Positions 1 through 64,000 of a DNA stretch of 64,000 nucleotides are shown one piece after another. Below the pieces are notes generated by a model. That model had not been told where the DNA came from and made no database searches. It saw only the letters and a list, made by a program, of their open reading frames with translations. The position numbers and the translations under genes were made by a program. The DNA comes from Thermomicrobium sp. (GTDB lineage: Bacteria; Chloroflexota; Chloroflexia; Thermomicrobiales; Thermomicrobiaceae): the NCBI GenBank assembly GCA_033582455.1, contig JAVQRO010000007.1:12628-76627 (forward strand), given 5' to 3'. How positions within the stretch are numbered: the first letter of the stretch is position 1; each line of letters opens with the position of its first letter.

Positions 1-1
1 C

Positions 2-883
2 GTCTTCCCGATCCTGATCGAGTACGTCAAGCGCGCCGCCCGCGGCGAATCGATCGAGCGCGACACCGCCCACGTCCGTGCGGAGCGCGAGCGCATCACG
101 GCCGAATATCGCGCCCTCCTGCCTCGCGACTCCGATCGCCAGGCCTTCGACCAACTCCTCGGACTCGTCCGGCAGGTCTACTACGCTATCGAAGACCACA
201 AGTTCTGGGTCGATCACTGGTTCATGAGCATCTGGTGGAACAAGCTGCGTGAGCTCGGTGCACTCTTCGTCGAACACGGATTTTTCCAGGAGGTCGACGA
301 CCTGTTCTACCTGCACTGGACCGAGGTGAGCCACGCGCTGACCGACCTCCTCTTGGCTTGGTCGATCGGCACCGAGGCTTTCGGGCCCAAGCACTGGCCG
401 ACCGTGGTCGCACGCCGGAAGGAGATACTGGCCAAGCTCCGCGCCTTCAACCCGCCACCAGCGCTCGGCGTGGTACCGGATGTGATCGCCGATCCAGCCA
501 TCGTCATGTTGTGGGGAATCACGCCTGAACGCCTCCGCGCCTGGGTGACGAAGGACGAGGGAAACGTGCTCCGCGGCTTCGCCGCCTCGCCGGGCATCGT
601 CGAGGGGCCGGCCCGCGTGATCTTCGACGTCGCCGAGCTGAAGACGGTCCAGGATGGGGAGATCCTGGTCTGCTCGGTCACCGAACCGAGCTGGGCACCG
701 GTCTTCGCCAAGGTACGCGGGATCGTGACCGATATCGGCGGGGTCATGTCGCACGCGGCGATCGTCGCACGCGAGTACAGCGTACCAGCGGTCCTGGGTA
801 CCGGTATCGCGACCAAACGGATCCAGACGGGTCAACGACTCCGAGTCGACGGCAACGAAGGCACGGTCACGCTCCTCGAGTGA
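2..883 (+). CDS. PEP-utilising enzyme family protein with C-terminal phospho-His swivel domain (5' truncated by window edge)
   Basis: Frame is open from position 2. The C-terminus has GFAASPGIVEGPARV and the phosphocarrier motif TDIGGVMSHAAIVAREY, as in PEP synthase/PPDK/rifampin phosphotransferase/phenylphosphate synthase-type proteins. Confidence 0.85.
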   Translation, partial: VFPILIEYVKRAARGESIERDTAHVRAERERITAEYRALLPRDSDRQAFDQLLGLVRQVYYAIEDHKFWVDHWFMSIWWNKLRELGALFVEHGFFQEVDDLFYLHWTEVSHALTDLLLAWSIGTEAFGPKHWPTVVARRKEILAKLRAFNPPPALGVVPDVIADPAIVMLWGITPERLRAWVTKDEGNVLRGFAASPGIVEGPARVIFDVAELKTVQDGEILVCSVTEPSWAPVFAKVRGIVTDIGGVMSHAAIVAREYSVPAVLGTGIATKRIQTGQRLRVDGNEGTVTLLE

Positions 884-993
884 CTCGGACGACCAGGCCA
901 CGACGAGAGGAACACGCCACGGGTCGGTTCAGAGCAGGCCACGTGGCGATCGCTGATGCGGTACGCTCGAAGTAGGACACGCGGAGGCAGCCG

Positions 994-1554
994 ATGGAAC
1001 TGACGCCCGAGGACGTGCAAGAGATCCTGCGGATTCTCGAGCAGTCGTCGTTCGATGAACTGTATCTCGAGACGCCGCAACTCAAGCTGGTCGTCCGACG
1101 CGGCCCGACCGGGACCGCGATCGCCTCGCCAGTGCCACAGCATCCATTACCGACATCGCCGCTGCCGTCTCAGCCGGCGACGCCGTCGAGTCGAGAAACG
1201 GGAGAGACATCGCTGCAGGCCCCGACGACGACCACCGAGCCAGTGACTCCCGTCTCGACGGCACCCGAAGCAGACGGAACGGTCCCGATCATAGCCCCCC
1301 TCAAGGGCATCTTCTATCGGGCGCCACGCCCCGGCGCCCCGCCCTTCGTGGAAGTCGGGAGCCAGGTACGAGCGGATACCGTCGTCGGTATCATCGAGGT
1401 GATGAAGCTCATGCATTCGGTACTCGCTGGAGTGCACGGCGAGATCGCCGAGGTCTGCGTCGAGAACGGCCAGGCTGTCGACCGTGGGCAGCCGCTCTTC
1501 CGCGTTCGACCGACCGAGGAGCCTGACAGTTCAGCCGCGACGAACGCACCGTGA
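994..1554 (+). CDS. Biotin carboxyl carrier protein (AccB-like)
   Basis: Pro/Thr-rich linker, APLKGIFYRAPRPGAPPFVEVG, biotinyl-Lys motif IIEVMKLM; GGAGG RBS upstream. Confidence 0.9.
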   Translation: MELTPEDVQEILRILEQSSFDELYLETPQLKLVVRRGPTGTAIASPVPQHPLPTSPLPSQPATPSSRETGETSLQAPTTTTEPVTPVSTAPEADGTVPIIAPLKGIFYRAPRPGAPPFVEVGSQVRADTVVGIIEVMKLMHSVLAGVHGEIAEVCVENGQAVDRGQPLFRVRPTEEPDSSAATNAP

Positions 1555-1565
1555 GGAGTCGAGCG

Positions 1566-3101
1566 ATGGCACCGCGCATTCGACTCATCGACGTGACGCT
1601 CCGTGACGGAAACCAAAGCCTGTGGAGCGCGATCGGCATCGATACGCGCACGGTCGTCGAGGTCGCCCCCTGGCTGGATCGTGCAGGGTTCAAGTGCCTC
1701 GATTTCACCACCAGCACGCACATGGCGATCAGCGTGCGCTATCACCGGGAAGATCCCTACGAGAAGATTCGACTCGCCCGTCAACTCATGCCGAACACCC
1801 CGCTCATTTTCATGACCACCGGGATGCGCTTCATCACCTGGGAACCGGCACCGCGCGCCATCATCCGCTTGGGCATGCGCGTCGTCCTACGGCACGGTAT
1901 CCGCCGCATTCAGATCGTCGAGCCCATGAACAATATGGACGCGCTCCTCGAAGCAGCGCGGATCGCCCGGGAAGAAGGCGCGGAGCAGGTCGTCGCCGGA
2001 CTCGTGTACAGCATCAGCCCCGTCCACACCGACGAGTTCTACGTGCGCTGCGCCGAGGAACTCGCCAAAGAGCGTCATCTCATCGACACGGTGTACATCA
2101 AGGATCCGTCCGGTCTTCTAACACCGGAACGGGTGGAGACGATCGTTCCGGCCCTCCGCCGAGCGCTCGGGGACGACATGCCGCTCGAGATCCACTCGCA
2201 CTGCACGATGGGCATGGCTCCGCTCTGCTATCTCCGGGCCGTGCAACTCGGTGTGGAGACAGTGCACACAGCCATCCCGCCGTTGGCCGAGGGGACCTCG
2301 TTGCCGTCGATCTATCGAACCGTTGCCAACCTGCGCGAACTCGGCTTCGAGATCGAAGTCGACCTCGAGCCGCTGGGACGGGTGTCCGAGTATCTCCACC
2401 GCCTGGCACGCCGCAAAGGCTTCCCGATCGGCCGTCCGCTCGAGTACGACATCGCGTACTACCGTCACCAGGTTCCCGGCGGGATGATCACCACCCTGCA
2501 GCGGCACTTGAAGGAGGCAGGGGCCGAACACCGCTTCGAGCAGGTGCTGGAGGAAATCGTGCGGGTGCGGGCGGAGCTCGGGTACCCGATCATGGTCACG
2601 CCGTACTCGCAGCTGGTCGCCACCCAAGCGCTCCTGAACGTCGAGTCGCGCGAGCGCTACGAGAAAGTGCCGGACGAGGTGATCAAGTACGTGCTCGGTC
2701 GCTTCGGTCCGCCTCCCGCACCGATCGATCCCTGGGTCAAGGACCGCGTGCTCTCCTTGCCACGTGCCCGCGAACTCGACGTACCGGCCCCCGAGCCGAC
2801 GCTCGAGGAATTGCGACGCACCTTCGGAGGCAACGTCTCGGACGAGGAACTCCTGCTCCGGTGGGCGCTGCCGGCCGATCAAGTCGATGCAGCGCTGGCG
2901 CGGAAGACGGGGCACCTCTTCCCACGCGGGAACGGCTCGACGCATCCGCTCGCGCAACTCGTCGCGGAAGTCGCGCGCCGCCCCTCGATCTCGTACTTCC
3001 ACTTCGAGAACGACGGGATTCGCCTCGTCCTCCGCCGACAGGGCACGGACAGCCTCAGCGGGAACGCGGCCGAGAGGAGCCGATCGCATGTCGCACCCTG
3101 A
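1566..3101 (+). CDS. Biotin-dependent carboxyltransferase (pyruvate carboxylase subunit B / oxaloacetate decarboxylase alpha-like), no fused biotinyl domain
   Basis: DVTLRDGNQSL, IKDPSG, HSHCT, QVPGGM and MVTPYSQ motifs of the PC/OAD carboxyltransferase TIM barrel. ATG at 1566 after GAGGAG. Confidence 0.88.
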   Translation: MAPRIRLIDVTLRDGNQSLWSAIGIDTRTVVEVAPWLDRAGFKCLDFTTSTHMAISVRYHREDPYEKIRLARQLMPNTPLIFMTTGMRFITWEPAPRAIIRLGMRVVLRHGIRRIQIVEPMNNMDALLEAARIAREEGAEQVVAGLVYSISPVHTDEFYVRCAEELAKERHLIDTVYIKDPSGLLTPERVETIVPALRRALGDDMPLEIHSHCTMGMAPLCYLRAVQLGVETVHTAIPPLAEGTSLPSIYRTVANLRELGFEIEVDLEPLGRVSEYLHRLARRKGFPIGRPLEYDIAYYRHQVPGGMITTLQRHLKEAGAEHRFEQVLEEIVRVRAELGYPIMVTPYSQLVATQALLNVESRERYEKVPDEVIKYVLGRFGPPPAPIDPWVKDRVLSLPRARELDVPAPEPTLEELRRTFGGNVSDEELLLRWALPADQVDAALARKTGHLFPRGNGSTHPLAQLVAEVARRPSISYFHFENDGIRLVLRRQGTDSLSGNAAERSRSHVAP

Positions 3102-3939
3102 CCTGGGAACGATTCGCGCCGTCGTCTTCGACGTCGACGGCACGCTCATCCTCTCCGATGGCCCGGACTGGCGCGGAGCAGTTCCGCTCCCCGGCGCCGT
3201 CGAACTCCTGACATGGCTCGAGCAGTACCAGTATCCGTTCGCGCTTTTCACGAGTGGCAGCACCGAACTGCCCGCGACGTACGCAGCGCGCCTGCGCGCA
3301 GCCGGTCTACCCGTCGAAGACTGGCAGGTCATCACCACCGGCATCACGGCCGCAGAGATCATCGCGACCGAGTATCCAGGACGGACGGTCTACGTCTTGG
3401 GCGAAGAAGGAACCCGCGCCCCCCTCCTCGCGCGGGGAATCCCGGTGGTCGATGGGGAGGCGGGCAAGAATGCTGGTGTCGTCCTGGTTGGATGGAGCCG
3501 CGCGCTGACGTATGATCAACTCGACATCGCGTGTGGAGCGGTCTGGAACGGAGCCGACCTCTTGGTCACGTCGGCTGCTCGTGCATTCGTCTCCAAACGA
3601 GGACTCCGACCGGGATGGTCATGGTCGATCGCGATCGCCATCCAAGAGACGACCGGCAAGAAGCCGCGGGTGGTCGGGAAACCATCGGTCGAGGCACTGC
3701 GCGCGATCGCTCGCCTGCTCGGGCAGGAACTCGAGCACGTCGCCGTCGTGGGTGACGACCCTGACCTCGAGCTTCGGATGGGACGCGATGCTGGCGTTCT
3801 GACGATCCAGGTGCAGACCGGACGCGGCAACGAATCGATCGAGACTCCACTGGTCGGCGACCTCGTCGTCCGCGGTGTCGACGAACTCCTGGCACTCCTG
3901 GAGCGAGCTCAGGCAAAGGAGGGTGCCCTGGGCGAGTGA
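3088..3939 (+). CDS. HAD-superfamily class IIA hydrolase (NagD-like phosphatase)
   Basis: FDVDGT motif I, GKP motif III, VGDD motif IV. Start overlaps the upstream gene. Confidence 0.88.
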   Translation: MSHPDLGTIRAVVFDVDGTLILSDGPDWRGAVPLPGAVELLTWLEQYQYPFALFTSGSTELPATYAARLRAAGLPVEDWQVITTGITAAEIIATEYPGRTVYVLGEEGTRAPLLARGIPVVDGEAGKNAGVVLVGWSRALTYDQLDIACGAVWNGADLLVTSAARAFVSKRGLRPGWSWSIAIAIQETTGKKPRVVGKPSVEALRAIARLLGQELEHVAVVGDDPDLELRMGRDAGVLTIQVQTGRGNESIETPLVGDLVVRGVDELLALLERAQAKEGALGE

Positions 3940-3950
3940 GGAGTCGAACG

Positions 3951-5300
3951 ATGGCTGGACGACGCTATTGGAACGAACCGCTGGAGACGAGCGAGCCTGG
4001 TGCGTTGTGGCAGCTCGAAGACGAACGTCTGCGGTGGCAGCTGCGCTGGGTCTGGGAGCGTTCGCCATTCTACCGACAGAAGTTCGAAGAGGCCGGGATC
4101 GATCCCCTCCGGATCGGACGGGATTCGTTGCACCTGCTGCCCTTCACCGTCAAGGACGAGGTACGTCGCACCCAGCAGGAGTACCCGCCGCTCGGCGGCC
4201 ATGCGTGCGTCCCGCTCGAGCAGGTGGTCCGATTGCACGCGTCGTCCGGGACGACAGGGCAACCGACGCTCGTCGGTCTCACCGAAGCCGACTCCCGAAC
4301 GTGGAACGAAGTCCTCGCTCGCTTCTTCTGGGCCACCGGCGTGCGCCCCGGAACCCGCGTCTGGCTCGCCGTCACGCTGGGCTGGTACATCGCCGGACTG
4401 AGCTTCTACGAGGCGCTCCGGACGATCGGGGCAGCGATCTATCCAGCGGGGACGATGGAAGCCTCGCGTACCTTCAACGTGGTCCGGCGAGCCGGCGTGG
4501 ACTACGTGGTGTCGAGCCCGACGTTCGTCAATTTCTTGACGCACGTGGCGCGCGAACGGCTCGGCATCGATCCGGCCTCGCTCGGTATCAAAGGGATGGC
4601 GCTCGGTGGAGAACCCGGAGCAGGTGTCCCGCAGATCCGTCACCAGATCGAGGAAACCTGGGGCTGCAAGGTCTACGATGCGATGGGCACCGCCGACTTC
4701 GCCCCGATCCTCTGGACGGAATGCGAAGCCCAGGCCGGCATGCATTTCATCGGACAAGGCCTCGTGATCGCGGAGTTCATCGATCCGCAGACCGGTCAGC
4801 CGGTCGAGCCCAGGGAAGGGATGCTCGCCGAACTGGTCTACACCGCCATCCAACGCGAGTGCGTCCCCTTGATCCGTTTTCGGATCGGTGACCTCGTGCG
4901 GATCGAAGGAACGGGACGGTGCGAGTGCGGCCGCACCGGGATCCGGATCCGTTGTGTCGGTCGCATCGATGACATGTTCATCGTCCGCGGCGTCAACGTG
5001 TTCCCGAGTGCAGTCGCCGATGTCATCGCTTCGTTCCGTCCGCGCGTGACCGGAGAGTTCCAGATCCGCTTACCGGCACGGGGCCTCCCGATCGATCCGC
5101 CCATTCCGATCGTCGTCGAACTCGGTCCCGAGCCCGGGGACCTGCTCAAGCTCAAGCGGGAACTCGAAGAGGCGATCCGCGCCCAGCTCATCTTCCGCGC
5201 GAGCGTTCAGCTCGTGCCGAAGGGCGAACTGGCACCGACCGGTGCGATGAAGCGCCAGGTCATCGTCCGCACGGCGATGGAAGCGCTCGAACGCACCTGA
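3951..5300 (+). CDS. Phenylacetate-CoA ligase family (PaaK-like) acyl/aryl-CoA ligase
   Basis: HASSGTTGQP adenylation loop, PLIRFRIGD, GRIDDMFIVRGVNVFPS. Confidence 0.88.
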   Translation: MAGRRYWNEPLETSEPGALWQLEDERLRWQLRWVWERSPFYRQKFEEAGIDPLRIGRDSLHLLPFTVKDEVRRTQQEYPPLGGHACVPLEQVVRLHASSGTTGQPTLVGLTEADSRTWNEVLARFFWATGVRPGTRVWLAVTLGWYIAGLSFYEALRTIGAAIYPAGTMEASRTFNVVRRAGVDYVVSSPTFVNFLTHVARERLGIDPASLGIKGMALGGEPGAGVPQIRHQIEETWGCKVYDAMGTADFAPILWTECEAQAGMHFIGQGLVIAEFIDPQTGQPVEPREGMLAELVYTAIQRECVPLIRFRIGDLVRIEGTGRCECGRTGIRIRCVGRIDDMFIVRGVNVFPSAVADVIASFRPRVTGEFQIRLPARGLPIDPPIPIVVELGPEPGDLLKLKRELEEAIRAQLIFRASVQLVPKGELAPTGAMKRQVIVRTAMEALERT

Positions 5301-5635
5301 CCTTCCGGACAGCACCATCGCTGGCCGACCATCGATCGGTGGAGTCACCTCGACCGCCCCGCCCCGCTCGTGCTCACCGCTCCCGAAACCTCCTGTCGCT
5401 TCGCCGCGACGACACGATCACAGCGCTTTCAGCGCATCGCACTGCGCTCTCGGACGGACAACGATCACCGACCGAGACGCTCGCGCACTAGGGTGACGAC
5501 CGTGACGGACAGTGCAGCGAGGCCGCGCGTCCCTGCTCGTGCGGTGACTGATCCCCCAAGTCGTACCTGCCGAGTGCGGCCGGGCATCCCGGGTCGTCAC
5601 CGAACGCTGGCTACGCGCGACCCGCCGACGACGCA

Positions 5636-6604
5636 TCACCCAGTCAATGCTCGCCGGAGCACCGTTAGCACCTCCGCGTTGGCACGTTGGCTCACCCACG
5701 CCGTCGGCGCGAACGCGTCGAAGCCGTGGAATGCCCCTGCGAAGACATGCAGCTCGGTCAGCACGCCTGCCTGCATCAACCGCTGGGCGTACACGATGTC
5801 TTCGTCTCGGAACAGATCCGCTGTGCCCACCAGAATATAGGCCTGCGGCAGGCCCCGCAGGTCCGCTGCGCGGGCCGGCGCGGCGTAGGCGGGCACATCG
5901 GGACTCCCCGGCTCGCGTCCGAGATACGCCCGCCAGCCGAGGAGGTTCCACTCCCGCGTCCAGATCAGTCGGCGATCGGTGATCTCGTAGCTCGAAGGCG
6001 TCTGGTTTCGATCGTCGAGCATCGGGTAGATCAGCAACTGGAAGCGGACCGGTATCTCGCCGCGATCTCGGGCGAGCAGCGCGAGGCCAGCAGCCAGTCC
6101 ACCGCCGGCGCTGGCACCCGCGATCGCGATCCGCCCTGGATCGGCTCCGAGCTCCGTTGCCCGCTCCCAGACCCAGCACAGCGCTGCATAACAGTCCTCG
6201 AGTGGCGCTGGATAAGGGAACTCCGGTGCTAACCGGTAATCGACCGACGCGACCAGCGCGGGCAACGCCCGGGCGAACTCCGCACACTGCGGATCGTTCA
6301 TTTCCGGCGTCCCCATCACGTATCCACCCCCATGAATCCAGAGCAATACCGGCAGCGGACTGGGAACGTCGATCGGGCGATACAGGCGCACGCGCACGAC
6401 CGTTCGGTCGACTCGATTCGGCGCGAACTCGTCCGTTACCGCGACGTCCGCCGGGAGCGGCGGCATGTGGCTCGCCAGTGCTTCGCGCAGGATCGCCATG
6501 CGCTGCCGCGCGAATGGGATATCCCGGAGATCGAGCAAGAGCTCCTCGGGAAACGCTGCCAAGACCGCAGCGAGCTCCGGGTCGAGTCGAGTCAACGCGG
6601 ACAC
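5636..6604 (-). CDS. Alpha/beta hydrolase, HSL-family (family IV) esterase/lipase
   Basis: HGGGY oxyanion motif, VDYRLAPE, GASAGG nucleophile elbow, D(LFRDE) and HGF catalytic motifs. Confidence 0.92.
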   Translation of the reverse strand: MSALTRLDPELAAVLAAFPEELLLDLRDIPFARQRMAILREALASHMPPLPADVAVTDEFAPNRVDRTVVRVRLYRPIDVPSPLPVLLWIHGGGYVMGTPEMNDPQCAEFARALPALVASVDYRLAPEFPYPAPLEDCYAALCWVWERATELGADPGRIAIAGASAGGGLAAGLALLARDRGEIPVRFQLLIYPMLDDRNQTPSSYEITDRRLIWTREWNLLGWRAYLGREPGSPDVPAYAAPARAADLRGLPQAYILVGTADLFRDEDIVYAQRLMQAGVLTELHVFAGAFHGFDAFAPTAWVSQRANAEVLTVLRRALTG

Positions 6605-6837
6605 ACCAGCACCTCGCTTCCATGGACGGCACCGACGAGGGGGAGACTACCGCGGAGACTCGGACCACGCAAGCAGTACCGCTCGACGGCAGACGGGATC
6701 CGCCGCACCGACCACTGGAGCCACACCGAGGCTTCATCCGGACGAATCGGTACTCATCAGTCCACTGTCCGAGACCCGCACCCACTGGACATAGTCATTC
6801 GGTGGAGGTGTCCGGCAGGTGCTGTCGGCGCCCCGTC

Positions 6838-7719
6838 TCATCGCATCGGTGTCTCTTCTGGAACGAACGCCGCCACGATCATGCTGTAGTAACTGGGAGC
6901 CTCGTAGCAGAGCACCTCCCCGCGGAGCGGTACCCGCCGCATCACGCCGGCGAGCATCAGCGTCTGCCAGAGGCCGTCAATGGCAGCGTTCGTGGCTCGC
7001 TCTTCGGGCACGTCGATGAGGCGGCCAGGGTCGTTCGCCGCCAGCGCTTCGACGACCAACCGGTCGACGATCGCCGCATCCGGGTGGAAACCATACGGTC
7101 CATCAGCACGATGCGTATGCGCCCAGTCACAGCTGGCGATGAAGGCGATGCGGCGTCCGTCGCGCTCGGCAGCCTCCGCGACTGCCTCGCCGAACGTGAC
7201 CAGCAGTGCACGCGGCACCCGCCGCGAGGGCGTGACGATGACGACCGGCGGCCCGGCATCTTGCGGTGGGACGGGAGCGAGCACGTCACCGTAGCCGACC
7301 CGGTTGCGCCCATGACCGAGGAACCACAGCGGCGTCATCGTTCCCCAGTCGAGCGGAATCACCGATTGATCCCATCGATTGCCAGCGAAGCCGGCGAGGG
7401 CGACCGGGACTCCCAACTCACGCGCGGCGACTGCGATCGCTTCCGTCGCTCGGCGGTCCAACGGGACGTTCATCTCGATCTGCCGACCGTGCCAGCGCAG
7501 CGTTCCGGCACCACGTGCGGTGGACGCCAGGCAGACCATTCCATCGACCCGGACTCCGTGCGGCGTCGCGATGACCAAGACATCCGGTCGTGCCGCGGAA
7601 CAGCGCTTCCCGAGCTCGACCATCGCGGCACGAGTCGCTAGAGCGCCCTCCGCGTCTTCGGAGAGTTCTGGGATGATCGGAAACCCGTGGGGTGCGACCG
7701 CCGCGAAGACGATTGCCAT
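6838..7719 (-). CDS. LigB/class III extradiol dioxygenase-fold protein
   Basis: AVAPHG, IATPHG, LDWGTMTPL and SCDWAH motifs. ATG at 7719 after GAGGAGG; the ORF-track start (7944) is too long. Confidence 0.7.
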   Translation of the reverse strand: MAIVFAAVAPHGFPIIPELSEDAEGALATRAAMVELGKRCSAARPDVLVIATPHGVRVDGMVCLASTARGAGTLRWHGRQIEMNVPLDRRATEAIAVAARELGVPVALAGFAGNRWDQSVIPLDWGTMTPLWFLGHGRNRVGYGDVLAPVPPQDAGPPVVIVTPSRRVPRALLVTFGEAVAEAAERDGRRIAFIASCDWAHTHRADGPYGFHPDAAIVDRLVVEALAANDPGRLIDVPEERATNAAIDGLWQTLMLAGVMRRVPLRGEVLCYEAPSYYSMIVAAFVPEETPMR

Positions 7720-8021
7720 CGGCGCCTCCTCTCGTCGGCGGTAGTATCGTCGGAGGTCTCCGGCAACGCAACGCGGAGCGAGTGCGACGCGACCAGCGTC
7801 CGACAGCCGAGCGTCGCCAGTGGTGTTTTGCCACGGCGCGGGTCTCCCAGGGCGCGAAGGCTGGCACAATGGCGACGCGGGGCAACGCTCGACGTTCACG
7901 CGGCGCGAGCTTCGACCACGAGCCATCGCCGGTCGGTTACACACCGTTTACACACGCCATCGATACTCGGTTTCGACAAGCGTCTCGCCCGGTCGTGGGC
8001 GAACGACAAGGGGGGGCGGTC

Positions 8022-8600
8022 ATGGACGAGCAGGTTACGGCGATCCGGCAGTCCAAAAAACCGCGGCGACTTCGGCGTCTCGCGTTGGCGCTCGGGGGTG
8101 TGCTCGTCGCAGTCTTCGTCGTCCTCGAGGGAGCTGCCCTCGCGCTCCCGCGAAACAATCCGCCGGTCGTGGCGGAGCCGCCGTGGGATAGTCCACAGAC
8201 CCGGGAGCTCTTCATGCGAACCTGCGGCGATTGTCACTCCAACCAGACGCACTGGCGTTGGTACACCGACGTCGCACCGATAGCGTTTCTCGCGTACCGG
8301 GACGTGACCGAGGGCCGACAGAAGTGCAACGTGTCCGAGTGGGGAGTCGGCGGTGAGCGCGAATGCGACGACTCGGCGGAAGCGATGCAAAAAGGAACGA
8401 TGCCACCGTGGTTCTACCGACCGCTGCATCCGGAGGCACAGCTCTCTCCGCAAGAGAAGCAACGACTCATCCAAGGGCTGCTCGCGACCTTCGGCGAGGG
8501 CACTGGACCGGAACAAGAGGGTCTCCCGGGGGACGAGAACGGCGAGCAGGAAGGGGAAGGGAGGACGACTCCACGCCCGATCGCGTTCCGGCTGACGTGA
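8022..8600 (+). CDS. Membrane-anchored mono-heme c-type cytochrome (Haem-binding domain family)
   Basis: N-terminal TM helix, CGDCH heme motif, HSNQTHWRWY, GTMPPWFY. Confidence 0.8.
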   Translation: MDEQVTAIRQSKKPRRLRRLALALGGVLVAVFVVLEGAALALPRNNPPVVAEPPWDSPQTRELFMRTCGDCHSNQTHWRWYTDVAPIAFLAYRDVTEGRQKCNVSEWGVGGERECDDSAEAMQKGTMPPWFYRPLHPEAQLSPQEKQRLIQGLLATFGEGTGPEQEGLPGDENGEQEGEGRTTPRPIAFRLT

Positions 8601-8751
8601 GGAGCGAGACGCCAGAGCGCCAGCAGGCGAGCGGCACGAGAGGGGAGTGGGGCGACACCGCGTGGGCAGGCCGGCCAGCAGGCTCGCGCTGCGACGCGGG
8701 AGGGAGGACGTACCGAGCGCTGCCGCGACCGGGATGGAGCGACGGTCGGAC

Positions 8752-8781
8752 TTGACGAAGAGCGTCCAGTCCTGCTAGGCT
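8752..8781 (+). promoter_or_regulatory. Candidate sigma70-type promoter of the leu leader
   Basis: TTGACG (8752-8757), 18-nt spacer, TG-n extended -10 TAGGCT (8776-8781), immediately before T-box stem I. Confidence 0.55.
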
Positions 8782-8787
8782 TATCAG

Positions 8788-9023
8788 CAAAGGCGCGGAG
8801 GGGAAGTAGTAGCGCGCCGAATCCGATCAGCGAGCCGGGATGCGGTGGGAGCCCGGTCGGTGGTGGTGCGCGAACTCGTCCCTGAGCTGCGTTCGCGAAG
8901 GCAAGTAGCGAGCGCCGGGTGCGCCCGTTAGCGCGCAGCGAGTGGGCGCCGTGCTGCGACGGTGCGGCGACCAAGTAGGGTGGTACCACGGGAACGGCCC
9001 GTCCCTTCGTGGACGGGCCGTTC
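8788..9023 (+). ncRNA. T-box riboswitch, Leu specifier (CUC)
   Basis: AG-box/GNUG-box region CAGCGAGCCGGGATGCGGTGGGAGCCCGG; specifier GAA-CTC (CTC at 8875-8877); T-box AAGTAGGGTGGTACCACG (8973-8990); overlapping 13-bp hairpin 8992-9004/9011-9023; upstream of leuA. Confidence 0.9.
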
Positions 9024-9039
9024 GGTGTTGCAGGGAACA

Positions 9040-9126
9040 GTGACGGTGCACGAAATCTCGAGTCTGCTCCGACTCTCCCTTAGTCGGCCCCGAGGAGGGG
9101 CCAACGAGGACACGGGCCGGTCGTGA
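9040..9126 (+). CDS. Putative Leu-rich leader peptide (uORF) MTVHEISSLLRLSLSRPRGGANEDTGRS
   Basis: GTG at 9040 preceded by CAGGGAACA, TGA at 9124-9126, and four Leu codons within six (CTG CTC CGA CTC TCC CTT, 9064-9081). Not in the ORF track because it is short. Confidence 0.55.
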   Translation: MTVHEISSLLRLSLSRPRGGANEDTGRS

Positions 9127-9208
9127 CGGCTTTGGCCGCTGAGTACACGTCCGGCCTCCCGCATGGGAGGCCACTCGCTTCTCGAGCAGACCGATCCGGA
9201 GGGAGACG

Positions 9209-10747
9209 ATGGGCGAGCGCTTGATCATCTTCGATACGACGCTGCGTGACGGCGAACAATCGCCGGGAGCCACGATGACCGAGGACGAGAAGGTCGAAGT
9301 CGCCCGGCAGCTGGTCAAGCTGGGGGTCGATATCATCGAGGCCGGCTTTCCGGCTGCCTCCCCGGGCGACCTCCGTGCCGTGCAGCGCATCAGTCGTGAG
9401 GTGAAGGGTGTTACCGTCTGCGCATTGGCGCGCGCGAACCAACAGGACATCGACGCGGCGTGGGACGGTGTACGAGAAGCTGAGCAGCCACGCATCCATA
9501 CCTTCATCGCGACGTCCCCGATCCACATGGAGTACAAGCTGCGCAAGACGCCCGAACAAGTCTTGGAGGCTGCCCGGTTCGCCGTCCGCGCTGCCAAGCG
9601 GTACGTGAACGACGTCGAATTTTCGGCCGAGGACGCGACACGCTCCGACTGGGACTTCTTGTGCCGTGTCTTCGCTGCCGCGATCGAGGAAGGCGCGACG
9701 ACGATCAACATCCCTGATACGGTCGGGTATGCCGTTCCGCACGAGTTCGCGGAACTCGTCCGTTACGTCATGGAGCACACGCCCGGGATCGAGAAGGTGA
9801 CGGTGAGCGTGCACTGTCACGACGACTTGGGGTTGGCCACGGCCAACACGTTGGCAGCCATCCGCGTCGGGGCACGCCAGGCCGAAGTGACGATCAACGG
9901 GATCGGGGAGCGTGCAGGGAACACAGCGCTGGAAGAGGTCGTCATGGCCCTCCACGTTCGACGGGACATCTTCGGTGGCATCTTGCCGCGGATCGTCACC
10001 GAGCAGATCGTTCCGAGTTCCAAGCTCGTGCAGCGGATCACCGGCATTCTCGTGCAGCCGAACAAGGCGATCGTCGGTGCGAACGCGTTCGCCCACGAGG
10101 CAGGCATCCATCAGGACGGCATGCTGAAGCATCACCGCACCTACGAGATCATGACGCCACAGTCCGTCGGATGGGAAGCCAGCCGTCTCGTGTTGGGCAA
10201 GCACTCTGGTCGCGCCGGGTTCAGCGCCCGGCTGAAGGAACTCGGATACGGTGACCTCTCGCGGGAGCGGATCGAGGAACTCTACCAACGGTTCATTGAC
10301 CTCTGTGACCGGAAGAAGACGGTCACCGATGCCGACATCGTCGCGATCGTCGAGGACCAACTGGCACAGGTCCCGCAACGCTATACGCTGAAGGGATGGC
10401 GAGCGCACTCTGGGTCGGACGGTCGAGCCGAAGCATGGGTCAAGCTCGACGTCGATGGCGTCGAGCGCGAAGCGTCTGCTTCCGGCAACGGGCAGATCGA
10501 TGCGTTGTTCAAGGCGATCGATCGGCTCGTCGGTCGCCATTGCGAGCTGGAAGCGTTCCACGTCGACGCCGTGAGCCCTGGAGAAGACGCCCAGGGACAG
10601 GTGACGGTCCATCTGCGCTGCGGAACGCAGGTCTATAATGGCCGCGGCGTCGCCACCGACGTCATCGAGGCGAGCATCCGCGCCTATCTCATGGCCCTGA
10701 ATCGTGCCGTCTTGACGACACCTGCTGCAGTCAGTGGAGGTGAGTGA
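9209..10747 (+). CDS. leuA: 2-isopropylmalate synthase
   Basis: IFDTTLRDGEQSPG, HCHDDLGLA, GIGERAGN, HEAGIHQDG; C-terminal regulatory domain. Confidence 0.97.
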   Translation: MGERLIIFDTTLRDGEQSPGATMTEDEKVEVARQLVKLGVDIIEAGFPAASPGDLRAVQRISREVKGVTVCALARANQQDIDAAWDGVREAEQPRIHTFIATSPIHMEYKLRKTPEQVLEAARFAVRAAKRYVNDVEFSAEDATRSDWDFLCRVFAAAIEEGATTINIPDTVGYAVPHEFAELVRYVMEHTPGIEKVTVSVHCHDDLGLATANTLAAIRVGARQAEVTINGIGERAGNTALEEVVMALHVRRDIFGGILPRIVTEQIVPSSKLVQRITGILVQPNKAIVGANAFAHEAGIHQDGMLKHHRTYEIMTPQSVGWEASRLVLGKHSGRAGFSARLKELGYGDLSRERIEELYQRFIDLCDRKKTVTDADIVAIVEDQLAQVPQRYTLKGWRAHSGSDGRAEAWVKLDVDGVEREASASGNGQIDALFKAIDRLVGRHCELEAFHVDAVSPGEDAQGQVTVHLRCGTQVYNGRGVATDVIEASIRAYLMALNRAVLTTPAAVSGGE

Positions 10748-10753
10748 CCAGCC

Positions 10754-12013
10754 ATGGGTATGACGATGGCCGAAAAGATCCTGGCCCGGGCCGCGGGACG
10801 CCGCCGGGTCGAGCCAGGCGAGATCGTGGAAGTCGCAGTCGACCTGGTGATGACGAACGACATCACCGCACCCCTCTCGATCGCAGAATTCAAGAAGCTC
10901 GGCGTCGATCGCGTCTTCGATCCCAAGAAGGTCGTCTTCGTCCCGGATCACTTCGTCCCGGCCAAGGACATCAAGGCGGCCGAACAATCGAAGATCATGC
11001 GCGAGTTCGCTCTCGCACAGGGCGCGATCTACTTCGAGATCGGCCGCGCCGGCATCGAGCATGTCGTACTGCCGGAGAACGGTCTGACCCGCCCCGGCAT
11101 GGTGATCATCGGAGCCGACTCCCACACCTGCACGTACGGCGCATTCAACGCCTTCGCGACGGGCATGGGCTCGACCGACATCGCCGCCGCGATGGCGACC
11201 GGTACGACCTGGATGCGCGTTCCCCAGACGATCAAGTTCGTCTACACCGGGACGCTCCCCCCATTCGTCACCGGGAAGGACTTGATCCTCTACACCATCG
11301 GGCAGATCGGCGTGGACGGCGCCCTCTACGCCTGCATGGAGTTCACCGGTCCGGTGATCGACGAACTGCCGATGGACGACCGGATCACGATGGCGAACAT
11401 GGCCATCGAGGCCGGAGCGAAGACCGGGATGTTCGCGTGCGACGACAAGACGCGCGAGTGGCTGGCCAAGGTCACGAACGAACCCTATGAACCGGTCGAC
11501 AGCGATCCTGACGCGCACTACGCGCAGGTGATCGAGCTCGACGTGTCACACTTGCGCCCCCTCGTCGCACTGCCGCACCTGCCGTCGAACGTGCGACCAG
11601 CCGACGAAGTTCGCGATCTGCCGATCGATCAGGTCGTCATCGGCTCCTGCACCAACGGCCGGCTCAGCGACCTACGGATCGCCGCCGAGATCCTCAAGGG
11701 TCGTCAGGTCCACCCACACGTACGCTGCATCGTGATTCCCGGCAGTCAGGAGGTCGCCAAACAGGCAACGCGCGAGGGACTCGTCGACATCTTCCTCGAG
11801 GCGGGCGCAGTCTTCTCGGTCTCGACCTGCGGCCCCTGCCTGGGTGGCTACATGGGCGTCTTGGCCAAGGGCGAGCGCTGCGTCTCGACCACCAACCGCA
11901 ACTTCCGCGGCCGCATGGGGCACCGCGAGTCGGAGGTCATTCTGGCCAGCCCAGCGGTCGCCGCAGCGAGTGCGGTTCTCGGCCGCGTCGCCTCACCGTT
12001 CGAATTGAACTGA
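10754..12013 (+). CDS. leuC: 3-isopropylmalate dehydratase large subunit
   Basis: GADSHTCTYGA, IGSCTNGR, CGPCLGG Fe-S motifs, STTNRNFRGRMG. Confidence 0.97.
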   Translation: MGMTMAEKILARAAGRRRVEPGEIVEVAVDLVMTNDITAPLSIAEFKKLGVDRVFDPKKVVFVPDHFVPAKDIKAAEQSKIMREFALAQGAIYFEIGRAGIEHVVLPENGLTRPGMVIIGADSHTCTYGAFNAFATGMGSTDIAAAMATGTTWMRVPQTIKFVYTGTLPPFVTGKDLILYTIGQIGVDGALYACMEFTGPVIDELPMDDRITMANMAIEAGAKTGMFACDDKTREWLAKVTNEPYEPVDSDPDAHYAQVIELDVSHLRPLVALPHLPSNVRPADEVRDLPIDQVVIGSCTNGRLSDLRIAAEILKGRQVHPHVRCIVIPGSQEVAKQATREGLVDIFLEAGAVFSVSTCGPCLGGYMGVLAKGERCVSTTNRNFRGRMGHRESEVILASPAVAAASAVLGRVASPFELN

Positions 12014-12016
12014 CCG

Positions 12017-12047
12017 TCCGCGTGGCGGGACACACCCGCCACGCGGA
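12017..12047 (+). other. Perfect 13-bp GC-rich hairpin between leuC and leuD
   Basis: TCCGCGTGGCGGG / ACACA / CCCGCCACGCGGA; no U-tract. Confidence 0.7.
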
Positions 12048-12092
12048 TCCGATCCCTGCCGTCGACAGGTCGATAGGAGGAGGGCAGAAGCC

Positions 12093-12611
12093 GTGCCGAT
12101 GCGCGGGCGCGTCTGGAAGTTCGGGGACAACATCGACACTGACGTCATCATTCCGGCTCGCTACCTGGTGACGATCGATCCACAGGAATTGGCACAGCAC
12201 GTCATGGAGGACATCGATCCGGAGTTCGCCTCCAAGGTGCGCCCGGGCGACATCATCGTCGCGGGGCGGAACTTCGGCTGCGGTTCGTCCCGCGAACACG
12301 CACCGATCGCGATCAAAGCTGCCGGGGTCCAGGCCGTCGTCGCCGAATCGTTCGCTCGCATCTTCTTCCGCAACGCCATCAATATCGGACTACCGGTGGT
12401 CGAGGCTCCCGAGGCAGTGCGCGAAACCGAGACCGGAGACGAACTGGAAATCGACACGGAACGCGGTGTCGTCCGCAACCTGCGCACCGGCAAGACGTAC
12501 AAGGCGACGCAATACGACGAGTTCATCCAACACATCATCCGCGCCGGAGGCCTCCTGAATGCGGTCCGCGAGCGGATCGAGGCCCGCAAAGCAGCGGAGG
12601 CGAACCGGTGA
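12093..12611 (+). CDS. leuD: 3-isopropylmalate dehydratase small subunit
   Basis: GDNIDTDVIIPA, GRNFGCGSSREHAP, SFARIFFRN. Confidence 0.97.
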   Translation: MPMRGRVWKFGDNIDTDVIIPARYLVTIDPQELAQHVMEDIDPEFASKVRPGDIIVAGRNFGCGSSREHAPIAIKAAGVQAVVAESFARIFFRNAINIGLPVVEAPEAVRETETGDELEIDTERGVVRNLRTGKTYKATQYDEFIQHIIRAGGLLNAVRERIEARKAAEANR

Positions 12612-13729
12612 GCGAGGTGCGCGTCCTCTTGTTGCCCGGTGACGGGATCGGACCGGAGGTCGTCGCAGCAGCACAACGGGTGCTCGAGGCCGTCGGGCTC
12701 CACTGCGGGTACCGGTTCCACTTCGCGGAGGACCTCGTCGGTGGCTCGGCCATCGATGCCTACGGGACACCGCTCCGCGACGAGACGGTCGAGCTGGCGC
12801 ACCAGATGGACGCCGTCTTTCTCGGCGCGGTCGGCGGTCCGCAGTGGGATCACCTTCCGAAGACGACTCGTCCGGAAGCTGGGCTCCTCCGGCTGCGCAA
12901 GGAACTCGGCCTGTTCGCCAATCTACGCCCCGTCCGCGTGTTCGATGCGCTCGCGGACGCCACCCCGCTCAAGCCTGAGGTGGTGCGCGGCGTCGATCTG
13001 ATCGTCGTCCGCGAACTCACCGGCGGGCTCTACTTCGGACACCCCTCGGAACTCCGCCGTGAACCCGGAGGCCGTTGGGCGGTCGACACGCTCCCCTACC
13101 GCGAGGAAGAGATTGCGCGGATCGTCGATCTCGCCTTTCAGTTGGCCCGATCCCGGCGCCGCAAGGTGACCAGCGTCGACAAGGCGAACGTGCTCAACAC
13201 CTCGGCGCTCTGGCGTGAGGTCGCGAGTGAAGTCGGCGCCCGCTACCAGGACGTCACGCTCGAACACCAGCTGGTCGATTCCTGCGCTATGCGCTTGATC
13301 GCGCGCCCGCGGGACTTCGACGTGCTCGTCATGGAAAACCTCTTCGGGGACATCCTCAGCGACGAGGCTGCCGTCCTCGCTGGTTCGCTGGGCATGCTCC
13401 CTTCGGCGAGCCTCCATGGACGACCACCGGAACGCGCCGGTTCCCCCGCGATCCGCTTCGGGCTCTACGAACCAGTCCACGGCTCCGCGCCCGACATCGC
13501 CGGGCGGGGAATCGCGAATCCGATCGGCGCGATTCTGAGTGCGGCGATGCTCCTCCGCTGGACGCTCGGGGACGAACGAGCAGCAGCGGCTGTCGAGCAG
13601 GCAGTCGATGCGACGCTGGCTGCCGGTGCACGCACGGCCGACCTCGTGCGGTCCGGTGAGCTGCCCCTGACCACCGAGCAGTTCACGGACCGCGTGCTGG
13701 AACACCTCGGCGCAGTCCTCGCTGGCTGA
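12608..13729 (+). CDS. leuB: 3-isopropylmalate dehydrogenase
   Basis: LPGDGIGPEV, RELTGGLYFG, DKANVL, NLFGDILSDEA, EPVHGSAPDIAG. Confidence 0.97.
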   Translation: MSEVRVLLLPGDGIGPEVVAAAQRVLEAVGLHCGYRFHFAEDLVGGSAIDAYGTPLRDETVELAHQMDAVFLGAVGGPQWDHLPKTTRPEAGLLRLRKELGLFANLRPVRVFDALADATPLKPEVVRGVDLIVVRELTGGLYFGHPSELRREPGGRWAVDTLPYREEEIARIVDLAFQLARSRRRKVTSVDKANVLNTSALWREVASEVGARYQDVTLEHQLVDSCAMRLIARPRDFDVLVMENLFGDILSDEAAVLAGSLGMLPSASLHGRPPERAGSPAIRFGLYEPVHGSAPDIAGRGIANPIGAILSAAMLLRWTLGDERAAAAVEQAVDATLAAGARTADLVRSGELPLTTEQFTDRVLEHLGAVLAG

Positions 13730-13750
13730 GACGGCTCGGTTCACCCCTGT

Positions 13751-13790
13751 GACGACGGGGCTCTCCCCTCCGCGAGGAGGCCCCGTCGTC
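13751..13790 (+). terminator. Hairpin after leuB (probable terminator)
   Basis: 11-bp outer stem GACGACGGGGC/GCCCCGTCGTC with inner CTCC-GCGA-GGAG GNRA-capped stem; no U-tract. Confidence 0.55.
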
Positions 13791-14018
13791 GCTCATGAAC
13801 GAGGAGCGTGAACGTCCGGTGAACAGGCGATCGACCCGTGCCCTTCGGCGTGTGCCAGCGCGTCGACCGCACGGCGTCCCGCCACGCCTCCCTGGGGCCA
13901 TGCCTCGGCCTACTTCCCCTTCCAGTGCCGCAGGTCCGTGTGGGCACCCGCGCACCTCAGAGTGCCGAGGAAGCGGAGACGATGGTACGCTCTGGAAGCG
14001 AGCGGGAAGGGAAGGGAC

Positions 14019-15248
14019 GTGACGGGAAATCCCCGACACGGGCGGAGCCGCCCACGGAGGACAGGAGCGAGAGGAGAACGTCGCGCCCCCGCGCGGGGGC
14101 CGCTCGTCTTCGGTGCGGTGGTTTTCGTGGCGATGGTGCTCGTCGCAGCCTGGGCGATTCGCGGCCTCCTGCAGTCCGAGCCACCAGCAGTGCCGACACC
14201 GTCGAACTCTGCCGCCTCTGGGAGTCCGCTTCCAGTCGTCACCGCGACGGTACCCAGCGTCGAAGCGACGGCGACAGGGGTCGCCTCGGTCGAGCCCCCG
14301 ACGCCGCCGTCCTCGCCGACCCCGACACCCACGCCACCGCCACCGGTCGTCGTCGGAGCCTTCGGGGAACTGCCAGCTCCGAATCTCCCCCAACCTGCCT
14401 ATCCACCGGGACAGCTGACGCTCCAGTACGAACTGGGTCTCGACCTCGCAGCACTGCCGACCGAGGCGCCGGTCTATCGGTTGACTCCCCGACAGTGGGA
14501 CGACGCGAGCGTCAGCGCACTCGCCCGGTCACTCGGCCTCGAGGGACCGGTGGAGCGCACTCCAGGCGGCGGCTTCCTCGTCCGCAGCTCGCACGGCCAG
14601 CTCGTGGTCAGCGACCTCACGATCCAGTTCCAGGCTGCTACGCCGACTCCTACTCCGTCGCCTGCCGGCGACACGACGGCGACTCCGGAAGCCACCGCGC
14701 CTCCTCTGCCCCTTCCCTCCGATGGAGAACTCCTCACGGTCGCCCGTAGCTGGCTGGAGCGCAACCGGCTCGTCACGACACCGCTCGACGGTGGAAGAGT
14801 CCGCGAGCGCCTGCCGGAGATGGGGATGGCCATCGTTACCTTCGGTCCAGCGGAGCCCGAACCCGTCCTCTCGGCCGTCCCCAGTGCCACCCTCACCGTC
14901 ACCGCCGAGGGGACGATCCGGCAAGCGTTCGTCGCCTGGCCAGCAGCGCTCGAACCCTCCGTCTACAGTCTGCGCCCAGCCGAGACGCTCTGGACGGACG
15001 TGCAGAATGGGCGGGGCACCCTGGAGGTCGACGAAACGATCTTCACCCGAGCGAGTCTTCCGCTCCGCGGTACCGCTCGCATCACGAGTGCCCAACTGGC
15101 ATGGGTCGACGCCGGGCAGGGTAGCACGCGGTACCTGACGCCGGTCGTCCGCTTCCAGGGAACGGCGCTGTTCGAGGGCTACTCCGAACCGGTCGAGCTC
15201 TCGGTCACGGTCGCCGCAGTAGCCGCGCAGATCGCGCCGCGCGGTTGA
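14019..15248 (+). CDS. Membrane-anchored Pro/Thr-rich extracellular hypothetical protein
   Basis: Single N-terminal TM (LVFGAVVFVAMVLVAAWAI), PTPTP linkers, then a globular domain. GTG at 14019 after GGAAGGGA; start uncertain. Confidence 0.7.
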   Translation: MTGNPRHGRSRPRRTGARGERRAPARGPLVFGAVVFVAMVLVAAWAIRGLLQSEPPAVPTPSNSAASGSPLPVVTATVPSVEATATGVASVEPPTPPSSPTPTPTPPPPVVVGAFGELPAPNLPQPAYPPGQLTLQYELGLDLAALPTEAPVYRLTPRQWDDASVSALARSLGLEGPVERTPGGGFLVRSSHGQLVVSDLTIQFQAATPTPTPSPAGDTTATPEATAPPLPLPSDGELLTVARSWLERNRLVTTPLDGGRVRERLPEMGMAIVTFGPAEPEPVLSAVPSATLTVTAEGTIRQAFVAWPAALEPSVYSLRPAETLWTDVQNGRGTLEVDETIFTRASLPLRGTARITSAQLAWVDAGQGSTRYLTPVVRFQGTALFEGYSEPVELSVTVAAVAAQIAPRG

Positions 15249-16936
15249 ACCTTTCGGAGAAGGGGGGCTTTTTGCGCACGAGTCAGCCTTCGGTTCTCGC
15301 CCGCCTGGTCATCGTCTTCGCGCTCACAGCGAGCGCGCTCGGATCCGCCGGTCCGCCGGCTCAGGCTGCACCGCCGTTCGTCCGGTGGGGATACTACGTC
15401 ACCTATGACCGCACCTCATGGACATCGCTGCACGCGCATCTCGGAACGCTCGACCTCGTCTCCCCTTACTTCTTCCAGCTCCGGGCCGACGGAACGATCG
15501 AGGAATTGAGCGATCCGACGGCCGATGCGTTCCTCCGCCAGAGCGGGCTGCCCATCGTCCCGATGATCAAGAACGTTCCGCGGTGGGACGAGTTCACGCC
15601 GCTGCTCGCCGATCCGCAGCAGCGTGCTGCGATCATCGGTCGAATCGTCGACCTCGTGACGCGTCGGGGATATAGCGGGATCCACATCGACTTCGAAGCT
15701 GTCAATGCGCGGGATGCGCCACATCTCACCGCCTTCATGCGCGAACTCGCAGCCCAGCTTCGGCCGCGCGGGAAACTCGTCACCCAAGCCGTCATCGCAC
15801 GCACCTCGGATACACCCACCACGTGGGGTGGCGCTTACGACTATCCAGCTTTGGCGGAGGTCAACGACTATATCGTCGTCATGGCCTACGATTTTCACTC
15901 TGCTGGCGGCTCGCCGGGACCGGTTGCCCCGCTGACCTGGGTACAGCGCGTCGTGTCCTATCTCACGACGCGAGTTCCTCCCGATCGGTTGATCCTCGGC
16001 ATCCCGCTCTACGGCTACGACTGGAACCGCACTGCCGGTCCGCCAGCACGGTCCGTTCGTTTCGACCAGGTGCGCGAACTCCTCCGCCGGCCGGGCACGA
16101 CCAGCGGTTATGATCAGACGGAACACGAAGCGTGGCTCCGCTATACCGATGACCAAGGAAACCAGCACGAAGTCTGGTACGCCGACGTGCGCAGCGTGAC
16201 GGCACGGCTCAGCCTTGCACTCGATCGCGGACTGGCCGGCGCGGCATTCTGGCGACTGGGGCACGAAGACCCCGCCATTTGGGACGAACTCGGGCGGTTG
16301 AAGACTCCGGCCACGCGGATCCCTGCCTTCCAGTCGAGCCCAGAGCGACGCTATTTTCCAGAAACCGGTCATTCGCTGTCCTACGGCTTCAAGGCGTTTT
16401 GGGAGCGGAGCGGTGGCCTACCCGTCTTCGGCTATCCATTGACCGAGGAGTTCAGCGAGAACAACCCTGACCTCGGCCGACCGCTGACCGTCCAATACTT
16501 CGAGCGACAGCGCTTCGAGTACCATCCGGAACTCGCGGGGACACCGTACGAGGTCCAACTCGGCCGCCTCGGAGCCGAGGACGCGCGACGGCGGGGACTC
16601 CTCGCGACCGAACCGTTCCAGCCGGTCCCACCGAGCGCCGCGGAACCGGGCTGCCTCTACTTTCCGGAGACCGGCCATACGCTGTGCGATCCCTTCCTCT
16701 CGTACTGGCAGTCCCACGGTCTGGAACTCGGGGATCGAGGGATCTCTTTCCGCGAATCGCTCGCTCTGTTCGGCTACCCGATTTCCGAGCCGTTCCGCGA
16801 CCCGGCGACGGGGCTCATGGTCCAGTACTTCGAACGGGCCCGTTTCGAGTACCATCCGAATAATCCGGAGCCGTATCGCGTGCTGCTGGGGCTGTTGGGG
16901 ACCGATCTCGTGCGCGCGAAAGGATGGATTCGATGA
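15245..16936 (+). CDS. Secreted GH18 glycoside hydrolase with C-terminal Chloroflexi-type [19 protein letters not shown] repeats
   Basis: Signal peptide, GIHIDFE (DxxDxDxE-like), [22 protein letters not shown]; two YFPETGH...GYPxxE...QYFER repeats after about 16345. Confidence 0.88.
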
Positions 16937-17388
16937 CCCATCCGAAGCGGATCCTCGTCCTGCACGGACCGAACCTCAACCTCCTCGGTCGACGCGAACC
17001 GGAGATCTATGGGACGACGACGTTGGCCGAGATCGACCAGCGGTTGCACGAGCTCGCGGCGCAGCACGGGTTCGAACTCGTCACTGCCCAGTCCAATCAC
17101 GAAGGTGAACTCGTCGACCTGATCCACCGCTATGGCTGGGAAGTCGCGGGGATCGTGCTCAATCCTGGCGCGCTCACCCACTACAGCATCGCCCTGCGCG
17201 ACGCGGTCGCAGCCGTGCCGGCACCGACCGTGGAGGTCCATCTCTCCAATATCCACGCGCGGGAGTCGTTCCGACGTCGGTCAGTCATCGCGCCAGTCGC
17301 CGTCGGTCAGATCAGCGGATTCGGTGCACTGAGTTACGAACTCGCACTCACCTACTTGATCCGGCGAACGGAAGGAGCGACCACGTGA
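16933..17388 (+). CDS. aroQ: Type II 3-dehydroquinate dehydratase
   Basis: [39 protein letters not shown]. Confidence 0.97.
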
Positions 17389-18488
17389 ACACGGCGGCGC
17401 GGCTCGCACGCCTCCGAGCGCTCTTGCGCGAGCGGGAACTCGAGGCGATCGTCATCACCCACCCGTCGAATCGCTTCTGGCTCAGCGGCTTCACGGGGGA
17501 AGACATTCCCCCCAACGAGTCCGCCGGCCACCTCGTCATCGGCCAACACGAGGCGTTCGTCGTCACGAGCCGGCTCAACAGCACGCTCGCCCAGCAGGAG
17601 GCCCTGGGGTTCCACGTCTTCGACCGCGAACGCGACTTCGCGCGGGGCGACGCGATCGTCCTGCAGGAACTCGGGGTGCGACGCGTCGGCTTCGAGGATC
17701 GAGCGATCCTCTATCGTGACGTGCACGTGCTCCGAGAGACGCTCGGCGAAGGCATCGAGCTCGTCCCGGTCGGGACGCTCGTGGACGAGCTGCGTGCGGT
17801 CAAGTCGCCGGACGAACTCGAGATCATCGCGCGAGCGCAGGCGATCACGGACACGGCGTTCCAAGCTGTCGTGGCCGAACTCCGCCCGGGGCTCACGGAA
17901 CGCGACGTTGCACTCCGCCTCGAGCGTGCCCTCGTCGAGGCCGGCGCTGACGGGCCAGCCTTCCCGATCGCTGTGGCGTCCGGACCGCACGGCGCGCTGC
18001 CACACTACCGTCCCACCCGACGGGTACTCGCGAGCGGCGAGCCGATCGTGATCGATATGGGCGCGGTGGTCGACGGCTACTGCGCGGACCTCACCCGCAC
18101 GGTCTGGCTCGGTCGAGCCGATGAACGACTGGAAGCGATCTTCGCGGTCGTGCTGGAAGCCGTGGAAGCCGCCGAGGCCGGGATCCGACCCGGGATGACC
18201 GGACGGGAGGCCGACGCCCTGGCCCGTGCAGTGATCGCACGGGCCGGCTACGCCGACGCGTTCACGCACTCGTTGGGTCACGGTGTCGGTGTCCGCGTGC
18301 ACGAGGCTCCGTCGCTGTCGCCTGCCTCGGAGCACGTCCTGGAGCCCGGCCACGTGGTGACGATCGAACCGGGTATCTACCTGCCAGGTTGGGGTGGTGT
18401 CCGGATCGAAGACCTGGTGGTGATCCGGCAGAACGGCGTCGAGGTCCTGACCCGAACACCGAAGCGACTCGCAGTGCCAACCGGGTGA
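17385..18488 (+). CDS. Xaa-Pro aminopeptidase (M24 family, YqhT/PepQ-like)
   Basis: [41 protein letters not shown]. Confidence 0.93.
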
Positions 18489-18570
18489 GCGTTCCGCTGC
18501 CGGATGGGGGGAACGGTATACTCGTGCGACAAGAGGGAGCGTATCGCGCTCGCACCAGGGGGAATTCCGC

Positions 18571-19131
18571 ATGATCGAGACGGGTGATCTGCGCAAGGGA
18601 CTGACGTTGCTCATCGACGGAGAACTGGTACGCGTGTTGGACTACCAGCACGTCAAGATGGGGCGTGGTAGCGCGTTCGTGCGTCTCACCCTCAAGAACC
18701 TGCGCACGGGCGCGACCACGACCACCACCGTCCAAGCTGGCTCCCGGTTCGAACTCGCTCCGCTCGAGCGCCACCGGGTCCAGTTCCTCTACGAGGACAG
18801 CGGCCAGTACCACTTCATGGATACCGAAACGTTCGAACAGTTCGCGGTCGACCGCGAAGCGCTCGGCGACGCAGTCAACTACCTCAAGGAAGGGCTCCAG
18901 CTCGACCTTCTGACCTACGACGGTCAACCGGTCGAGGTCGAGCTACCAGTCACCGTCGACCTACGTGTCGTGGATACCCCGCCGGGCGTGCGCGGCGATA
19001 CGCAGTCGGGGGGTGGCAAACCAGCAACGCTCGAAACCGGTCTCGTCGTGACGGTCCCGTTCTTCGTCGAAGTCGGCGACATCGTCCGTGTCGATACCCG
19101 AACCGGCGAGTACATCGAGCGGGTGAGCTAG
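18571..19131 (+). CDS. efp: Translation elongation factor P
   Basis: [37 protein letters not shown]. Confidence 0.97.
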
Positions 19132-19133
19132 CG

Positions 19134-19610
19134 ATGACCGAATCGTCGCGATCGGAGGCGGTCTCCGTTCCAGACTACGCTGCGTTGACGCGCACGGTCC
19201 GCGAACTCGTCGACGTCATGCGGGCCGCCGGCTTGCACCGACTCGAGGTCTGTCAAGGCGATTTGCGAATCGCACTGGAATCGGCACCGATCGCCGGTCC
19301 CGTCCCGAGTCCCCACCCAGTAGGGAGCGCATCGGTCACCACTGCGCCCGCAGCCGCGGCCGCCGAGCCGCTGCACACGATCGTTGCTCCGATGGTCGGC
19401 ACGTTCTACGCCGCGCCGCGGCCAGGGGCCGACCCATTCGTCCGGATCGGTGATCATGTCGAGCCGGGACAGGTCGTGGCCATCATCGAGGCCATGAAGG
19501 TGATGAACGAAATCGTCGCCGAACGAGCAGGAACGATCGTGGAGATCCTCGTCGAGAACGGACAACCGGTCGAATACGGGCAACCCCTCATGCGGTTGCA
19601 GCCCGATTGA
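19134..19610 (+). CDS. accB: Acetyl-CoA carboxylase biotin carboxyl carrier protein
   Basis: [22 protein letters not shown]; conserved efp-accB order. Confidence 0.93.
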
Positions 19611-19627
19611 CGCGCTGGGGGGGACTG

Positions 19628-20863
19628 GTGCTCGGGCACGAGATCATCGGGGTCATCGAACTGACCAAGCGCATCAAGGACCTGCTCGAAGAGCAGCCCG
19701 AGCTCCAGTTCCTCCGGGTGCGTGGTGAAATCACGAACGCGCGGACGTACGCGAGCGGTCACTGGTACTTCAGTCTCCGCGAAGGAGAAGCATCGCTTCG
19801 CTGTGTCCTCTTCCGCGGCACCGCGCAATGGCTTCCCTATCTTCCACGCGACGGCGACGACGTCGTCGCGACCGGATCGATCAGCGTCTACGAACGTGAC
19901 GGTGTCTACCAACTCTACGTGGAACACCTGGAGCCGCTCGGTGACGGTGCCCTGCGGTTGCAGTTCGAGCGCTTGAAGGAAAAACTCGAGCGCGAGGGAC
20001 TGTTCGATCCGCGCCGCAAGCGTACGCCTCCTCCGCTGCCCCGCTGCATCGCGGTCATCACGTCACCGCACGGTGCGGTGTGGCACGACATCCAGACCGT
20101 TCTCCGCCGTCGGTACCCGTACGCCCATCTCCTCCTCGCGCCGGCGCGGGTCCAAGGCGATGGGGCAGTCGAGTCACTGATCGCTGCCCTCCACACCGTG
20201 CAAGCCGACGGCCGAGCGAACGTGGTCATCCTGGCTCGTGGCGGTGGATCGCTGGAGGACCTTTGGTGCTTCAACGACGAGCGGCTCGCACGCGCCGTCT
20301 TCGGCTGCCACATCCCGGTCGTTTCCGCGATCGGTCATCAGACCGACTGGACGATCTGTGACTACGTCGCCGACGTCCGCGCCCCGACCCCGTCAGCCGC
20401 CGCCGAGATCGTCACGCCGCACGACCGACTGACGCTGCTCGGGTGGCTCCAGGGCTATGCCGCCCGACTCGATGAACTCGTAGTTCGGCACCTGCGCTCC
20501 TCGCGCGAGCGGGTCGAGCAGTTGCAGCAGCGGATCCAACGAGCCGCTCCGCACCATCGTATGGACAACGTGCGGCAGCGGCTCGACCGCTCAGCGTCTC
20601 GACTCGACCAGGCGATGCTCCGTCAGCTCGCTCACGCTCGGGAGCGCGTGCACACCCTCGCGCGCGAACTCGCCTTGTTGAACCCCCGTAGTCCGCTCGC
20701 GCGCGGCTACGTGCTCGCCGAAGATATCACCAGCGGGGAACTCGTCCGATCGGTCGACCACCTGCGGATCGGGCAACGGCTCCGACTCCATTTCAGCGAC
20801 GGAAGCGCAGACACGACGGTCCACGCTGTCCAGCGAGAGAGAACGGGAGGGGGCCATGGTTGA
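19628..20863 (+). CDS. xseA: Exodeoxyribonuclease VII large subunit
   Basis: RVRGEITN, SGHWYFSL, ARGGGSLEDLWCFNDE, SAIGHQTD, RAPTPSAAAE. Confidence 0.95.
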   Translation: MLGHEIIGVIELTKRIKDLLEEQPELQFLRVRGEITNARTYASGHWYFSLREGEASLRCVLFRGTAQWLPYLPRDGDDVVATGSISVYERDGVYQLYVEHLEPLGDGALRLQFERLKEKLEREGLFDPRRKRTPPPLPRCIAVITSPHGAVWHDIQTVLRRRYPYAHLLLAPARVQGDGAVESLIAALHTVQADGRANVVILARGGGSLEDLWCFNDERLARAVFGCHIPVVSAIGHQTDWTICDYVADVRAPTPSAAAEIVTPHDRLTLLGWLQGYAARLDELVVRHLRSSRERVEQLQQRIQRAAPHHRMDNVRQRLDRSASRLDQAMLRQLAHARERVHTLARELALLNPRSPLARGYVLAEDITSGELVRSVDHLRIGQRLRLHFSDGSADTTVHAVQRERTGGGHG

Positions 20864-21149
20864 GCAGGTCGACGGCACGCAGGTTCCGCCACATCCGATC
20901 GATCTGTTCGAGCAGCTGGTGAGCGAAGTCGAGGCGATAGTCCAGAAGCTGGAAACCGGCGAGCTTCCGCTCGCTGAGGCCATACGGGAGTACCAACGCG
21001 GCATCGAACTCATCCGTCGGTGCAATCAAGTCCTCGACCAAGCCGAACTCCAGATCTCCCAACTCCGAGTCGGGTCCTCGGGTTACGACAAGGCGAGCGA
21101 TCTGTTGAGCTTCCTGAACGGGGAGGACGAGAACCTTCCGTTTTCGTGA
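20856..21149 (+). CDS. xseB: Exodeoxyribonuclease VII small subunit
   Basis: FEQLVSEVEAIVQKLETGELPLAEAIREYQRGIEL; follows xseA. Confidence 0.92.
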   Translation: MVEQVDGTQVPPHPIDLFEQLVSEVEAIVQKLETGELPLAEAIREYQRGIELIRRCNQVLDQAELQISQLRVGSSGYDKASDLLSFLNGEDENLPFS

Positions 21150-21830
21150 TCTCCCGGCGATACCCGTCCTCCGACATCTCGCCCGAGACGACGTGACGGT
21201 GCAGTTGTGCCTGTGCCCGCCGGGGCACCACTCGCTCGTCCAGCGACCCGCTCGGCCGCATCGCAGTCCACGATCGGTCCTCACTGGAGACGCCTCGGTC
21301 TCCACACTGGACAGGCGCACGCGTCCGTTTCCGAACAGGGGCTGGGGCGTCTCAGCCCAACCCATCCCTGTCTGTCCATTGCGGATCGCTCTCCGCTGCA
21401 CGGCGAGGTGGACAGCTCCGATCAGCGCGTCAGGGACAGGACGCATCGCAGCGCGAGCTGTTCCCCCGTTTCCGCTGTCAGCGGCCCCGTCCTGGCTCGT
21501 CGAGCACGCTGCCAGGGTCAGACATCCCCGCAGCTCGCTCATCCTCCAGTCTCGTCACCACGAATCGGCACGGCACGCTCGCATGCGACAGCAGGTGGCT
21601 GGAACGCTCGAACCCGTCGCCGCGTCGGTCTCCTCCGCATGCAACACCCGCGTCTCAGCATGCGGTGACTTCCGAATCAGGCTCTTCCTCCTGACCCAAC
21701 GGGGCTAGCACGCACTCACCCCCGATGACCTACCGCTCGCCGGGACATCCATCGCCTCCGCCTCTCCCGTCCCGCGCACGACCTCCTCTCGTAGAGGCCG
21801 CACTCGGCCACGACATCGAGGGAGGATCGG

Positions 21831-23744
21831 ATGCTCACGCGTACCTGGCTTCGCATCGTCACGAGCGTGTTCCTCGCCCTGCAACTCTTCGCGGCGGCAG
21901 TCGCGGTGGCCAGCGCCGACGGACCGCCGGCCCGGTACATCGTCGTCCTGCCTGGCAACGCGACGAACGCGAGCCACGCCGCGTCCTTCCGTCGCAGCGA
22001 GGTGCAGCAACTCGCGCAAGAGGTAGACGTCCAACCGGAACTGGTGTACGACACCGTGCTGAGCGGATTCGCCGGGCACCTGACTCCACGCCAGGTCGAG
22101 CGACTCTTGCGAACCGGGAGGGTCGCGGCGATCGTACCGGACGCCCGAACCCGTCTCGCCACGCAGAGCGTCCCGACGGGTGTTCAGCGCATCGGGACAC
22201 TGGCGAACACGACCGCCAAGGTCGACGGCGTCGACGATCCGCTGCCGGTCCACGTGGCCGTGCTGGACACCGGGATCGACGCGAGTCACCCGGATCTCAA
22301 CGTCGTCGGTGGCTATGACTGCACGGGGAGCGGCAGCTGGACCGACCGCCACGGGCACGGGACCCATGTCGCTGGCATCATCGGCGCCCGCGACAACGGC
22401 TTCGGCGTCGTCGGCGTCGCCCCTGGAGCACGCCTGTGGGCCGTCAAAGTGTTCAGCGACAGCGGGTCGGGCTACGTCTCCTGGTTGATCTGCGGCCTGA
22501 ACTGGGTCGCGAGCAATGCGAATACCATCCGCGTCGCCAACTTCAGCGGCGGTGCGAGCGGCAGCGATACGCCCAACTGCGGCGGGACGAGCGACCCCTT
22601 GCACCAAGCAGTCTGCCGAGTCGTGCAGGCAGGCGTGACGCTGGTCGTCGCCGCCGGCAACGACGGGCGTGACGCGGGTGGGACGATCCCGGCCGCCTAT
22701 CCGGAACCGATCACCGTCGGCGCCATCGTCGACACGGACGGGCGACCGGGCGGGCTCGGTCCGAATACCACTGTCGGGGCCGACGATACCCGTGCATCGT
22801 TCTCGAACTACGGACCAGCGGTCGATCTCTACGCTCCCGGTGTCTCCATCCTTTCGACCGTGCCCGGCGGTGGCTATCAGCGCTGGAGCGGGACCAGCAT
22901 GGCCACGCCCCACGTCGCCGGTGCCGCTGCGCTCTATCTGGCCCAGAATCCGAGCGCCTCGCCGAGCCAAGTTCGGTCCTTCCTGAACTCGATCGGCGAA
23001 GCAGGAGCATGGGACAACGCGGGCCAACGCCTCGTTCGAGTCGACTGGAGCGGGAGCGGCTCCGACGGCAGTGGGTCGACTCCGAGTGTCCGCGACGTCG
23101 CGGTCACGAGCGTGAACGCACCCAGCTCGGTCGCTGTCGGGAATACCGTGACCATCCAAGTGAACGTACGGAACGAAGGCACGACGAACGAGAGCGTGAC
23201 CGTCTCGCTCTCCGTGAACGGCAACCCGGTCGGATCACCGCGGAACGTCTCGCTCGCCGCCGGAGCGAGCACCTCGGTCAGCTTCAGCTGGCAACCCACT
23301 GCAGCTGGTGCGTATACCGTCCAAGCGGCGGCTACCCTCAGCGGTGACGACGCGGATCCCAGCGACAACCAGCGGACAACCAGCGTCACCGTCAGCGAGC
23401 AGCTCTGCGACGTAGCCATTACCGCACTGAGCGCGCCGGCGAGTGTGGTTCGCGGCCAGAACGCGCGCGTATCCGTGACCCTGGCGAATCGAGGGACGAG
23501 TAGCGTCACCGTGACCGTCACGCTCAGCACCGAGCCCCGGAATCCGGCGATGGGAACAGTTAGCGCCAAGATCACGCTCGGCGCTGGTCAGACCGGGACG
23601 GTCGCGTTCACTTGGCGCACTAACGGGCAAACAGCACTCCGCAGCTACACGTTGACCGCCTCCGCTCCGCTCAGCGGCGACGCGAATCCGGCGGACAACA
23701 CGCGGACGACGACGATCGCCGTCACGTCGACGCTCGGTCGCTGA
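21831..23744 (+). CDS. Secreted subtilisin-like S8 protease with I9 propeptide and two C-terminal CARDB/Ig-like domains
   Basis: Signal peptide; triad motifs VLDTG, HGHGTHVAG, GTSMATPHVAG; two DVAV/IT...V.N.G...DN..T repeats. Confidence 0.93.
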   Translation: MLTRTWLRIVTSVFLALQLFAAAVAVASADGPPARYIVVLPGNATNASHAASFRRSEVQQLAQEVDVQPELVYDTVLSGFAGHLTPRQVERLLRTGRVAAIVPDARTRLATQSVPTGVQRIGTLANTTAKVDGVDDPLPVHVAVLDTGIDASHPDLNVVGGYDCTGSGSWTDRHGHGTHVAGIIGARDNGFGVVGVAPGARLWAVKVFSDSGSGYVSWLICGLNWVASNANTIRVANFSGGASGSDTPNCGGTSDPLHQAVCRVVQAGVTLVVAAGNDGRDAGGTIPAAYPEPITVGAIVDTDGRPGGLGPNTTVGADDTRASFSNYGPAVDLYAPGVSILSTVPGGGYQRWSGTSMATPHVAGAAALYLAQNPSASPSQVRSFLNSIGEAGAWDNAGQRLVRVDWSGSGSDGSGSTPSVRDVAVTSVNAPSSVAVGNTVTIQVNVRNEGTTNESVTVSLSVNGNPVGSPRNVSLAAGASTSVSFSWQPTAAGAYTVQAAATLSGDDADPSDNQRTTSVTVSEQLCDVAITALSAPASVVRGQNARVSVTLANRGTSSVTVTVTLSTEPRNPAMGTVSAKITLGAGQTGTVAFTWRTNGQTALRSYTLTASAPLSGDANPADNTRTTTIAVTSTLGR

Positions 23745-23761
23745 GCGGACCGCACGACCTC

Positions 23762-23796
23762 GCGGTGTTGCAGCGGTCGCCCCGCTGCAACACCGC
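23762..23796 (+). terminator. Perfect 15-bp hairpin after the S8 protease gene
   Basis: GCGGTGTTGCAGCGG / TCGCC / CCGCTGCAACACCGC; no U-tract. Confidence 0.6.
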
Positions 23797-24178
23797 ATCC
23801 CCTCTCGAGCGTCCGACGACGAGTGTCGATGATCGGGTACACAGGCCCTTCCTCGCCCCCAACGCGGAAAACGGCACGGCCTCTCCGGGAGGAACTGACA
23901 GGGTCACGCGTACGCGTGCGAAGCGAACCGTTTCCGTCGATCACCGCCACGGCATGCAGCACTCGCCGTCGATGCGAGAGACTGGTCTGCGCCGTATCCA
24001 GCGGATCTCTGGATCCGGAGGGACACCGACCGAACCCGACCTCGCGCGTCACCCGCTCACGGTACAAAGCCGGCCCCCTTGCTGCCCAACTCCACTCGCT
24101 CGGGTGCCTCTTGTCGGGCACGCCGGGTTCCAGTAGTCTCACCGCGTTGGCGACACGACCCACACCACGGAGCCTTCC

Positions 24179-26059
24179 GTGACCGGGCTCCCCGGGCGGA
24201 CCGTAGCCAGATCCAGTCGCTCGACTCCGGCGGTCGCAGGACCGGACGTCACCCTCTGGGCGGTCGTCGCCGTCGCCCTGACGACGGTCTTGTGGGTTCA
24301 AGCGACACGCGTTTTCGTCTCCGATCTGGTTTTCGTCGTCGACCAAAGTCGACGCACCGTGCTCCTGCTCGTCGTCGCGACAGCGTACGCCAGTCCCCTT
24401 CTCGCTCCGTTCATCGGAACCATGACCGGCGGACGACTCCTGGGGGTCGCGACCGGCCTGCTCGTCGCCAGCCGTCTCGGCCTGCAAGTCATCGAGTGGC
24501 CGGTCGGACGGGTCGTACTCGGAGCGATCGGGCTGGCAGCTGGTGGATGGGCGCTGGTCCCGCTGCTCCGCTGGCGCGCTCGTGCCGGTCTCGGATGCCT
24601 GGTCGGTCTGGCAACCGATCTCGCGCTCCGCACGGCCCGCCAGACGTTGGATCTCCCGTGGCTACCGGGTCTCGAGAGTCACCTCGCCACGGTGCTGCTG
24701 ACGGCTGTCCTCGTTCTCGCAGTGGTAGCGGTTGCGGCGGACCGAGGACCGGTCGAGCCCCGCGGGGCGATCGGTTTCCTCGCGCTCGGACCGACCATCG
24801 GTCTCTCCCATCTCGTGACCGGAAACATCGGGTTCGCGATCGTCCACACCGGTTGGGACTTGCCGCTCGCGAGCGGACTCCTCGGGCTCGGGTTCCTCCT
24901 CGGCCTCCTCGCTGCCCCGTCCGTCACTCGGCACTGGGTCGGCTGGACCGTGACCGTCGTGGCTGGTGCGGCCGGGCTGTGGCTGGCATGGGACACGGGC
25001 TTGCAGGCGATCATCGGTCTGACGCTGGCGACGACCGCCTGGGCGATCCTCACGTTGACGGTCGCCATCGGCGGGCGCGTCCTCCGGAGACCCGCCGGCC
25101 CTGGACGAGCCGCTCTCGCCCTGGCGCTCGGTCAGCTGCTCCAGGTGGGGCTGCTCTTCCGCTACTACACCGAGACCGGCGACCGGTGGATCCCGTTCGT
25201 CCTGTGGGGCGCTCTGGCGCTCATCGCGGCGCTGGACTGGCCGAGCGGCTGGCCACCAGGCACCGTCGCCCTGCTCCCACACGTCACCCTCGGCATCCTC
25301 CTGCCACTCGCCGGTGCGATCGTCTGGTGCCTGCTCGAGAGGCCCGAGCCTCCTCTGGCATCCATGACGGGAACGCACCTCTCCGTCATGACGTACAACA
25401 TCCAGTCCGGTTATGACCGTTCCCGACGGTGGAACTTGGAAGCGACCGCTCGCGTCATCGAGGATGCGCAGCCCGACGTCGTCCTGCTCCAGGAAGTGAG
25501 TCGCGGCTGGCTGGTCACGTCGAGTGCCGACCAGCTCACCTGGCTGGCCCAACGACTCGGGATGCACGCGAGCTGGGGACCAGCCAGCACGGACGGATTG
25601 TGGGGTAACGCCGTGCTCACGCGTGAACAACCGCTCGAGATCCGCACGCTCCGTTTCAGCGAAACACAGAACCTGCGACGCAGTGCGATCGCGGTTCGCC
25701 TCGCCACACCGAACGGGAGCGTCTGGATCGTGAGTACGCATCTGGACGACCCCAAACCAGCGACCGCCGCGCGCCTCGCACAGATCGAGGAACTGCTCGC
25801 CTTTGTGGACACAGCGCGTCCGCTCGTCCTCGGGGGAGACATCAACGCCGATCCCGACAGCATCGAATTGGCACGCCTTCAAACGGCGGGCTTGCGCGAC
25901 GCTGCTGAGGCCGTCGGGGCCATTCAGCCCACCTCAGCCGATTCGCGCCGGATCGACTATATCCTGGTCTCGGACGGTCTCGAGCCTTCCAACGGGAGCG
26001 TGCTCGACGTGACGACGTCGGATCACCGCCCTCTGCTCGTCCGCCTCGCCGTCCGCTGA
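24179..26059 (+). CDS. Polytopic membrane protein with C-terminal endonuclease/exonuclease/phosphatase (EEP) domain
   Basis: Many hydrophobic segments followed by MTYNI, LLQEV, GNAVL, STHL, GGDINA, IDYI, SDH EEP motifs. Confidence 0.85.
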   Translation: MTGLPGRTVARSSRSTPAVAGPDVTLWAVVAVALTTVLWVQATRVFVSDLVFVVDQSRRTVLLLVVATAYASPLLAPFIGTMTGGRLLGVATGLLVASRLGLQVIEWPVGRVVLGAIGLAAGGWALVPLLRWRARAGLGCLVGLATDLALRTARQTLDLPWLPGLESHLATVLLTAVLVLAVVAVAADRGPVEPRGAIGFLALGPTIGLSHLVTGNIGFAIVHTGWDLPLASGLLGLGFLLGLLAAPSVTRHWVGWTVTVVAGAAGLWLAWDTGLQAIIGLTLATTAWAILTLTVAIGGRVLRRPAGPGRAALALALGQLLQVGLLFRYYTETGDRWIPFVLWGALALIAALDWPSGWPPGTVALLPHVTLGILLPLAGAIVWCLLERPEPPLASMTGTHLSVMTYNIQSGYDRSRRWNLEATARVIEDAQPDVVLLQEVSRGWLVTSSADQLTWLAQRLGMHASWGPASTDGLWGNAVLTREQPLEIRTLRFSETQNLRRSAIAVRLATPNGSVWIVSTHLDDPKPATAARLAQIEELLAFVDTARPLVLGGDINADPDSIELARLQTAGLRDAAEAVGAIQPTSADSRRIDYILVSDGLEPSNGSVLDVTTSDHRPLLVRLAVR

Positions 26060-26511
26060 AGCCGACACCGTCACGCTCGTGCCGGCTGCCTGTCGGTTCT
26101 CGGACCGGCAGCAGCGACACGGCCTGCCCCATACGGCTGTCCGTAGACCTCGCCGCTGGCTCGGCAACGCTGGGTTCGACCACAGTCCCTCGACGATCCT
26201 GCAGAGGAATGCAGGCGCATCGGTCATTCCTGGACAGCGACGAGCCGAACGGCGAGCAACCAGCGCGAGAAGGATATCCCGCGATTGCAGCGCGGCGAGT
26301 CCAGCACGCCGTGCGGACGCTCTGCATGCGGCAGACGATCCGCCGGCAGATCTCCGCTTTCACACGAGCAGCGTCCGCTGGAACGACTCCGTCAACGTCC
26401 TCCACACGCGAGACGGGGTACACGCTGCTCGCTGCCGTACGACTGCCGAGGAGTCATCGAGTACTATCGAGCAGCCACCCGACGGTCGGGAACCACAGAC
26501 GGATCGACGGC

Positions 26512-28161
26512 ATGGGAAGCGCGAACAGTTCGAGAGGGACATGGCGTAGTGCCGTCTTCCGAACAGTCTACCGACTTTGGCCTCCCTCGCTGCTCATCAC
26601 TCTGACCGTCGCTCTCTACGGCCCCTCGGTCGGGTTCAGTTTTCTCCTCGACGATAGCTATGACCTCACCGCAGCCAGGCGGACGAGCTACCGCGAACTC
26701 CTGGTCGAGCCGTTGCCCGGCTTCAGTTACTATCGTCCCTTGACCTTCGTCCTGTATAAGATCGTCCACGACCTGTGGGGTGGAACCGAGCCTCGGCACT
26801 ACCATGCGCTCTCCATCGCGCTCCACGCGTTGAATACGCTCTTGCTGGCCTGGCTGATCCAGCGGGTAACCGGACGAGCGGTGGCCCTGACAGCCGGCGT
26901 CCTCTTCGCGACCTTCCCTTTCGCCTACCAAGCGGTCCAGATCGTGTGCTCGCTCCCGCATCTCCTCGTGACATCCGCGGTGCTCGGTGCCCTCGTGCTC
27001 TGGGATCTGGCACCGCAACGCGGCTGGGTCGCCAGGCGACTCTCGCGATCCGCTGCGGTCATACTCGCGCTCGTCGCACCGGGGTTCCACGAGACGGGTA
27101 CCCTGAGCGGTCTACTCTTGCTGGTCTTCGCACGCTCGCGCCCGGGAGTCGACGGGTGGCTCGCGACGCGCGTGCAGCGCGCTGCGATCGGTGCCGTCCT
27201 CCTCGGGAACGCGGCCTACCTCGCAGCCTGGTTCTGGGGATTCGAGAAGCCAGGAATGCGTGCCGTCACCCTGTTCGATCGACAGCAGAACCTCGCATTC
27301 TGGGTGCAAGCCCTCGCCTACCCGGTCACTCGATCGCTCGTACTGTTCTTCGCACCGGACTGGTTGACGCAGCATGCCCGAAGCACCGTTCTCCTTACTG
27401 GAGCGACGACAGTCGCTCTCGCGCTCACCGTGCACGCACTCGGTAGGCAGCAGCGACTGGCTCTCGCGGCCTGTGGATTCGCGTTGCTCGCCTTTCTTCC
27501 TGCACTGCTGTTTCTCCCCTTCCGCGGATACGTCGAAGACGGTCCTCGCTTGCTCTATCCGGCAGCGCCTGCGATCGCCACCTTTTGGGGGCTGCTCCCG
27601 CGTGCCGGCTGGCGCTGGCGACGGGGACGATGGGGTGGCGTCACGTTGGGAACGCTCGTCGTCGCGACCACGCTCGTCCACAGCATCGGGTTCGTCGAGC
27701 GGCGCACCGAGCTCGCCCGCCTCGCCAGTCGAGCGCAGGAACAAGTCGTCGAGGCGGCGCGGAGCAACCCGGGATGGCCGCTCGTCGTCGTCGATGCCCC
27801 GGCCTGGCTCGCACTCCACCGCTACGAGTACCCGCTCGGCCACTTCGGCATGAACGCGCAGCCGGAGTATCTTGGCTTCGACGCGCTACTCGAAGCACGC
27901 TTGGGCTGGCGCCAACCGGTCGAATCGCTCGCTGTGACTCGATCATTCGACTACGGTCGATACACGGTGGGTCCCCACGGTCACCCGAGCACACAGGCCT
28001 CGCTCGCCTCCTACCGACTGAGCGGTTGGGTCCTCGTCCCTGTCGATCTCGCACGAGCGACAGCGGGCGGTACCGACCGAGTACCTGGCATGCCGCACGG
28101 GAGGCGCTCGGTCATCGGTAGCATGGGCGAGAATCGGTCGAGAACAGGACCGAATACCTAA
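26512..28161 (+). CDS. Multi-TM membrane protein, GT-C/PMT-like glycosyltransferase candidate
   Basis: First TM followed by FLLDDSY, YYRPL, SIALHALNT, LFATFP - pattern typical of GT-C fold proteins. Start uncertain (ORF open from 26209). Confidence 0.6.
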   Translation: MGSANSSRGTWRSAVFRTVYRLWPPSLLITLTVALYGPSVGFSFLLDDSYDLTAARRTSYRELLVEPLPGFSYYRPLTFVLYKIVHDLWGGTEPRHYHALSIALHALNTLLLAWLIQRVTGRAVALTAGVLFATFPFAYQAVQIVCSLPHLLVTSAVLGALVLWDLAPQRGWVARRLSRSAAVILALVAPGFHETGTLSGLLLLVFARSRPGVDGWLATRVQRAAIGAVLLGNAAYLAAWFWGFEKPGMRAVTLFDRQQNLAFWVQALAYPVTRSLVLFFAPDWLTQHARSTVLLTGATTVALALTVHALGRQQRLALAACGFALLAFLPALLFLPFRGYVEDGPRLLYPAAPAIATFWGLLPRAGWRWRRGRWGGVTLGTLVVATTLVHSIGFVERRTELARLASRAQEQVVEAARSNPGWPLVVVDAPAWLALHRYEYPLGHFGMNAQPEYLGFDALLEARLGWRQPVESLAVTRSFDYGRYTVGPHGHPSTQASLASYRLSGWVLVPVDLARATAGGTDRVPGMPHGRRSVIGSMGENRSRTGPNT

Positions 28162-28293
28162 TGATACGCGGTGATAAAAGAGCGATGTCATACGATGACT
28201 GCTGTCCAGCGAACGTTCCCTCTCGTCAGGAGAGGCGAAGGAGAGCGGGCATCGGAGGCCGAACCGCGTCGAAGCAGGGGATGGTGGGGGAAA

Positions 28294-31029
28294 ATGGAGG
28301 AGGAGCGCGATGCTCGTCCGCGACCGACGTCGCTCGAACCACACCGCGAGAGGGCCGAATCGACGGATGGTTCGAACCCGACGATCTCCGACCGGTTGGT
28401 CACGCTGACCCGTCTCGGAACGCTGTTGAACCGCGCGACCGACTTGCGCGCTGCCGTGGAAGAGACCCTACCGCTGGTATTGCAGGTCATCGGCTCGAGC
28501 ACGGGCTGGATGATGCTGCGCCAGGGGGAGTCGTTCGAACTGGTCGCTGCCGCAGGACTGCCCCCAGGACTCGTCGCTGAAGACCACCGCCTGCTCCGTT
28601 GGTCGCCGTGTCGTTGCCAGCGTCTCGCCGCTTCCGGAGACCTCGCCACCACGGCCGAGATCATCGGCTGCGAACGCCTGGCCCGCATCCGCGAGCAGGC
28701 TCGCGACGCGGACGAAGCCGAGCTGCTCACCGGTGGGCTCCGCTGGCACCTCTCGATACCGCTCCGCTCGCCGACCGGGAACATCGTCGGTCTCTTGAAC
28801 GTCGCACGCCGCGATTCCAGTCCGCTCGACGCAGCGACCACCCTCTTCCTCGATCTGGTCGGGGAGTTTCTGGCGAGCGCGATCGAGCGAGCTGCATTGA
28901 CTGCGGAATTGCGACGACTCCGTTCAGAAGAGCGGGAGCGTGCGACCACGCTCGCCCAGATGCTCGTCGGAAGGGAACGGCTCACGGACGTCGCGGAATC
29001 GATCTTCTCGGTCCTGCAACCGATCCTCGGCTCCGATGCGCTGGGACTGCTCGTCGTCGACCCATCCGGCCGGTTCCTGGTTCTCCGCGCCGCCCGTGGT
29101 TGGGCGGCCGACTGGGTTGGACGCCTGTGGCTCCCGGTCCAGCCACCGACGCACAACGGACCGGCATGGGCACTCCATGTCGCCCGCCCGTTCACGATCC
29201 GGCTGGACCAGCTCACTCGCCCCTTCCACGTGCCGCCGCCGGTGGTCCAGGCGGGCGTCCGGATGTCCGCGTTTTTCCCCCTCTTCGCCGACCAACGACC
29301 CGTCGGCGTGCTCGTCGCCAACTCGTTTCGCCTCGTCGACCTGACCGAGGAGCAGGTGCGCTTCGCGCAGCTTCTCGCCGAGATCGGCGCGCTCGCCATC
29401 GCCCGGGCACTGGAGCGCGAACGGAGCGAGGAACTGGTGAGCGAACTCCCGCTCGGCGTGTTTCAGCTCGACGCCGCCGGTCGCCTCGTGCGAGCGAACC
29501 GAGCCTTCGCGCGCTTGCTCGGTCGGGAACGCCCCGAAGACGTCGAAGGATCCACCTTCGCAGACCTCTTCGCGGAACGGGCCGAGGCGCACCGTTTCTG
29601 GCGCGCACTCCGGCGCGGAGCGCTCCTCAGCGGCGTGGAATATCGCTGGCGGCGACCGGACGGCACGACGCTCTGGGTCCGTCTCTCAGCTCGCGCGACT
29701 CGAACCCCTGACGAGCAGGTCCTCCTCGTCGAGGGCACGGCCGAGGACATCAGCGAACGCAAACGGACGGAAGAGCATCTCGTCTACCTCGCTCGTCACG
29801 ACCCGCTGACCGGCATCGCCAACCGGTACGCGCTCATGGAGACGCTCGGGCGAGTTCTCGCCGAACACCGGCAGCTCCAGCGCGGCGGTGCCTTGCTCCT
29901 GATCGATCTCGACAACTTCAAGGTGGTCAACGACCGACTCGGGCACGCGGCCGGCGATGCCGTGTTGCGTTCGGTGGCGACACGCCTGGCCGGTATCGCA
30001 CGGACGAGCCAACTGGTCGCCCGGCTCGGCGGCGACGAGTTCGCTGTCCTGATCTTCCCGGCCACTCTCGCCACCGCCGAACGGGTCGCGCAGCGGGTCC
30101 TCGCAGCGATCGGGGAGATCACCGTGACGCTGCCCGAGCGCATCCTGCGCCTCGGCGCGAGCTGCGGCATCGCCCTTTTTCCCGAACATGGGACGACCGT
30201 CGAGGAACTGCTGATCGCAGCCGACCGCGCACTCTACACCGCCAAGTACCGTGGCGGTCGTCGCAGCGCAACGTACGATCCTCGAGAAGCGTATCGGATC
30301 CCGATCACCACACGGATTGCCACCGATCTAGAGACCGCGCTGGAGGACGGGACTTTCTTGCTCTATGCGCAGCCGATCCTCGACCTCCGCACCGGTCTCG
30401 TGGCCGGACACGAGCTGCTCGTCCGCCTCAGGGAGGATGAGCGACTGCTCGATCCGAGTTCCTTTCTGCCGATCGCGGAGCGACTCGGGCTGATGCCGAA
30501 GATCGATCGGTGGGTCGTGGAACGCGCGATCCACTATGCTCGGGGCTCCCCAACGCGCATCCACGTCAATCTCTCCGCGCAGACGCTGCACGATGCGGAG
30601 ACGCTCGACGCCCTCGCCGAACTCATGTCGCGTCACAGCGTCCCGTCTGGAACCATCGTGCTCGAACTGACAGAGACTATCGCAGTCACGGACGTCGCCT
30701 GGGCACGAGAGCAGCTCGGTCAGCTGCGCGACCAGGGATACCTCTTGGCGATCGACGACTTCGGCGTCGGTTACTCCTCGCTCTACCAGCTCCGTTCGCT
30801 GCCGGTCGACTTCGTCAAGATCGACGGCAGTTTCGTCACCGACGTGCTGCAGGACACGGTGAACCGAAACGTCGTGCGCGCTATCGTAGAGCTCGCCCAC
30901 GCGTTGGGCGCTGCGACGATCGCCGAGTGGGTGGAGCACGAGCCGGTGCTCCGAGCGCTGCGCGAACTCGGTGTCGACTACGCCCAGGGGTATGCCACCG
31001 GCCGACCAGAACCGGTCGAACGACTCTGA
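28294..31029 (+). CDS. GAF-GAF-PAS-GGDEF-EAL diguanylate cyclase/phosphodiesterase
   Basis: HDPLTGIANR, DLDNFK.VND, RLGGDEF; EAL domain with ELL, ELTE, IDDFGVGYSSL, VKIDGSF, AEWVE, YAQGY. Start uncertain (28171-28294). Confidence 0.93.
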   Translation: MEEERDARPRPTSLEPHRERAESTDGSNPTISDRLVTLTRLGTLLNRATDLRAAVEETLPLVLQVIGSSTGWMMLRQGESFELVAAAGLPPGLVAEDHRLLRWSPCRCQRLAASGDLATTAEIIGCERLARIREQARDADEAELLTGGLRWHLSIPLRSPTGNIVGLLNVARRDSSPLDAATTLFLDLVGEFLASAIERAALTAELRRLRSEERERATTLAQMLVGRERLTDVAESIFSVLQPILGSDALGLLVVDPSGRFLVLRAARGWAADWVGRLWLPVQPPTHNGPAWALHVARPFTIRLDQLTRPFHVPPPVVQAGVRMSAFFPLFADQRPVGVLVANSFRLVDLTEEQVRFAQLLAEIGALAIARALERERSEELVSELPLGVFQLDAAGRLVRANRAFARLLGRERPEDVEGSTFADLFAERAEAHRFWRALRRGALLSGVEYRWRRPDGTTLWVRLSARATRTPDEQVLLVEGTAEDISERKRTEEHLVYLARHDPLTGIANRYALMETLGRVLAEHRQLQRGGALLLIDLDNFKVVNDRLGHAAGDAVLRSVATRLAGIARTSQLVARLGGDEFAVLIFPATLATAERVAQRVLAAIGEITVTLPERILRLGASCGIALFPEHGTTVEELLIAADRALYTAKYRGGRRSATYDPREAYRIPITTRIATDLETALEDGTFLLYAQPILDLRTGLVAGHELLVRLREDERLLDPSSFLPIAERLGLMPKIDRWVVERAIHYARGSPTRIHVNLSAQTLHDAETLDALAELMSRHSVPSGTIVLELTETIAVTDVAWAREQLGQLRDQGYLLAIDDFGVGYSSLYQLRSLPVDFVKIDGSFVTDVLQDTVNRNVVRAIVELAHALGAATIAEWVEHEPVLRALRELGVDYAQGYATGRPEPVERL

Positions 31030-31085
31030 CGCCTGCGCGTACACTCAGCTGTCGGCAAGACGTCATCTGGCGCAGGGAGGCACCG

Positions 31086-31796
31086 ATGAGCAACGAGCGG
31101 CCGGTCGTACTCATCACGGGTGGCACGGGTCAGGTCGGCTCGATCGTCACGCACTGGTTCGCCGAGCGCGAGACTCGTCTCTTCGTGCCCTACCGCTCTC
31201 CCGAAGCATGGGAACGGCTTCGCGAACGCCTCGGCCCGCTGGCGGAAGCCGTCGCAGGGCGACGCGTCGACCTCGCACAGCCGGACGGAGCCGAGCAGGC
31301 GGTCGCAGGAGCCGTCGAGCGGTACGGGCGCGTGGACTGGGTCCTCTGCTTGGCGGGCGGCTTCCAGCCGGGGCGGATCACCGAGACGACTCCTGCACTC
31401 TGGCAGGAGCTCCTCGCGCTCAACCTCTGGCCGACCGCCAATGTCCTGCGCGCGGTCGTGCCGCGGCTCTTGGCGCAAGGGGCAGGAAGGATCGTCACCG
31501 TCGGCGCGCGCTCGGCGCTCGAACCCGGTGCCGGAGCGGTCGCGTACGCGGCAGTGAAGCACGCGGTCATCACGCTCACGCTGGCCGTGTCGCGGGAACT
31601 CCGCGGGACTGGAGTGACCGCCAACTGTATCGCACCGGCAACGATCGATACGCCTGCCAACCGCGCTGCCATGCCGAATGCCGACCATTCCAAGTGGGTC
31701 CGCCCGGAGCAGGTGGCGGCATTGCTCTGGTACCTCTGCTCTCCAGAGGCTGCCGCCGTCAATGGAGCGGTCATTCCCATCGTCGGCGGGCAATGA
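31086..31796 (+). CDS. Short-chain dehydrogenase/reductase
   Basis: ITGGTGQVG, YAAVK (YxxxK), NCIAPATIDT. Confidence 0.92.
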   Translation: MSNERPVVLITGGTGQVGSIVTHWFAERETRLFVPYRSPEAWERLRERLGPLAEAVAGRRVDLAQPDGAEQAVAGAVERYGRVDWVLCLAGGFQPGRITETTPALWQELLALNLWPTANVLRAVVPRLLAQGAGRIVTVGARSALEPGAGAVAYAAVKHAVITLTLAVSRELRGTGVTANCIAPATIDTPANRAAMPNADHSKWVRPEQVAALLWYLCSPEAAAVNGAVIPIVGGQ

Positions 31797-31800
31797 GGAG

Positions 31801-33501
31801 CTACCAGCGACCAGCAGCGTGAGTCGGCATGTCGGAGCGTGGCCGACCGTCCCACGTCGCCCCGTAGAGATGCCAGCGGAACGCCTCGACGAGCGAACGG
31901 AGCGTGCGCGTGATCTCCTCCGGTCTCGGCTGGCCATCGGGAGCGAACCAGGGACCGACCGGCTCGGGAGAGAGAACGGTCGCACCGTGGGTCGGCACCT
32001 CCGGGTGCGGTGCTCCGTCCCAGCTGATCCCGTAGAGGTGCCAGCGGAACGCTTCGACCAGCGCACGGAGCGTCGCCTCGGTGGCCTGCCGGTCGAAGCC
32101 GTTCTCGGTAACCAACACCGGCACCGGCTCGCCCGGCCGGAGTTCCGCTGCATGGGTCGGCAGGTCACCGCGGTGGTCGACCCCGTCCCAACTCATCCCG
32201 TACAGGTGCCACCGAAACGCTTCCACCAGTGCGCGTGCCGTCGCATTGATCGCCTCGGCACGCGGCTGTCCGCGACTGTCGAACCAGGGGCCATCGGCCA
32301 GGTCCCAACTCGCGACGACGTCCCAAACGGTCCGCAGTTCCCGCCCGTCCACGTCGCGGGCGATCGCCTCGACGGGGTGATTCCCGGGGTCGAGGTGCGC
32401 GGTCACGGTGACCGTCGGTTCCCGACTGCGCGCCTCCTGTCCTGCGACACGTAACACGAGTTCCGCGAGCGGGCGTGGTGACGAGACCGTGACGCTGAAG
32501 GAGACCGGGCCAGGCAGGACGGTCGACCAGCGCGCCGGCTGGACCGAGACGAAGGAGAGCGTTTCGTGCGGGGTCGGAGGCGGGGTCGAAGGTGGTGGAA
32601 CGGGCGGCGTCGGGGGAGGGATCGGAGCCGGCTGCACCGTGCAACCAACGTCGGCACAGAAGTCCTCGACGAACGTCAGGACGTCCGGCGTGACCCGCCG
32701 GGCGAAGTTCGCCGAGAGCGTCTCGAAAGAGACGATGCCGAAGACGGCCCAACCGTCAGCCGTGACGAGCGGCCCACCGCTCATCCCCTCGACGAGATCA
32801 GCCTGCAGTCCGAGCAGGGCGGGCCCGACGGGCACGAGCCCCTGCCCAGGAGCCATCCACAACGTGCCGAACGGCTTGTCGCCCGGATAGCCGAAGGCGG
32901 TATAGGAGACGTGGTTCAGCTCCTCGTCGGACAGCGAGGTGAGCGCCAGTGTTCCCGCTCGCTCGCCGAGCGGTTCAGCCAGCGTGACGACGCCGATGTC
33001 GAACGCCACCGGCTCGCCGAGTTCGACCCATCCGCGCGGCACGGCCATCTCGACGCCCCGCGTCGTCCCGAACGGGGCGACGACCTGCGTACCGGTCCGG
33101 TCAGCGCCAGGAACCACCACGAGTACATCGACCCACCCCCCGAACTCGGACGCGTACAGGCAATGGGCGCTCGTGAGGACGACGTCGCGTCCGACCAACG
33201 TGCCCGAGCAGGTGACCATGACTCCGGTGGAGAACTCGCCGACCAGCAGCACGATCGCTGCAGCAGGGAGCTGCGTCGTCGGCGTGACGCGCGTCCGTTC
33301 GTCCGGTGGGAAGACGCGCTGATACGAGGCTCGGCTGGCTCGCTCGAGCAGCGCATCCGCGGAGACCTCGTTCGACCGAACGAGCCGGTGCTGGACGAAG
33401 GAACCCGGCTCAGCCGCGACCGGGGCGGCCACGAGCACCACCGGGAGAGCGAACGAGGCGACGAGCAGGAATGCGAGCCATCGAACACCGCGGTTCAACA
33501 T
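31801..33501 (-). CDS. Secreted trypsin-like (V8/glutamyl endopeptidase-like) serine protease with Ig-like domain and three C-terminal 56-aa repeats
   Basis: Signal peptide; CSGTLVG..VVLTSAHC, DIGV, GMSGGP triad motifs; Pro-rich linker; repeated LVEAFRWHLYG. Confidence 0.88.
   Translation of the reverse strand: MLNRGVRWLAFLLVASFALPVVLVAAPVAAEPGSFVQHRLVRSNEVSADALLERASRASYQRVFPPDERTRVTPTTQLPAAAIVLLVGEFSTGVMVTCSGTLVGRDVVLTSAHCLYASEFGGWVDVLVVVPGADRTGTQVVAPFGTTRGVEMAVPRGWVELGEPVAFDIGVVTLAEPLGERAGTLALTSLSDEELNHVSYTAFGYPGDKPFGTLWMAPGQGLVPVGPALLGLQADLVEGMSGGPLVTADGWAVFGIVSFETLSANFARRVTPDVLTFVEDFCADVGCTVQPAPIPPPTPPVPPPSTPPPTPHETLSFVSVQPARWSTVLPGPVSFSVTVSSPRPLAELVLRVAGQEARSREPTVTVTAHLDPGNHPVEAIARDVDGRELRTVWDVVASWDLADGPWFDSRGQPRAEAINATARALVEAFRWHLYGMSWDGVDHRGDLPTHAAELRPGEPVPVLVTENGFDRQATEATLRALVEAFRWHLYGISWDGAPHPEVPTHGATVLSPEPVGPWFAPDGQPRPEEITRTLRSLVEAFRWHLYGATWDGRPRSDMPTHAAGRW
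31805..32300 (-). repeat. Three coding tandem repeats with exact 168-nt (56-aa) period
   Basis: The conserved core CCCGTA(G/C)AG(A/G)TGCCA(G/C)CG(G/A)AACGC begins at 31861, 32029 and 32197 on the + strand. Confidence 0.9.
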
Positions 33502-33649
33502 CGCCCCCTAGCCGATTCAGCGCTACCGATCCCACTCTACAGATCGGTGGAACCGACAGCAAGCACGAGAGGACTCTTCAGGAGTATCCTAGGTCGGTCA
33601 GGCGGGGCGGCGCGCGCCGAGCCCTGAGTCTGGACGGGAGGGAGTTCTC

Positions 33650-34396
33650 GTGGGAGACGAGCGACGGGTGCTCGTGGTCGTTGCGCACCCGGACGACATG
33701 GAGATCGGGTGTGGGGGAACGGTCGCCCGCTGGGTCGACGAGGGTTGGACGGTCGCCCTCGTCGTCGTGACGGATGGAGGCGGCGGCGGTCCTGACGACG
33801 CCGAGGACGTCAGCCCAGAGGCACGGCGACGAATCAGCGAGATCCGCAAGGCGGAGCAGCACGAGGGAGCGCGTATTCTCGGTGTGCAATCCGTCGCATT
33901 CCTCGATTACCCGGATGGTCGACTCGAACCGACCTTGGACCTGCGGCGTGACCTCGTCCGCGTCATCCGACACTTTCGACCCCAGATCTTGGTCATCCCG
34001 TCACCGGATCGGAACTGGTCACCGGGATACCAGGTCGGGCGCTATCACCCGGACCACCTGGCGGTCGGGCAAGCGGCGCTCGCGGCGGTCTATCCGGCGG
34101 CTGGGAACGCGTGGGACTTCCCGGAACTCCTCGCGGAAGGACTTCGCCCGCATCACGTGCAAGAGATCTGGGTCATCAACGCCCCGGTCCTGAACCACGC
34201 TGTGGACATCACGACGACGATCGAACGGAAGCTCGAGGCACTCAAGGCCCACCGGAGCCAGTTCGGTGAGCGCCTCGCCCTCTTGGAACGCTGGATCCGG
34301 CAAGCCGCGATGGAACGAGGTGTCCGACACGGGATGCACTTCGCGGAGGAGTTCCATCGGATCCGCGTCCGGGAACCGTTCCCGTTCCGACGGTGA
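33650..34396 (+). CDS. PIG-L/LmbE family deacetylase
   Basis: AHPDDMEIGCGGT, RKAEQ, YPDG, HPDH metal-binding motifs. Confidence 0.92.
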   Translation: MGDERRVLVVVAHPDDMEIGCGGTVARWVDEGWTVALVVVTDGGGGGPDDAEDVSPEARRRISEIRKAEQHEGARILGVQSVAFLDYPDGRLEPTLDLRRDLVRVIRHFRPQILVIPSPDRNWSPGYQVGRYHPDHLAVGQAALAAVYPAAGNAWDFPELLAEGLRPHHVQEIWVINAPVLNHAVDITTTIERKLEALKAHRSQFGERLALLERWIRQAAMERGVRHGMHFAEEFHRIRVREPFPFRR

Positions 34397-34451
34397 GGCG
34401 AGCGAACGGAGGACCGCTGATCCCCCATGCGGCCCTCCGCCCTTCGCCGCT

Positions 34452-35228
34452 TCACCCGGCTCGACTGACGACCGTCGGACTCTCCGATCCAGCCGGGCAG
34501 GTCAAGGCCGCAAGGATTTCCGCTCGCAATGCCGCGAGGCGCGCGTCACCGCGTGCGCGTGGCCGTGGGACGTCGATCGGCACCATCCGGTGGATCGTCG
34601 CGGGCGTACCTGCGAGGAGCACGATCCGGTCCGCTAGCCACACCGCTTCGTCGACATCGTGCGTCACCAAGACGGTGGTGAACCCGAAGCGTTCCCAGAG
34701 TTCCAGCAGGTAGGCCTGGAGGCGCAACCGCGTGAGCGCATCCACCGCACTGAAGGGCTCGTCGAGCAACAGGAGGTCGGGTTCGGTGACGAGCGCTCGG
34801 GCGAGCGCCACCCGCTGAGCCATCCCACCGGAGAGTTGACGCGGCCATGCGGTGAATGCACGCTCCGGCAGATGGACGGTCGCGAGTGCAGCGAACGCCC
34901 GCTGTCGGCGTTCCGCAAGCGTTCGACCCGGCGCGACGAGCGCGACGTTCTCCCAGGCACGCAACCACGGCAAGAGACGCGGCTCCTGAAAGACGAACGC
35001 GATGTGCGGCCGATCCCCTCCTCCATCGGCTCGCTCGATGCGAACGCTCCCCTGTGCGACCGGTACCGTTCCGGCGAGGAGACGCAACAGCGTCGTCTTG
35101 CCCACACCGCTCGGACCGACGACCGCGACGAACGATCCGGCGTCGACCTTCAGCGTCAGACCGGAGAGGACCGGTTGGCGACCGAGAGCGACCGTGACGT
35201 CATCGAGCAGGACTGTGGCACCGTTCAC
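34452..35228 (-). CDS. ABC transporter ATP-binding protein (SsuB/TauB-like)
   Basis: GPSGVGKTT, FQEPRLLPW, LSGGMAQR, LLDEPFSAVD, VTHDVDEA. Confidence 0.92.
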   Translation of the reverse strand: MNGATVLLDDVTVALGRQPVLSGLTLKVDAGSFVAVVGPSGVGKTTLLRLLAGTVPVAQGSVRIERADGGGDRPHIAFVFQEPRLLPWLRAWENVALVAPGRTLAERRQRAFAALATVHLPERAFTAWPRQLSGGMAQRVALARALVTEPDLLLLDEPFSAVDALTRLRLQAYLLELWERFGFTTVLVTHDVDEAVWLADRIVLLAGTPATIHRMVPIDVPRPRARGDARLAALRAEILAALTCPAGSESPTVVSRAG

Positions 35229-36091
35229 GAGCGATCCTCCTCGTCTTGGACACGCGCCACCGTTTCACGCCAGACCAGCAGAGACCGCTCGCCCCTCGCG
35301 AGCAGCGTGTCCGAGAGCTTCCCGAGAAGCCCGAACAGGAGCAGCGCGACGATGACGCGATCGGGACGCATGGTCGACTGTCCATCGACGAGCAGAAACC
35401 CCAGTCCCCGACTCGCCGCGATCAACTCAGCCGCGACGACGAACATCCAGCCGAGACTCAGCCCTGCACGGAGACCGGTGAGCACGCCCGGGAGCGCACC
35501 AGGTACTACGACCGCGCGGAACGTCCGCCAGCGCCCGAGCCGGTACACGTGGGCGAACTCGAGCAGCCGCCAGTCGATGCTTCCGACACCCGCTGAGACG
35601 TTGAAATAGACCGGCAGAAAGACACCGAGCGCGATGAGGAGTACACGCGCCTGCTCGCCGATACCGAACCAGAGCAGAAACAGCGGCACCCAGGCGAGCG
35701 AGGGGATAGCGCGTAGTCCTTGGATCGTCGGTTCGAGCGCCCGGCGAAGCGTCGGCCAAAGACCTGTCGCCACGCCGAAGACGATACCGGGGACTGCACC
35801 GCACGCGTACCCCCACGCCAGTCGTCGGACCGTCGCGAGCAGGTGCACGAGCAGCTCACCGCGCGCGATCATCTCCAACAGAGTCCACGACACGCGCGCA
35901 GGCGGTGGAAGCAGATACGCGTCGATCCACCCCGTCGCGACGATCCCCCACCAGGCAGTGACGACGGACGCCGGCACCAGCCACGGCACGAGCGGGCGCG
36001 CGACTCGTCGCCACCGGGAACGACCGCGTCCTGAACGATTCCGCGCCTTCAGTGCATCACTCGCTACGGAAAACGACGAGGAGCCCATCAC
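35225..36091 (-). CDS. ABC transporter permease (SsuC/TauC-like)
   Basis: LRAIPSLAW.PL, VAAELIAASRGLG. Confidence 0.92.
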   Translation of the reverse strand: MMGSSSFSVASDALKARNRSGRGRSRWRRVARPLVPWLVPASVVTAWWGIVATGWIDAYLLPPPARVSWTLLEMIARGELLVHLLATVRRLAWGYACGAVPGIVFGVATGLWPTLRRALEPTIQGLRAIPSLAWVPLFLLWFGIGEQARVLLIALGVFLPVYFNVSAGVGSIDWRLLEFAHVYRLGRWRTFRAVVVPGALPGVLTGLRAGLSLGWMFVVAAELIAASRGLGFLLVDGQSTMRPDRVIVALLLFGLLGKLSDTLLARGERSLLVWRETVARVQDEEDRS

Positions 36092-36097
36092 GCCCCC

Positions 36098-37147
36098 CTA
36101 ACTCGCTCGCCCGAGAGCGCGTCGGGCCGGCGACGGCTCGATCAGCGTGGCGAGCGCTCCTTCCAGATCGGCTCCCGGTTGGACGAGACCTTCCTTCCGG
36201 ATCAACGGAACGAGTTCGGTCAGGGTCGCCCGAAGCGCCTCGCCTGGGATCGGATCGGGGAACGAGACACGCTCGCTGAGGACCTTGCGCGCGACCGAGC
36301 GATCGAGCTGGGCAGCCTCGCTCAGGATCTGTGCCAGCTCATCCGGATGCGCCAGCACCCACTGTCGTCCCCGTTCGTAGAGCGCGAGAACCCGCTCGAC
36401 CACGTCCGGATGGCTCGCGATGAACGACTCCAGCGCGTTCAGCGTCCCGAAGGTGTTCCACTCGCGCCGCCGGAAAAAGAGACGAGCACCGGCGGTCAGC
36501 TCCGCGTGCGCCATGTACGGATCGAGTCCGGCCCAGGCATCCACTTCGCCGCGGAGGAGCGCTCGTTCGCCGTCAGGGTGCTGGAGTTGCACGACCGTCA
36601 CATCGCCCGCCGAGAGACCGACGCTGTCGAGCGCGCGGAGGAGGAAGAACCACGGATCGGTCCCCCGGGTGGCCGCGATCGTCGTTCCGCGGAGGTCGGT
36701 GACCGAGGCGATCGGAGTTTCCTGGCGAGTGACGAGGGCGGTCCACTCCGGTTGCGCGTAGATCCAGACCGTCTTCAGCGGTACGCCGTTGGCACGGGCG
36801 AGCACGGCCGCGCTCCCCGCCGTCGAGCCGAAGTGGACAGCGCCGCTAGCGGTGAACTCGTTCGCCTTGTTGCTGCCGAGGCTCAAGACCCATTCGACCG
36901 CAGTCCCCTGCGCGGCGAACTCCTCCTCCACCCACCCCTGGTGCTTGAGGACGAGACTGACCGGGTTGTAGTAGGCGTAATCGAGGCGAAGAACCGCGAG
37001 CCGACCGCGGCTCGCGGCAGTCGGTGAGACCGCGCTGTGGTTCGTGCTCGACCCCGTGTCGGTCCGCTCCTGGCCGCAGCTGGCCAGAAGTCCACTCAAG
37101 ACGACGGCCGAAGCGGTCCGTAGGAAGGTTCGTCGTGTCCCACGCAT
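36098..37147 (-). CDS. Aliphatic sulfonate-type ABC substrate-binding lipoprotein (SsuA-like)
   Basis: RRTFL twin-Arg-like N-terminus with LLASC lipobox; LDYAYYNP, SLGSNKANE, TRGTDP, AWAGLDP. Confidence 0.88.
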   Translation of the reverse strand: MRGTRRTFLRTASAVVLSGLLASCGQERTDTGSSTNHSAVSPTAASRGRLAVLRLDYAYYNPVSLVLKHQGWVEEEFAAQGTAVEWVLSLGSNKANEFTASGAVHFGSTAGSAAVLARANGVPLKTVWIYAQPEWTALVTRQETPIASVTDLRGTTIAATRGTDPWFFLLRALDSVGLSAGDVTVVQLQHPDGERALLRGEVDAWAGLDPYMAHAELTAGARLFFRRREWNTFGTLNALESFIASHPDVVERVLALYERGRQWVLAHPDELAQILSEAAQLDRSVARKVLSERVSFPDPIPGEALRATLTELVPLIRKEGLVQPGADLEGALATLIEPSPARRALGRAS

Positions 37148-37652
37148 CCTCGAGTCCTCCTCGTTCGCATCGTCGCACCGAGCCGACGACCGTCCCGTGC
37201 ACGGCTTCCAAGCGAGCCGACGCACGGTACAGTTCGGCCTACGCCGAGAACTGGAACGTGGTTCCGGGGATCAGAGGACTACGCGGAGCGAGGACACTCG
37301 CAGATCCGTGGCCAGAAGGCGAAGACCCCGACCATCGCCGGGCATGGGGGAACCGAACTCGCTCGGTCCTGAGTGCGATTGCGACGCGGTACCATCGTCG
37401 GGTTCCTGGCCACACCGAACCGATCGCGAACCGACACCATTTACCCTACCGGACGGTTCCACCCGTGTCAAGGCAGCAAGCGAACGCGCGCGACGCCCAC
37501 GAGGATCCATCGCTGTGCTTTGGATCCCCGGCACGGCCCCGAACGTCGTGCCGTCTCTTTCCACGAGTCGACTGGCTGTGCGAAACTCCCCGACGGTGCT
37601 GGAACCACGACCGTCGTTCCTCCGCACCGCTGAGAGGCAGAGGAGGACAGGG

Positions 37653-40600
37653 ATGACGAGCGATCTCGTCGGCAGTTTGACTCGAGCGTTGCGGTTTCGT
37701 TGCATCGGTCCGCATCGTGGTGGCCGCGTCGTCGCCGTCGTCGGGCACCCTGACGACCCGATGACCTTCTACTTCGGTGCCTGCGCTGGTGGGGTCTGGA
37801 AGACCGAGGATGGCGGAACGACCTGGTGGAACGTGTCGGACGGCTACTTCGGCACCGCGGCGGTCGGTGCGATCGCGATCGCGCCGTCGGATCCCAACGT
37901 CCTGTATGTCGGAACGGGCGAGGCTTGTATCCGCGGAAACGTCTCGCATGGCGATGGCGTGTACAAGTCGACCGATGGAGGGCGGACCTGGACGAACGTC
38001 GGATTGCGCGACACTCGTCACATCGCCAAGATCCGCGTCCATCCCCAGAACCCGGATCTGGTGTACGTCGCCGCACTGGGACACGCCTTCGGCCCCAACG
38101 AGGAGCGCGGCGTCTTCCGCAGCCGCGACGGCGGACGGACATGGGAACGGATCCTCTACCGAGACGAGCACACTGGAGCGATCGACCTGGTCATGGACCC
38201 ACACAACCCGCGCATCCTGTATGCCGCTTTCTGGCAAGCACGGCGGTGGCCGTGGAAGCTCGAGAGCGGTGGCCCCGGCTCCGGCATCTTTCGCTCGACC
38301 GACGGCGGCGACACGTGGGAAGAACTGACCCGTCGACCAGGGCTCCCCAGGGGGATCATCGGACGCGTGGGACTGGCCGTCTCGGCCCAGCGTGGGCGGC
38401 TCTGGGCACTCGTCGAGGCAGAGGACGGCGCACTCTTCCGGTCGGAGGACTACGGAGAAACCTGGAAGCGGGTCAGCGAGAAGGGCGACTTGCGCTGGCG
38501 CGCCTGGTACTTCCACCACCTCTGCGCTGATCCGGTCGACCCGGAGACGCTCTGGGTGCTCGATCTCAAACTCTGGAAGTCAGTGGACGGCGGCCGGACG
38601 TTCGTCGAGGTCCCGACGCCCCACGGGGACCACCACGATCACTGGATCGATCCCAAGAACCCGTTGCGGATGATCAACGGCAACGACGGCGGTGCATGCG
38701 TCAGCTTCGACGGTGGCCGGACGTGGTCGAGTCAGTTCAACCAGCCGACGGCACAGCTGTACCACGTCACGGTCGACAACCGGTTCCCGTACTGGGTCTA
38801 CGGCTCCCAGCAGGACAATACCGCCATCGCGCTGCCGAGCCGTTCCGTGTACGGTGCCATCACCACCTGCGAGTGGGAGGAACCCGGCGGCGGCGAGAGC
38901 GGACACATCGCCGTCAAACCGGACGACCCGAACATCGTCATCGGCGGAGCGATCGGCAGCGGCGAAGGGAACGGCCGACTCATCCGCTACGACCGTCGCA
39001 CCGGCGAACAGCGCACTATCACGGTCTGGCCCTACGAGCACAGCATGGCCGAGGGAGCCGAGTCGCTGCGTTACCGCTTCCAGTGGACCTTCCCGATCGT
39101 CTTCTCGCCCCACGATCCCAACACCCTCTATGTCTGCTCGCAGGTCGTCCACCGGTCGCGCGACCTCGGCTACACCTGGGAGGTGATCAGCCCGGACCTG
39201 ACCCGCAACGACCCGGACAAGCTCAAGCCATCCGGCGGGCCGATCACCCGCGACAACACCGGAGCAGAGGTGTACTGCACGATCTTCGCCTTCGTCGAAT
39301 CACCGCACCAGCCGGGCGTTTTCTGGGTCGGAACGGATGACGGGTTGGTCCACGTCTCTCGCGACGGTGGTGCGACTTGGGAGAACGTGACACCACCGGA
39401 CCTACCGGAGTGGGCCACCGTGGCCTCGCTCGAGGTATCCCCCCACGATCCGCAGACCGTCTACCTCGCGGCACACCGGTACCGCCTCGACGACCCAGCA
39501 CCCTATCTCTTCAAGACGAGTGACGGAGGGCACACCTGGAGATCGCTCCGCGGCGATCTTCCCGAGGAAGCGATCTGCCGCGTACTCCGGGTCGATCCAG
39601 CCAAGCCTGACCTGCTCTACCTCGGTACCGAGACAGGACTGTGGATCTCGTTCGACGACGGAAGGCACTGGCACCGCTGGCACGGGAACCTCCCGACGTG
39701 TCCCGTCTATGACCTCGTCGTCAAGGACGACGATCTCGTCGTGGCGACCCATGGTCGTAGCTTCTGGATCCTCGACGACGTGACGCCACTGCGCCAGTTC
39801 GATCCAACGCTGCTCGACGGTCCTGCCTACCTCTTCGCTCCTCGCCCGACGGTTCGCGTCAAGACCTATCCGGGGTTCGGCAGCGAGACAGTGAACGCGG
39901 TCAGTTACCGCTGGGCCGGCCCGATCGTCTACGCGGCCTGGGTCACCGAACGTCCGACCGGTGTCCGCGAGGCATTTCCGCTCGATGCTGGAGAGAATCC
40001 ACCGGATGGAGCGATCATCACCTACTATCTGGCTGAGGAGCCGGCCGAGGTGACGCTGACCATCCTCGATACCAGTGGACGCGTGGTGCGACGCTATTCG
40101 AGCGAGAAGCCAGCCGACCCCTATCCGGACCTCCCGGAGGAAAAGAAGCCATCCTTGCCGCCGCGCCTCGACAAGACGCCCGGATTCCACCGGTTCGTCT
40201 GGGATCTTCGCGTCGAAGGGGCGCAGCGAGCGATCGGCGACAAGCCGTACGAGGGATACCTCGTCGGTCCACGCGTGGTTCCCGGTTCGTACCAGGTGCG
40301 TCTGACGATCGGCGAGCGCAGCTGGACACAGCCACTCGAGATCCAACCGGACCCGCGACTGACGGTGACTGCGGAGGACCTCGCTCGACAGTACGACTTG
40401 CTACTCCGCATCCGTGACAAGGTCTCCGAGGCGCACGAGGCGATCAACCTGCTGCGCGATGCCCGCCACCAACTGGACGAATGGCTGCGGCGATTGGAGG
40501 CCTCATCGGCCAGCGAGGACCTCCGCAAGGCCGTCCGGAGCCTGAGCGACAAGCTGGCCAGCCTCGTCGACGAACTGCTCGAGCCACGGATGGACGACCC

Positions 40601-40841
40601 GCGACAATTTCCACCGCGCCCACCGGCACGCTTGGCAACCCTGCAGAGCTTCGTCGACAGCGCGGACGATCGCCCGACTGCCGCCGAGGAAGCGGTCTAC
40701 GCCGAACTCGCAGCACAGATCGACGCCATCCTCGCTCGCGTGCGAGAAGCGATCCAGGGAGAACTCCCGGCTCTCAACCGTCAGTTGCTCGAGGCCGGAG
40801 TGAGCCCAGTGGTACCGCAGCCGCGCCTGGCACGACCGTGA
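37653..40841 (+). CDS. Large BNR/Asp-box (VPS10/sortilin-like) beta-propeller glycosyl hydrolase-like protein
   Basis: Repeated S.D.G.TW Asp boxes, IGP.RGGR N-terminus, helical C-terminus; ATG at 37653 after AGGAGG. Confidence 0.85.
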   Translation: MTSDLVGSLTRALRFRCIGPHRGGRVVAVVGHPDDPMTFYFGACAGGVWKTEDGGTTWWNVSDGYFGTAAVGAIAIAPSDPNVLYVGTGEACIRGNVSHGDGVYKSTDGGRTWTNVGLRDTRHIAKIRVHPQNPDLVYVAALGHAFGPNEERGVFRSRDGGRTWERILYRDEHTGAIDLVMDPHNPRILYAAFWQARRWPWKLESGGPGSGIFRSTDGGDTWEELTRRPGLPRGIIGRVGLAVSAQRGRLWALVEAEDGALFRSEDYGETWKRVSEKGDLRWRAWYFHHLCADPVDPETLWVLDLKLWKSVDGGRTFVEVPTPHGDHHDHWIDPKNPLRMINGNDGGACVSFDGGRTWSSQFNQPTAQLYHVTVDNRFPYWVYGSQQDNTAIALPSRSVYGAITTCEWEEPGGGESGHIAVKPDDPNIVIGGAIGSGEGNGRLIRYDRRTGEQRTITVWPYEHSMAEGAESLRYRFQWTFPIVFSPHDPNTLYVCSQVVHRSRDLGYTWEVISPDLTRNDPDKLKPSGGPITRDNTGAEVYCTIFAFVESPHQPGVFWVGTDDGLVHVSRDGGATWENVTPPDLPEWATVASLEVSPHDPQTVYLAAHRYRLDDPAPYLFKTSDGGHTWRSLRGDLPEEAICRVLRVDPAKPDLLYLGTETGLWISFDDGRHWHRWHGNLPTCPVYDLVVKDDDLVVATHGRSFWILDDVTPLRQFDPTLLDGPAYLFAPRPTVRVKTYPGFGSETVNAVSYRWAGPIVYAAWVTERPTGVREAFPLDAGENPPDGAIITYYLAEEPAEVTLTILDTSGRVVRRYSSEKPADPYPDLPEEKKPSLPPRLDKTPGFHRFVWDLRVEGAQRAIGDKPYEGYLVGPRVVPGSYQVRLTIGERSWTQPLEIQPDPRLTVTAEDLARQYDLLLRIRDKVSEAHEAINLLRDARHQLDEWLRRLEASSASEDLRKAVRSLSDKLASLVDELLEPRMDDPRQFPPRPPARLATLQSFVDSADDRPTAAEEAVYAELAAQIDAILARVREAIQGELPALNRQLLEAGVSPVVPQPRLARP

Positions 40842-40890
40842 TCGTTGCCCGGTCTCCGTCGCGCGTGTCCATCACTCCGACGCGCCATCC

Positions 40891-40917
40891 GGCGGGCCCG
40901 GTCGTTCCGGGCCCGCC
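40891..40917. terminator. Perfect 11-bp hairpin between convergent genes
   Basis: GGCGGGCCCGG / TCGTT / CCGGGCCCGCC. Confidence 0.55.
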
Positions 40918-41101
40918 CTCGAGTAACAGGCAGCTTCCCCAAGAGGATTCCGCCCACCGTCCCGGGTCATCGGGCCGAGTCAGTGTCCCGCATCCGACCC
41001 CAGGCTCGGTCGTTCCGCCTACCGATGGACCGGCCGAGCGCTCCGCACGCCGCGCTCCCAGAGAGCATGGCCGACGCGGAAGCGCCGGAGACGGCCGATC
41101 G

Positions 41102-41449
41102 TCAACCCAGCGGGAGACGCAACCGGTTCCCTCCCAACAGATGGAAGTGCAGGTGGAACACGCTCTGTCCAGCGTCGGGACCGACGTTCGTGACCACCCG
41201 GTAGCCGCTTTCGGCCAGTCCTTGTTCGCGAGCGACCTGCGCGGCGACTTGGAGACAGCGACCGAGCAACGCAGGGTCAGCGGTCTCCACCTCGGCGAGC
41301 GACGGAATATGTTGGTTGGGGACGACCAGCAGGTGGATTCGGGCCTGCGGATGGATGTCCCAGAAGACGGTGACGGTATCGTCCTGATAGACTTTGCGCG
41401 CTGGTTGACGACCGGCAATGATCTCGCAAAAGATGCAGAAATCGGTCAT
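41102..41449 (-). CDS. HIT family nucleotide-binding protein (Hint-like)
   Basis: DFCIFCEII, DIHPQARIHLLVVP, GQSVFHLHFHLLGG; ATG at 41449 after GGAGGGA. Confidence 0.95.
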   Translation of the reverse strand: MTDFCIFCEIIAGRQPARKVYQDDTVTVFWDIHPQARIHLLVVPNQHIPSLAEVETADPALLGRCLQVAAQVAREQGLAESGYRVVTNVGPDAGQSVFHLHFHLLGGNRLRLPLG

Positions 41450-41478
41450 CGATTCCCTCCCCGTTCGGTGAGGCTGAC

Positions 41479-42393
41479 GTGCCTGAACTCCCGGAAGTCG
41501 AAACGATCCGTCGGACGCTCGCCCCGGTTCTCGTCGACGCGACCATCGTCGTGACACTCCGGGGCGAACGCCCCGACGATATTCTGCTCGATCCTTGGCC
41601 ATCGTTCGCGCACCGCGTGCGAGGTCAGCGGATCGTCGGGCTCGAGCGCCGCGGGAAATACCTCGCGATCCGACTCGCTGACGATCACTACGTCCTGGTC
41701 CACTTCGGGATGACTGGTGAGTTGCAGCTGGCGCGGCCAAATGACCCTCCAGCCCGCCACTGCCACCTCGCCTTCGTCCTTCGTTCGAGTCGAGCGGTGC
41801 CAGGGATCGCCACCGACCGCAAGGGTCGGTTCGTGCTGCGCTACTACGATGTTCGGCGCTTCGGGCAGATCGGGCTACTCACGGCAGATGAGTGGTCCCG
41901 ACACGCCGCACGTCTCGGCCCTGAACCGTTCGACCCGCAGGTGGATCCGGTCGCGCTATGGCGACAGCTCGGGCGTCGCCGCGCCCCCGTCAAGGCGGTC
42001 CTGCTCGACCAGACGCTGCTCGCAGGCATCGGCAACATCTACGCTGACGAGGCCCTGTTCCGAGCAGGGATCCATCCGCTGCGTCGCTGTGCGACGCTCA
42101 GCGCGCCTGAGGTCGAGCGCCTGCTCACCGCCCTGCGCGATGTCTTGACCGCCGCCATTCAGGAGCGGGGAACGACGATCCGGGACTTTCGCGACGGTCG
42201 GGGAGAGAAGGGGACCTACCAGCGGCAGCTCCAAGTCTACGGCAAGCGCGCGGGAACCCCCTGTCCTCGGTGCGGAACCCCCTTGGAACGAGTGCGCGTG
42301 GGCGGTCGGAGCAGCACCGCCTGTCCCCGATGCCAACCTCTCGCTCGAGATGCACCGCGGTCCCCCCTGAACGACGTCCAGCGGCAGCGATGA
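41479..42393 (+). CDS. mutM: Formamidopyrimidine-DNA glycosylase
   Basis: PELPEVET N-terminus, RRGKY, HFGMTG, GIGNIYADE, C-terminal CPRC...CPRC zinc finger. Confidence 0.96.
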   Translation: MPELPEVETIRRTLAPVLVDATIVVTLRGERPDDILLDPWPSFAHRVRGQRIVGLERRGKYLAIRLADDHYVLVHFGMTGELQLARPNDPPARHCHLAFVLRSSRAVPGIATDRKGRFVLRYYDVRRFGQIGLLTADEWSRHAARLGPEPFDPQVDPVALWRQLGRRRAPVKAVLLDQTLLAGIGNIYADEALFRAGIHPLRRCATLSAPEVERLLTALRDVLTAAIQERGTTIRDFRDGRGEKGTYQRQLQVYGKRAGTPCPRCGTPLERVRVGGRSSTACPRCQPLARDAPRSPLNDVQRQR

Positions 42394-42418
42394 ACGTCAC
42401 GAGCGGGGACAAGGGCGG

Positions 42419-43648
42419 TCAGGCATCGAGGAGCATGCGGTCCGGTTCGTTCGGATCGATGACCGGAAGCGCCTCCGCCGAAGGCAACAGCTCCGGATGC
42501 TTGAGTCCGGTCCCGGTGAGGATGAGCACTACTTCCTCCGATGGCCCCAGCCAGCCCGTCGCCCGCAGCAACCGGACCGCCGCGACGGTCGCACCAGCTT
42601 CCGGCGAGACCAGGAGACCTTCCGTGCGCGCGAGCAGCTGCATTCCTTCGAGCACTGCGGCATCGCTCACGGCGACCGCCTCCCCTCGACTCCGCCGCAC
42701 GGCCTCTAGGACCAAGCGGTCGCCGATCGTCGCTGGCACCCGCAAACCGGGTGCGACGGTCATCGCCTGTTCCCACGGCTCAGCAGTGGTCGCTCCCGCA
42801 TGGAAAGCGCGGACGAGCGGCGCGCATCCTTCCGGCTGCACCAGGACCACGCGCGGCCGTTCCGGACCGAGCAGCCCCATCGCCTCCAATTCAGCGAACG
42901 CCTTCCACATGCCGACGATTCCGGTTCCACCACCGGTCGGAGAGACGAGTACGTCCGGGACTCTCCACCCCAGCTGTTCCACCAGTTCCAGCCCCATCGT
43001 CTTCTTCCCCTCGGCACGGTACGGCTCGCGCAGCGTCGAGAGATCGACCCACCCGCGTTCGGCAGCGAGGCGACGCGCCAATCGTCCGCAGTCGGTGATG
43101 AGACCACGGACACGAACGACGCGCGCGCCATAGGCGAGACACTCGCCCACCAGCGTCGGCGGGGTATCGACCGGGACGAAGACGTAGGCAGGGATTCCGG
43201 CGCGAGCGGCGTACGCGCTGGCCGCAGCAGCGGCATTCCCAGCCGAGGGGAGAACGACCGCTCGTGCTCCGAGTTCGACCGCACGGCTGACCGCAACGGC
43301 CAGTCCACGCGCCTTGAAACTGCCGGTCGGGTTGCGACTCTCGTCCTTGAGACGGACCGTCTGCAGGCCGAGTTCCGCAGCGAGGCGCGGGGCATCGATC
43401 AGCGGTGTCCCTCCTTCACCGAGCGTCAGCCGATGGCGTGCGTCCCGAACCGGGAGGAGTTCACTGTACCGCCAGAGACTCCAGGGACGCTCGCGTAGAT
43501 GTTGCGGACGCAAGGTACGGCGGGCCCGTTCGAGGTCGTAGTGCGCCGCCAACACACCACCGCAGCGCGGGCATGTGCCGTGCCATTCGTCAGCGTCGAG
43601 GATCAGATCACAGACCGTACACCGCAGCGCAGCCAAGGCACTCTCCAT
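42419..43648 (-). CDS. thrC: Threonine synthase-like PLP enzyme
   Basis: TLGEGGTPL, NPTGSFKARG (PLP Lys), SAGNAA, EGKKTMG, PTGGG, TGTGLK; N-terminal CxxC...CxxC. Confidence 0.8.
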   Translation of the reverse strand: MESALAALRCTVCDLILDADEWHGTCPRCGGVLAAHYDLERARRTLRPQHLRERPWSLWRYSELLPVRDARHRLTLGEGGTPLIDAPRLAAELGLQTVRLKDESRNPTGSFKARGLAVAVSRAVELGARAVVLPSAGNAAAAASAYAARAGIPAYVFVPVDTPPTLVGECLAYGARVVRVRGLITDCGRLARRLAAERGWVDLSTLREPYRAEGKKTMGLELVEQLGWRVPDVLVSPTGGGTGIVGMWKAFAELEAMGLLGPERPRVVLVQPEGCAPLVRAFHAGATTAEPWEQAMTVAPGLRVPATIGDRLVLEAVRRSRGEAVAVSDAAVLEGMQLLARTEGLLVSPEAGATVAAVRLLRATGWLGPSEEVVLILTGTGLKHPELLPSAEALPVIDPNEPDRMLLDA

Positions 43649-43719
43649 CGTCCGTTCCTTCCCGTGCGCCCGACCTGGAATGCCAGTGACCGAGGTTTGC
43701 GCCCGTTCATGCGCGCGAC

Positions 43720-43749
43720 TTGACACGAACGCACTCAATGCGTTATGTT
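43720..43749 (+). promoter_or_regulatory. Candidate sigma70-type promoter of the GT4 gene
   Basis: Consensus TTGACA (43720-43725), 18-nt spacer, TATGTT (43744-43749). Confidence 0.5.
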
Positions 43750-43838
43750 CCGATGGTCGGCAGGCAATGACCGCCGGCGCGAGCCGTCGCCGGCATCCCG
43801 CGCGTCCGACACAGAGCGGAAGGACGAGAGGAGGTGCC

Positions 43839-44975
43839 ATGCGGATCGCGCAGATCGCACCGCTCTACGAGGCGGTTCCGCCGAAGTATTATGGGGGGAC
43901 GGAACGAGTCGTCCATGCGCTCGTCGAGGAACTCGTCCGTCGGGGGCACGACGTGACCCTCTTCGCGACCGCTGACTCGCGGACGAGTGCGCGTCTCGTC
44001 CCGATGGCCGAAGAGGGACTACGCCTCAGCGGAGCCAAGGATCCGATCGCGCTCCACATCGCTATGCTCGAAGCAGTCTATGCACAGGCCGAGGAGTTCG
44101 ACCTCATCCACTCCCACGTCGACTATCTGACCTTTCCCTTCGCTCGCGGTGTGACGACGCCGACCGTCACGACGCTGCACGGACGCTTGGATCTTCCGGA
44201 GACGCGCCGGGCACTCTCTCGTTTCCCGGACCAACCGCTGGTCAGCATCAGCCGAAGCCAACGACGGCCGATCGCTGACGTCCCCTTGCGCTGGGTCGGG
44301 ACGGTCTACAACGGAGTGCGCCTCGAGCACTTCCCGTTCCGACCGGAGCCGGACGATCCGCCGTACTTGGCCTTCGTCGGCCGCATCTCTCCCGAAAAGC
44401 GACCCGATTGGGCGATCGAGGTCGCTCGGCGCGTCGGGTTGCCGCTGCGGATCGGTGCCAAGATCGACCCCGCCGACCGCGAATGGGCGGAAACGCATTT
44501 CCTCCCCTTGCTCGGGACACCCGGCGTCGAGTACCTCGGTGAGGTCGACGAGCAGCAGAAGGCCGAACTGCTCGGCGGAGCGATCGCCCTCCTCTTCCCC
44601 ATCGACTGGCCGGAACCGTTCGGGCTCGTCCTCGCTGAGGCGATGGCCTGTGGCACCCCGGTGATCGCTTTCCCCGGCGGGGCAGTCGAGGAAATCGTCG
44701 TCGACGGGCTGACCGGGTTCCTCTGCCGGAGCCGAACGCTCGACGAAATGGTCGCTGCAGTGCAGCGGGTCGACCAGCTCGATCGGGCAGCGTGTCGTCG
44801 CCACGTCGAGCGACACTTCTCGAGCGTCACCATGACCGACGCCTACGAGGCGATCTACCGTCAGGTAGTGTTCGGGCAGGCCGTGCCGCTCGTCGCGCGG
44901 TCGGACAGCGCCGCGACCGCGGTCATGGTCGACCAGCAGCGGATCGTCGCTGGGGCGATCAGCCGGAGACGTTGA
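43839..44975 (+). CDS. Glycosyltransferase family 4 protein
   Basis: MRIAQIAPLYEAVPPKYYGGTERVV, GRISPEK, EPFGLVLAEAMACGTPV. Confidence 0.93.
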   Translation: MRIAQIAPLYEAVPPKYYGGTERVVHALVEELVRRGHDVTLFATADSRTSARLVPMAEEGLRLSGAKDPIALHIAMLEAVYAQAEEFDLIHSHVDYLTFPFARGVTTPTVTTLHGRLDLPETRRALSRFPDQPLVSISRSQRRPIADVPLRWVGTVYNGVRLEHFPFRPEPDDPPYLAFVGRISPEKRPDWAIEVARRVGLPLRIGAKIDPADREWAETHFLPLLGTPGVEYLGEVDEQQKAELLGGAIALLFPIDWPEPFGLVLAEAMACGTPVIAFPGGAVEEIVVDGLTGFLCRSRTLDEMVAAVQRVDQLDRAACRRHVERHFSSVTMTDAYEAIYRQVVFGQAVPLVARSDSAATAVMVDQQRIVAGAISRRR

Positions 44976-44991
44976 GCACCGTCGTGCGAAC

Positions 44992-46083
44992 TCACTCGAG
45001 CGGTTGGCCTTTGCCTGTACGGAGGTCTTCGACCAACTGCCGGTAGGCGTCTGGATCCGGCGTCGGAAGTGCCCGAGCGACGACGTGGGTCACGCCGAGC
45101 TCCGCGAGCCGTGCGAGGCGCCGGCGCAGCGCAGTGACCGGACCGACCAGACAGAGCTGAGCCATCAACTCGGTCGGGACGATGCGCTTGATCGCGGCGG
45201 GATCGACGGCCGCCCGTACGTCGTGCCAGGGGCGCCCCGCACGGAGCAGCTCCTCAGTCCGCAACACGCGGCGGAGCTCGGCGATCAGCCGCGCCGTGTC
45301 GAACCCGGGGACGACCACCTGCTGTGCCATCCCGGGGAGCGTGCAGAGGAGAGCGAACGGCACTTTGCGCTCTTCGAGCACCGGTTCCGGGTCTTCGGTC
45401 ACGACCAGGTTGCCCCGCAGAAAGACCGAGAAGGCACCGGGATCGCGTCCGGCAGCGACGATGGCTGCCCGGAGTTCCGGGAGCACCGTCGCCAGGAAGA
45501 ACTCGCTCGCGAAGTCGGCGATCAGGATGCCATCCGCGAGTCGCGCGGCGAGATCGCGTGCTCGCCGCCCGAGTGCGGCCAAGTAGATGGGGACCTGGAC
45601 CTGCACGGGAGGCACGCTCAACGGCCAGTCGCGAACCCGGAAGCGCCGACCCTCGAGCGACGCTCGGTAGGGAGGTCGCCACCACTGCCGGAGCAGCGCG
45701 ATCGTTTCAGCTACAGTAGTCAGGGGTTCCTGTACCTCCATCCCGAGCCCGTTGGCATAGAACTCCGGTTGACCACGTCCGAGTCCCACGAAGGCGCGTC
45801 CGTCGGACAGGCGGTCGAGGGTCGCGATCGCGAGCGCGATCTGGACCGGCTGACGCAGCAAGGGACTCGTGACACCAGTGCCGAGGCGGATCCGTTCCGT
45901 CCGCACGGCAGCCGCCGCCGCGACGGCGACTGCGTCCCAACCGTCCGGGTCCTCGCTCAGCCAGACCGAGTCGAGGCCACCGCGGTCGGCCGCCACGATC
46001 GTCTCCAGCGTCCACTCGACCGCTGTACGCGGTTCGCGCGCTCGTGCCCACCGATGGTGTGACAGGTCGAGACAGAGTTCCAC
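44992..46083 (-). CDS. Luciferase-like monooxygenase (LLM) family flavin-dependent oxidoreductase
   Basis: DSVWLSED, RIRLGTGV, LDRLSDGRAFVGLGRG, PIYLAALG; GTG at 46083 after AGGAG. Confidence 0.88.
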   Translation of the reverse strand: MELCLDLSHHRWARAREPRTAVEWTLETIVAADRGGLDSVWLSEDPDGWDAVAVAAAAAVRTERIRLGTGVTSPLLRQPVQIALAIATLDRLSDGRAFVGLGRGQPEFYANGLGMEVQEPLTTVAETIALLRQWWRPPYRASLEGRRFRVRDWPLSVPPVQVQVPIYLAALGRRARDLAARLADGILIADFASEFFLATVLPELRAAIVAAGRDPGAFSVFLRGNLVVTEDPEPVLEERKVPFALLCTLPGMAQQVVVPGFDTARLIAELRRVLRTEELLRAGRPWHDVRAAVDPAAIKRIVPTELMAQLCLVGPVTALRRRLARLAELGVTHVVARALPTPDPDAYRQLVEDLRTGKGQPLE

Positions 46084-46538
46084 GAGCGAACTCCTCGACG
46101 CCAAGACATCCTGCGACGAGACTCGTTGCAGCGCGCTCGACCGACCCGTACTCCGCCGAGCACGGTCCGCTTCTCGTCAGGGCGACCGCGGCACTGCCGC
46201 CTCATGGAGCGATGAAATCCGACGACGAATCCGTCCAGAGCACCCCCAGCGCTGCGCGGAAACGCATCCGAACCCCGCCCGAGCAGCGGCCACGCAGCAG
46301 GTATCGGGACCGGTTGCGGAACGCAGCGCCGTTCGACCGTTCGTCCGCTCCCGTCGGTTTCCATCCCGGATCGACTCTACCATCGCATGACGCTCGACGG
46401 CGATCTCGATCCTCCCAGTGCGATGACGATACCAGGAACGTCCTGGCAACGGTCGCAGACCGTCGTCGCATCGTTGGCCGCGCGTTGCGCACCAGCGACA
46501 CGTACCGAGCGATGTTGCTGGTGCACCCGTCCCTCATC

Positions 46539-46567
46539 TTGTGCAACGAGCCAGCATCCGTTATACT
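46539..46567 (+). promoter_or_regulatory. Candidate promoter of the riboswitch-terC leader
   Basis: TTGTGC, 17-nt spacer, TATACT (46562-46567) directly before the aptamer. Confidence 0.6.
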
Positions 46568-46574
46568 CCCAGCC

Positions 46575-46672
46575 GCGTGGGGAGTAGCCTCCCAGCGGCA
46601 CGCTGGTGTGCTCGGTCGTCAACACAGGGTACTCCCTCGGCCGAGCAGGACGGAGAGGCGAGACCACGACGG
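46575..46672 (+). ncRNA. yybP-ykoY (Mn2+-sensing) riboswitch
   Basis: Conserved blocks TGGGGAGTAGC, GGTCGTCAACAC and GGCGAGACC in the expected order, upstream of a TerC-family gene. Confidence 0.88.
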
Positions 46673-46742
46673 GAAGGATGCCCGTCTGGCTCGCCTCTCC
46701 GTCTCATTGCGAGCAGCGGGCGCAGCGGAGGTGAGGGGAGTG

Positions 46743-47702
46743 ATGGTAGAGATACCGCTGTGGGGATGGTTCGCGTTCATCGGCCTGATCCTCGGCCTTC
46801 TCGCACTCGACCTCGGTGTCTTCCATCGCAAAGCACACGTGGTCGAGATGAAAGAGGCCGGCATGTGGGTCGCCCTCTGGGTCTCGCTCTCGCTCCTCTT
46901 CGGAGTCTTCCTTTGGTACCGCGCTGGCCACGAAGCCGGCCTGCAATACTTCACCGGCTACCTGATCGAGCTTTCGCTCTCCGCCGACAACATGTTCGTC
47001 TTCGTCCTCATCTTCACGGCATTCGCGGTGCCGGCGCAGTTCCAGCACCGAGTGCTCTACTACGGCATTCTCGGGGCCTTGATCATGCGCCTGGCGATGA
47101 TTCTCGGTGGGGCATGGCTCATCAAGGAGTTCCACTGGATCCTCTACATCTTCGGCGCGTTCCTGGTGTTCACCGGAATCCGCATGCTGATGGAGCGGGA
47201 AGAACGTGAAGTCGACGTCGAGAACAACATCGCGATCCGCCTGGTTTCGCGCTTCTTCCCGATCGTCCCCCGCTACTTCGAGCAGCGTTTCTTCGTGCGG
47301 CTCGACGGACGGCTGTATGCGACGCCGCTCATCGTGGTCCTGGTACTCGTCGAGTTGAGCGACCTCATGTTCGCCATCGACTCGATTCCGGCGATCTTTG
47401 CCGTCACCCGCGATCCGTTCATCGTCTTCTCCTCCAACGCCTTCGCCATTCTCGGCCTCCGCTCGATGTACTTTCTCCTGGCTGGACTCGTCCGTCGGCT
47501 GGCCTACCTACGCTACGGTCTGGCCGTGATCTTGAGCTATATCGGTGTGAAGATGCTCATCCAGGACTTCTACAAGATTCCGACCGCGATCTCGCTCGGA
47601 ATCGTCATCGCGATCCTGGCCATCAGCATCGTCGTCTCGCTGCTCCTGGCGGAGCGTCGACTGGTGCGGCAGCCAGCCGAAATCACGCAGTCCCACGAGT
47701 GA
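46743..47702 (+). CDS. TerC/Alx family membrane protein (Mn2+ homeostasis)
   Basis: GYLIELSLSADNMFVF, QHRVLYYGILGA, DLMFAIDSIPAIFAVT, SNAFAILGLRSMYF. Confidence 0.95.
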   Translation: MVEIPLWGWFAFIGLILGLLALDLGVFHRKAHVVEMKEAGMWVALWVSLSLLFGVFLWYRAGHEAGLQYFTGYLIELSLSADNMFVFVLIFTAFAVPAQFQHRVLYYGILGALIMRLAMILGGAWLIKEFHWILYIFGAFLVFTGIRMLMEREEREVDVENNIAIRLVSRFFPIVPRYFEQRFFVRLDGRLYATPLIVVLVLVELSDLMFAIDSIPAIFAVTRDPFIVFSSNAFAILGLRSMYFLLAGLVRRLAYLRYGLAVILSYIGVKMLIQDFYKIPTAISLGIVIAILAISIVVSLLLAERRLVRQPAEITQSHE

Positions 47703-47765
47703 GCCGCCGGTGGACGACCGTGCGGTGAACGGAGCGATGGCGGATGACGGGGAGGGAGGACGTCT

Positions 47766-48674
47766 ATGCCGACCTTGATCGTTCCGCTCGAATACGATCG
47801 GACGAAGCCACAACCCCACGGCGTGAGCGAGCGTGTCCTCCCGTGGGCACGTGCGCTGGCGCAGCGGCTCGCTGCCCCGGTCGTCTTGGTCGCAGTCCTG
47901 GACATCCCGGTCGGACTCCGATCGGTGCACGAACAGGAACTCCTCCGTGCGTTGCTCGAGGATTGGCGCAAGGAATGTGAGACGTATCTCGAGGAGGTCG
48001 CACGGAGCTTCCCAGTGGACCGCCCGGTGCGGATCGTCGTCCACGAAGGCGATCCGGCGGTCGTACTGACGAAGATCGCAGAGGACGTGTCCGACCCGCT
48101 CCTCGTCATGGCGGCGCATGCCCGCGCTGGTTGGCGGAGACTGGTCCTCGGGAGCGTCACCGCTCACGTGATCGCGACCGGCATCGCTCCCGTCTTCGTG
48201 GTGCCAGCCCACCTGCAACCGCCAGCGGAGACACCGATCCACCTCGACCGAGCCCTCGTCCCGCTCGACGGATCGCGCCTGGCAGAGGGAGCGCTCGAAC
48301 TCGTGCCCCTGCTCGGCACCGAAGGTTGGGAACTCCTCCTCCTGCACGTGCGAGAGAGTCGAGCCCGACGGATCGAGGTCGACATCGCCGGCGACGACCC
48401 GGCTGCCTATCTCGAACAGGTCGCAGGTCGCCTCCGTTCGCTCGGGTATCGGGTTACCTGGCGGGTGGTCGAAGGAAAGCCAGCGCAGATGATCGTCGAG
48501 GTCGCACGCGAAGCGCGAGTCGACCTGATCGTCATGGTCACCCACGGGTGGAGTGGTCTGCGCGACGTGTTGATGGGATCGACTGCCGAGCAAGTCCTGG
48601 CGCACGCTCCAGCGCCGGTTCTCGTCCGACGTCCAGCGCCGTTCACTCCTCCAGGTGGTACGGAACCGAGGTGA
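47766..48674 (+). CDS. Tandem-domain universal stress protein
   Basis: Two USP domains (VPL...VMAAHARAG...LGSVT; VPLDGS...IVMVTHGWSG...MGSTAEQVL). Confidence 0.9.
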   Translation: MPTLIVPLEYDRTKPQPHGVSERVLPWARALAQRLAAPVVLVAVLDIPVGLRSVHEQELLRALLEDWRKECETYLEEVARSFPVDRPVRIVVHEGDPAVVLTKIAEDVSDPLLVMAAHARAGWRRLVLGSVTAHVIATGIAPVFVVPAHLQPPAETPIHLDRALVPLDGSRLAEGALELVPLLGTEGWELLLLHVRESRARRIEVDIAGDDPAAYLEQVAGRLRSLGYRVTWRVVEGKPAQMIVEVAREARVDLIVMVTHGWSGLRDVLMGSTAEQVLAHAPAPVLVRRPAPFTPPGGTEPR

Positions 48675-50661
48675 TGACCAGGTCAGGGATCTCGAGCAGA
48701 GCACGGCGAAGACGCCATGCCGTTTGGGTGTGGAGAACACGCTCCCACCAGTGGGCAGTGATGAACTCAGGAATGATGACCGTGATCAGTGGCCCACCCT
48801 TTTCGCGGTGCAGCTTCTCGACCACCGCGACGAGCGGACCGATGAGTTCCCGATAGGGTGAGTCCACGATGATCAAGGGGATCGTCAATCCCGCTTCGCG
48901 CCAGCGCTGCTCGATGAGTTCGCCTGATTCCGGCTCCGTCGCGACGTGCACCGCCGTCACGTCGTCCGCGATCGCCCGGGCATAGTTCAACGCGGTCAGC
49001 GAGGCTCGGTTCAGCGAGGACACCGGGACGACTGCCACGATCCGTCGCGGCACCAGCCGAAGACGCCGACGCGCCTCCGCAGGAGTCACCCGCAGCTGCT
49101 GAGCGACGAATGCGTAGTGTTTTCGGATACCGAGCATGAGGAGGATCAAGGTCGGGATCAGGAGGATCACGATCCACGCACCGTGAATGAACTTGGTCAC
49201 GACGACGACCACGGTGACGATCCCCGTGGCGAGCGCACCGAGGCCGTTCAGGATCAGGCTGTGCCACTCCACGCGGCGGAGCCGCCCTTCCGCAACGCGC
49301 CACCAGTGGACGACCATGCTGACCTGAGAGAGCGTGAACGCGGTGTAGACACCGACCGCGTAGAGGGGAATCAGCGCCGAAACGCTCGCTCCGCGGAGGA
49401 GGACCAGCAGGATGCTGAGCGCACTCAGCGTCAGGATTCCAGTCGAATATGCGAGTCGTTCGCCTTGAAACCGAAACTGCCCCGGCAAGAACCGGTCATG
49501 CGCCAGAAAGTAGGCGAGCCGCGGAAAATCAGCGAATGCCGTATTGGCTGCCAAGAACAGGATCAACGCAGTCGCAGCCTGCACTGCATAGTAGAAGGGG
49601 GACCCATCGACGAGCGTCCGCGCCAACTGGGAAACGATCGTCTCACGATCACTCGGAACGAGGTGGAACCGATAGCTCAGGAGCGTGATTCCACTGAAGA
49701 GCGACGCGAGGATCAGCCCCATGAAGAGGAGCGTCTTACGGGCATTCTCCGCTTGCGGTTCCTTGAAGGCCGGAAGCCCATTCGAAATCGCCTCGATCCC
49801 GGTCAATGCCGTGCTCCCGGACGCGAACGCGCGGAGGATGAGAAACACGGTGAGCGGGCTCGTCGACGGAGGGATCTCGTAGCGCACCGGATGCGGCACC
49901 GGTCCGATTCCGACGAGCGAAGCGAACCCGAGCCCCAGGAGTATCGCCATGCAGGCGAGGAAGGCGAAAGTCGGCACCATGAAGATCGTGCCACTCTCGC
50001 GCATCCCTCGAAGATTCGCGAGCGTCATGAACAGAATCGCAGCGACCGCCAGTTCCACCCGGTACGGGTACAGCCCCGGCACTGCCGAGACGATCGCCGC
50101 CACGCCAGCCGAGATACTCACCGCGACGGTCAGGAGATAATCGGTGAGCAAAGCCGCTGCTGCCAGCAGTCCTGGCCCCGTCCCGAGATTGGCACGGGTC
50201 ACGATGTACGTACCGCCCCCGTGCGGATACGCTCGGATGGTCTGCCGGTAGGAAAAGACGACGATCCCGATCAAGATCGTGATCGCGATCCCGATCGGCA
50301 ACACGAACGCGTACGCTGCGCTACCTGCGAGGATCAAGATGCGCAGGATCTCTTCGGTGGCATACGCCACTGAGGACAGTGCGTCCGAGGAGAAGACCGC
50401 GAGCGCTTTCGCCTTGCCGATGCGCTCGTGCGGTGCCTCAGTCGTACGCAGCGGCCGCCCGATGAGAACGCGACGGATCCCCAACCAGGCTTTCCCGAGA
50501 ACCGACGCAGGCTGCGCCAGGTCGGCAACGAAACGCCCAGGGGCGATCTCGCGCAGCGGGAGATCATTGGAAGTAACGTGACGGATATAGCGGTCTCCCG
50601 GGTGCGAACCCGGAATACTGGTCCCGTTCCGGATCGTTGAACTCGGTTCGCTCGTTTCCAT
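48643..50661 (-). CDS. APC-family permease, KimA/YdaO-like (probable K+ transporter)
   Basis: LAVFSSDALSSVAYATEEI, YPHGGGTY, DYLLTVAVS, ALTGIEAISNG, PLYAVGVYTAFTLSQ, C-terminal cytosolic domain; ATG at 50661 after GGGAG. Confidence 0.9.
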   Translation of the reverse strand: METSEPSSTIRNGTSIPGSHPGDRYIRHVTSNDLPLREIAPGRFVADLAQPASVLGKAWLGIRRVLIGRPLRTTEAPHERIGKAKALAVFSSDALSSVAYATEEILRILILAGSAAYAFVLPIGIAITILIGIVVFSYRQTIRAYPHGGGTYIVTRANLGTGPGLLAAAALLTDYLLTVAVSISAGVAAIVSAVPGLYPYRVELAVAAILFMTLANLRGMRESGTIFMVPTFAFLACMAILLGLGFASLVGIGPVPHPVRYEIPPSTSPLTVFLILRAFASGSTALTGIEAISNGLPAFKEPQAENARKTLLFMGLILASLFSGITLLSYRFHLVPSDRETIVSQLARTLVDGSPFYYAVQAATALILFLAANTAFADFPRLAYFLAHDRFLPGQFRFQGERLAYSTGILTLSALSILLVLLRGASVSALIPLYAVGVYTAFTLSQVSMVVHWWRVAEGRLRRVEWHSLILNGLGALATGIVTVVVVVTKFIHGAWIVILLIPTLILLMLGIRKHYAFVAQQLRVTPAEARRRLRLVPRRIVAVVPVSSLNRASLTALNYARAIADDVTAVHVATEPESGELIEQRWREAGLTIPLIIVDSPYRELIGPLVAVVEKLHREKGGPLITVIIPEFITAHWWERVLHTQTAWRLRRALLEIPDLVITSVPYHLEE

Positions 50662-50982
50662 CTCCCACCCGACGGAGTCGCGACTCTCGTCACGCTCCGC
50701 CCCAGCTGCCCGAGTATACGCCTGCGGCAGATGCGCGGAGGAGGGGCAGCAGCACACGGAACGCCTGGCGGGCGTCCACACCCCCCTGGACCCCTCCGCC
50801 CCCCACCATTCGGTCCTCCCACGGTAACGACTGGCAAGACCCCTCCGCCTGCGTGGTTCGTGCCACACGCGCGGCGCGACGGCGCTGACGAGCGCTACCG
50901 GTTGCCGAGTCGAGACGCCCGCTCACGGGTGGTACCCTTGATGACCAGGTACAGAATGACGCGCTCGGTCCGAGGTGCGGTC

Positions 50983-51843
50983 ATGCTCCTACCCGTTCTC
51001 CATTCGTGCCCCACGTGCCCGAGTATCCTCGGGATCACGCTCTATCCGCCCTCGCTCGCGCTCGTCATCGTTCCGACTGTCGTCTACAGCGTCGCCCTCT
51101 GGCGCCTCCGACGGATCGGTCGGTCCGTTCCCTCGCGTTGGCCCGCAGCGTTCTATCTCGGGATGGGTACCGCACTCGTCGCGCTCGCCGGTCCGCTGGA
51201 TACGTACAACGACGAACTCTTGACGATGCACATGGCGCAGCACCTCGTGCTCATCCAGATCACCGCTCCACTCGTGCTGCTCGGGCGCCCACTCCACGTG
51301 CTCCTCCGCGCCGTGCCGCCGCATCGGGCCGGCCTGCTCACGCGCCTACTGCTACGGCCAACGTGGTCACGGCGCATCCTGACGGTCCTGACAGCGCCCT
51401 TGGTCGCCACAGCGCTGGCGAGTCTGGCGCTCGTCGTCTGGCACGTTCCCGCGTTGTACGAGCGAGCGGTCCTGAGCCAGCCGGTCCATGACCTCCAGCA
51501 CCTCAGTTTCTTCGGCACGGCACTCCTCTTCTGGTGGCCGATCATCGATCCGATCCCTCGCCACCACCGCGTGAACGGACTCTGGGCGAGTCTCATGGTG
51601 TTCATCAACGCGGTCGTGAGCACGGTCGTCGGCGCGATCCTCACCTTGGCGGACGATGTCCTCTATACTCCCTACCGCTTTGCCGCCATGCCCTGGGGAT
51701 TCACGCCGTTGGTCGATCAACAGGTGGCTGGGCTCCTCATGTGGATCGGCGGTGGGACCCTCTATGTCGTGATCATCCTCGTCCTGCTCGCTCGCTGGCT
51801 CTTGCACGAGGAAGGTCGCCGGATGGCGAGCGAGCCAGCGTGA
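50983..51843 (+). CDS. Cytochrome c oxidase assembly factor CtaG (Caa3-type) family
   Basis: HMAQHLVL, VWHVPALY, QHLSF...FWWP, DQQVAGLLMWIGG. Confidence 0.9.
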   Translation: MLLPVLHSCPTCPSILGITLYPPSLALVIVPTVVYSVALWRLRRIGRSVPSRWPAAFYLGMGTALVALAGPLDTYNDELLTMHMAQHLVLIQITAPLVLLGRPLHVLLRAVPPHRAGLLTRLLLRPTWSRRILTVLTAPLVATALASLALVVWHVPALYERAVLSQPVHDLQHLSFFGTALLFWWPIIDPIPRHHRVNGLWASLMVFINAVVSTVVGAILTLADDVLYTPYRFAAMPWGFTPLVDQQVAGLLMWIGGGTLYVVIILVLLARWLLHEEGRRMASEPA

Positions 51844-51919
51844 ACGCGTCGATCCACCGTCGTCTCCCGGGCGCAACCGGTCTCGCGACGAACCACTCGG
51901 CAGCAGGCGACCAGGAGCC

Positions 51920-53368
51920 TCATTCGCTGGGTGGCGCACAGCACGCCGAGGGACCGCTCGCGTCGGCCTGGAGCCGCTGGCCGGTTGCACCCGTCAAGGG
52001 AGACGTCCCGTCCTCGCAACAGGAAGACGCAGCGATCGGAACCGCGCGTGCTCGCCGCTCGGTGGCTCTCGTCGCAGCGAGAACTCCTGGATTCCGTTTC
52101 GGTGTGGTCAGCGAGCAGCACTCGTCACCGGCCGAGCCACCGCACACGCCGGTCGCAGGCAGTTCCAGATGGACGCGCCGGGCTTCGTCCCACGCTCCCG
52201 CGAGGGCAGCCACGACCGAACGGACCTGTTCGTAGCCCGTCCGCAGGAGAAATGTCGGAGCTCGCCCGTAGCTCTTGAGCCCGACGACGAAGAAATCTGG
52301 CTCCTGTGGATGCGCGAGCTCGACGGCCCCGTGCGGTGGTACCGTCCCGCAGCTGTGGACGTTGGGATCGATCAGGGGAGCGAGTGCGGCGGGTGCTTCG
52401 ACGACCGGATCGAGCGTCAGCCGCAGTTCACGCAGCGGTGCCAGATCAGGACGGTAGCCGGTGACGCAGACGATCCGATCGACCGGTGGCAGCGACCGCA
52501 CTCCGCTCCACACCACGAGTCCTTCCGGGTGACGCTCCACACGCTCGATGGTGATGCCGGTGTGCAACCGGATCCGTCCGGCCGCGACCGCCTCGGCCAC
52601 GCGGAGTCCGAGTCGGCCCCGCTCCGGAAGCTCGTCATTCGGACTCCCCAGACGACCAGCGAGCGAGCGACGCCGGACGGCCCAGTGAATCTCGGTGCCA
52701 GGTTCCTGCCGAGCCAGTTCGACGAGATCGAGGAGAACGCCGAACGCCGAGTGACCCGCACCCACCACCAACGTGCGCCTTCCAGCGTAAGCAGGTCGCT
52801 CGATCCCGAGCACGTCCGGCATGCCGTACGCGATGCGCTCGGCGAGCATCGCCTCGCCGAGCGCTGGAAGACCGGAGGCTCCGAGCGGGTTCGGCACCGC
52901 CCCGGATGCATCGATCACCGCCCGAGCCAGCAGCTCCATCTCGCCTTCGGGAGTCGAGACGCGGACCACGAACGGCCGCCCCGCTCGGTCACACCCCGCG
53001 AGCTTGTCGCGACCGAAACGAGCGACGGCAACCACGCAGTGGAGGAAGCGGAGCGCAGGACGGACCATCGGCAGGGAGGCCAGTGGCTCGAGGAAGGTCG
53101 CGACGAGTTCACCGCCAGTCGGGTAGGATGCCGGATCGGGCGCCTTCCACCCATGGGCAGTGAGGAGCTCGACGGCGAGCGGATCCAGATCGAAACGCCA
53201 GGGAGAGAACATCCGGACGTGAGCCCAGCGGCGGACCGCCGTCCCCACGGTCGGTCCCGCCTCGAGAACGACGAAAGGCATGCGGCGCTGGGCCAAGTGC
53301 GCAGCAGCGACGAGCCCGACCGGGCCAGCACCGATCACGACGATGGGAAGTACGCGCGGTGACGGCAT
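51920..53368 (-). CDS. FAD/NAD(P)-dependent oxidoreductase, ArsO-like, with Cys-pair-rich C-terminal tail
   Basis: VIGAGPVG, VVGAGHSA, CVTGYRPD, NVHSCGTVPPHG, KSYGRAPTFL; tail with ECCS, SSCCE, ACCA; ATG at 53368. Confidence 0.85.
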   Translation of the reverse strand: MPSPRVLPIVVIGAGPVGLVAAAHLAQRRMPFVVLEAGPTVGTAVRRWAHVRMFSPWRFDLDPLAVELLTAHGWKAPDPASYPTGGELVATFLEPLASLPMVRPALRFLHCVVAVARFGRDKLAGCDRAGRPFVVRVSTPEGEMELLARAVIDASGAVPNPLGASGLPALGEAMLAERIAYGMPDVLGIERPAYAGRRTLVVGAGHSAFGVLLDLVELARQEPGTEIHWAVRRRSLAGRLGSPNDELPERGRLGLRVAEAVAAGRIRLHTGITIERVERHPEGLVVWSGVRSLPPVDRIVCVTGYRPDLAPLRELRLTLDPVVEAPAALAPLIDPNVHSCGTVPPHGAVELAHPQEPDFFVVGLKSYGRAPTFLLRTGYEQVRSVVAALAGAWDEARRVHLELPATGVCGGSAGDECCSLTTPKRNPGVLAATRATERRARAVPIAASSCCEDGTSPLTGATGQRLQADASGPSACCAPPSE

Positions 53369-53513
53369 CGTTTCGTACCCCTCCTGTGACCTCGCTCCGA
53401 AGGCGGTGTCGGTCGGCGAGCCTGGCATCGGATGACAAACGCGTGCGGCGAGCAACACCCCACGGCGATCCTCGGCCCAACGGACGCTCCGCGTTCTCCC
53501 CACCAGCCGCCCA

Positions 53514-53849
53514 TCACGTCGACCGTTGGAACAGCGCCTGCTCGAGACCAGCGAGCGCCGCTCGTGCGAGATCCGTCGCCTGGTAGTACGCCCACGTGCC
53601 ACGACGCTCGACCGTCACCAGACCCGCGCGACGCAAGCGTTGCAGGTGATGGGAGACCGTGGGCTGACCGACCGCCAGTCGTTCCACTAAGTGACAGACA
53701 CAGAGGGGCGCTTCGTGTCGGAGGAGCACGGTGAGCAGAGCGAGTCTCGTCTCGTCGGCCAGCGCTCGCGCCAGTGCCGCGAGTCGACGAGTCCGCTCTC
53801 CGTCGTGCTCGGGAATCCGAGGCTCGATCGGGCAGCAACGCTGCACCAT
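53514..53849 (-). CDS. ArsR/SmtB family metalloregulator
   Basis: N-terminal CC, ALADETRL, LCVCHL (ELCVCD-like As(III) site), QPTVSHHL..L, RRGTWAYY; ATG at 53849 after GGAGG. Confidence 0.92.
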   Translation of the reverse strand: MVQRCCPIEPRIPEHDGERTRRLAALARALADETRLALLTVLLRHEAPLCVCHLVERLAVGQPTVSHHLQRLRRAGLVTVERRGTWAYYQATDLARAALAGLEQALFQRST

Positions 53850-53870
53850 CCGTCCACCTCCATCATCGTC

Positions 53871-53902
53871 AGTGTACCAGCTATATCGACGAATATCGAT
53901 AC
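53871..53902 (-). promoter_or_regulatory. arsR promoter with overlapping ArsR-type operator palindrome
   Basis: Minus strand: TCGATA-17nt-TACACT with a TGn extension. The inverted repeat ATATCGA-N6-TCGATAC (53883-53902) covers the -35 and the spacer. Confidence 0.6.
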
Positions 53903-54132
53903 GATACCTGATCGAGTACCATGCGCGAGCGCACCGCACCCGGCACAGCGGCACGGTGCAGTCCGCACTGGGCACCGAGCGGTACGTCGCCTCTGCGCTT
54001 CCCTCGTCTGGAATGCGCCGGACTCACCGAGCGCGAGCGCAGGAGACACCGCGACCGCGTGAACGCGCTTGCCCGTCCGCACGGAGCCCGCTATCGTGTC
54101 GAAGAGGAACGGAGACAGACGAGGAGACGTCG

Positions 54133-55728
54133 ATGGACGCCTACGTCGTCACGAACGGGACGATTCTGACCATGGACCCGAACCGGCCCCAGGTCGACGC
54201 GTTCGGCGTGATCGGCGAGCGTATCGTGGCAGTCGGTTCGCTCACCGACGTCGAGCCTGCGCTCCCGCGCGGCGCTCGCCGACTCGACTTGGCCGGAGCG
54301 ACGTGCCTGCCCGGCTTCAACGAGGCCCACAACCACATGATCAACTTCGGCTTCGTCCTCGGGCAGGTCAACTGCCGCTACCCCGCCGTCCGCTCGATCG
54401 AGGAGATCGTTGCGCGGTTCGCGGAGCGGGCCCGAGAACTCGCGCCGGGGACATGGATCCGCGGTCGGGGCTACGACGACAACGCGCTCGCTGAGCACCG
54501 ACATCCGACGCGCTGGGATCTGGATCGCGCCAGTACCGACCACCCGCTCGTCCTCGTCCACAGCTCGGGACACATGCTGGTCGCGAACTCGCGCGCGCTT
54601 CAGCTCGCCGGAGTGACTTCCGAGACTCCTGATCCCCCGGGTGGTCATCTGGTCCGCGACGCCTCCGGTGAGCCGACCGGCCTCCTCCAGGAGAACGCGA
54701 TGGAACTCGTCGAGCGGGTCGTCCCTGCCCCCACGCTCGAGGACATGGTGGAAGCACTTCGACGCTGCAATGCCGCCTACGTCGCCGCAGGGATCACCTC
54801 CAGTCAGGACGCTGGTTCCGACCATCCGCTCCAGCTGGAAGCATTCCAGCGCGCAGTGGAACGGGATGTTCTCCACCTGCGCACCTCGATGATGATCCGC
54901 CACCAACTCCTACCGCACCTCCTCGGACTCGGCCTCAAGCAAGGTTTCGGTGACACCCGGTTGCGCATCGGCCCGATCAAGCTCTTCGCCGACGGCAGCC
55001 TGATCGGCCGGACCGCCGCAGTCAGCCGCCCGTTCCTCGACGATCCTCGGCCGGATAACTACGGTATCGCGATCTGGACACAAGAAGAACTCGACGACCT
55101 CGTGTGGCAGGCCCATGCAGCCGGCTTCCAGGTCGCGACGCATGCGATCGGTGACCGGGCGATCGAGATGGTCCTGGAGGCCTACGAACGCGCTCTCGAC
55201 CGCCTACCGCGAGCCGACCATCGGCACCGCATCGAGCACTGCGGCGTCCTGCGTCCCGACCTGATCGAGCGGATCGCGCGACTCGGCGTCGTGGTCGTCA
55301 GCCAGCCGATCTTCATCGCCGAGTACGGGGACGGCTTCATCCGCCACCTCGGCCTGGAGCGGATCCAGCTGACCTACCCCTTCCGCAGTCTACTCGAGGC
55401 TGGGATCCGACTCGTCTTCTCGACCGACTGCCCCGTGTCCGCCTATCAGCCACTCCGTTGTCTCCAGGCCGCGATTCTGGAGCGCACAGCGAGCGGTCGT
55501 TGCTTTGCGCTCGAGGAAGCGATCACGGTGGAGGAGGCGTTGCCGCTCTATACGGTGAACGGCGCGTACGCGACCTTCGAGGAACACTGCAAGGGGATGC
55601 TGCGACCTGGCCACTTGGCCGATTTCGTCGTCCTGGAACGTGACCCACGACGTGTCGATCCCGAGGAATTGGCCGACATCCGCGTGCTCCGCACCGTCAT
55701 CGGTGGCCGCACTGTCTATGAGGCATGA
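54133..55728 (+). CDS. Amidohydrolase family 3 (YtcJ-like) metal-dependent hydrolase
   Basis: PGFNEAHNH, KLFADGSL, HAIGDRA, RIEHC, STDCPV. Confidence 0.9.
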   Translation: MDAYVVTNGTILTMDPNRPQVDAFGVIGERIVAVGSLTDVEPALPRGARRLDLAGATCLPGFNEAHNHMINFGFVLGQVNCRYPAVRSIEEIVARFAERARELAPGTWIRGRGYDDNALAEHRHPTRWDLDRASTDHPLVLVHSSGHMLVANSRALQLAGVTSETPDPPGGHLVRDASGEPTGLLQENAMELVERVVPAPTLEDMVEALRRCNAAYVAAGITSSQDAGSDHPLQLEAFQRAVERDVLHLRTSMMIRHQLLPHLLGLGLKQGFGDTRLRIGPIKLFADGSLIGRTAAVSRPFLDDPRPDNYGIAIWTQEELDDLVWQAHAAGFQVATHAIGDRAIEMVLEAYERALDRLPRADHRHRIEHCGVLRPDLIERIARLGVVVVSQPIFIAEYGDGFIRHLGLERIQLTYPFRSLLEAGIRLVFSTDCPVSAYQPLRCLQAAILERTASGRCFALEEAITVEEALPLYTVNGAYATFEEHCKGMLRPGHLADFVVLERDPRRVDPEELADIRVLRTVIGGRTVYEA

Positions 55729-55787
55729 CCTGGCAGTCAGCAGGCCGCTTGTAGTGAACCGACCAGCGGGCGGACCGCGACGAGCCG

Positions 55788-56801
55788 CTAGCAGCCTGGG
55801 GTCGCCGCGTCGCTCCCTGACGCGCGTGCTTCCCCCGCCGATCCTGCCGCACCGGCCCCCCGGAGGAAGCGCTGCACGCGCGAACGGGTCGGGAGGGCAG
55901 GGATCGCGCCACGCCGAGTGCAGACGAGCGCACCGACCGCGTTGGCGAAGCGCACGACCTGCTCGAGCTCGTGCAACGACCAGTCACCAGGCCGTTCGAG
56001 CAGGCCGACGAGGAGTCCAGCGACGAAGCCATCGCCCGCGCCGGTCGTATCCACCACGCGGACCGGAAATCCTGGAACGGTCCCTTGCCCGTTCGCCGTC
56101 AGGTAGGTACACCCGGCAGCTCCATGCGTCACCACGACCAGGCGCAGTCGCTCGTGCCAGAACCCGCGCAGCACCTCGGGTGCACGTGTCCCGGTAAGGA
56201 ACTCGAGTTCCTCTTCGCTGAGCTTGATCACCTCCGCCTCGCGCCAGCCGAGAAGGATTCCGTCTCGGGCAGCCTGCGGCGAGGGCCAGAGTGCGAGCCG
56301 CAGGTTAGGATCGTAGGAAATCAGCGCTCCGGAGGTGCGTGCCTCGGCTACGGCCGCGAGCGTCGCCGATCGGGCAGGTTCCCCGATGAGCGAGATGGAG
56401 CCGAAGTGGAGAACCCGCGTCGCGCGCACGACTTCTCGCTCGACATCGTCCGGGCGCCACAGCATGTCCGCGCTCGGATGCCGGTAGAACAGGAAATCGC
56501 GCTCGCCGTCCGCCCGTACGCTGACGAAGGCGAGCGCTGTCCGCGCGAGCGGCGTGAAGCACAAGCCGCGCACGTCGACTCCTGCCCGCCGCAACGTGTT
56601 CGCGAGAAAATGCCCGAAGTCGTCGTCACCGACCTGGCCGAGGAACGCTGCGCGACGCCCGAGTCGGGCGACACCGACAGCGACGTTCGCTGGCGCGCCA
56701 CCAGCGGCACGCCGGAACGCTGACGCCTCCGCCAGACGAACCCCTCGCTGCAGCGCCACGAAATCGATCAACAGTTCTCCGCAGCTGACGACGTCGAACA
56801 T
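55788..56801 (-). CDS. PfkB family carbohydrate kinase (fructokinase-like)
   Basis: GELLIDF, GGAPANVA, YDPNLR, VDTTGAGDGF. Confidence 0.93.
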   Translation of the reverse strand: MFDVVSCGELLIDFVALQRGVRLAEASAFRRAAGGAPANVAVGVARLGRRAAFLGQVGDDDFGHFLANTLRRAGVDVRGLCFTPLARTALAFVSVRADGERDFLFYRHPSADMLWRPDDVEREVVRATRVLHFGSISLIGEPARSATLAAVAEARTSGALISYDPNLRLALWPSPQAARDGILLGWREAEVIKLSEEELEFLTGTRAPEVLRGFWHERLRLVVVTHGAAGCTYLTANGQGTVPGFPVRVVDTTGAGDGFVAGLLVGLLERPGDWSLHELEQVVRFANAVGALVCTRRGAIPALPTRSRVQRFLRGAGAAGSAGEARASGSDAATPGC

Positions 56802-57042
56802 CGCGGTTCGTCCCTCGACCACCGCTCCAGCGACGCCTGGCGATGATGTAGCGCCGCTGGCACCACCGTCAAGCGTCCTGTCCCTCGGCAGTGGACACCG
56901 CTCCACCTCGTGGGCTGCAGTCTCCGGTCCGCCGCTGCACCTCCGAGCGCGTCTCCCGGCCCTCGTCCCGGTCGCCCGCGACGCTCCCGCCGACCGCTGC
57001 ACGTCGAAACCATCGCCGTGCCCCCGAGTTCACCAGTGCCCG

Positions 57043-58647
57043 TTACCCGTGGAGCGCGACGATGCAACCCTCGTTCGGTCGCAACGCCAACCGGTCCTCC
57101 ACTGGTTCGTTCGCGCGATCGAGGTGCGTCGAGAGAAGAACCTGACCACGCACCGGCATGCGGTCCGTGGTGAAGAGCCGTTCGCGCCCACCGAAGTTGA
57201 GGACCACGAGCAGACGGCGACCGGCTGCCTCCCGGACGTAGGCGAGCACTTCCTCGCTTCCCGGAACGGGCCGATAGCGACCGATGGCGAGCGCCGGCTC
57301 GGCGCGGCGGAGAACCAGCAGAGCGCGATACAAGGCCAACATCGAACGGGGATCGTCTCGTTGCACCGCGACGTTGCGGAGGGGGTAATCCGGATTCAGT
57401 GGCAGCCACGGGTCTCCGGTGGTGAACCCAGCCCCTGGACTCGGATCCCAGGGCATCGGCGTGCGACACGCGTCACGGCCTGCACCGGGACCGAGCGTCC
57501 ACTCGAGCGGATCGCGTCGCCGTTCCGGCGGAATCGGGACATCGGGAAGCCCGAGTTCGTCGCCGTAGTAGATCGTCGGTGTCCCACGCAGCGTCAAGAG
57601 GAGCATCGCTGCGACTCGCGCTTGCGCTTCTCCGACCCGCGTCGCGACCCGGGGTCGGTCGTGGTTGCTGAGCACCCAGTTCGGCCAGTCGTCTGGTCCC
57701 AGCAGCGCCTCGTACGTGTCGATCGCTGCTGCGATCCGTCGCGCCTCCCAGGGGAGCAGGAGCAGTTCGAAATTGAACGGGAGGTGCAGTTCCCTGCGGT
57801 GCGGACAGCCATAGTACGTCACGAGGCGGCCGATCGGAAGATAGATCTCACCGATCAGAACGCGCTCACCGAACGCATCCGCGACGTGGCGCATGCGGGA
57901 GAGCAGCTCGTGGATCTCCGGTCGATCGCTCGTATAGACGGGGAGCAGCTCGCGATAGGGTGGCTGGTCCGGTGTATAGTCGGGATTCACCGGATTGTCA
58001 CGAAGTTCCTCGTCTTTGATGAGGAACCAGATCGCGTCCAGCCGGAAGCCGTCCACCCCTCGGGCGAACCAGTACCGCAGGACGTCGAGCATCGCGGCCT
58101 GGACTTCCGGATTCCGCCAGTTGAGATCCGGCTGCTCTTTCAAGAACGTGTGGAGATAGTATTGCCCCGTGGCAGCGTCGAATTCCCACGCCGACCCCCC
58201 GAAGACGCTGCGCCAGTTGTTCGGCGGGCCTCCTCCGGGACCAGGATCGGCCCAGACATACCAGTTCCGGCGCGGGTCGTCGCGGCTCCGGCGTGCTTCG
58301 ACGAACCAAGGATGCTGGTCGGACGTGTGGTTCGGGACGAAGTCGAGAATCACCTTGAGCCCGCGAGCGTGGGCGTCCGCGATCAGGCGGTCGAGATCCT
58401 CGAGGGTCCCGAACGTCGGATCGACGTCGAGGTAGTCGCTGATGTCGTAGCCGAAGTCTGCCATCGGGGAACGGAAGACCGGCGAGAGCCACAGCGCATC
58501 GACACCGAGCCACGTGAGATACTCCAGCTTTCGCCGGATCCCCTCCAAGTCCCCGATCCCGTCGCCATCGCTGTCAGCGAACGACCGCGGATAGATGTGG
58601 TAGATCACGGCACGCTGCCACCACTGCCAGCGGCGTTCCTCTTCCAC
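57043..58647 (-). CDS. GH13 alpha-glucosidase / oligo-1,6-glucosidase
   Basis: YHIYPRSF, DFVPNHTSDQH, GFRLDA, IGEI, SNHD, YYGDE. Confidence 0.93.
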   Translation of the reverse strand: MEEERRWQWWQRAVIYHIYPRSFADSDGDGIGDLEGIRRKLEYLTWLGVDALWLSPVFRSPMADFGYDISDYLDVDPTFGTLEDLDRLIADAHARGLKVILDFVPNHTSDQHPWFVEARRSRDDPRRNWYVWADPGPGGGPPNNWRSVFGGSAWEFDAATGQYYLHTFLKEQPDLNWRNPEVQAAMLDVLRYWFARGVDGFRLDAIWFLIKDEELRDNPVNPDYTPDQPPYRELLPVYTSDRPEIHELLSRMRHVADAFGERVLIGEIYLPIGRLVTYYGCPHRRELHLPFNFELLLLPWEARRIAAAIDTYEALLGPDDWPNWVLSNHDRPRVATRVGEAQARVAAMLLLTLRGTPTIYYGDELGLPDVPIPPERRRDPLEWTLGPGAGRDACRTPMPWDPSPGAGFTTGDPWLPLNPDYPLRNVAVQRDDPRSMLALYRALLVLRRAEPALAIGRYRPVPGSEEVLAYVREAAGRRLLVVLNFGGRERLFTTDRMPVRGQVLLSTHLDRANEPVEDRLALRPNEGCIVALHG

Positions 58648-58724
58648 CGGACTCCCCTCTCCGAACGACCGGGCGCCGCTCGAGACGGAACCCGGCGGCG
58701 CCCTGATTCACCATGGCGTCCAGT

Positions 58725-58982
58725 TCAACGACGGACCACCTGTCTGGCACCGACGAAACGTCTGAGGAGGAGGCTGGTTCCCACCGCGACCAGGAAGACC
58801 AACGGGATATCGATCAGGAGGAACCCCCACGTCAAGGCTAGCTCACCGGTGAGGAAGCTCGCCAGCGCCCCGAACACGACACTGAGGATCACCAGCACTG
58901 CCGTCCGCAACCGTGGAGAAGCGATCCGCCAGCAGAGCAGCCCGACCACGACGCCGGCACTGATCGGTAACAACTCACCCAT
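58725..58982 (-). CDS. Small three-TM membrane hypothetical protein
   Basis: 85 aa of almost entirely hydrophobic helices; AAAGGGG RBS. Confidence 0.65.
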   Translation of the reverse strand: MGELLPISAGVVVGLLCWRIASPRLRTAVLVILSVVFGALASFLTGELALTWGFLLIDIPLVFLVAVGTSLLLRRFVGARQVVRR

Positions 58983-59099
58983 CGCCGGACCCCTTTCCTG
59001 TGTTCCGCTGCCCAGCCTGCCCGAGACCCACTCGTCTGTCAAGCACCCCCTGCAGACGGCACACTCGGGAGACGCGTTTGGGCCATCGACCGGTCATCT

Positions 59100-60406
59100 G
59101 ACCGTCGATCGCCAATGCCCCCTCACCGCCGGATCGAACGGCACCATCCGACTCGACGGGGACCGACCCACACCGCGGTGAGCGGAGCCTGCGCGCCATG
59201 CGGATGCCTCAGGATCGCCCGAGCAGCGCCGGGACCACACACTGCGCTCGTCCGGCCAAGGCACGAAGCGATGTGTCGGCATGCCGCTGCAGCGATGGGT
59301 CGTCATCGGGGCCCAGTCGACCGTCTGCACGACGCGCCAGCCTCCGGCCGTGCGGGTCACGCCCAACGCTGCCTCTGGAGGTCTGAGATCCGCCCGGACG
59401 ATGACGAGCGGATCCGACCATCCGAAGCACGCAGCCAGCTCGGCAGTGCCGATAGACCACCGCAGCGATATCGCGGCGAAACAGAGCGATACCGCTCGCG
59501 TCGGCCTCACGCGTCAAGTACGCCGGACCGGCATTCGATACGCCGGTCGTGTGGGAGACGAGCACCCGGTCTGGCTGCCCCTCGCACGCGGGAGACCAGA
59601 AAGGCCCGTGCACGTCCGCACACCGACGCGGCATGAAGGCGACGACAGCCAGAAACCCTTCGGTTTCTCCACGCTCCGATGCGGTGTCGATCGCTGCGAC
59701 GAATCGGCAGAACGATTCATCGTCCACCGGACACGGTGGCACCGGAACGGAGACACGCTGAAGGAGCAGCGCGCCGAGTCGACCGAGCAGGACATCGAAC
59801 CGCTTCGGCCAAATGCCAGGTTGTCATTCCAGCCGGTGCCGCTCGAAGTGCTGCACCACAGGGGGGTAACCGGTGTCCGCATCGACTCGGATGAACTCCT
59901 CCGAGATCGGGTCGCCAGAGACGGCCACCCCCGAAGGACTCCCAGGAAGCGCGAAATCCTCCACCTCCACAGACGTTGTGTCCCGTCTCAGGGAAGCAGC
60001 GACAGCTCGAGATCGGTCGAGCTGGCTGGAAGGGAGCGTCAGAGCGCTCGGCTGTCAGCTCGCGCCCGAGTAAGCCGAGCAGTACGTCCAAGCGTTGAGG
60101 GAATTTCCCCGGATGCCACTCGAACCAAACTCTCTCGAACCACTGGGGCACGAGACCAGGTGTCGGATCGACGCACTCATCGGTCAACGGATAGCCGAAG
60201 ATGGCAAGTCCGCCGCAGGTTTCCCAATACGTCGGGAACCGACCACATGCGTGAAAGCCCGTCTCGGGGAAATACCGACAGGGGATCTGTGCGGCGAGCG
60301 CCGAGACGGGACCGGCTGCCGGCTGGTACTGCCAGCTTCCCTCGCTCGAGCGTTGCCGTTCGACCCCTCGCTCGGTCGCTGTCGTGGTCGGTGATAGGAG
60401 TGACAT
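59100..60406 (-). pseudogene. Degraded gene for a YFPETGH-repeat surface protein
   Basis: Recognisable repeats (YFPETG...GYPLTDE...QWFER; CFPETGHNV) are interrupted by a frameshift near 59930, after which GDPISEEF...VQHFERHRLE reads in another frame and ends at TGA 59826-59824. Left boundary is approximate. Confidence 0.7.
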
Positions 60407-60669
60407 CGTACGGAATCAGGACATTGACCAGCGAAATCAGGACCGATGCGATCATGACCACGGGACGCCTCAAGCGCATCGTTCATCCCCGTTGCTCTCG
60501 CGCGCTGTCTCCCCTCCCTTGTACCATCCCGCGCAGAGAACGCTGTTCTTCCCGCGCCGGGAGAGCACACCGCTCGGAATCGGTCGCGCGGTTGACCGCA
60601 GTCATCGGGCGGTGCAAGATGGCCAGACGGAGGAGGAGCGTCGGAGAACTCGCTCGAGGAGGCACCCTC

Positions 60670-61893
60670 ATGCGCATCGATCTCCAGCGCTTGCTGGCAC
60701 GTCTCGACCGTCTGGCACGGATCGGCGGTACGCCGAGCGGAGGAGTCACGCGCCTCGCCCTCACGGACGAAGACCGAGCAGCTCGCGACCTCCTCCGAAC
60801 GTGGATGGAAGAGGCCGGCCTCGTGGTCCGCATCGACGATTTCGGCAACATGGTTGGACGGCGTGAGGGAACCGACCCGGAGGCACTCCCGGTTCAGCTC
60901 GGGTCACACTGCGACTCCGTACCGTCAGGCGGCGCGTTCGACGGCACGCTCGGTGTGCTGGGCGCACTGGAGGTGGTCCAGACCGTGCACGACGCTGGCA
61001 TCCTGACCCGGCGGCCGTTGGAAGTGATCAACTGGACGAACGAGGAAGGCGCGCGGTTCCAACCCCCGATGCTCGGCAGCGGTGCCGTCTCGGGCCGCTT
61101 CGACAAATCATATGTCTACGCCCGCACCGACGCAGAGGGCCGCTCCTTCGCAGCGGAACTCGAACGGATCGGCTACCTGGGCAGGGAAGGGAATCGGCCA
61201 GGACCAGGAGTGGCCTATCTCGAACTCCACATCGAACAGGGGCCGGTGCTCGAAGCGGAGGGCGTACCCGTCGGCGTCGTCGAGGGAATCGTCGGAATCA
61301 CCTGGTGCGAGGTGGCAGTCCTGGGGAAAGCCAGCCACGCTGGGACGACTCCCTTGCCCATGCGGCACGACGCCCTGTTGGCCGCCTCCCAGCTCGTCGA
61401 GCGCGTGCAGCGCCTCGCCCGCGAGGCCGGTCCACCGGCACTCGGAACAGTCGGCCGTTTGCAGGTCGAGCCCAACGCCGTCAACGTCGTTCCGGGGCGT
61501 GTCACCTTCAGCGTCGACTTCCGCCATCCCACGAGCGCGGGACTGGACTGGCTCGTCGCCCAGTTCGAGGCAGCGGCGATACAGGTCGCGGCCGAGACCG
61601 GGACCGTGGTGCACGTCGATCGGTACTGGACCAGCGAGCCGACCCCGTTCGACCCGCAGGTCGTCTCGACCGTCGAACGGGTCGTGCAGCGCCTCGGGCT
61701 GCCGTATCGGCGCCTCTGGTCAGGCGCTGGACACGACGCCAAGTATCGGCAAGACATCTGCCCTACCGGCATGGTCTTCGTGCGGAGCCGAGACGGGCTC
61801 AGTCATTGCCCGCAGGAGTACAGCGCCCCGGAGGACATCGAAGCAGGGGTGACCGTCCTGCTCCACACCACGCTCGAACTCGCGAACCGCTAG
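60670..61893 (+). CDS. M20 family Zn-dependent amidohydrolase (N-carbamoyl-L-amino acid/allantoate amidohydrolase-like)
   Basis: GVTRLAL, GSHCDSVP.GG.FDG.LGV, NEEGARF, ELHIEQGP, HAGTTP, SGAGHDA. Confidence 0.93.
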   Translation: MRIDLQRLLARLDRLARIGGTPSGGVTRLALTDEDRAARDLLRTWMEEAGLVVRIDDFGNMVGRREGTDPEALPVQLGSHCDSVPSGGAFDGTLGVLGALEVVQTVHDAGILTRRPLEVINWTNEEGARFQPPMLGSGAVSGRFDKSYVYARTDAEGRSFAAELERIGYLGREGNRPGPGVAYLELHIEQGPVLEAEGVPVGVVEGIVGITWCEVAVLGKASHAGTTPLPMRHDALLAASQLVERVQRLAREAGPPALGTVGRLQVEPNAVNVVPGRVTFSVDFRHPTSAGLDWLVAQFEAAAIQVAAETGTVVHVDRYWTSEPTPFDPQVVSTVERVVQRLGLPYRRLWSGAGHDAKYRQDICPTGMVFVRSRDGLSHCPQEYSAPEDIEAGVTVLLHTTLELANR

Positions 61894-62416
61894 GGATCGC
61901 TCGCCGCGGCCAGCGTTTCGGCATGCCGCTCTCCGACTGCAGGCGGAACGCCACGCTGGAGGCGGTACGCAGGAGTTCGACCGTGCGGAGACTGGTCCTG
62001 CTGTGGGGCATCGGATCAGTCCCCTCGAGACGCTCCTGCAGACCGGCGCGGGCACCCGCACGTGCTCCACCGACCGCCCGGTCGTGGATCGCGGGCACGT
62101 TCGACCTGCATCGACCGCCGCGACGCGGAAGGCCGTCGCGCGAGGGCCAGACGAACCCGGTGCCGGAGCGATGCGTCCCGGCTCGTGCGGGCGGAGCGGC
62201 TCGCCCCTGACCACCGGGACGACCGGCGAGCCGAGTGGACAGTGGTCTCCCAGCGCCCGTTTCCGCGGTACCATCGAGGCTGGATCGCGCTGTCTCACCG
62301 CTCGAGCGGGCTGACCAGCACGCGCGACGATCCGATGCAGGAGACACGGCGCTCACCCCAGGACGGACTCGCGGCGGCGGAGACTCCTCGCGCAGCGAAC
62401 GGAGCGAGCCTGCTCC

Positions 62417-63615
62417 TCAGCGGGTGACCGTGAGCCCGAGGAGTTCGCCCATCTCGCGCAGGTGTGCGCGCGCTCGCTCCACTTCGCGCCCCTCGTCAGC
62501 TGCCCGAACGAGCCGCTGGGCCGCTTCGGCCAGCAGATCGATCGCTCGGGGGGTATCGAGATCGTTCGCGAGCGCGGCGACCAACGCGTCCCGCACAGGG
62601 CCGAGTTCGAGCGGCGTCGATCGGCCGCCGACGACGTTCACCGCCTCGCGTAGCTGCCGGACGAGCGGTTCGTAGCGGGATGGCCCGTCGTCTCGGTATT
62701 CGTAGGGAGTCCGGTAATGATGACTGAGGAGATAGAGCCGGATGGCGTCGCCGGTGTGACGACGGAGCGTGTCGCGCACGAGGACGAGGTTGCCCAGGAG
62801 TTGGACATCTTCGCCCCCTAGTACTCCACCATCGCCACGTGGACCCAGAAACGCGCGAAGGGACGGATGCCGGTATAGCTCTCCGATTGGGCGATTTCGC
62901 TTTCGTGGTGCGGGTAGATCAGATCCAAGCCACCCCCGTGGACGTCGATCTGCGGACCGAGGTACTTCATGGCCATCGCACTGCACTCGATGTGCCATCC
63001 TGGCCGCCCCGGTCCCCACGGACTCTCCCAGGTCGGCTCACCCGGTCGAGCCGCCTGCCACAGAACGAAGTCGAGCGGGTCTTCCTTCCGCGGATCGTAC
63101 GGATCGGCGCCCCGCTCGGCCGAGAGACGGATCATTTCCTCGCGCGGACAGCGACAGAGGTGCCCGTAGTCGGGATCGGCCGCGACGCGGAAATAGACGT
63201 TCCCGTCGCGCACGTAGGCAGCGCCCCGCTCCAGCAGTCGCTGGATGATCTCGATCATGAGCGGGATCTCTTCCGTCGCCCGCGGGAAGACGGAAGGAAA
63301 CAGCACATTGAGCGCATTCAGGTCTTCCTGGAACTGGCGGATATAGCGATCCCCCAGACGATCCCACGGTTCACCCACTTGGCGGGCCTTGCGCAGGATG
63401 TCGTCGTCGATGTCGGTGATGTTCTGCACGTACTTGACACGCCATCCGTGGTACTGGCAGACCCGGTTGAAGACATCGAAGACGAGGTAAGTCATCGCAT
63501 GACCCATGTGGGTCGTGTCGTAGGGGGTGACGCCGCAGACGTAGAGCCGAACGGTTCGCCCGTCGGCTGGGGCAAAGGTCTCGACTCGTCCGGACAGTGC
63601 ATTGAACAGGTGCAC
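62417..63615 (-). pseudogene. MshC-like / truncated-CysRS-like cysteine ligase, disrupted by TAG (62820-62818) and a 1-nt frameshift in the KMSKS loop
   Basis: YVCGVTPYDTTHMGH, QNITDIDD, WESPWGPGRPGWHIECSAM, HHESEIAQ, then Y*GAKMSN; LGNLVLV...RLYLLSHHYR...NDLDTP continues in another frame. Span is 1199 nt (3n-1). About 399 aa, with no anticodon-binding domain. Confidence 0.8.
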
Positions 63616-63714
63616 GGTCGCAGTCGCTCCCTCCAGCACTCGCGCTGCTCGCTTGCGGTATCGTACCATCGGTCTAGGCGTTGGACTCGTCGTCGATCGA
63701 AGGAAGGAGTGACG

Positions 63715-64000
63715 ATGGCTGGACAAGTCGGTGAACGGGCTCCGGACTTCCGTCTGCCGAGTACGCTCGGCCAACCACTCGCGCTGAGCGAGATTCTCAG
63801 CGAGCGGATCGCGGTACTGGCCTTCTTCCACTTCGCCTTCACTGGTGGTTGAGGGAACGAGCTGTCCCAGTTGTGGGGCAGAATCGACGAGATCCGCAGT
63901 CTCGGCGCGGAAGTCTACGCGATCAGTTGCGACAGTCACTTCGCCCAGGGCGCCTGGGCACGGGAACTCGGTGTCGACTTCCCCTTCCTCAGCGACTGGA
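63715..64000 (+). CDS. Selenocysteine-containing peroxiredoxin (AhpC/TSA, AhpE/BCP-like); 3' truncated by window edge
   Basis: ATG at 63715 after AAGGAAGGAG. Reads VGERAPDFRLPSTLGQ...FFHFAFTGG-TGA(63850-63852)-GNELSQL...EVYAISCDSHFAQGAWARELGVDFPFLSDW, with uninterrupted Prx homology across the UGA at the peroxidatic Cys position. Confidence 0.88.
63862..63881 (+). promoter_or_regulatory. Bacterial SECIS-like hairpin
   Basis: CUGUCCCA / GUUG / UGGGGCAG: 8-bp stem (one G-U) with a G-initiated apical loop 17 nt after the UGA. Confidence 0.7.

Follow-up and report, generated by a model that had tools for sequence, protein, structure and literature searches.

Peroxiredoxins (Prx) carrying selenocysteine (Sec) in a TxxU motif were known in 2006 from 12 genes, for which five Cys-to-Sec events were inferred (PMC1794560), and by 2016 from 91 genes in 78 bacteria (PMC5029168). 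A 2026 review treats the Prx TxxU family as experimentally supported and its PxxxTxxU motif as highly conserved, and names as the first Sec-Prx, by way of its citation of Sohling et al. 2001, PrxU of Eubacterium acidaminophilum (PMC13188914). For Thermomicrobium roseum, SelA, SelB and SelD are listed together with selenoproteins, the latter as a count of five with identities not given (PMC5029168 supplement).

Here we describe a locus of Thermomicrobium sp. that had been read, in a preliminary description, as a hidden selenoprotein gene; its reference to known Sec-Prx families was correct (PMC1794560, PMC5029168, PMC13188914). With a probability of about 0.92, the gene at this locus is intact and encodes a Sec-containing peroxiredoxin of 158 residues, whose fold resembles that of BCP/PrxQ or AhpE. 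From the sequence we infer selenium insertion at its in-frame UGA and peroxidase activity of its product.

Organization and annotation of the gene

The window, which is the whole stretch of 64,000 nucleotides that was analysed (C7:12628-76627), belongs to a 2.14 Mb draft genome in 64 contigs that is 93% complete. Its last 286 bases are the 5′ part of the Sec-peroxiredoxin gene on the + strand (Table 1). The 158-codon frame starting at ATG 63715 ends with a TGA at C7:76817-76819, which in window positions would be 64190-64192, and 192 nt of the gene lie beyond the window edge. Under translation table 11 the ORF ends at the TGA at 63850-63852, and the same frame is open from there onward to the window edge. 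The peptide around this internal TGA reads F-H-F-A-F-T43-G-G-U46-G-N-E-L. The preliminary description had let the ORF stop at 63852 with Prx homology continuing in frame, and all these elements were found where it had placed them. When ORFs were listed with TGA read as U, only huge spurious frames were obtained, the DNA being GC-rich, and scanning for promoters and terminators returned nothing.

Table 1. Positions of the features discussed in the text. Numbers without a prefix are window positions; a prefix names another contig or locus.
Feature	Position	Strand	Remarks
CysS paralogue, MshC type, ~400 aa	62417-63615	-	divergent; start codons 99 nt apart
Shine-Dalgarno-like AGGAG	63704..63708	+	read from sequence; 6 nt upstream of ATG 63715
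Sec-peroxiredoxin CDS	63715..64000 in window	+	codons 1-95 of 158; ORF, Pfam, AlphaFold2, Foldseek
Thr43 codon of T-x-x-U active-site motif	63841..63843	+	T, S, occasionally G among 71 homologues
In-frame UGA, codon 46, peroxidatic position	63850..63852	+	orthologue conservation; alignment with Cp of PDB 2cx3 and 2ywn
SECIS-like stem-loop	63858..63886	+	dominant fold of local RNA
selD	C1:69661-70596 (locus L003)	-	in-frame TGA in C-A-G-U-A-G-K
MshA-like glycosyltransferase and selA, divergent neighbours	C32:5907-7127 and C32:7613-8965	- and +	
Three downstream genes	L002:2174-3613, L002:3729-4538 and L002:4511-4975	-, + and -	

The public protein entries for this gene and its orthologues are C-terminal fragments of 105-111 aa that start after the TGA, which bears out the earlier expectation that the gene would be mis-annotated as truncated. 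The call made for the window itself (MWGRIDEI...) starts with TTG 63871, and the database entries include ones named 'redoxin domain-containing protein [Thermomicrobium sp.]'. None of the NCBIfam models reached its cut-off against the Sec-peroxiredoxin, which explains why the gene was not rescued by annotation pipelines.

Conservation of the UGA and of the reading frame

A search of 61 related genomes gave 33 orthologues, and all 33 contain exactly one in-frame TGA. In each of the 32 orthologues that were aligned, which cover 10 genera and 2 families and go down to 38% identity, this TGA stands in the same column. Many more TGA-bearing and Cys-bearing homologues were present in a phylum sample of 401 Chloroflexota genomes, from which 40 were extracted; the corresponding active-site codon is TGA in 25 of these and Cys in 15. 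Alignment with Cys-containing homologues, proposed earlier as a check, thus put Cys at the UGA column in 15 sequences, and the 57 TGA-bearing homologues extracted (32 + 25) all have their TGA in one aligned column. These 57 sequences come from independently assembled genomes and reach down to about 35% protein identity. Among 71 homologues five columns are invariant, namely G6, L24, U/C46, D94 and R119.

In a maximum-likelihood tree, 54 of the 57 Sec forms, from ~15 families, fell on one side of a split with 92/90 support. The three remaining TGA-bearing homologues (L082, L086 and L087) were placed among the Cys forms. Their placement suggests that extra, independent Cys-to-Sec conversions may have occurred in other Chloroflexota families, and three Sec forms among Cys forms are as expected if such conversion was a repeated event.

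The codons in front of the TGA were compared as well. Over the 44 codons before it (codons 2-45), 23 synonymous and 3 non-synonymous differences separate the gene from its closest relative, and the genus pairs summed give 897 synonymous versus 329 non-synonymous codon differences. By these counts, purifying selection acts in that frame on the 44 codons upstream of the TGA. The TGA codon itself is invariant, and the codons next to it differ synonymously.

These observations bear on the reading given by automatic annotation, in which UGA 63850 is a genuine stop and the product is a C-terminal protein of 106 residues from TTG 63871, with the upstream 45 codons untranslated or forming a separate micro-peptide. 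The ORF from TTG 63871 is indeed open. However, translation from there would leave out Thr43, the peroxidatic residue and the fold's first strands, so that no peroxiredoxin would be possible, and the AGGAG precedes ATG 63715 and not TTG 63871, in front of which no AGGAG-like motif was seen. Since the upstream codons evolve as coding sequence, a start after the TGA is incompatible with them, and a genuine stop would also have to be squared with an invariant TGA between synonymously variable codons. We consider this reading highly improbable.

The same conservation decides about the gene being a pseudogene, or the TGA being an assembly or sequencing error of TGC or TGT. Such an event could be suspected in a 64-contig, 93%-complete draft, the more so as the neighbouring CysS/MshC-like gene has private lesions (see below). 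But the identical TGA recurs in the 57 independently assembled genomes, which makes a base-calling error implausible, and the frame is intact with purifying selection on both sides of the TGA. Because the TGA is conserved, this explanation is effectively refuted. An intact gene read through its UGA is the reading that we follow below.

Fold and active site of the predicted peroxiredoxin

With U read as C, residues 5-132 of the protein match the Pfam family AhpC-TSA (PF00578) with 101.4 bits against a cut-off of 26. Sequence matches in the PDB are BCP/PrxQ of A. pernix (E 7e-22), Bcp1 and Bcp4 of Sulfolobus and AhpE of M. tuberculosis. The alignments place U46 on the peroxidatic Cys of A. pernix BCP/PrxQ (2cx3) and of Sulfolobus Bcp (2ywn), with T43-G-G-U46 lying on the S/T-x-x-C of both proteins. 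R119 aligns with the catalytic Arg of 'KRAVFIV' in 2cx3. The claim that the UGA sits at the peroxidatic Cys therefore stands, as U46 coincides with the catalytic Cys of solved BCPs in a column that is invariant in the 71 homologues.

An AlphaFold2 model calculated with the 71 homologues had a mean pLDDT of 95.9 and a pTM of 0.92, and in this model a helix of residues 44-55 begins next to U46. Foldseek gave a TM score of 0.91 to S. solfataricus Bcp4 (3hjp) and of 0.86-0.89 to AhpE, and its top matches were all peroxiredoxins. Cys71 is confined to the genus itself, and among the 71 homologues none of the columns holds a second invariant Cys. The lack of a conserved resolving Cys points to a one-Sec (1-Cys-type) peroxiredoxin.

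At position -7 from the Sec codon, where the PxxxTxxC/U motif has Pro, the window protein has His39 (63829-63831). We regard this as a deviation within the family and not as an exclusion from it, because the fold, the Thr, the position of the peroxidatic residue and the Arg are all present. All 15 Cys homologues keep the active-site Pro. Of the 57 Sec forms, 53 have H, Y, F, V, L, A or R instead; the Pro-less Sec forms include the pair L082/L087, which is nested among Cys forms and seems to be of independent origin. An association between loss of Pro and gain of Sec is a lead and not a result, as it would correspond to two or three independent events only.

A SECIS-like hairpin follows the UGA

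The core of the hairpin is an 8-bp stem (63862-63869 paired with 63874-63881) closed by the apical loop GUUG (63870-63873). Three outer base pairs (63858-63860 with 63884-63886) are separated from the core by a bulged G at 63861. Counted from the UGA, the stem begins after 9 nt and the loop after 17 nt. For comparison, the consensus of bacterial SECIS elements (bSECIS) quoted in PMC13188914 was applied by script. It consists of a loop of 3-9 nt, an upper stem of 4-16 bp, a G at loop position 1 or 2, a UGA-to-loop distance of 16-37 nt and a minimum free energy <= -7.5 kcal/mol (PMC13188914). With a 4-nt loop beginning with GU, 8 bp, 17 nt and -12.4 kcal/mol, the hairpin of the window lies within all of these limits. 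The preliminary description had given an 8-bp GUUG hairpin 9 nt after the UGA with its loop at +17 and had called its geometry consistent with bacterial SECIS elements; by all four constraints of the model, we agree.

A bSECIS-passing hairpin was also obtained after 370 of 4000 random TGA triplets of the genome (~9%), and by itself the hairpin is therefore weak evidence. Conversely, 27 of the 57 Sec homologues passed a strict, bulge-free version of the model. Several of those that failed, L027-L030 for example, form this hairpin with a bulged U in it, and in others the loop is 8 nt long and does not begin with G. Such failures among Sec homologues indicate that the consensus is no sharp discriminator here.

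A sub-clade of the same family (L035-L043) has 8-nt loops, e.g. AAAUUGCA, with no G at either of the first two positions. The post-UGA hairpin of these sequences is outside the consensus bSECIS model; their TGA is nevertheless kept.

Within the orthologues, compensatory changes were seen at four stem pairs, for instance nine sequences with U-A in place of C-G and four with G-C in place of U-A. Stem cells were paired in 78% of cases among orthologues versus 29-46% in slid controls, figures that come from coding sequence of related sequences, for which shuffle statistics overstate independence. In distant members the apical loop is again (A)GUU(N), with a spacing of 16-17, on quite different stems (UGACCG/CGGUCA, CUUUCCG/CGGAAAG and UGUCUCG/CGAGACG). 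Over nt +6 to +40, where both groups have the same G+C, the Sec forms had a mean fold energy of -11.0 kcal/mol and the Cys homologues one of -6.3 kcal/mol (p = 2.5e-5, with independence overstated as the sequences are related). According to these predicted folds, Cys homologues have the SECIS-like hairpin in a weak form or not at all. Scanning the gene region against Rfam at E <= 1 gave no family, and Rfam is without a bacterial SECIS model.

Selenocysteine machinery of the genome

The preliminary description had implied Sec machinery elsewhere in the genome, and all of it was located: a tRNA-Sec was found, and selA (538.5 bits), selB (353 bits) and selD (349.8 bits) all scored above their curated cut-offs. 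Of the 61 relatives, 56 have selA as well. The selD gene is itself a selenoprotein gene, and a hairpin with a GUG loop lies ~33 nt downstream of its TGA.

These genes are relevant to the question whether the UGA might be recoded by something other than Sec, for instance through near-cognate Trp, Cys or Arg insertion, with the hairpin in the role of a generic enhancer of read-through. The looseness of the hairpin criteria leaves some room for this, as does the fact that Sec insertion is read from sequence. Set against it are the complete dedicated Sec machinery in this genome, the wide presence of selA in the relatives, the GU loop and spacing that fit a SelB-type SECIS consensus, and the site itself, which is a redox-active Cys position, the hallmark of Cys/Sec pairs, where Trp or Arg at position 46 would kill catalysis. 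We therefore think that recoding as another amino acid is quite unlikely, and that Sec is the residue encoded by codon 46.

Neighbouring genes

Upstream of the Sec-peroxiredoxin gene lies a divergently oriented paralogue of CysS of the MshC type; a canonical cysS is found elsewhere in the genome. The head-to-head arrangement recurs at each of the 19 orthologous loci whose upstream sequence reaches far enough. The paralogue is intact in those 19 loci and is broken in this genome alone, by three lesions within ~30 nt at the KMSKS loop: a CAG to TAG change at 62820-62818, a change of KMSKS to KMSNS and, near 62800, a 1-nt deletion that causes a frameshift. The broken copy may be a true pseudogene, or the assembly may be wrong at this spot.

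An intact orthologue of the paralogue scored 395 bits on the MshC model (TIGR03447, cut-off 485) and equally on cysS. Given this score below the cut-off and the gaps in the mycothiol pathway, we rejected the neighbour as a true MshC. In profile searches of the genome MshD was absent, MshB was weakly matched, and the MshA-like glycosyltransferase reached 360.6 bits versus a cut-off of 462.5. A mycothiol pathway in this genome is thus not supported by the gene content.

The MshA-like gene stands beside selA, and the MshC-like gene stands beside the Sec-peroxiredoxin gene. Genes of thiol biosynthesis may be linked to selenium genes in this way, or the proximity may be a coincidence.

Downstream of the Sec-peroxiredoxin gene, as seen in locus L002, follow a convergent NDH-2-like pyridine-nucleotide-disulphide oxidoreductase, a luciferase-like monooxygenase and a DinB_2 superfamily protein. 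The DinB_2 superfamily includes thiol-dependent transferases.

Proposed mechanism and implications

In the mechanism that we propose, Sec-tRNA would be made from selC by SelA with selenophosphate provided by SelD, and the UGA at codon 46 would be decoded by Sec-tRNA(Sec), delivered by SelB bound to the stem-loop within the coding sequence. The selenolate of U46 would lie at the N-terminal end of helix 44-55, with Thr43 and the invariant Arg119 flanking it. By the chemistry of the family, it would attack hydroperoxides and be converted to a selenenic acid. Because there is no second conserved Cys, the enzyme would depend on an external thiol for its recycling; candidates are proteins similar to thioredoxin or glutaredoxin and low-molecular-weight thiols.

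A more far-reaching proposal is that the Chloroflexota Sec clade represents a mechanistically distinct one-Sec peroxidase with a relaxed need for the active-site Pro and a thiol-based recycling partner. The more acidic selenol in place of Cys may remove the need for the otherwise universal Pro, and in Thermomicrobiales an undescribed low-molecular-weight thiol resembling mycothiol might serve to recycle the selenenic acid. The maker of this thiol would be the 399-residue divergent CysS paralogue, in an arrangement kept in at least 6 genera. We offer this as speculation that will probably turn out to be wrong.

The main value of this work is the correction of the annotation, as dozens of Chloroflexota genomes record the gene without its active site. 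Antioxidant capacity and selenium dependence are thus under-counted in these mostly aerobic thermophiles. In addition, a large Sec-only clade of BCP/AhpE-like peroxiredoxins is documented which departs from the textbook PxxxTxxC/U motif, and its natural Cys/Sec pairs offer a route to finding out what selenium changes in peroxiredoxin catalysis.

Comparison with known peroxiredoxins

Structures of BCP/PrxQ (2cx3/4gqf, 3hjp and 2ywn) are the best matches of the window protein (E 7e-22, 35-36% identity, TM 0.85-0.91). They share with it the length and the positions of the peroxidatic residue and of the Arg. However, they use Cys and keep Pro where the window protein has U46 and His39, and several BCP/PrxQ proteins have a resolving Cys five residues after the peroxidatic one, a position occupied by Ser51 in the window protein.

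AhpE of M. tuberculosis (1xxu/4x1u) shares the size, the 1-Cys-type architecture and an FTG-x-C-x-x-EL-type motif, at 31-32% identity and a TM of 0.86-0.89. Like the BCP structures and unlike the window protein, it uses Cys and keeps Pro; by sequence, the BCP members score higher. AhpE is recycled through mycoredoxin-1 and mycothiol, which is echoed by the MshC-like neighbour of the gene described here.

PrxU is of the AhpC/Prx1 type. As a candidate PrxU the window protein was rejected, with 43.5 bits on NF040737 against a cut-off of 270. In contrast to the 233 positions of the PrxU model, it has 158 residues, and it is BCP/AhpE-like without a conserved resolving Cys.

The Prx-like thiol:disulfide oxidoreductase selenoproteins with UxxC or UxxU motifs have the same Pfam domain (PF00578) and are routinely truncated by gene callers too (PMC13188914). 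Membership in this group was rejected, since the motif U46-G-N-E contains no Cys and a conserved second Cys is lacking. In the UxxC proteins Sec comes first in a CxxC-type redox pair, whereas the window protein has, with Thr43 and Arg119, a true peroxidatic site.

Finally, with the Sec-Prx of the TxxU type the window protein shares the AhpC/TSA domain, Sec at the peroxidatic position in T/S-x-x-U, the existence of Cys homologues, a bSECIS within the coding region just after the UGA, and a repeated Cys-to-Sec origin (PMC1794560). It differs from the PxxxTxxU motif of the Sec-Prx review by having His, not Pro, at position -7. The window protein is a member of this established Sec-Prx family, in a short, BCP/AhpE-like one-Sec form that reveals no new mechanism.
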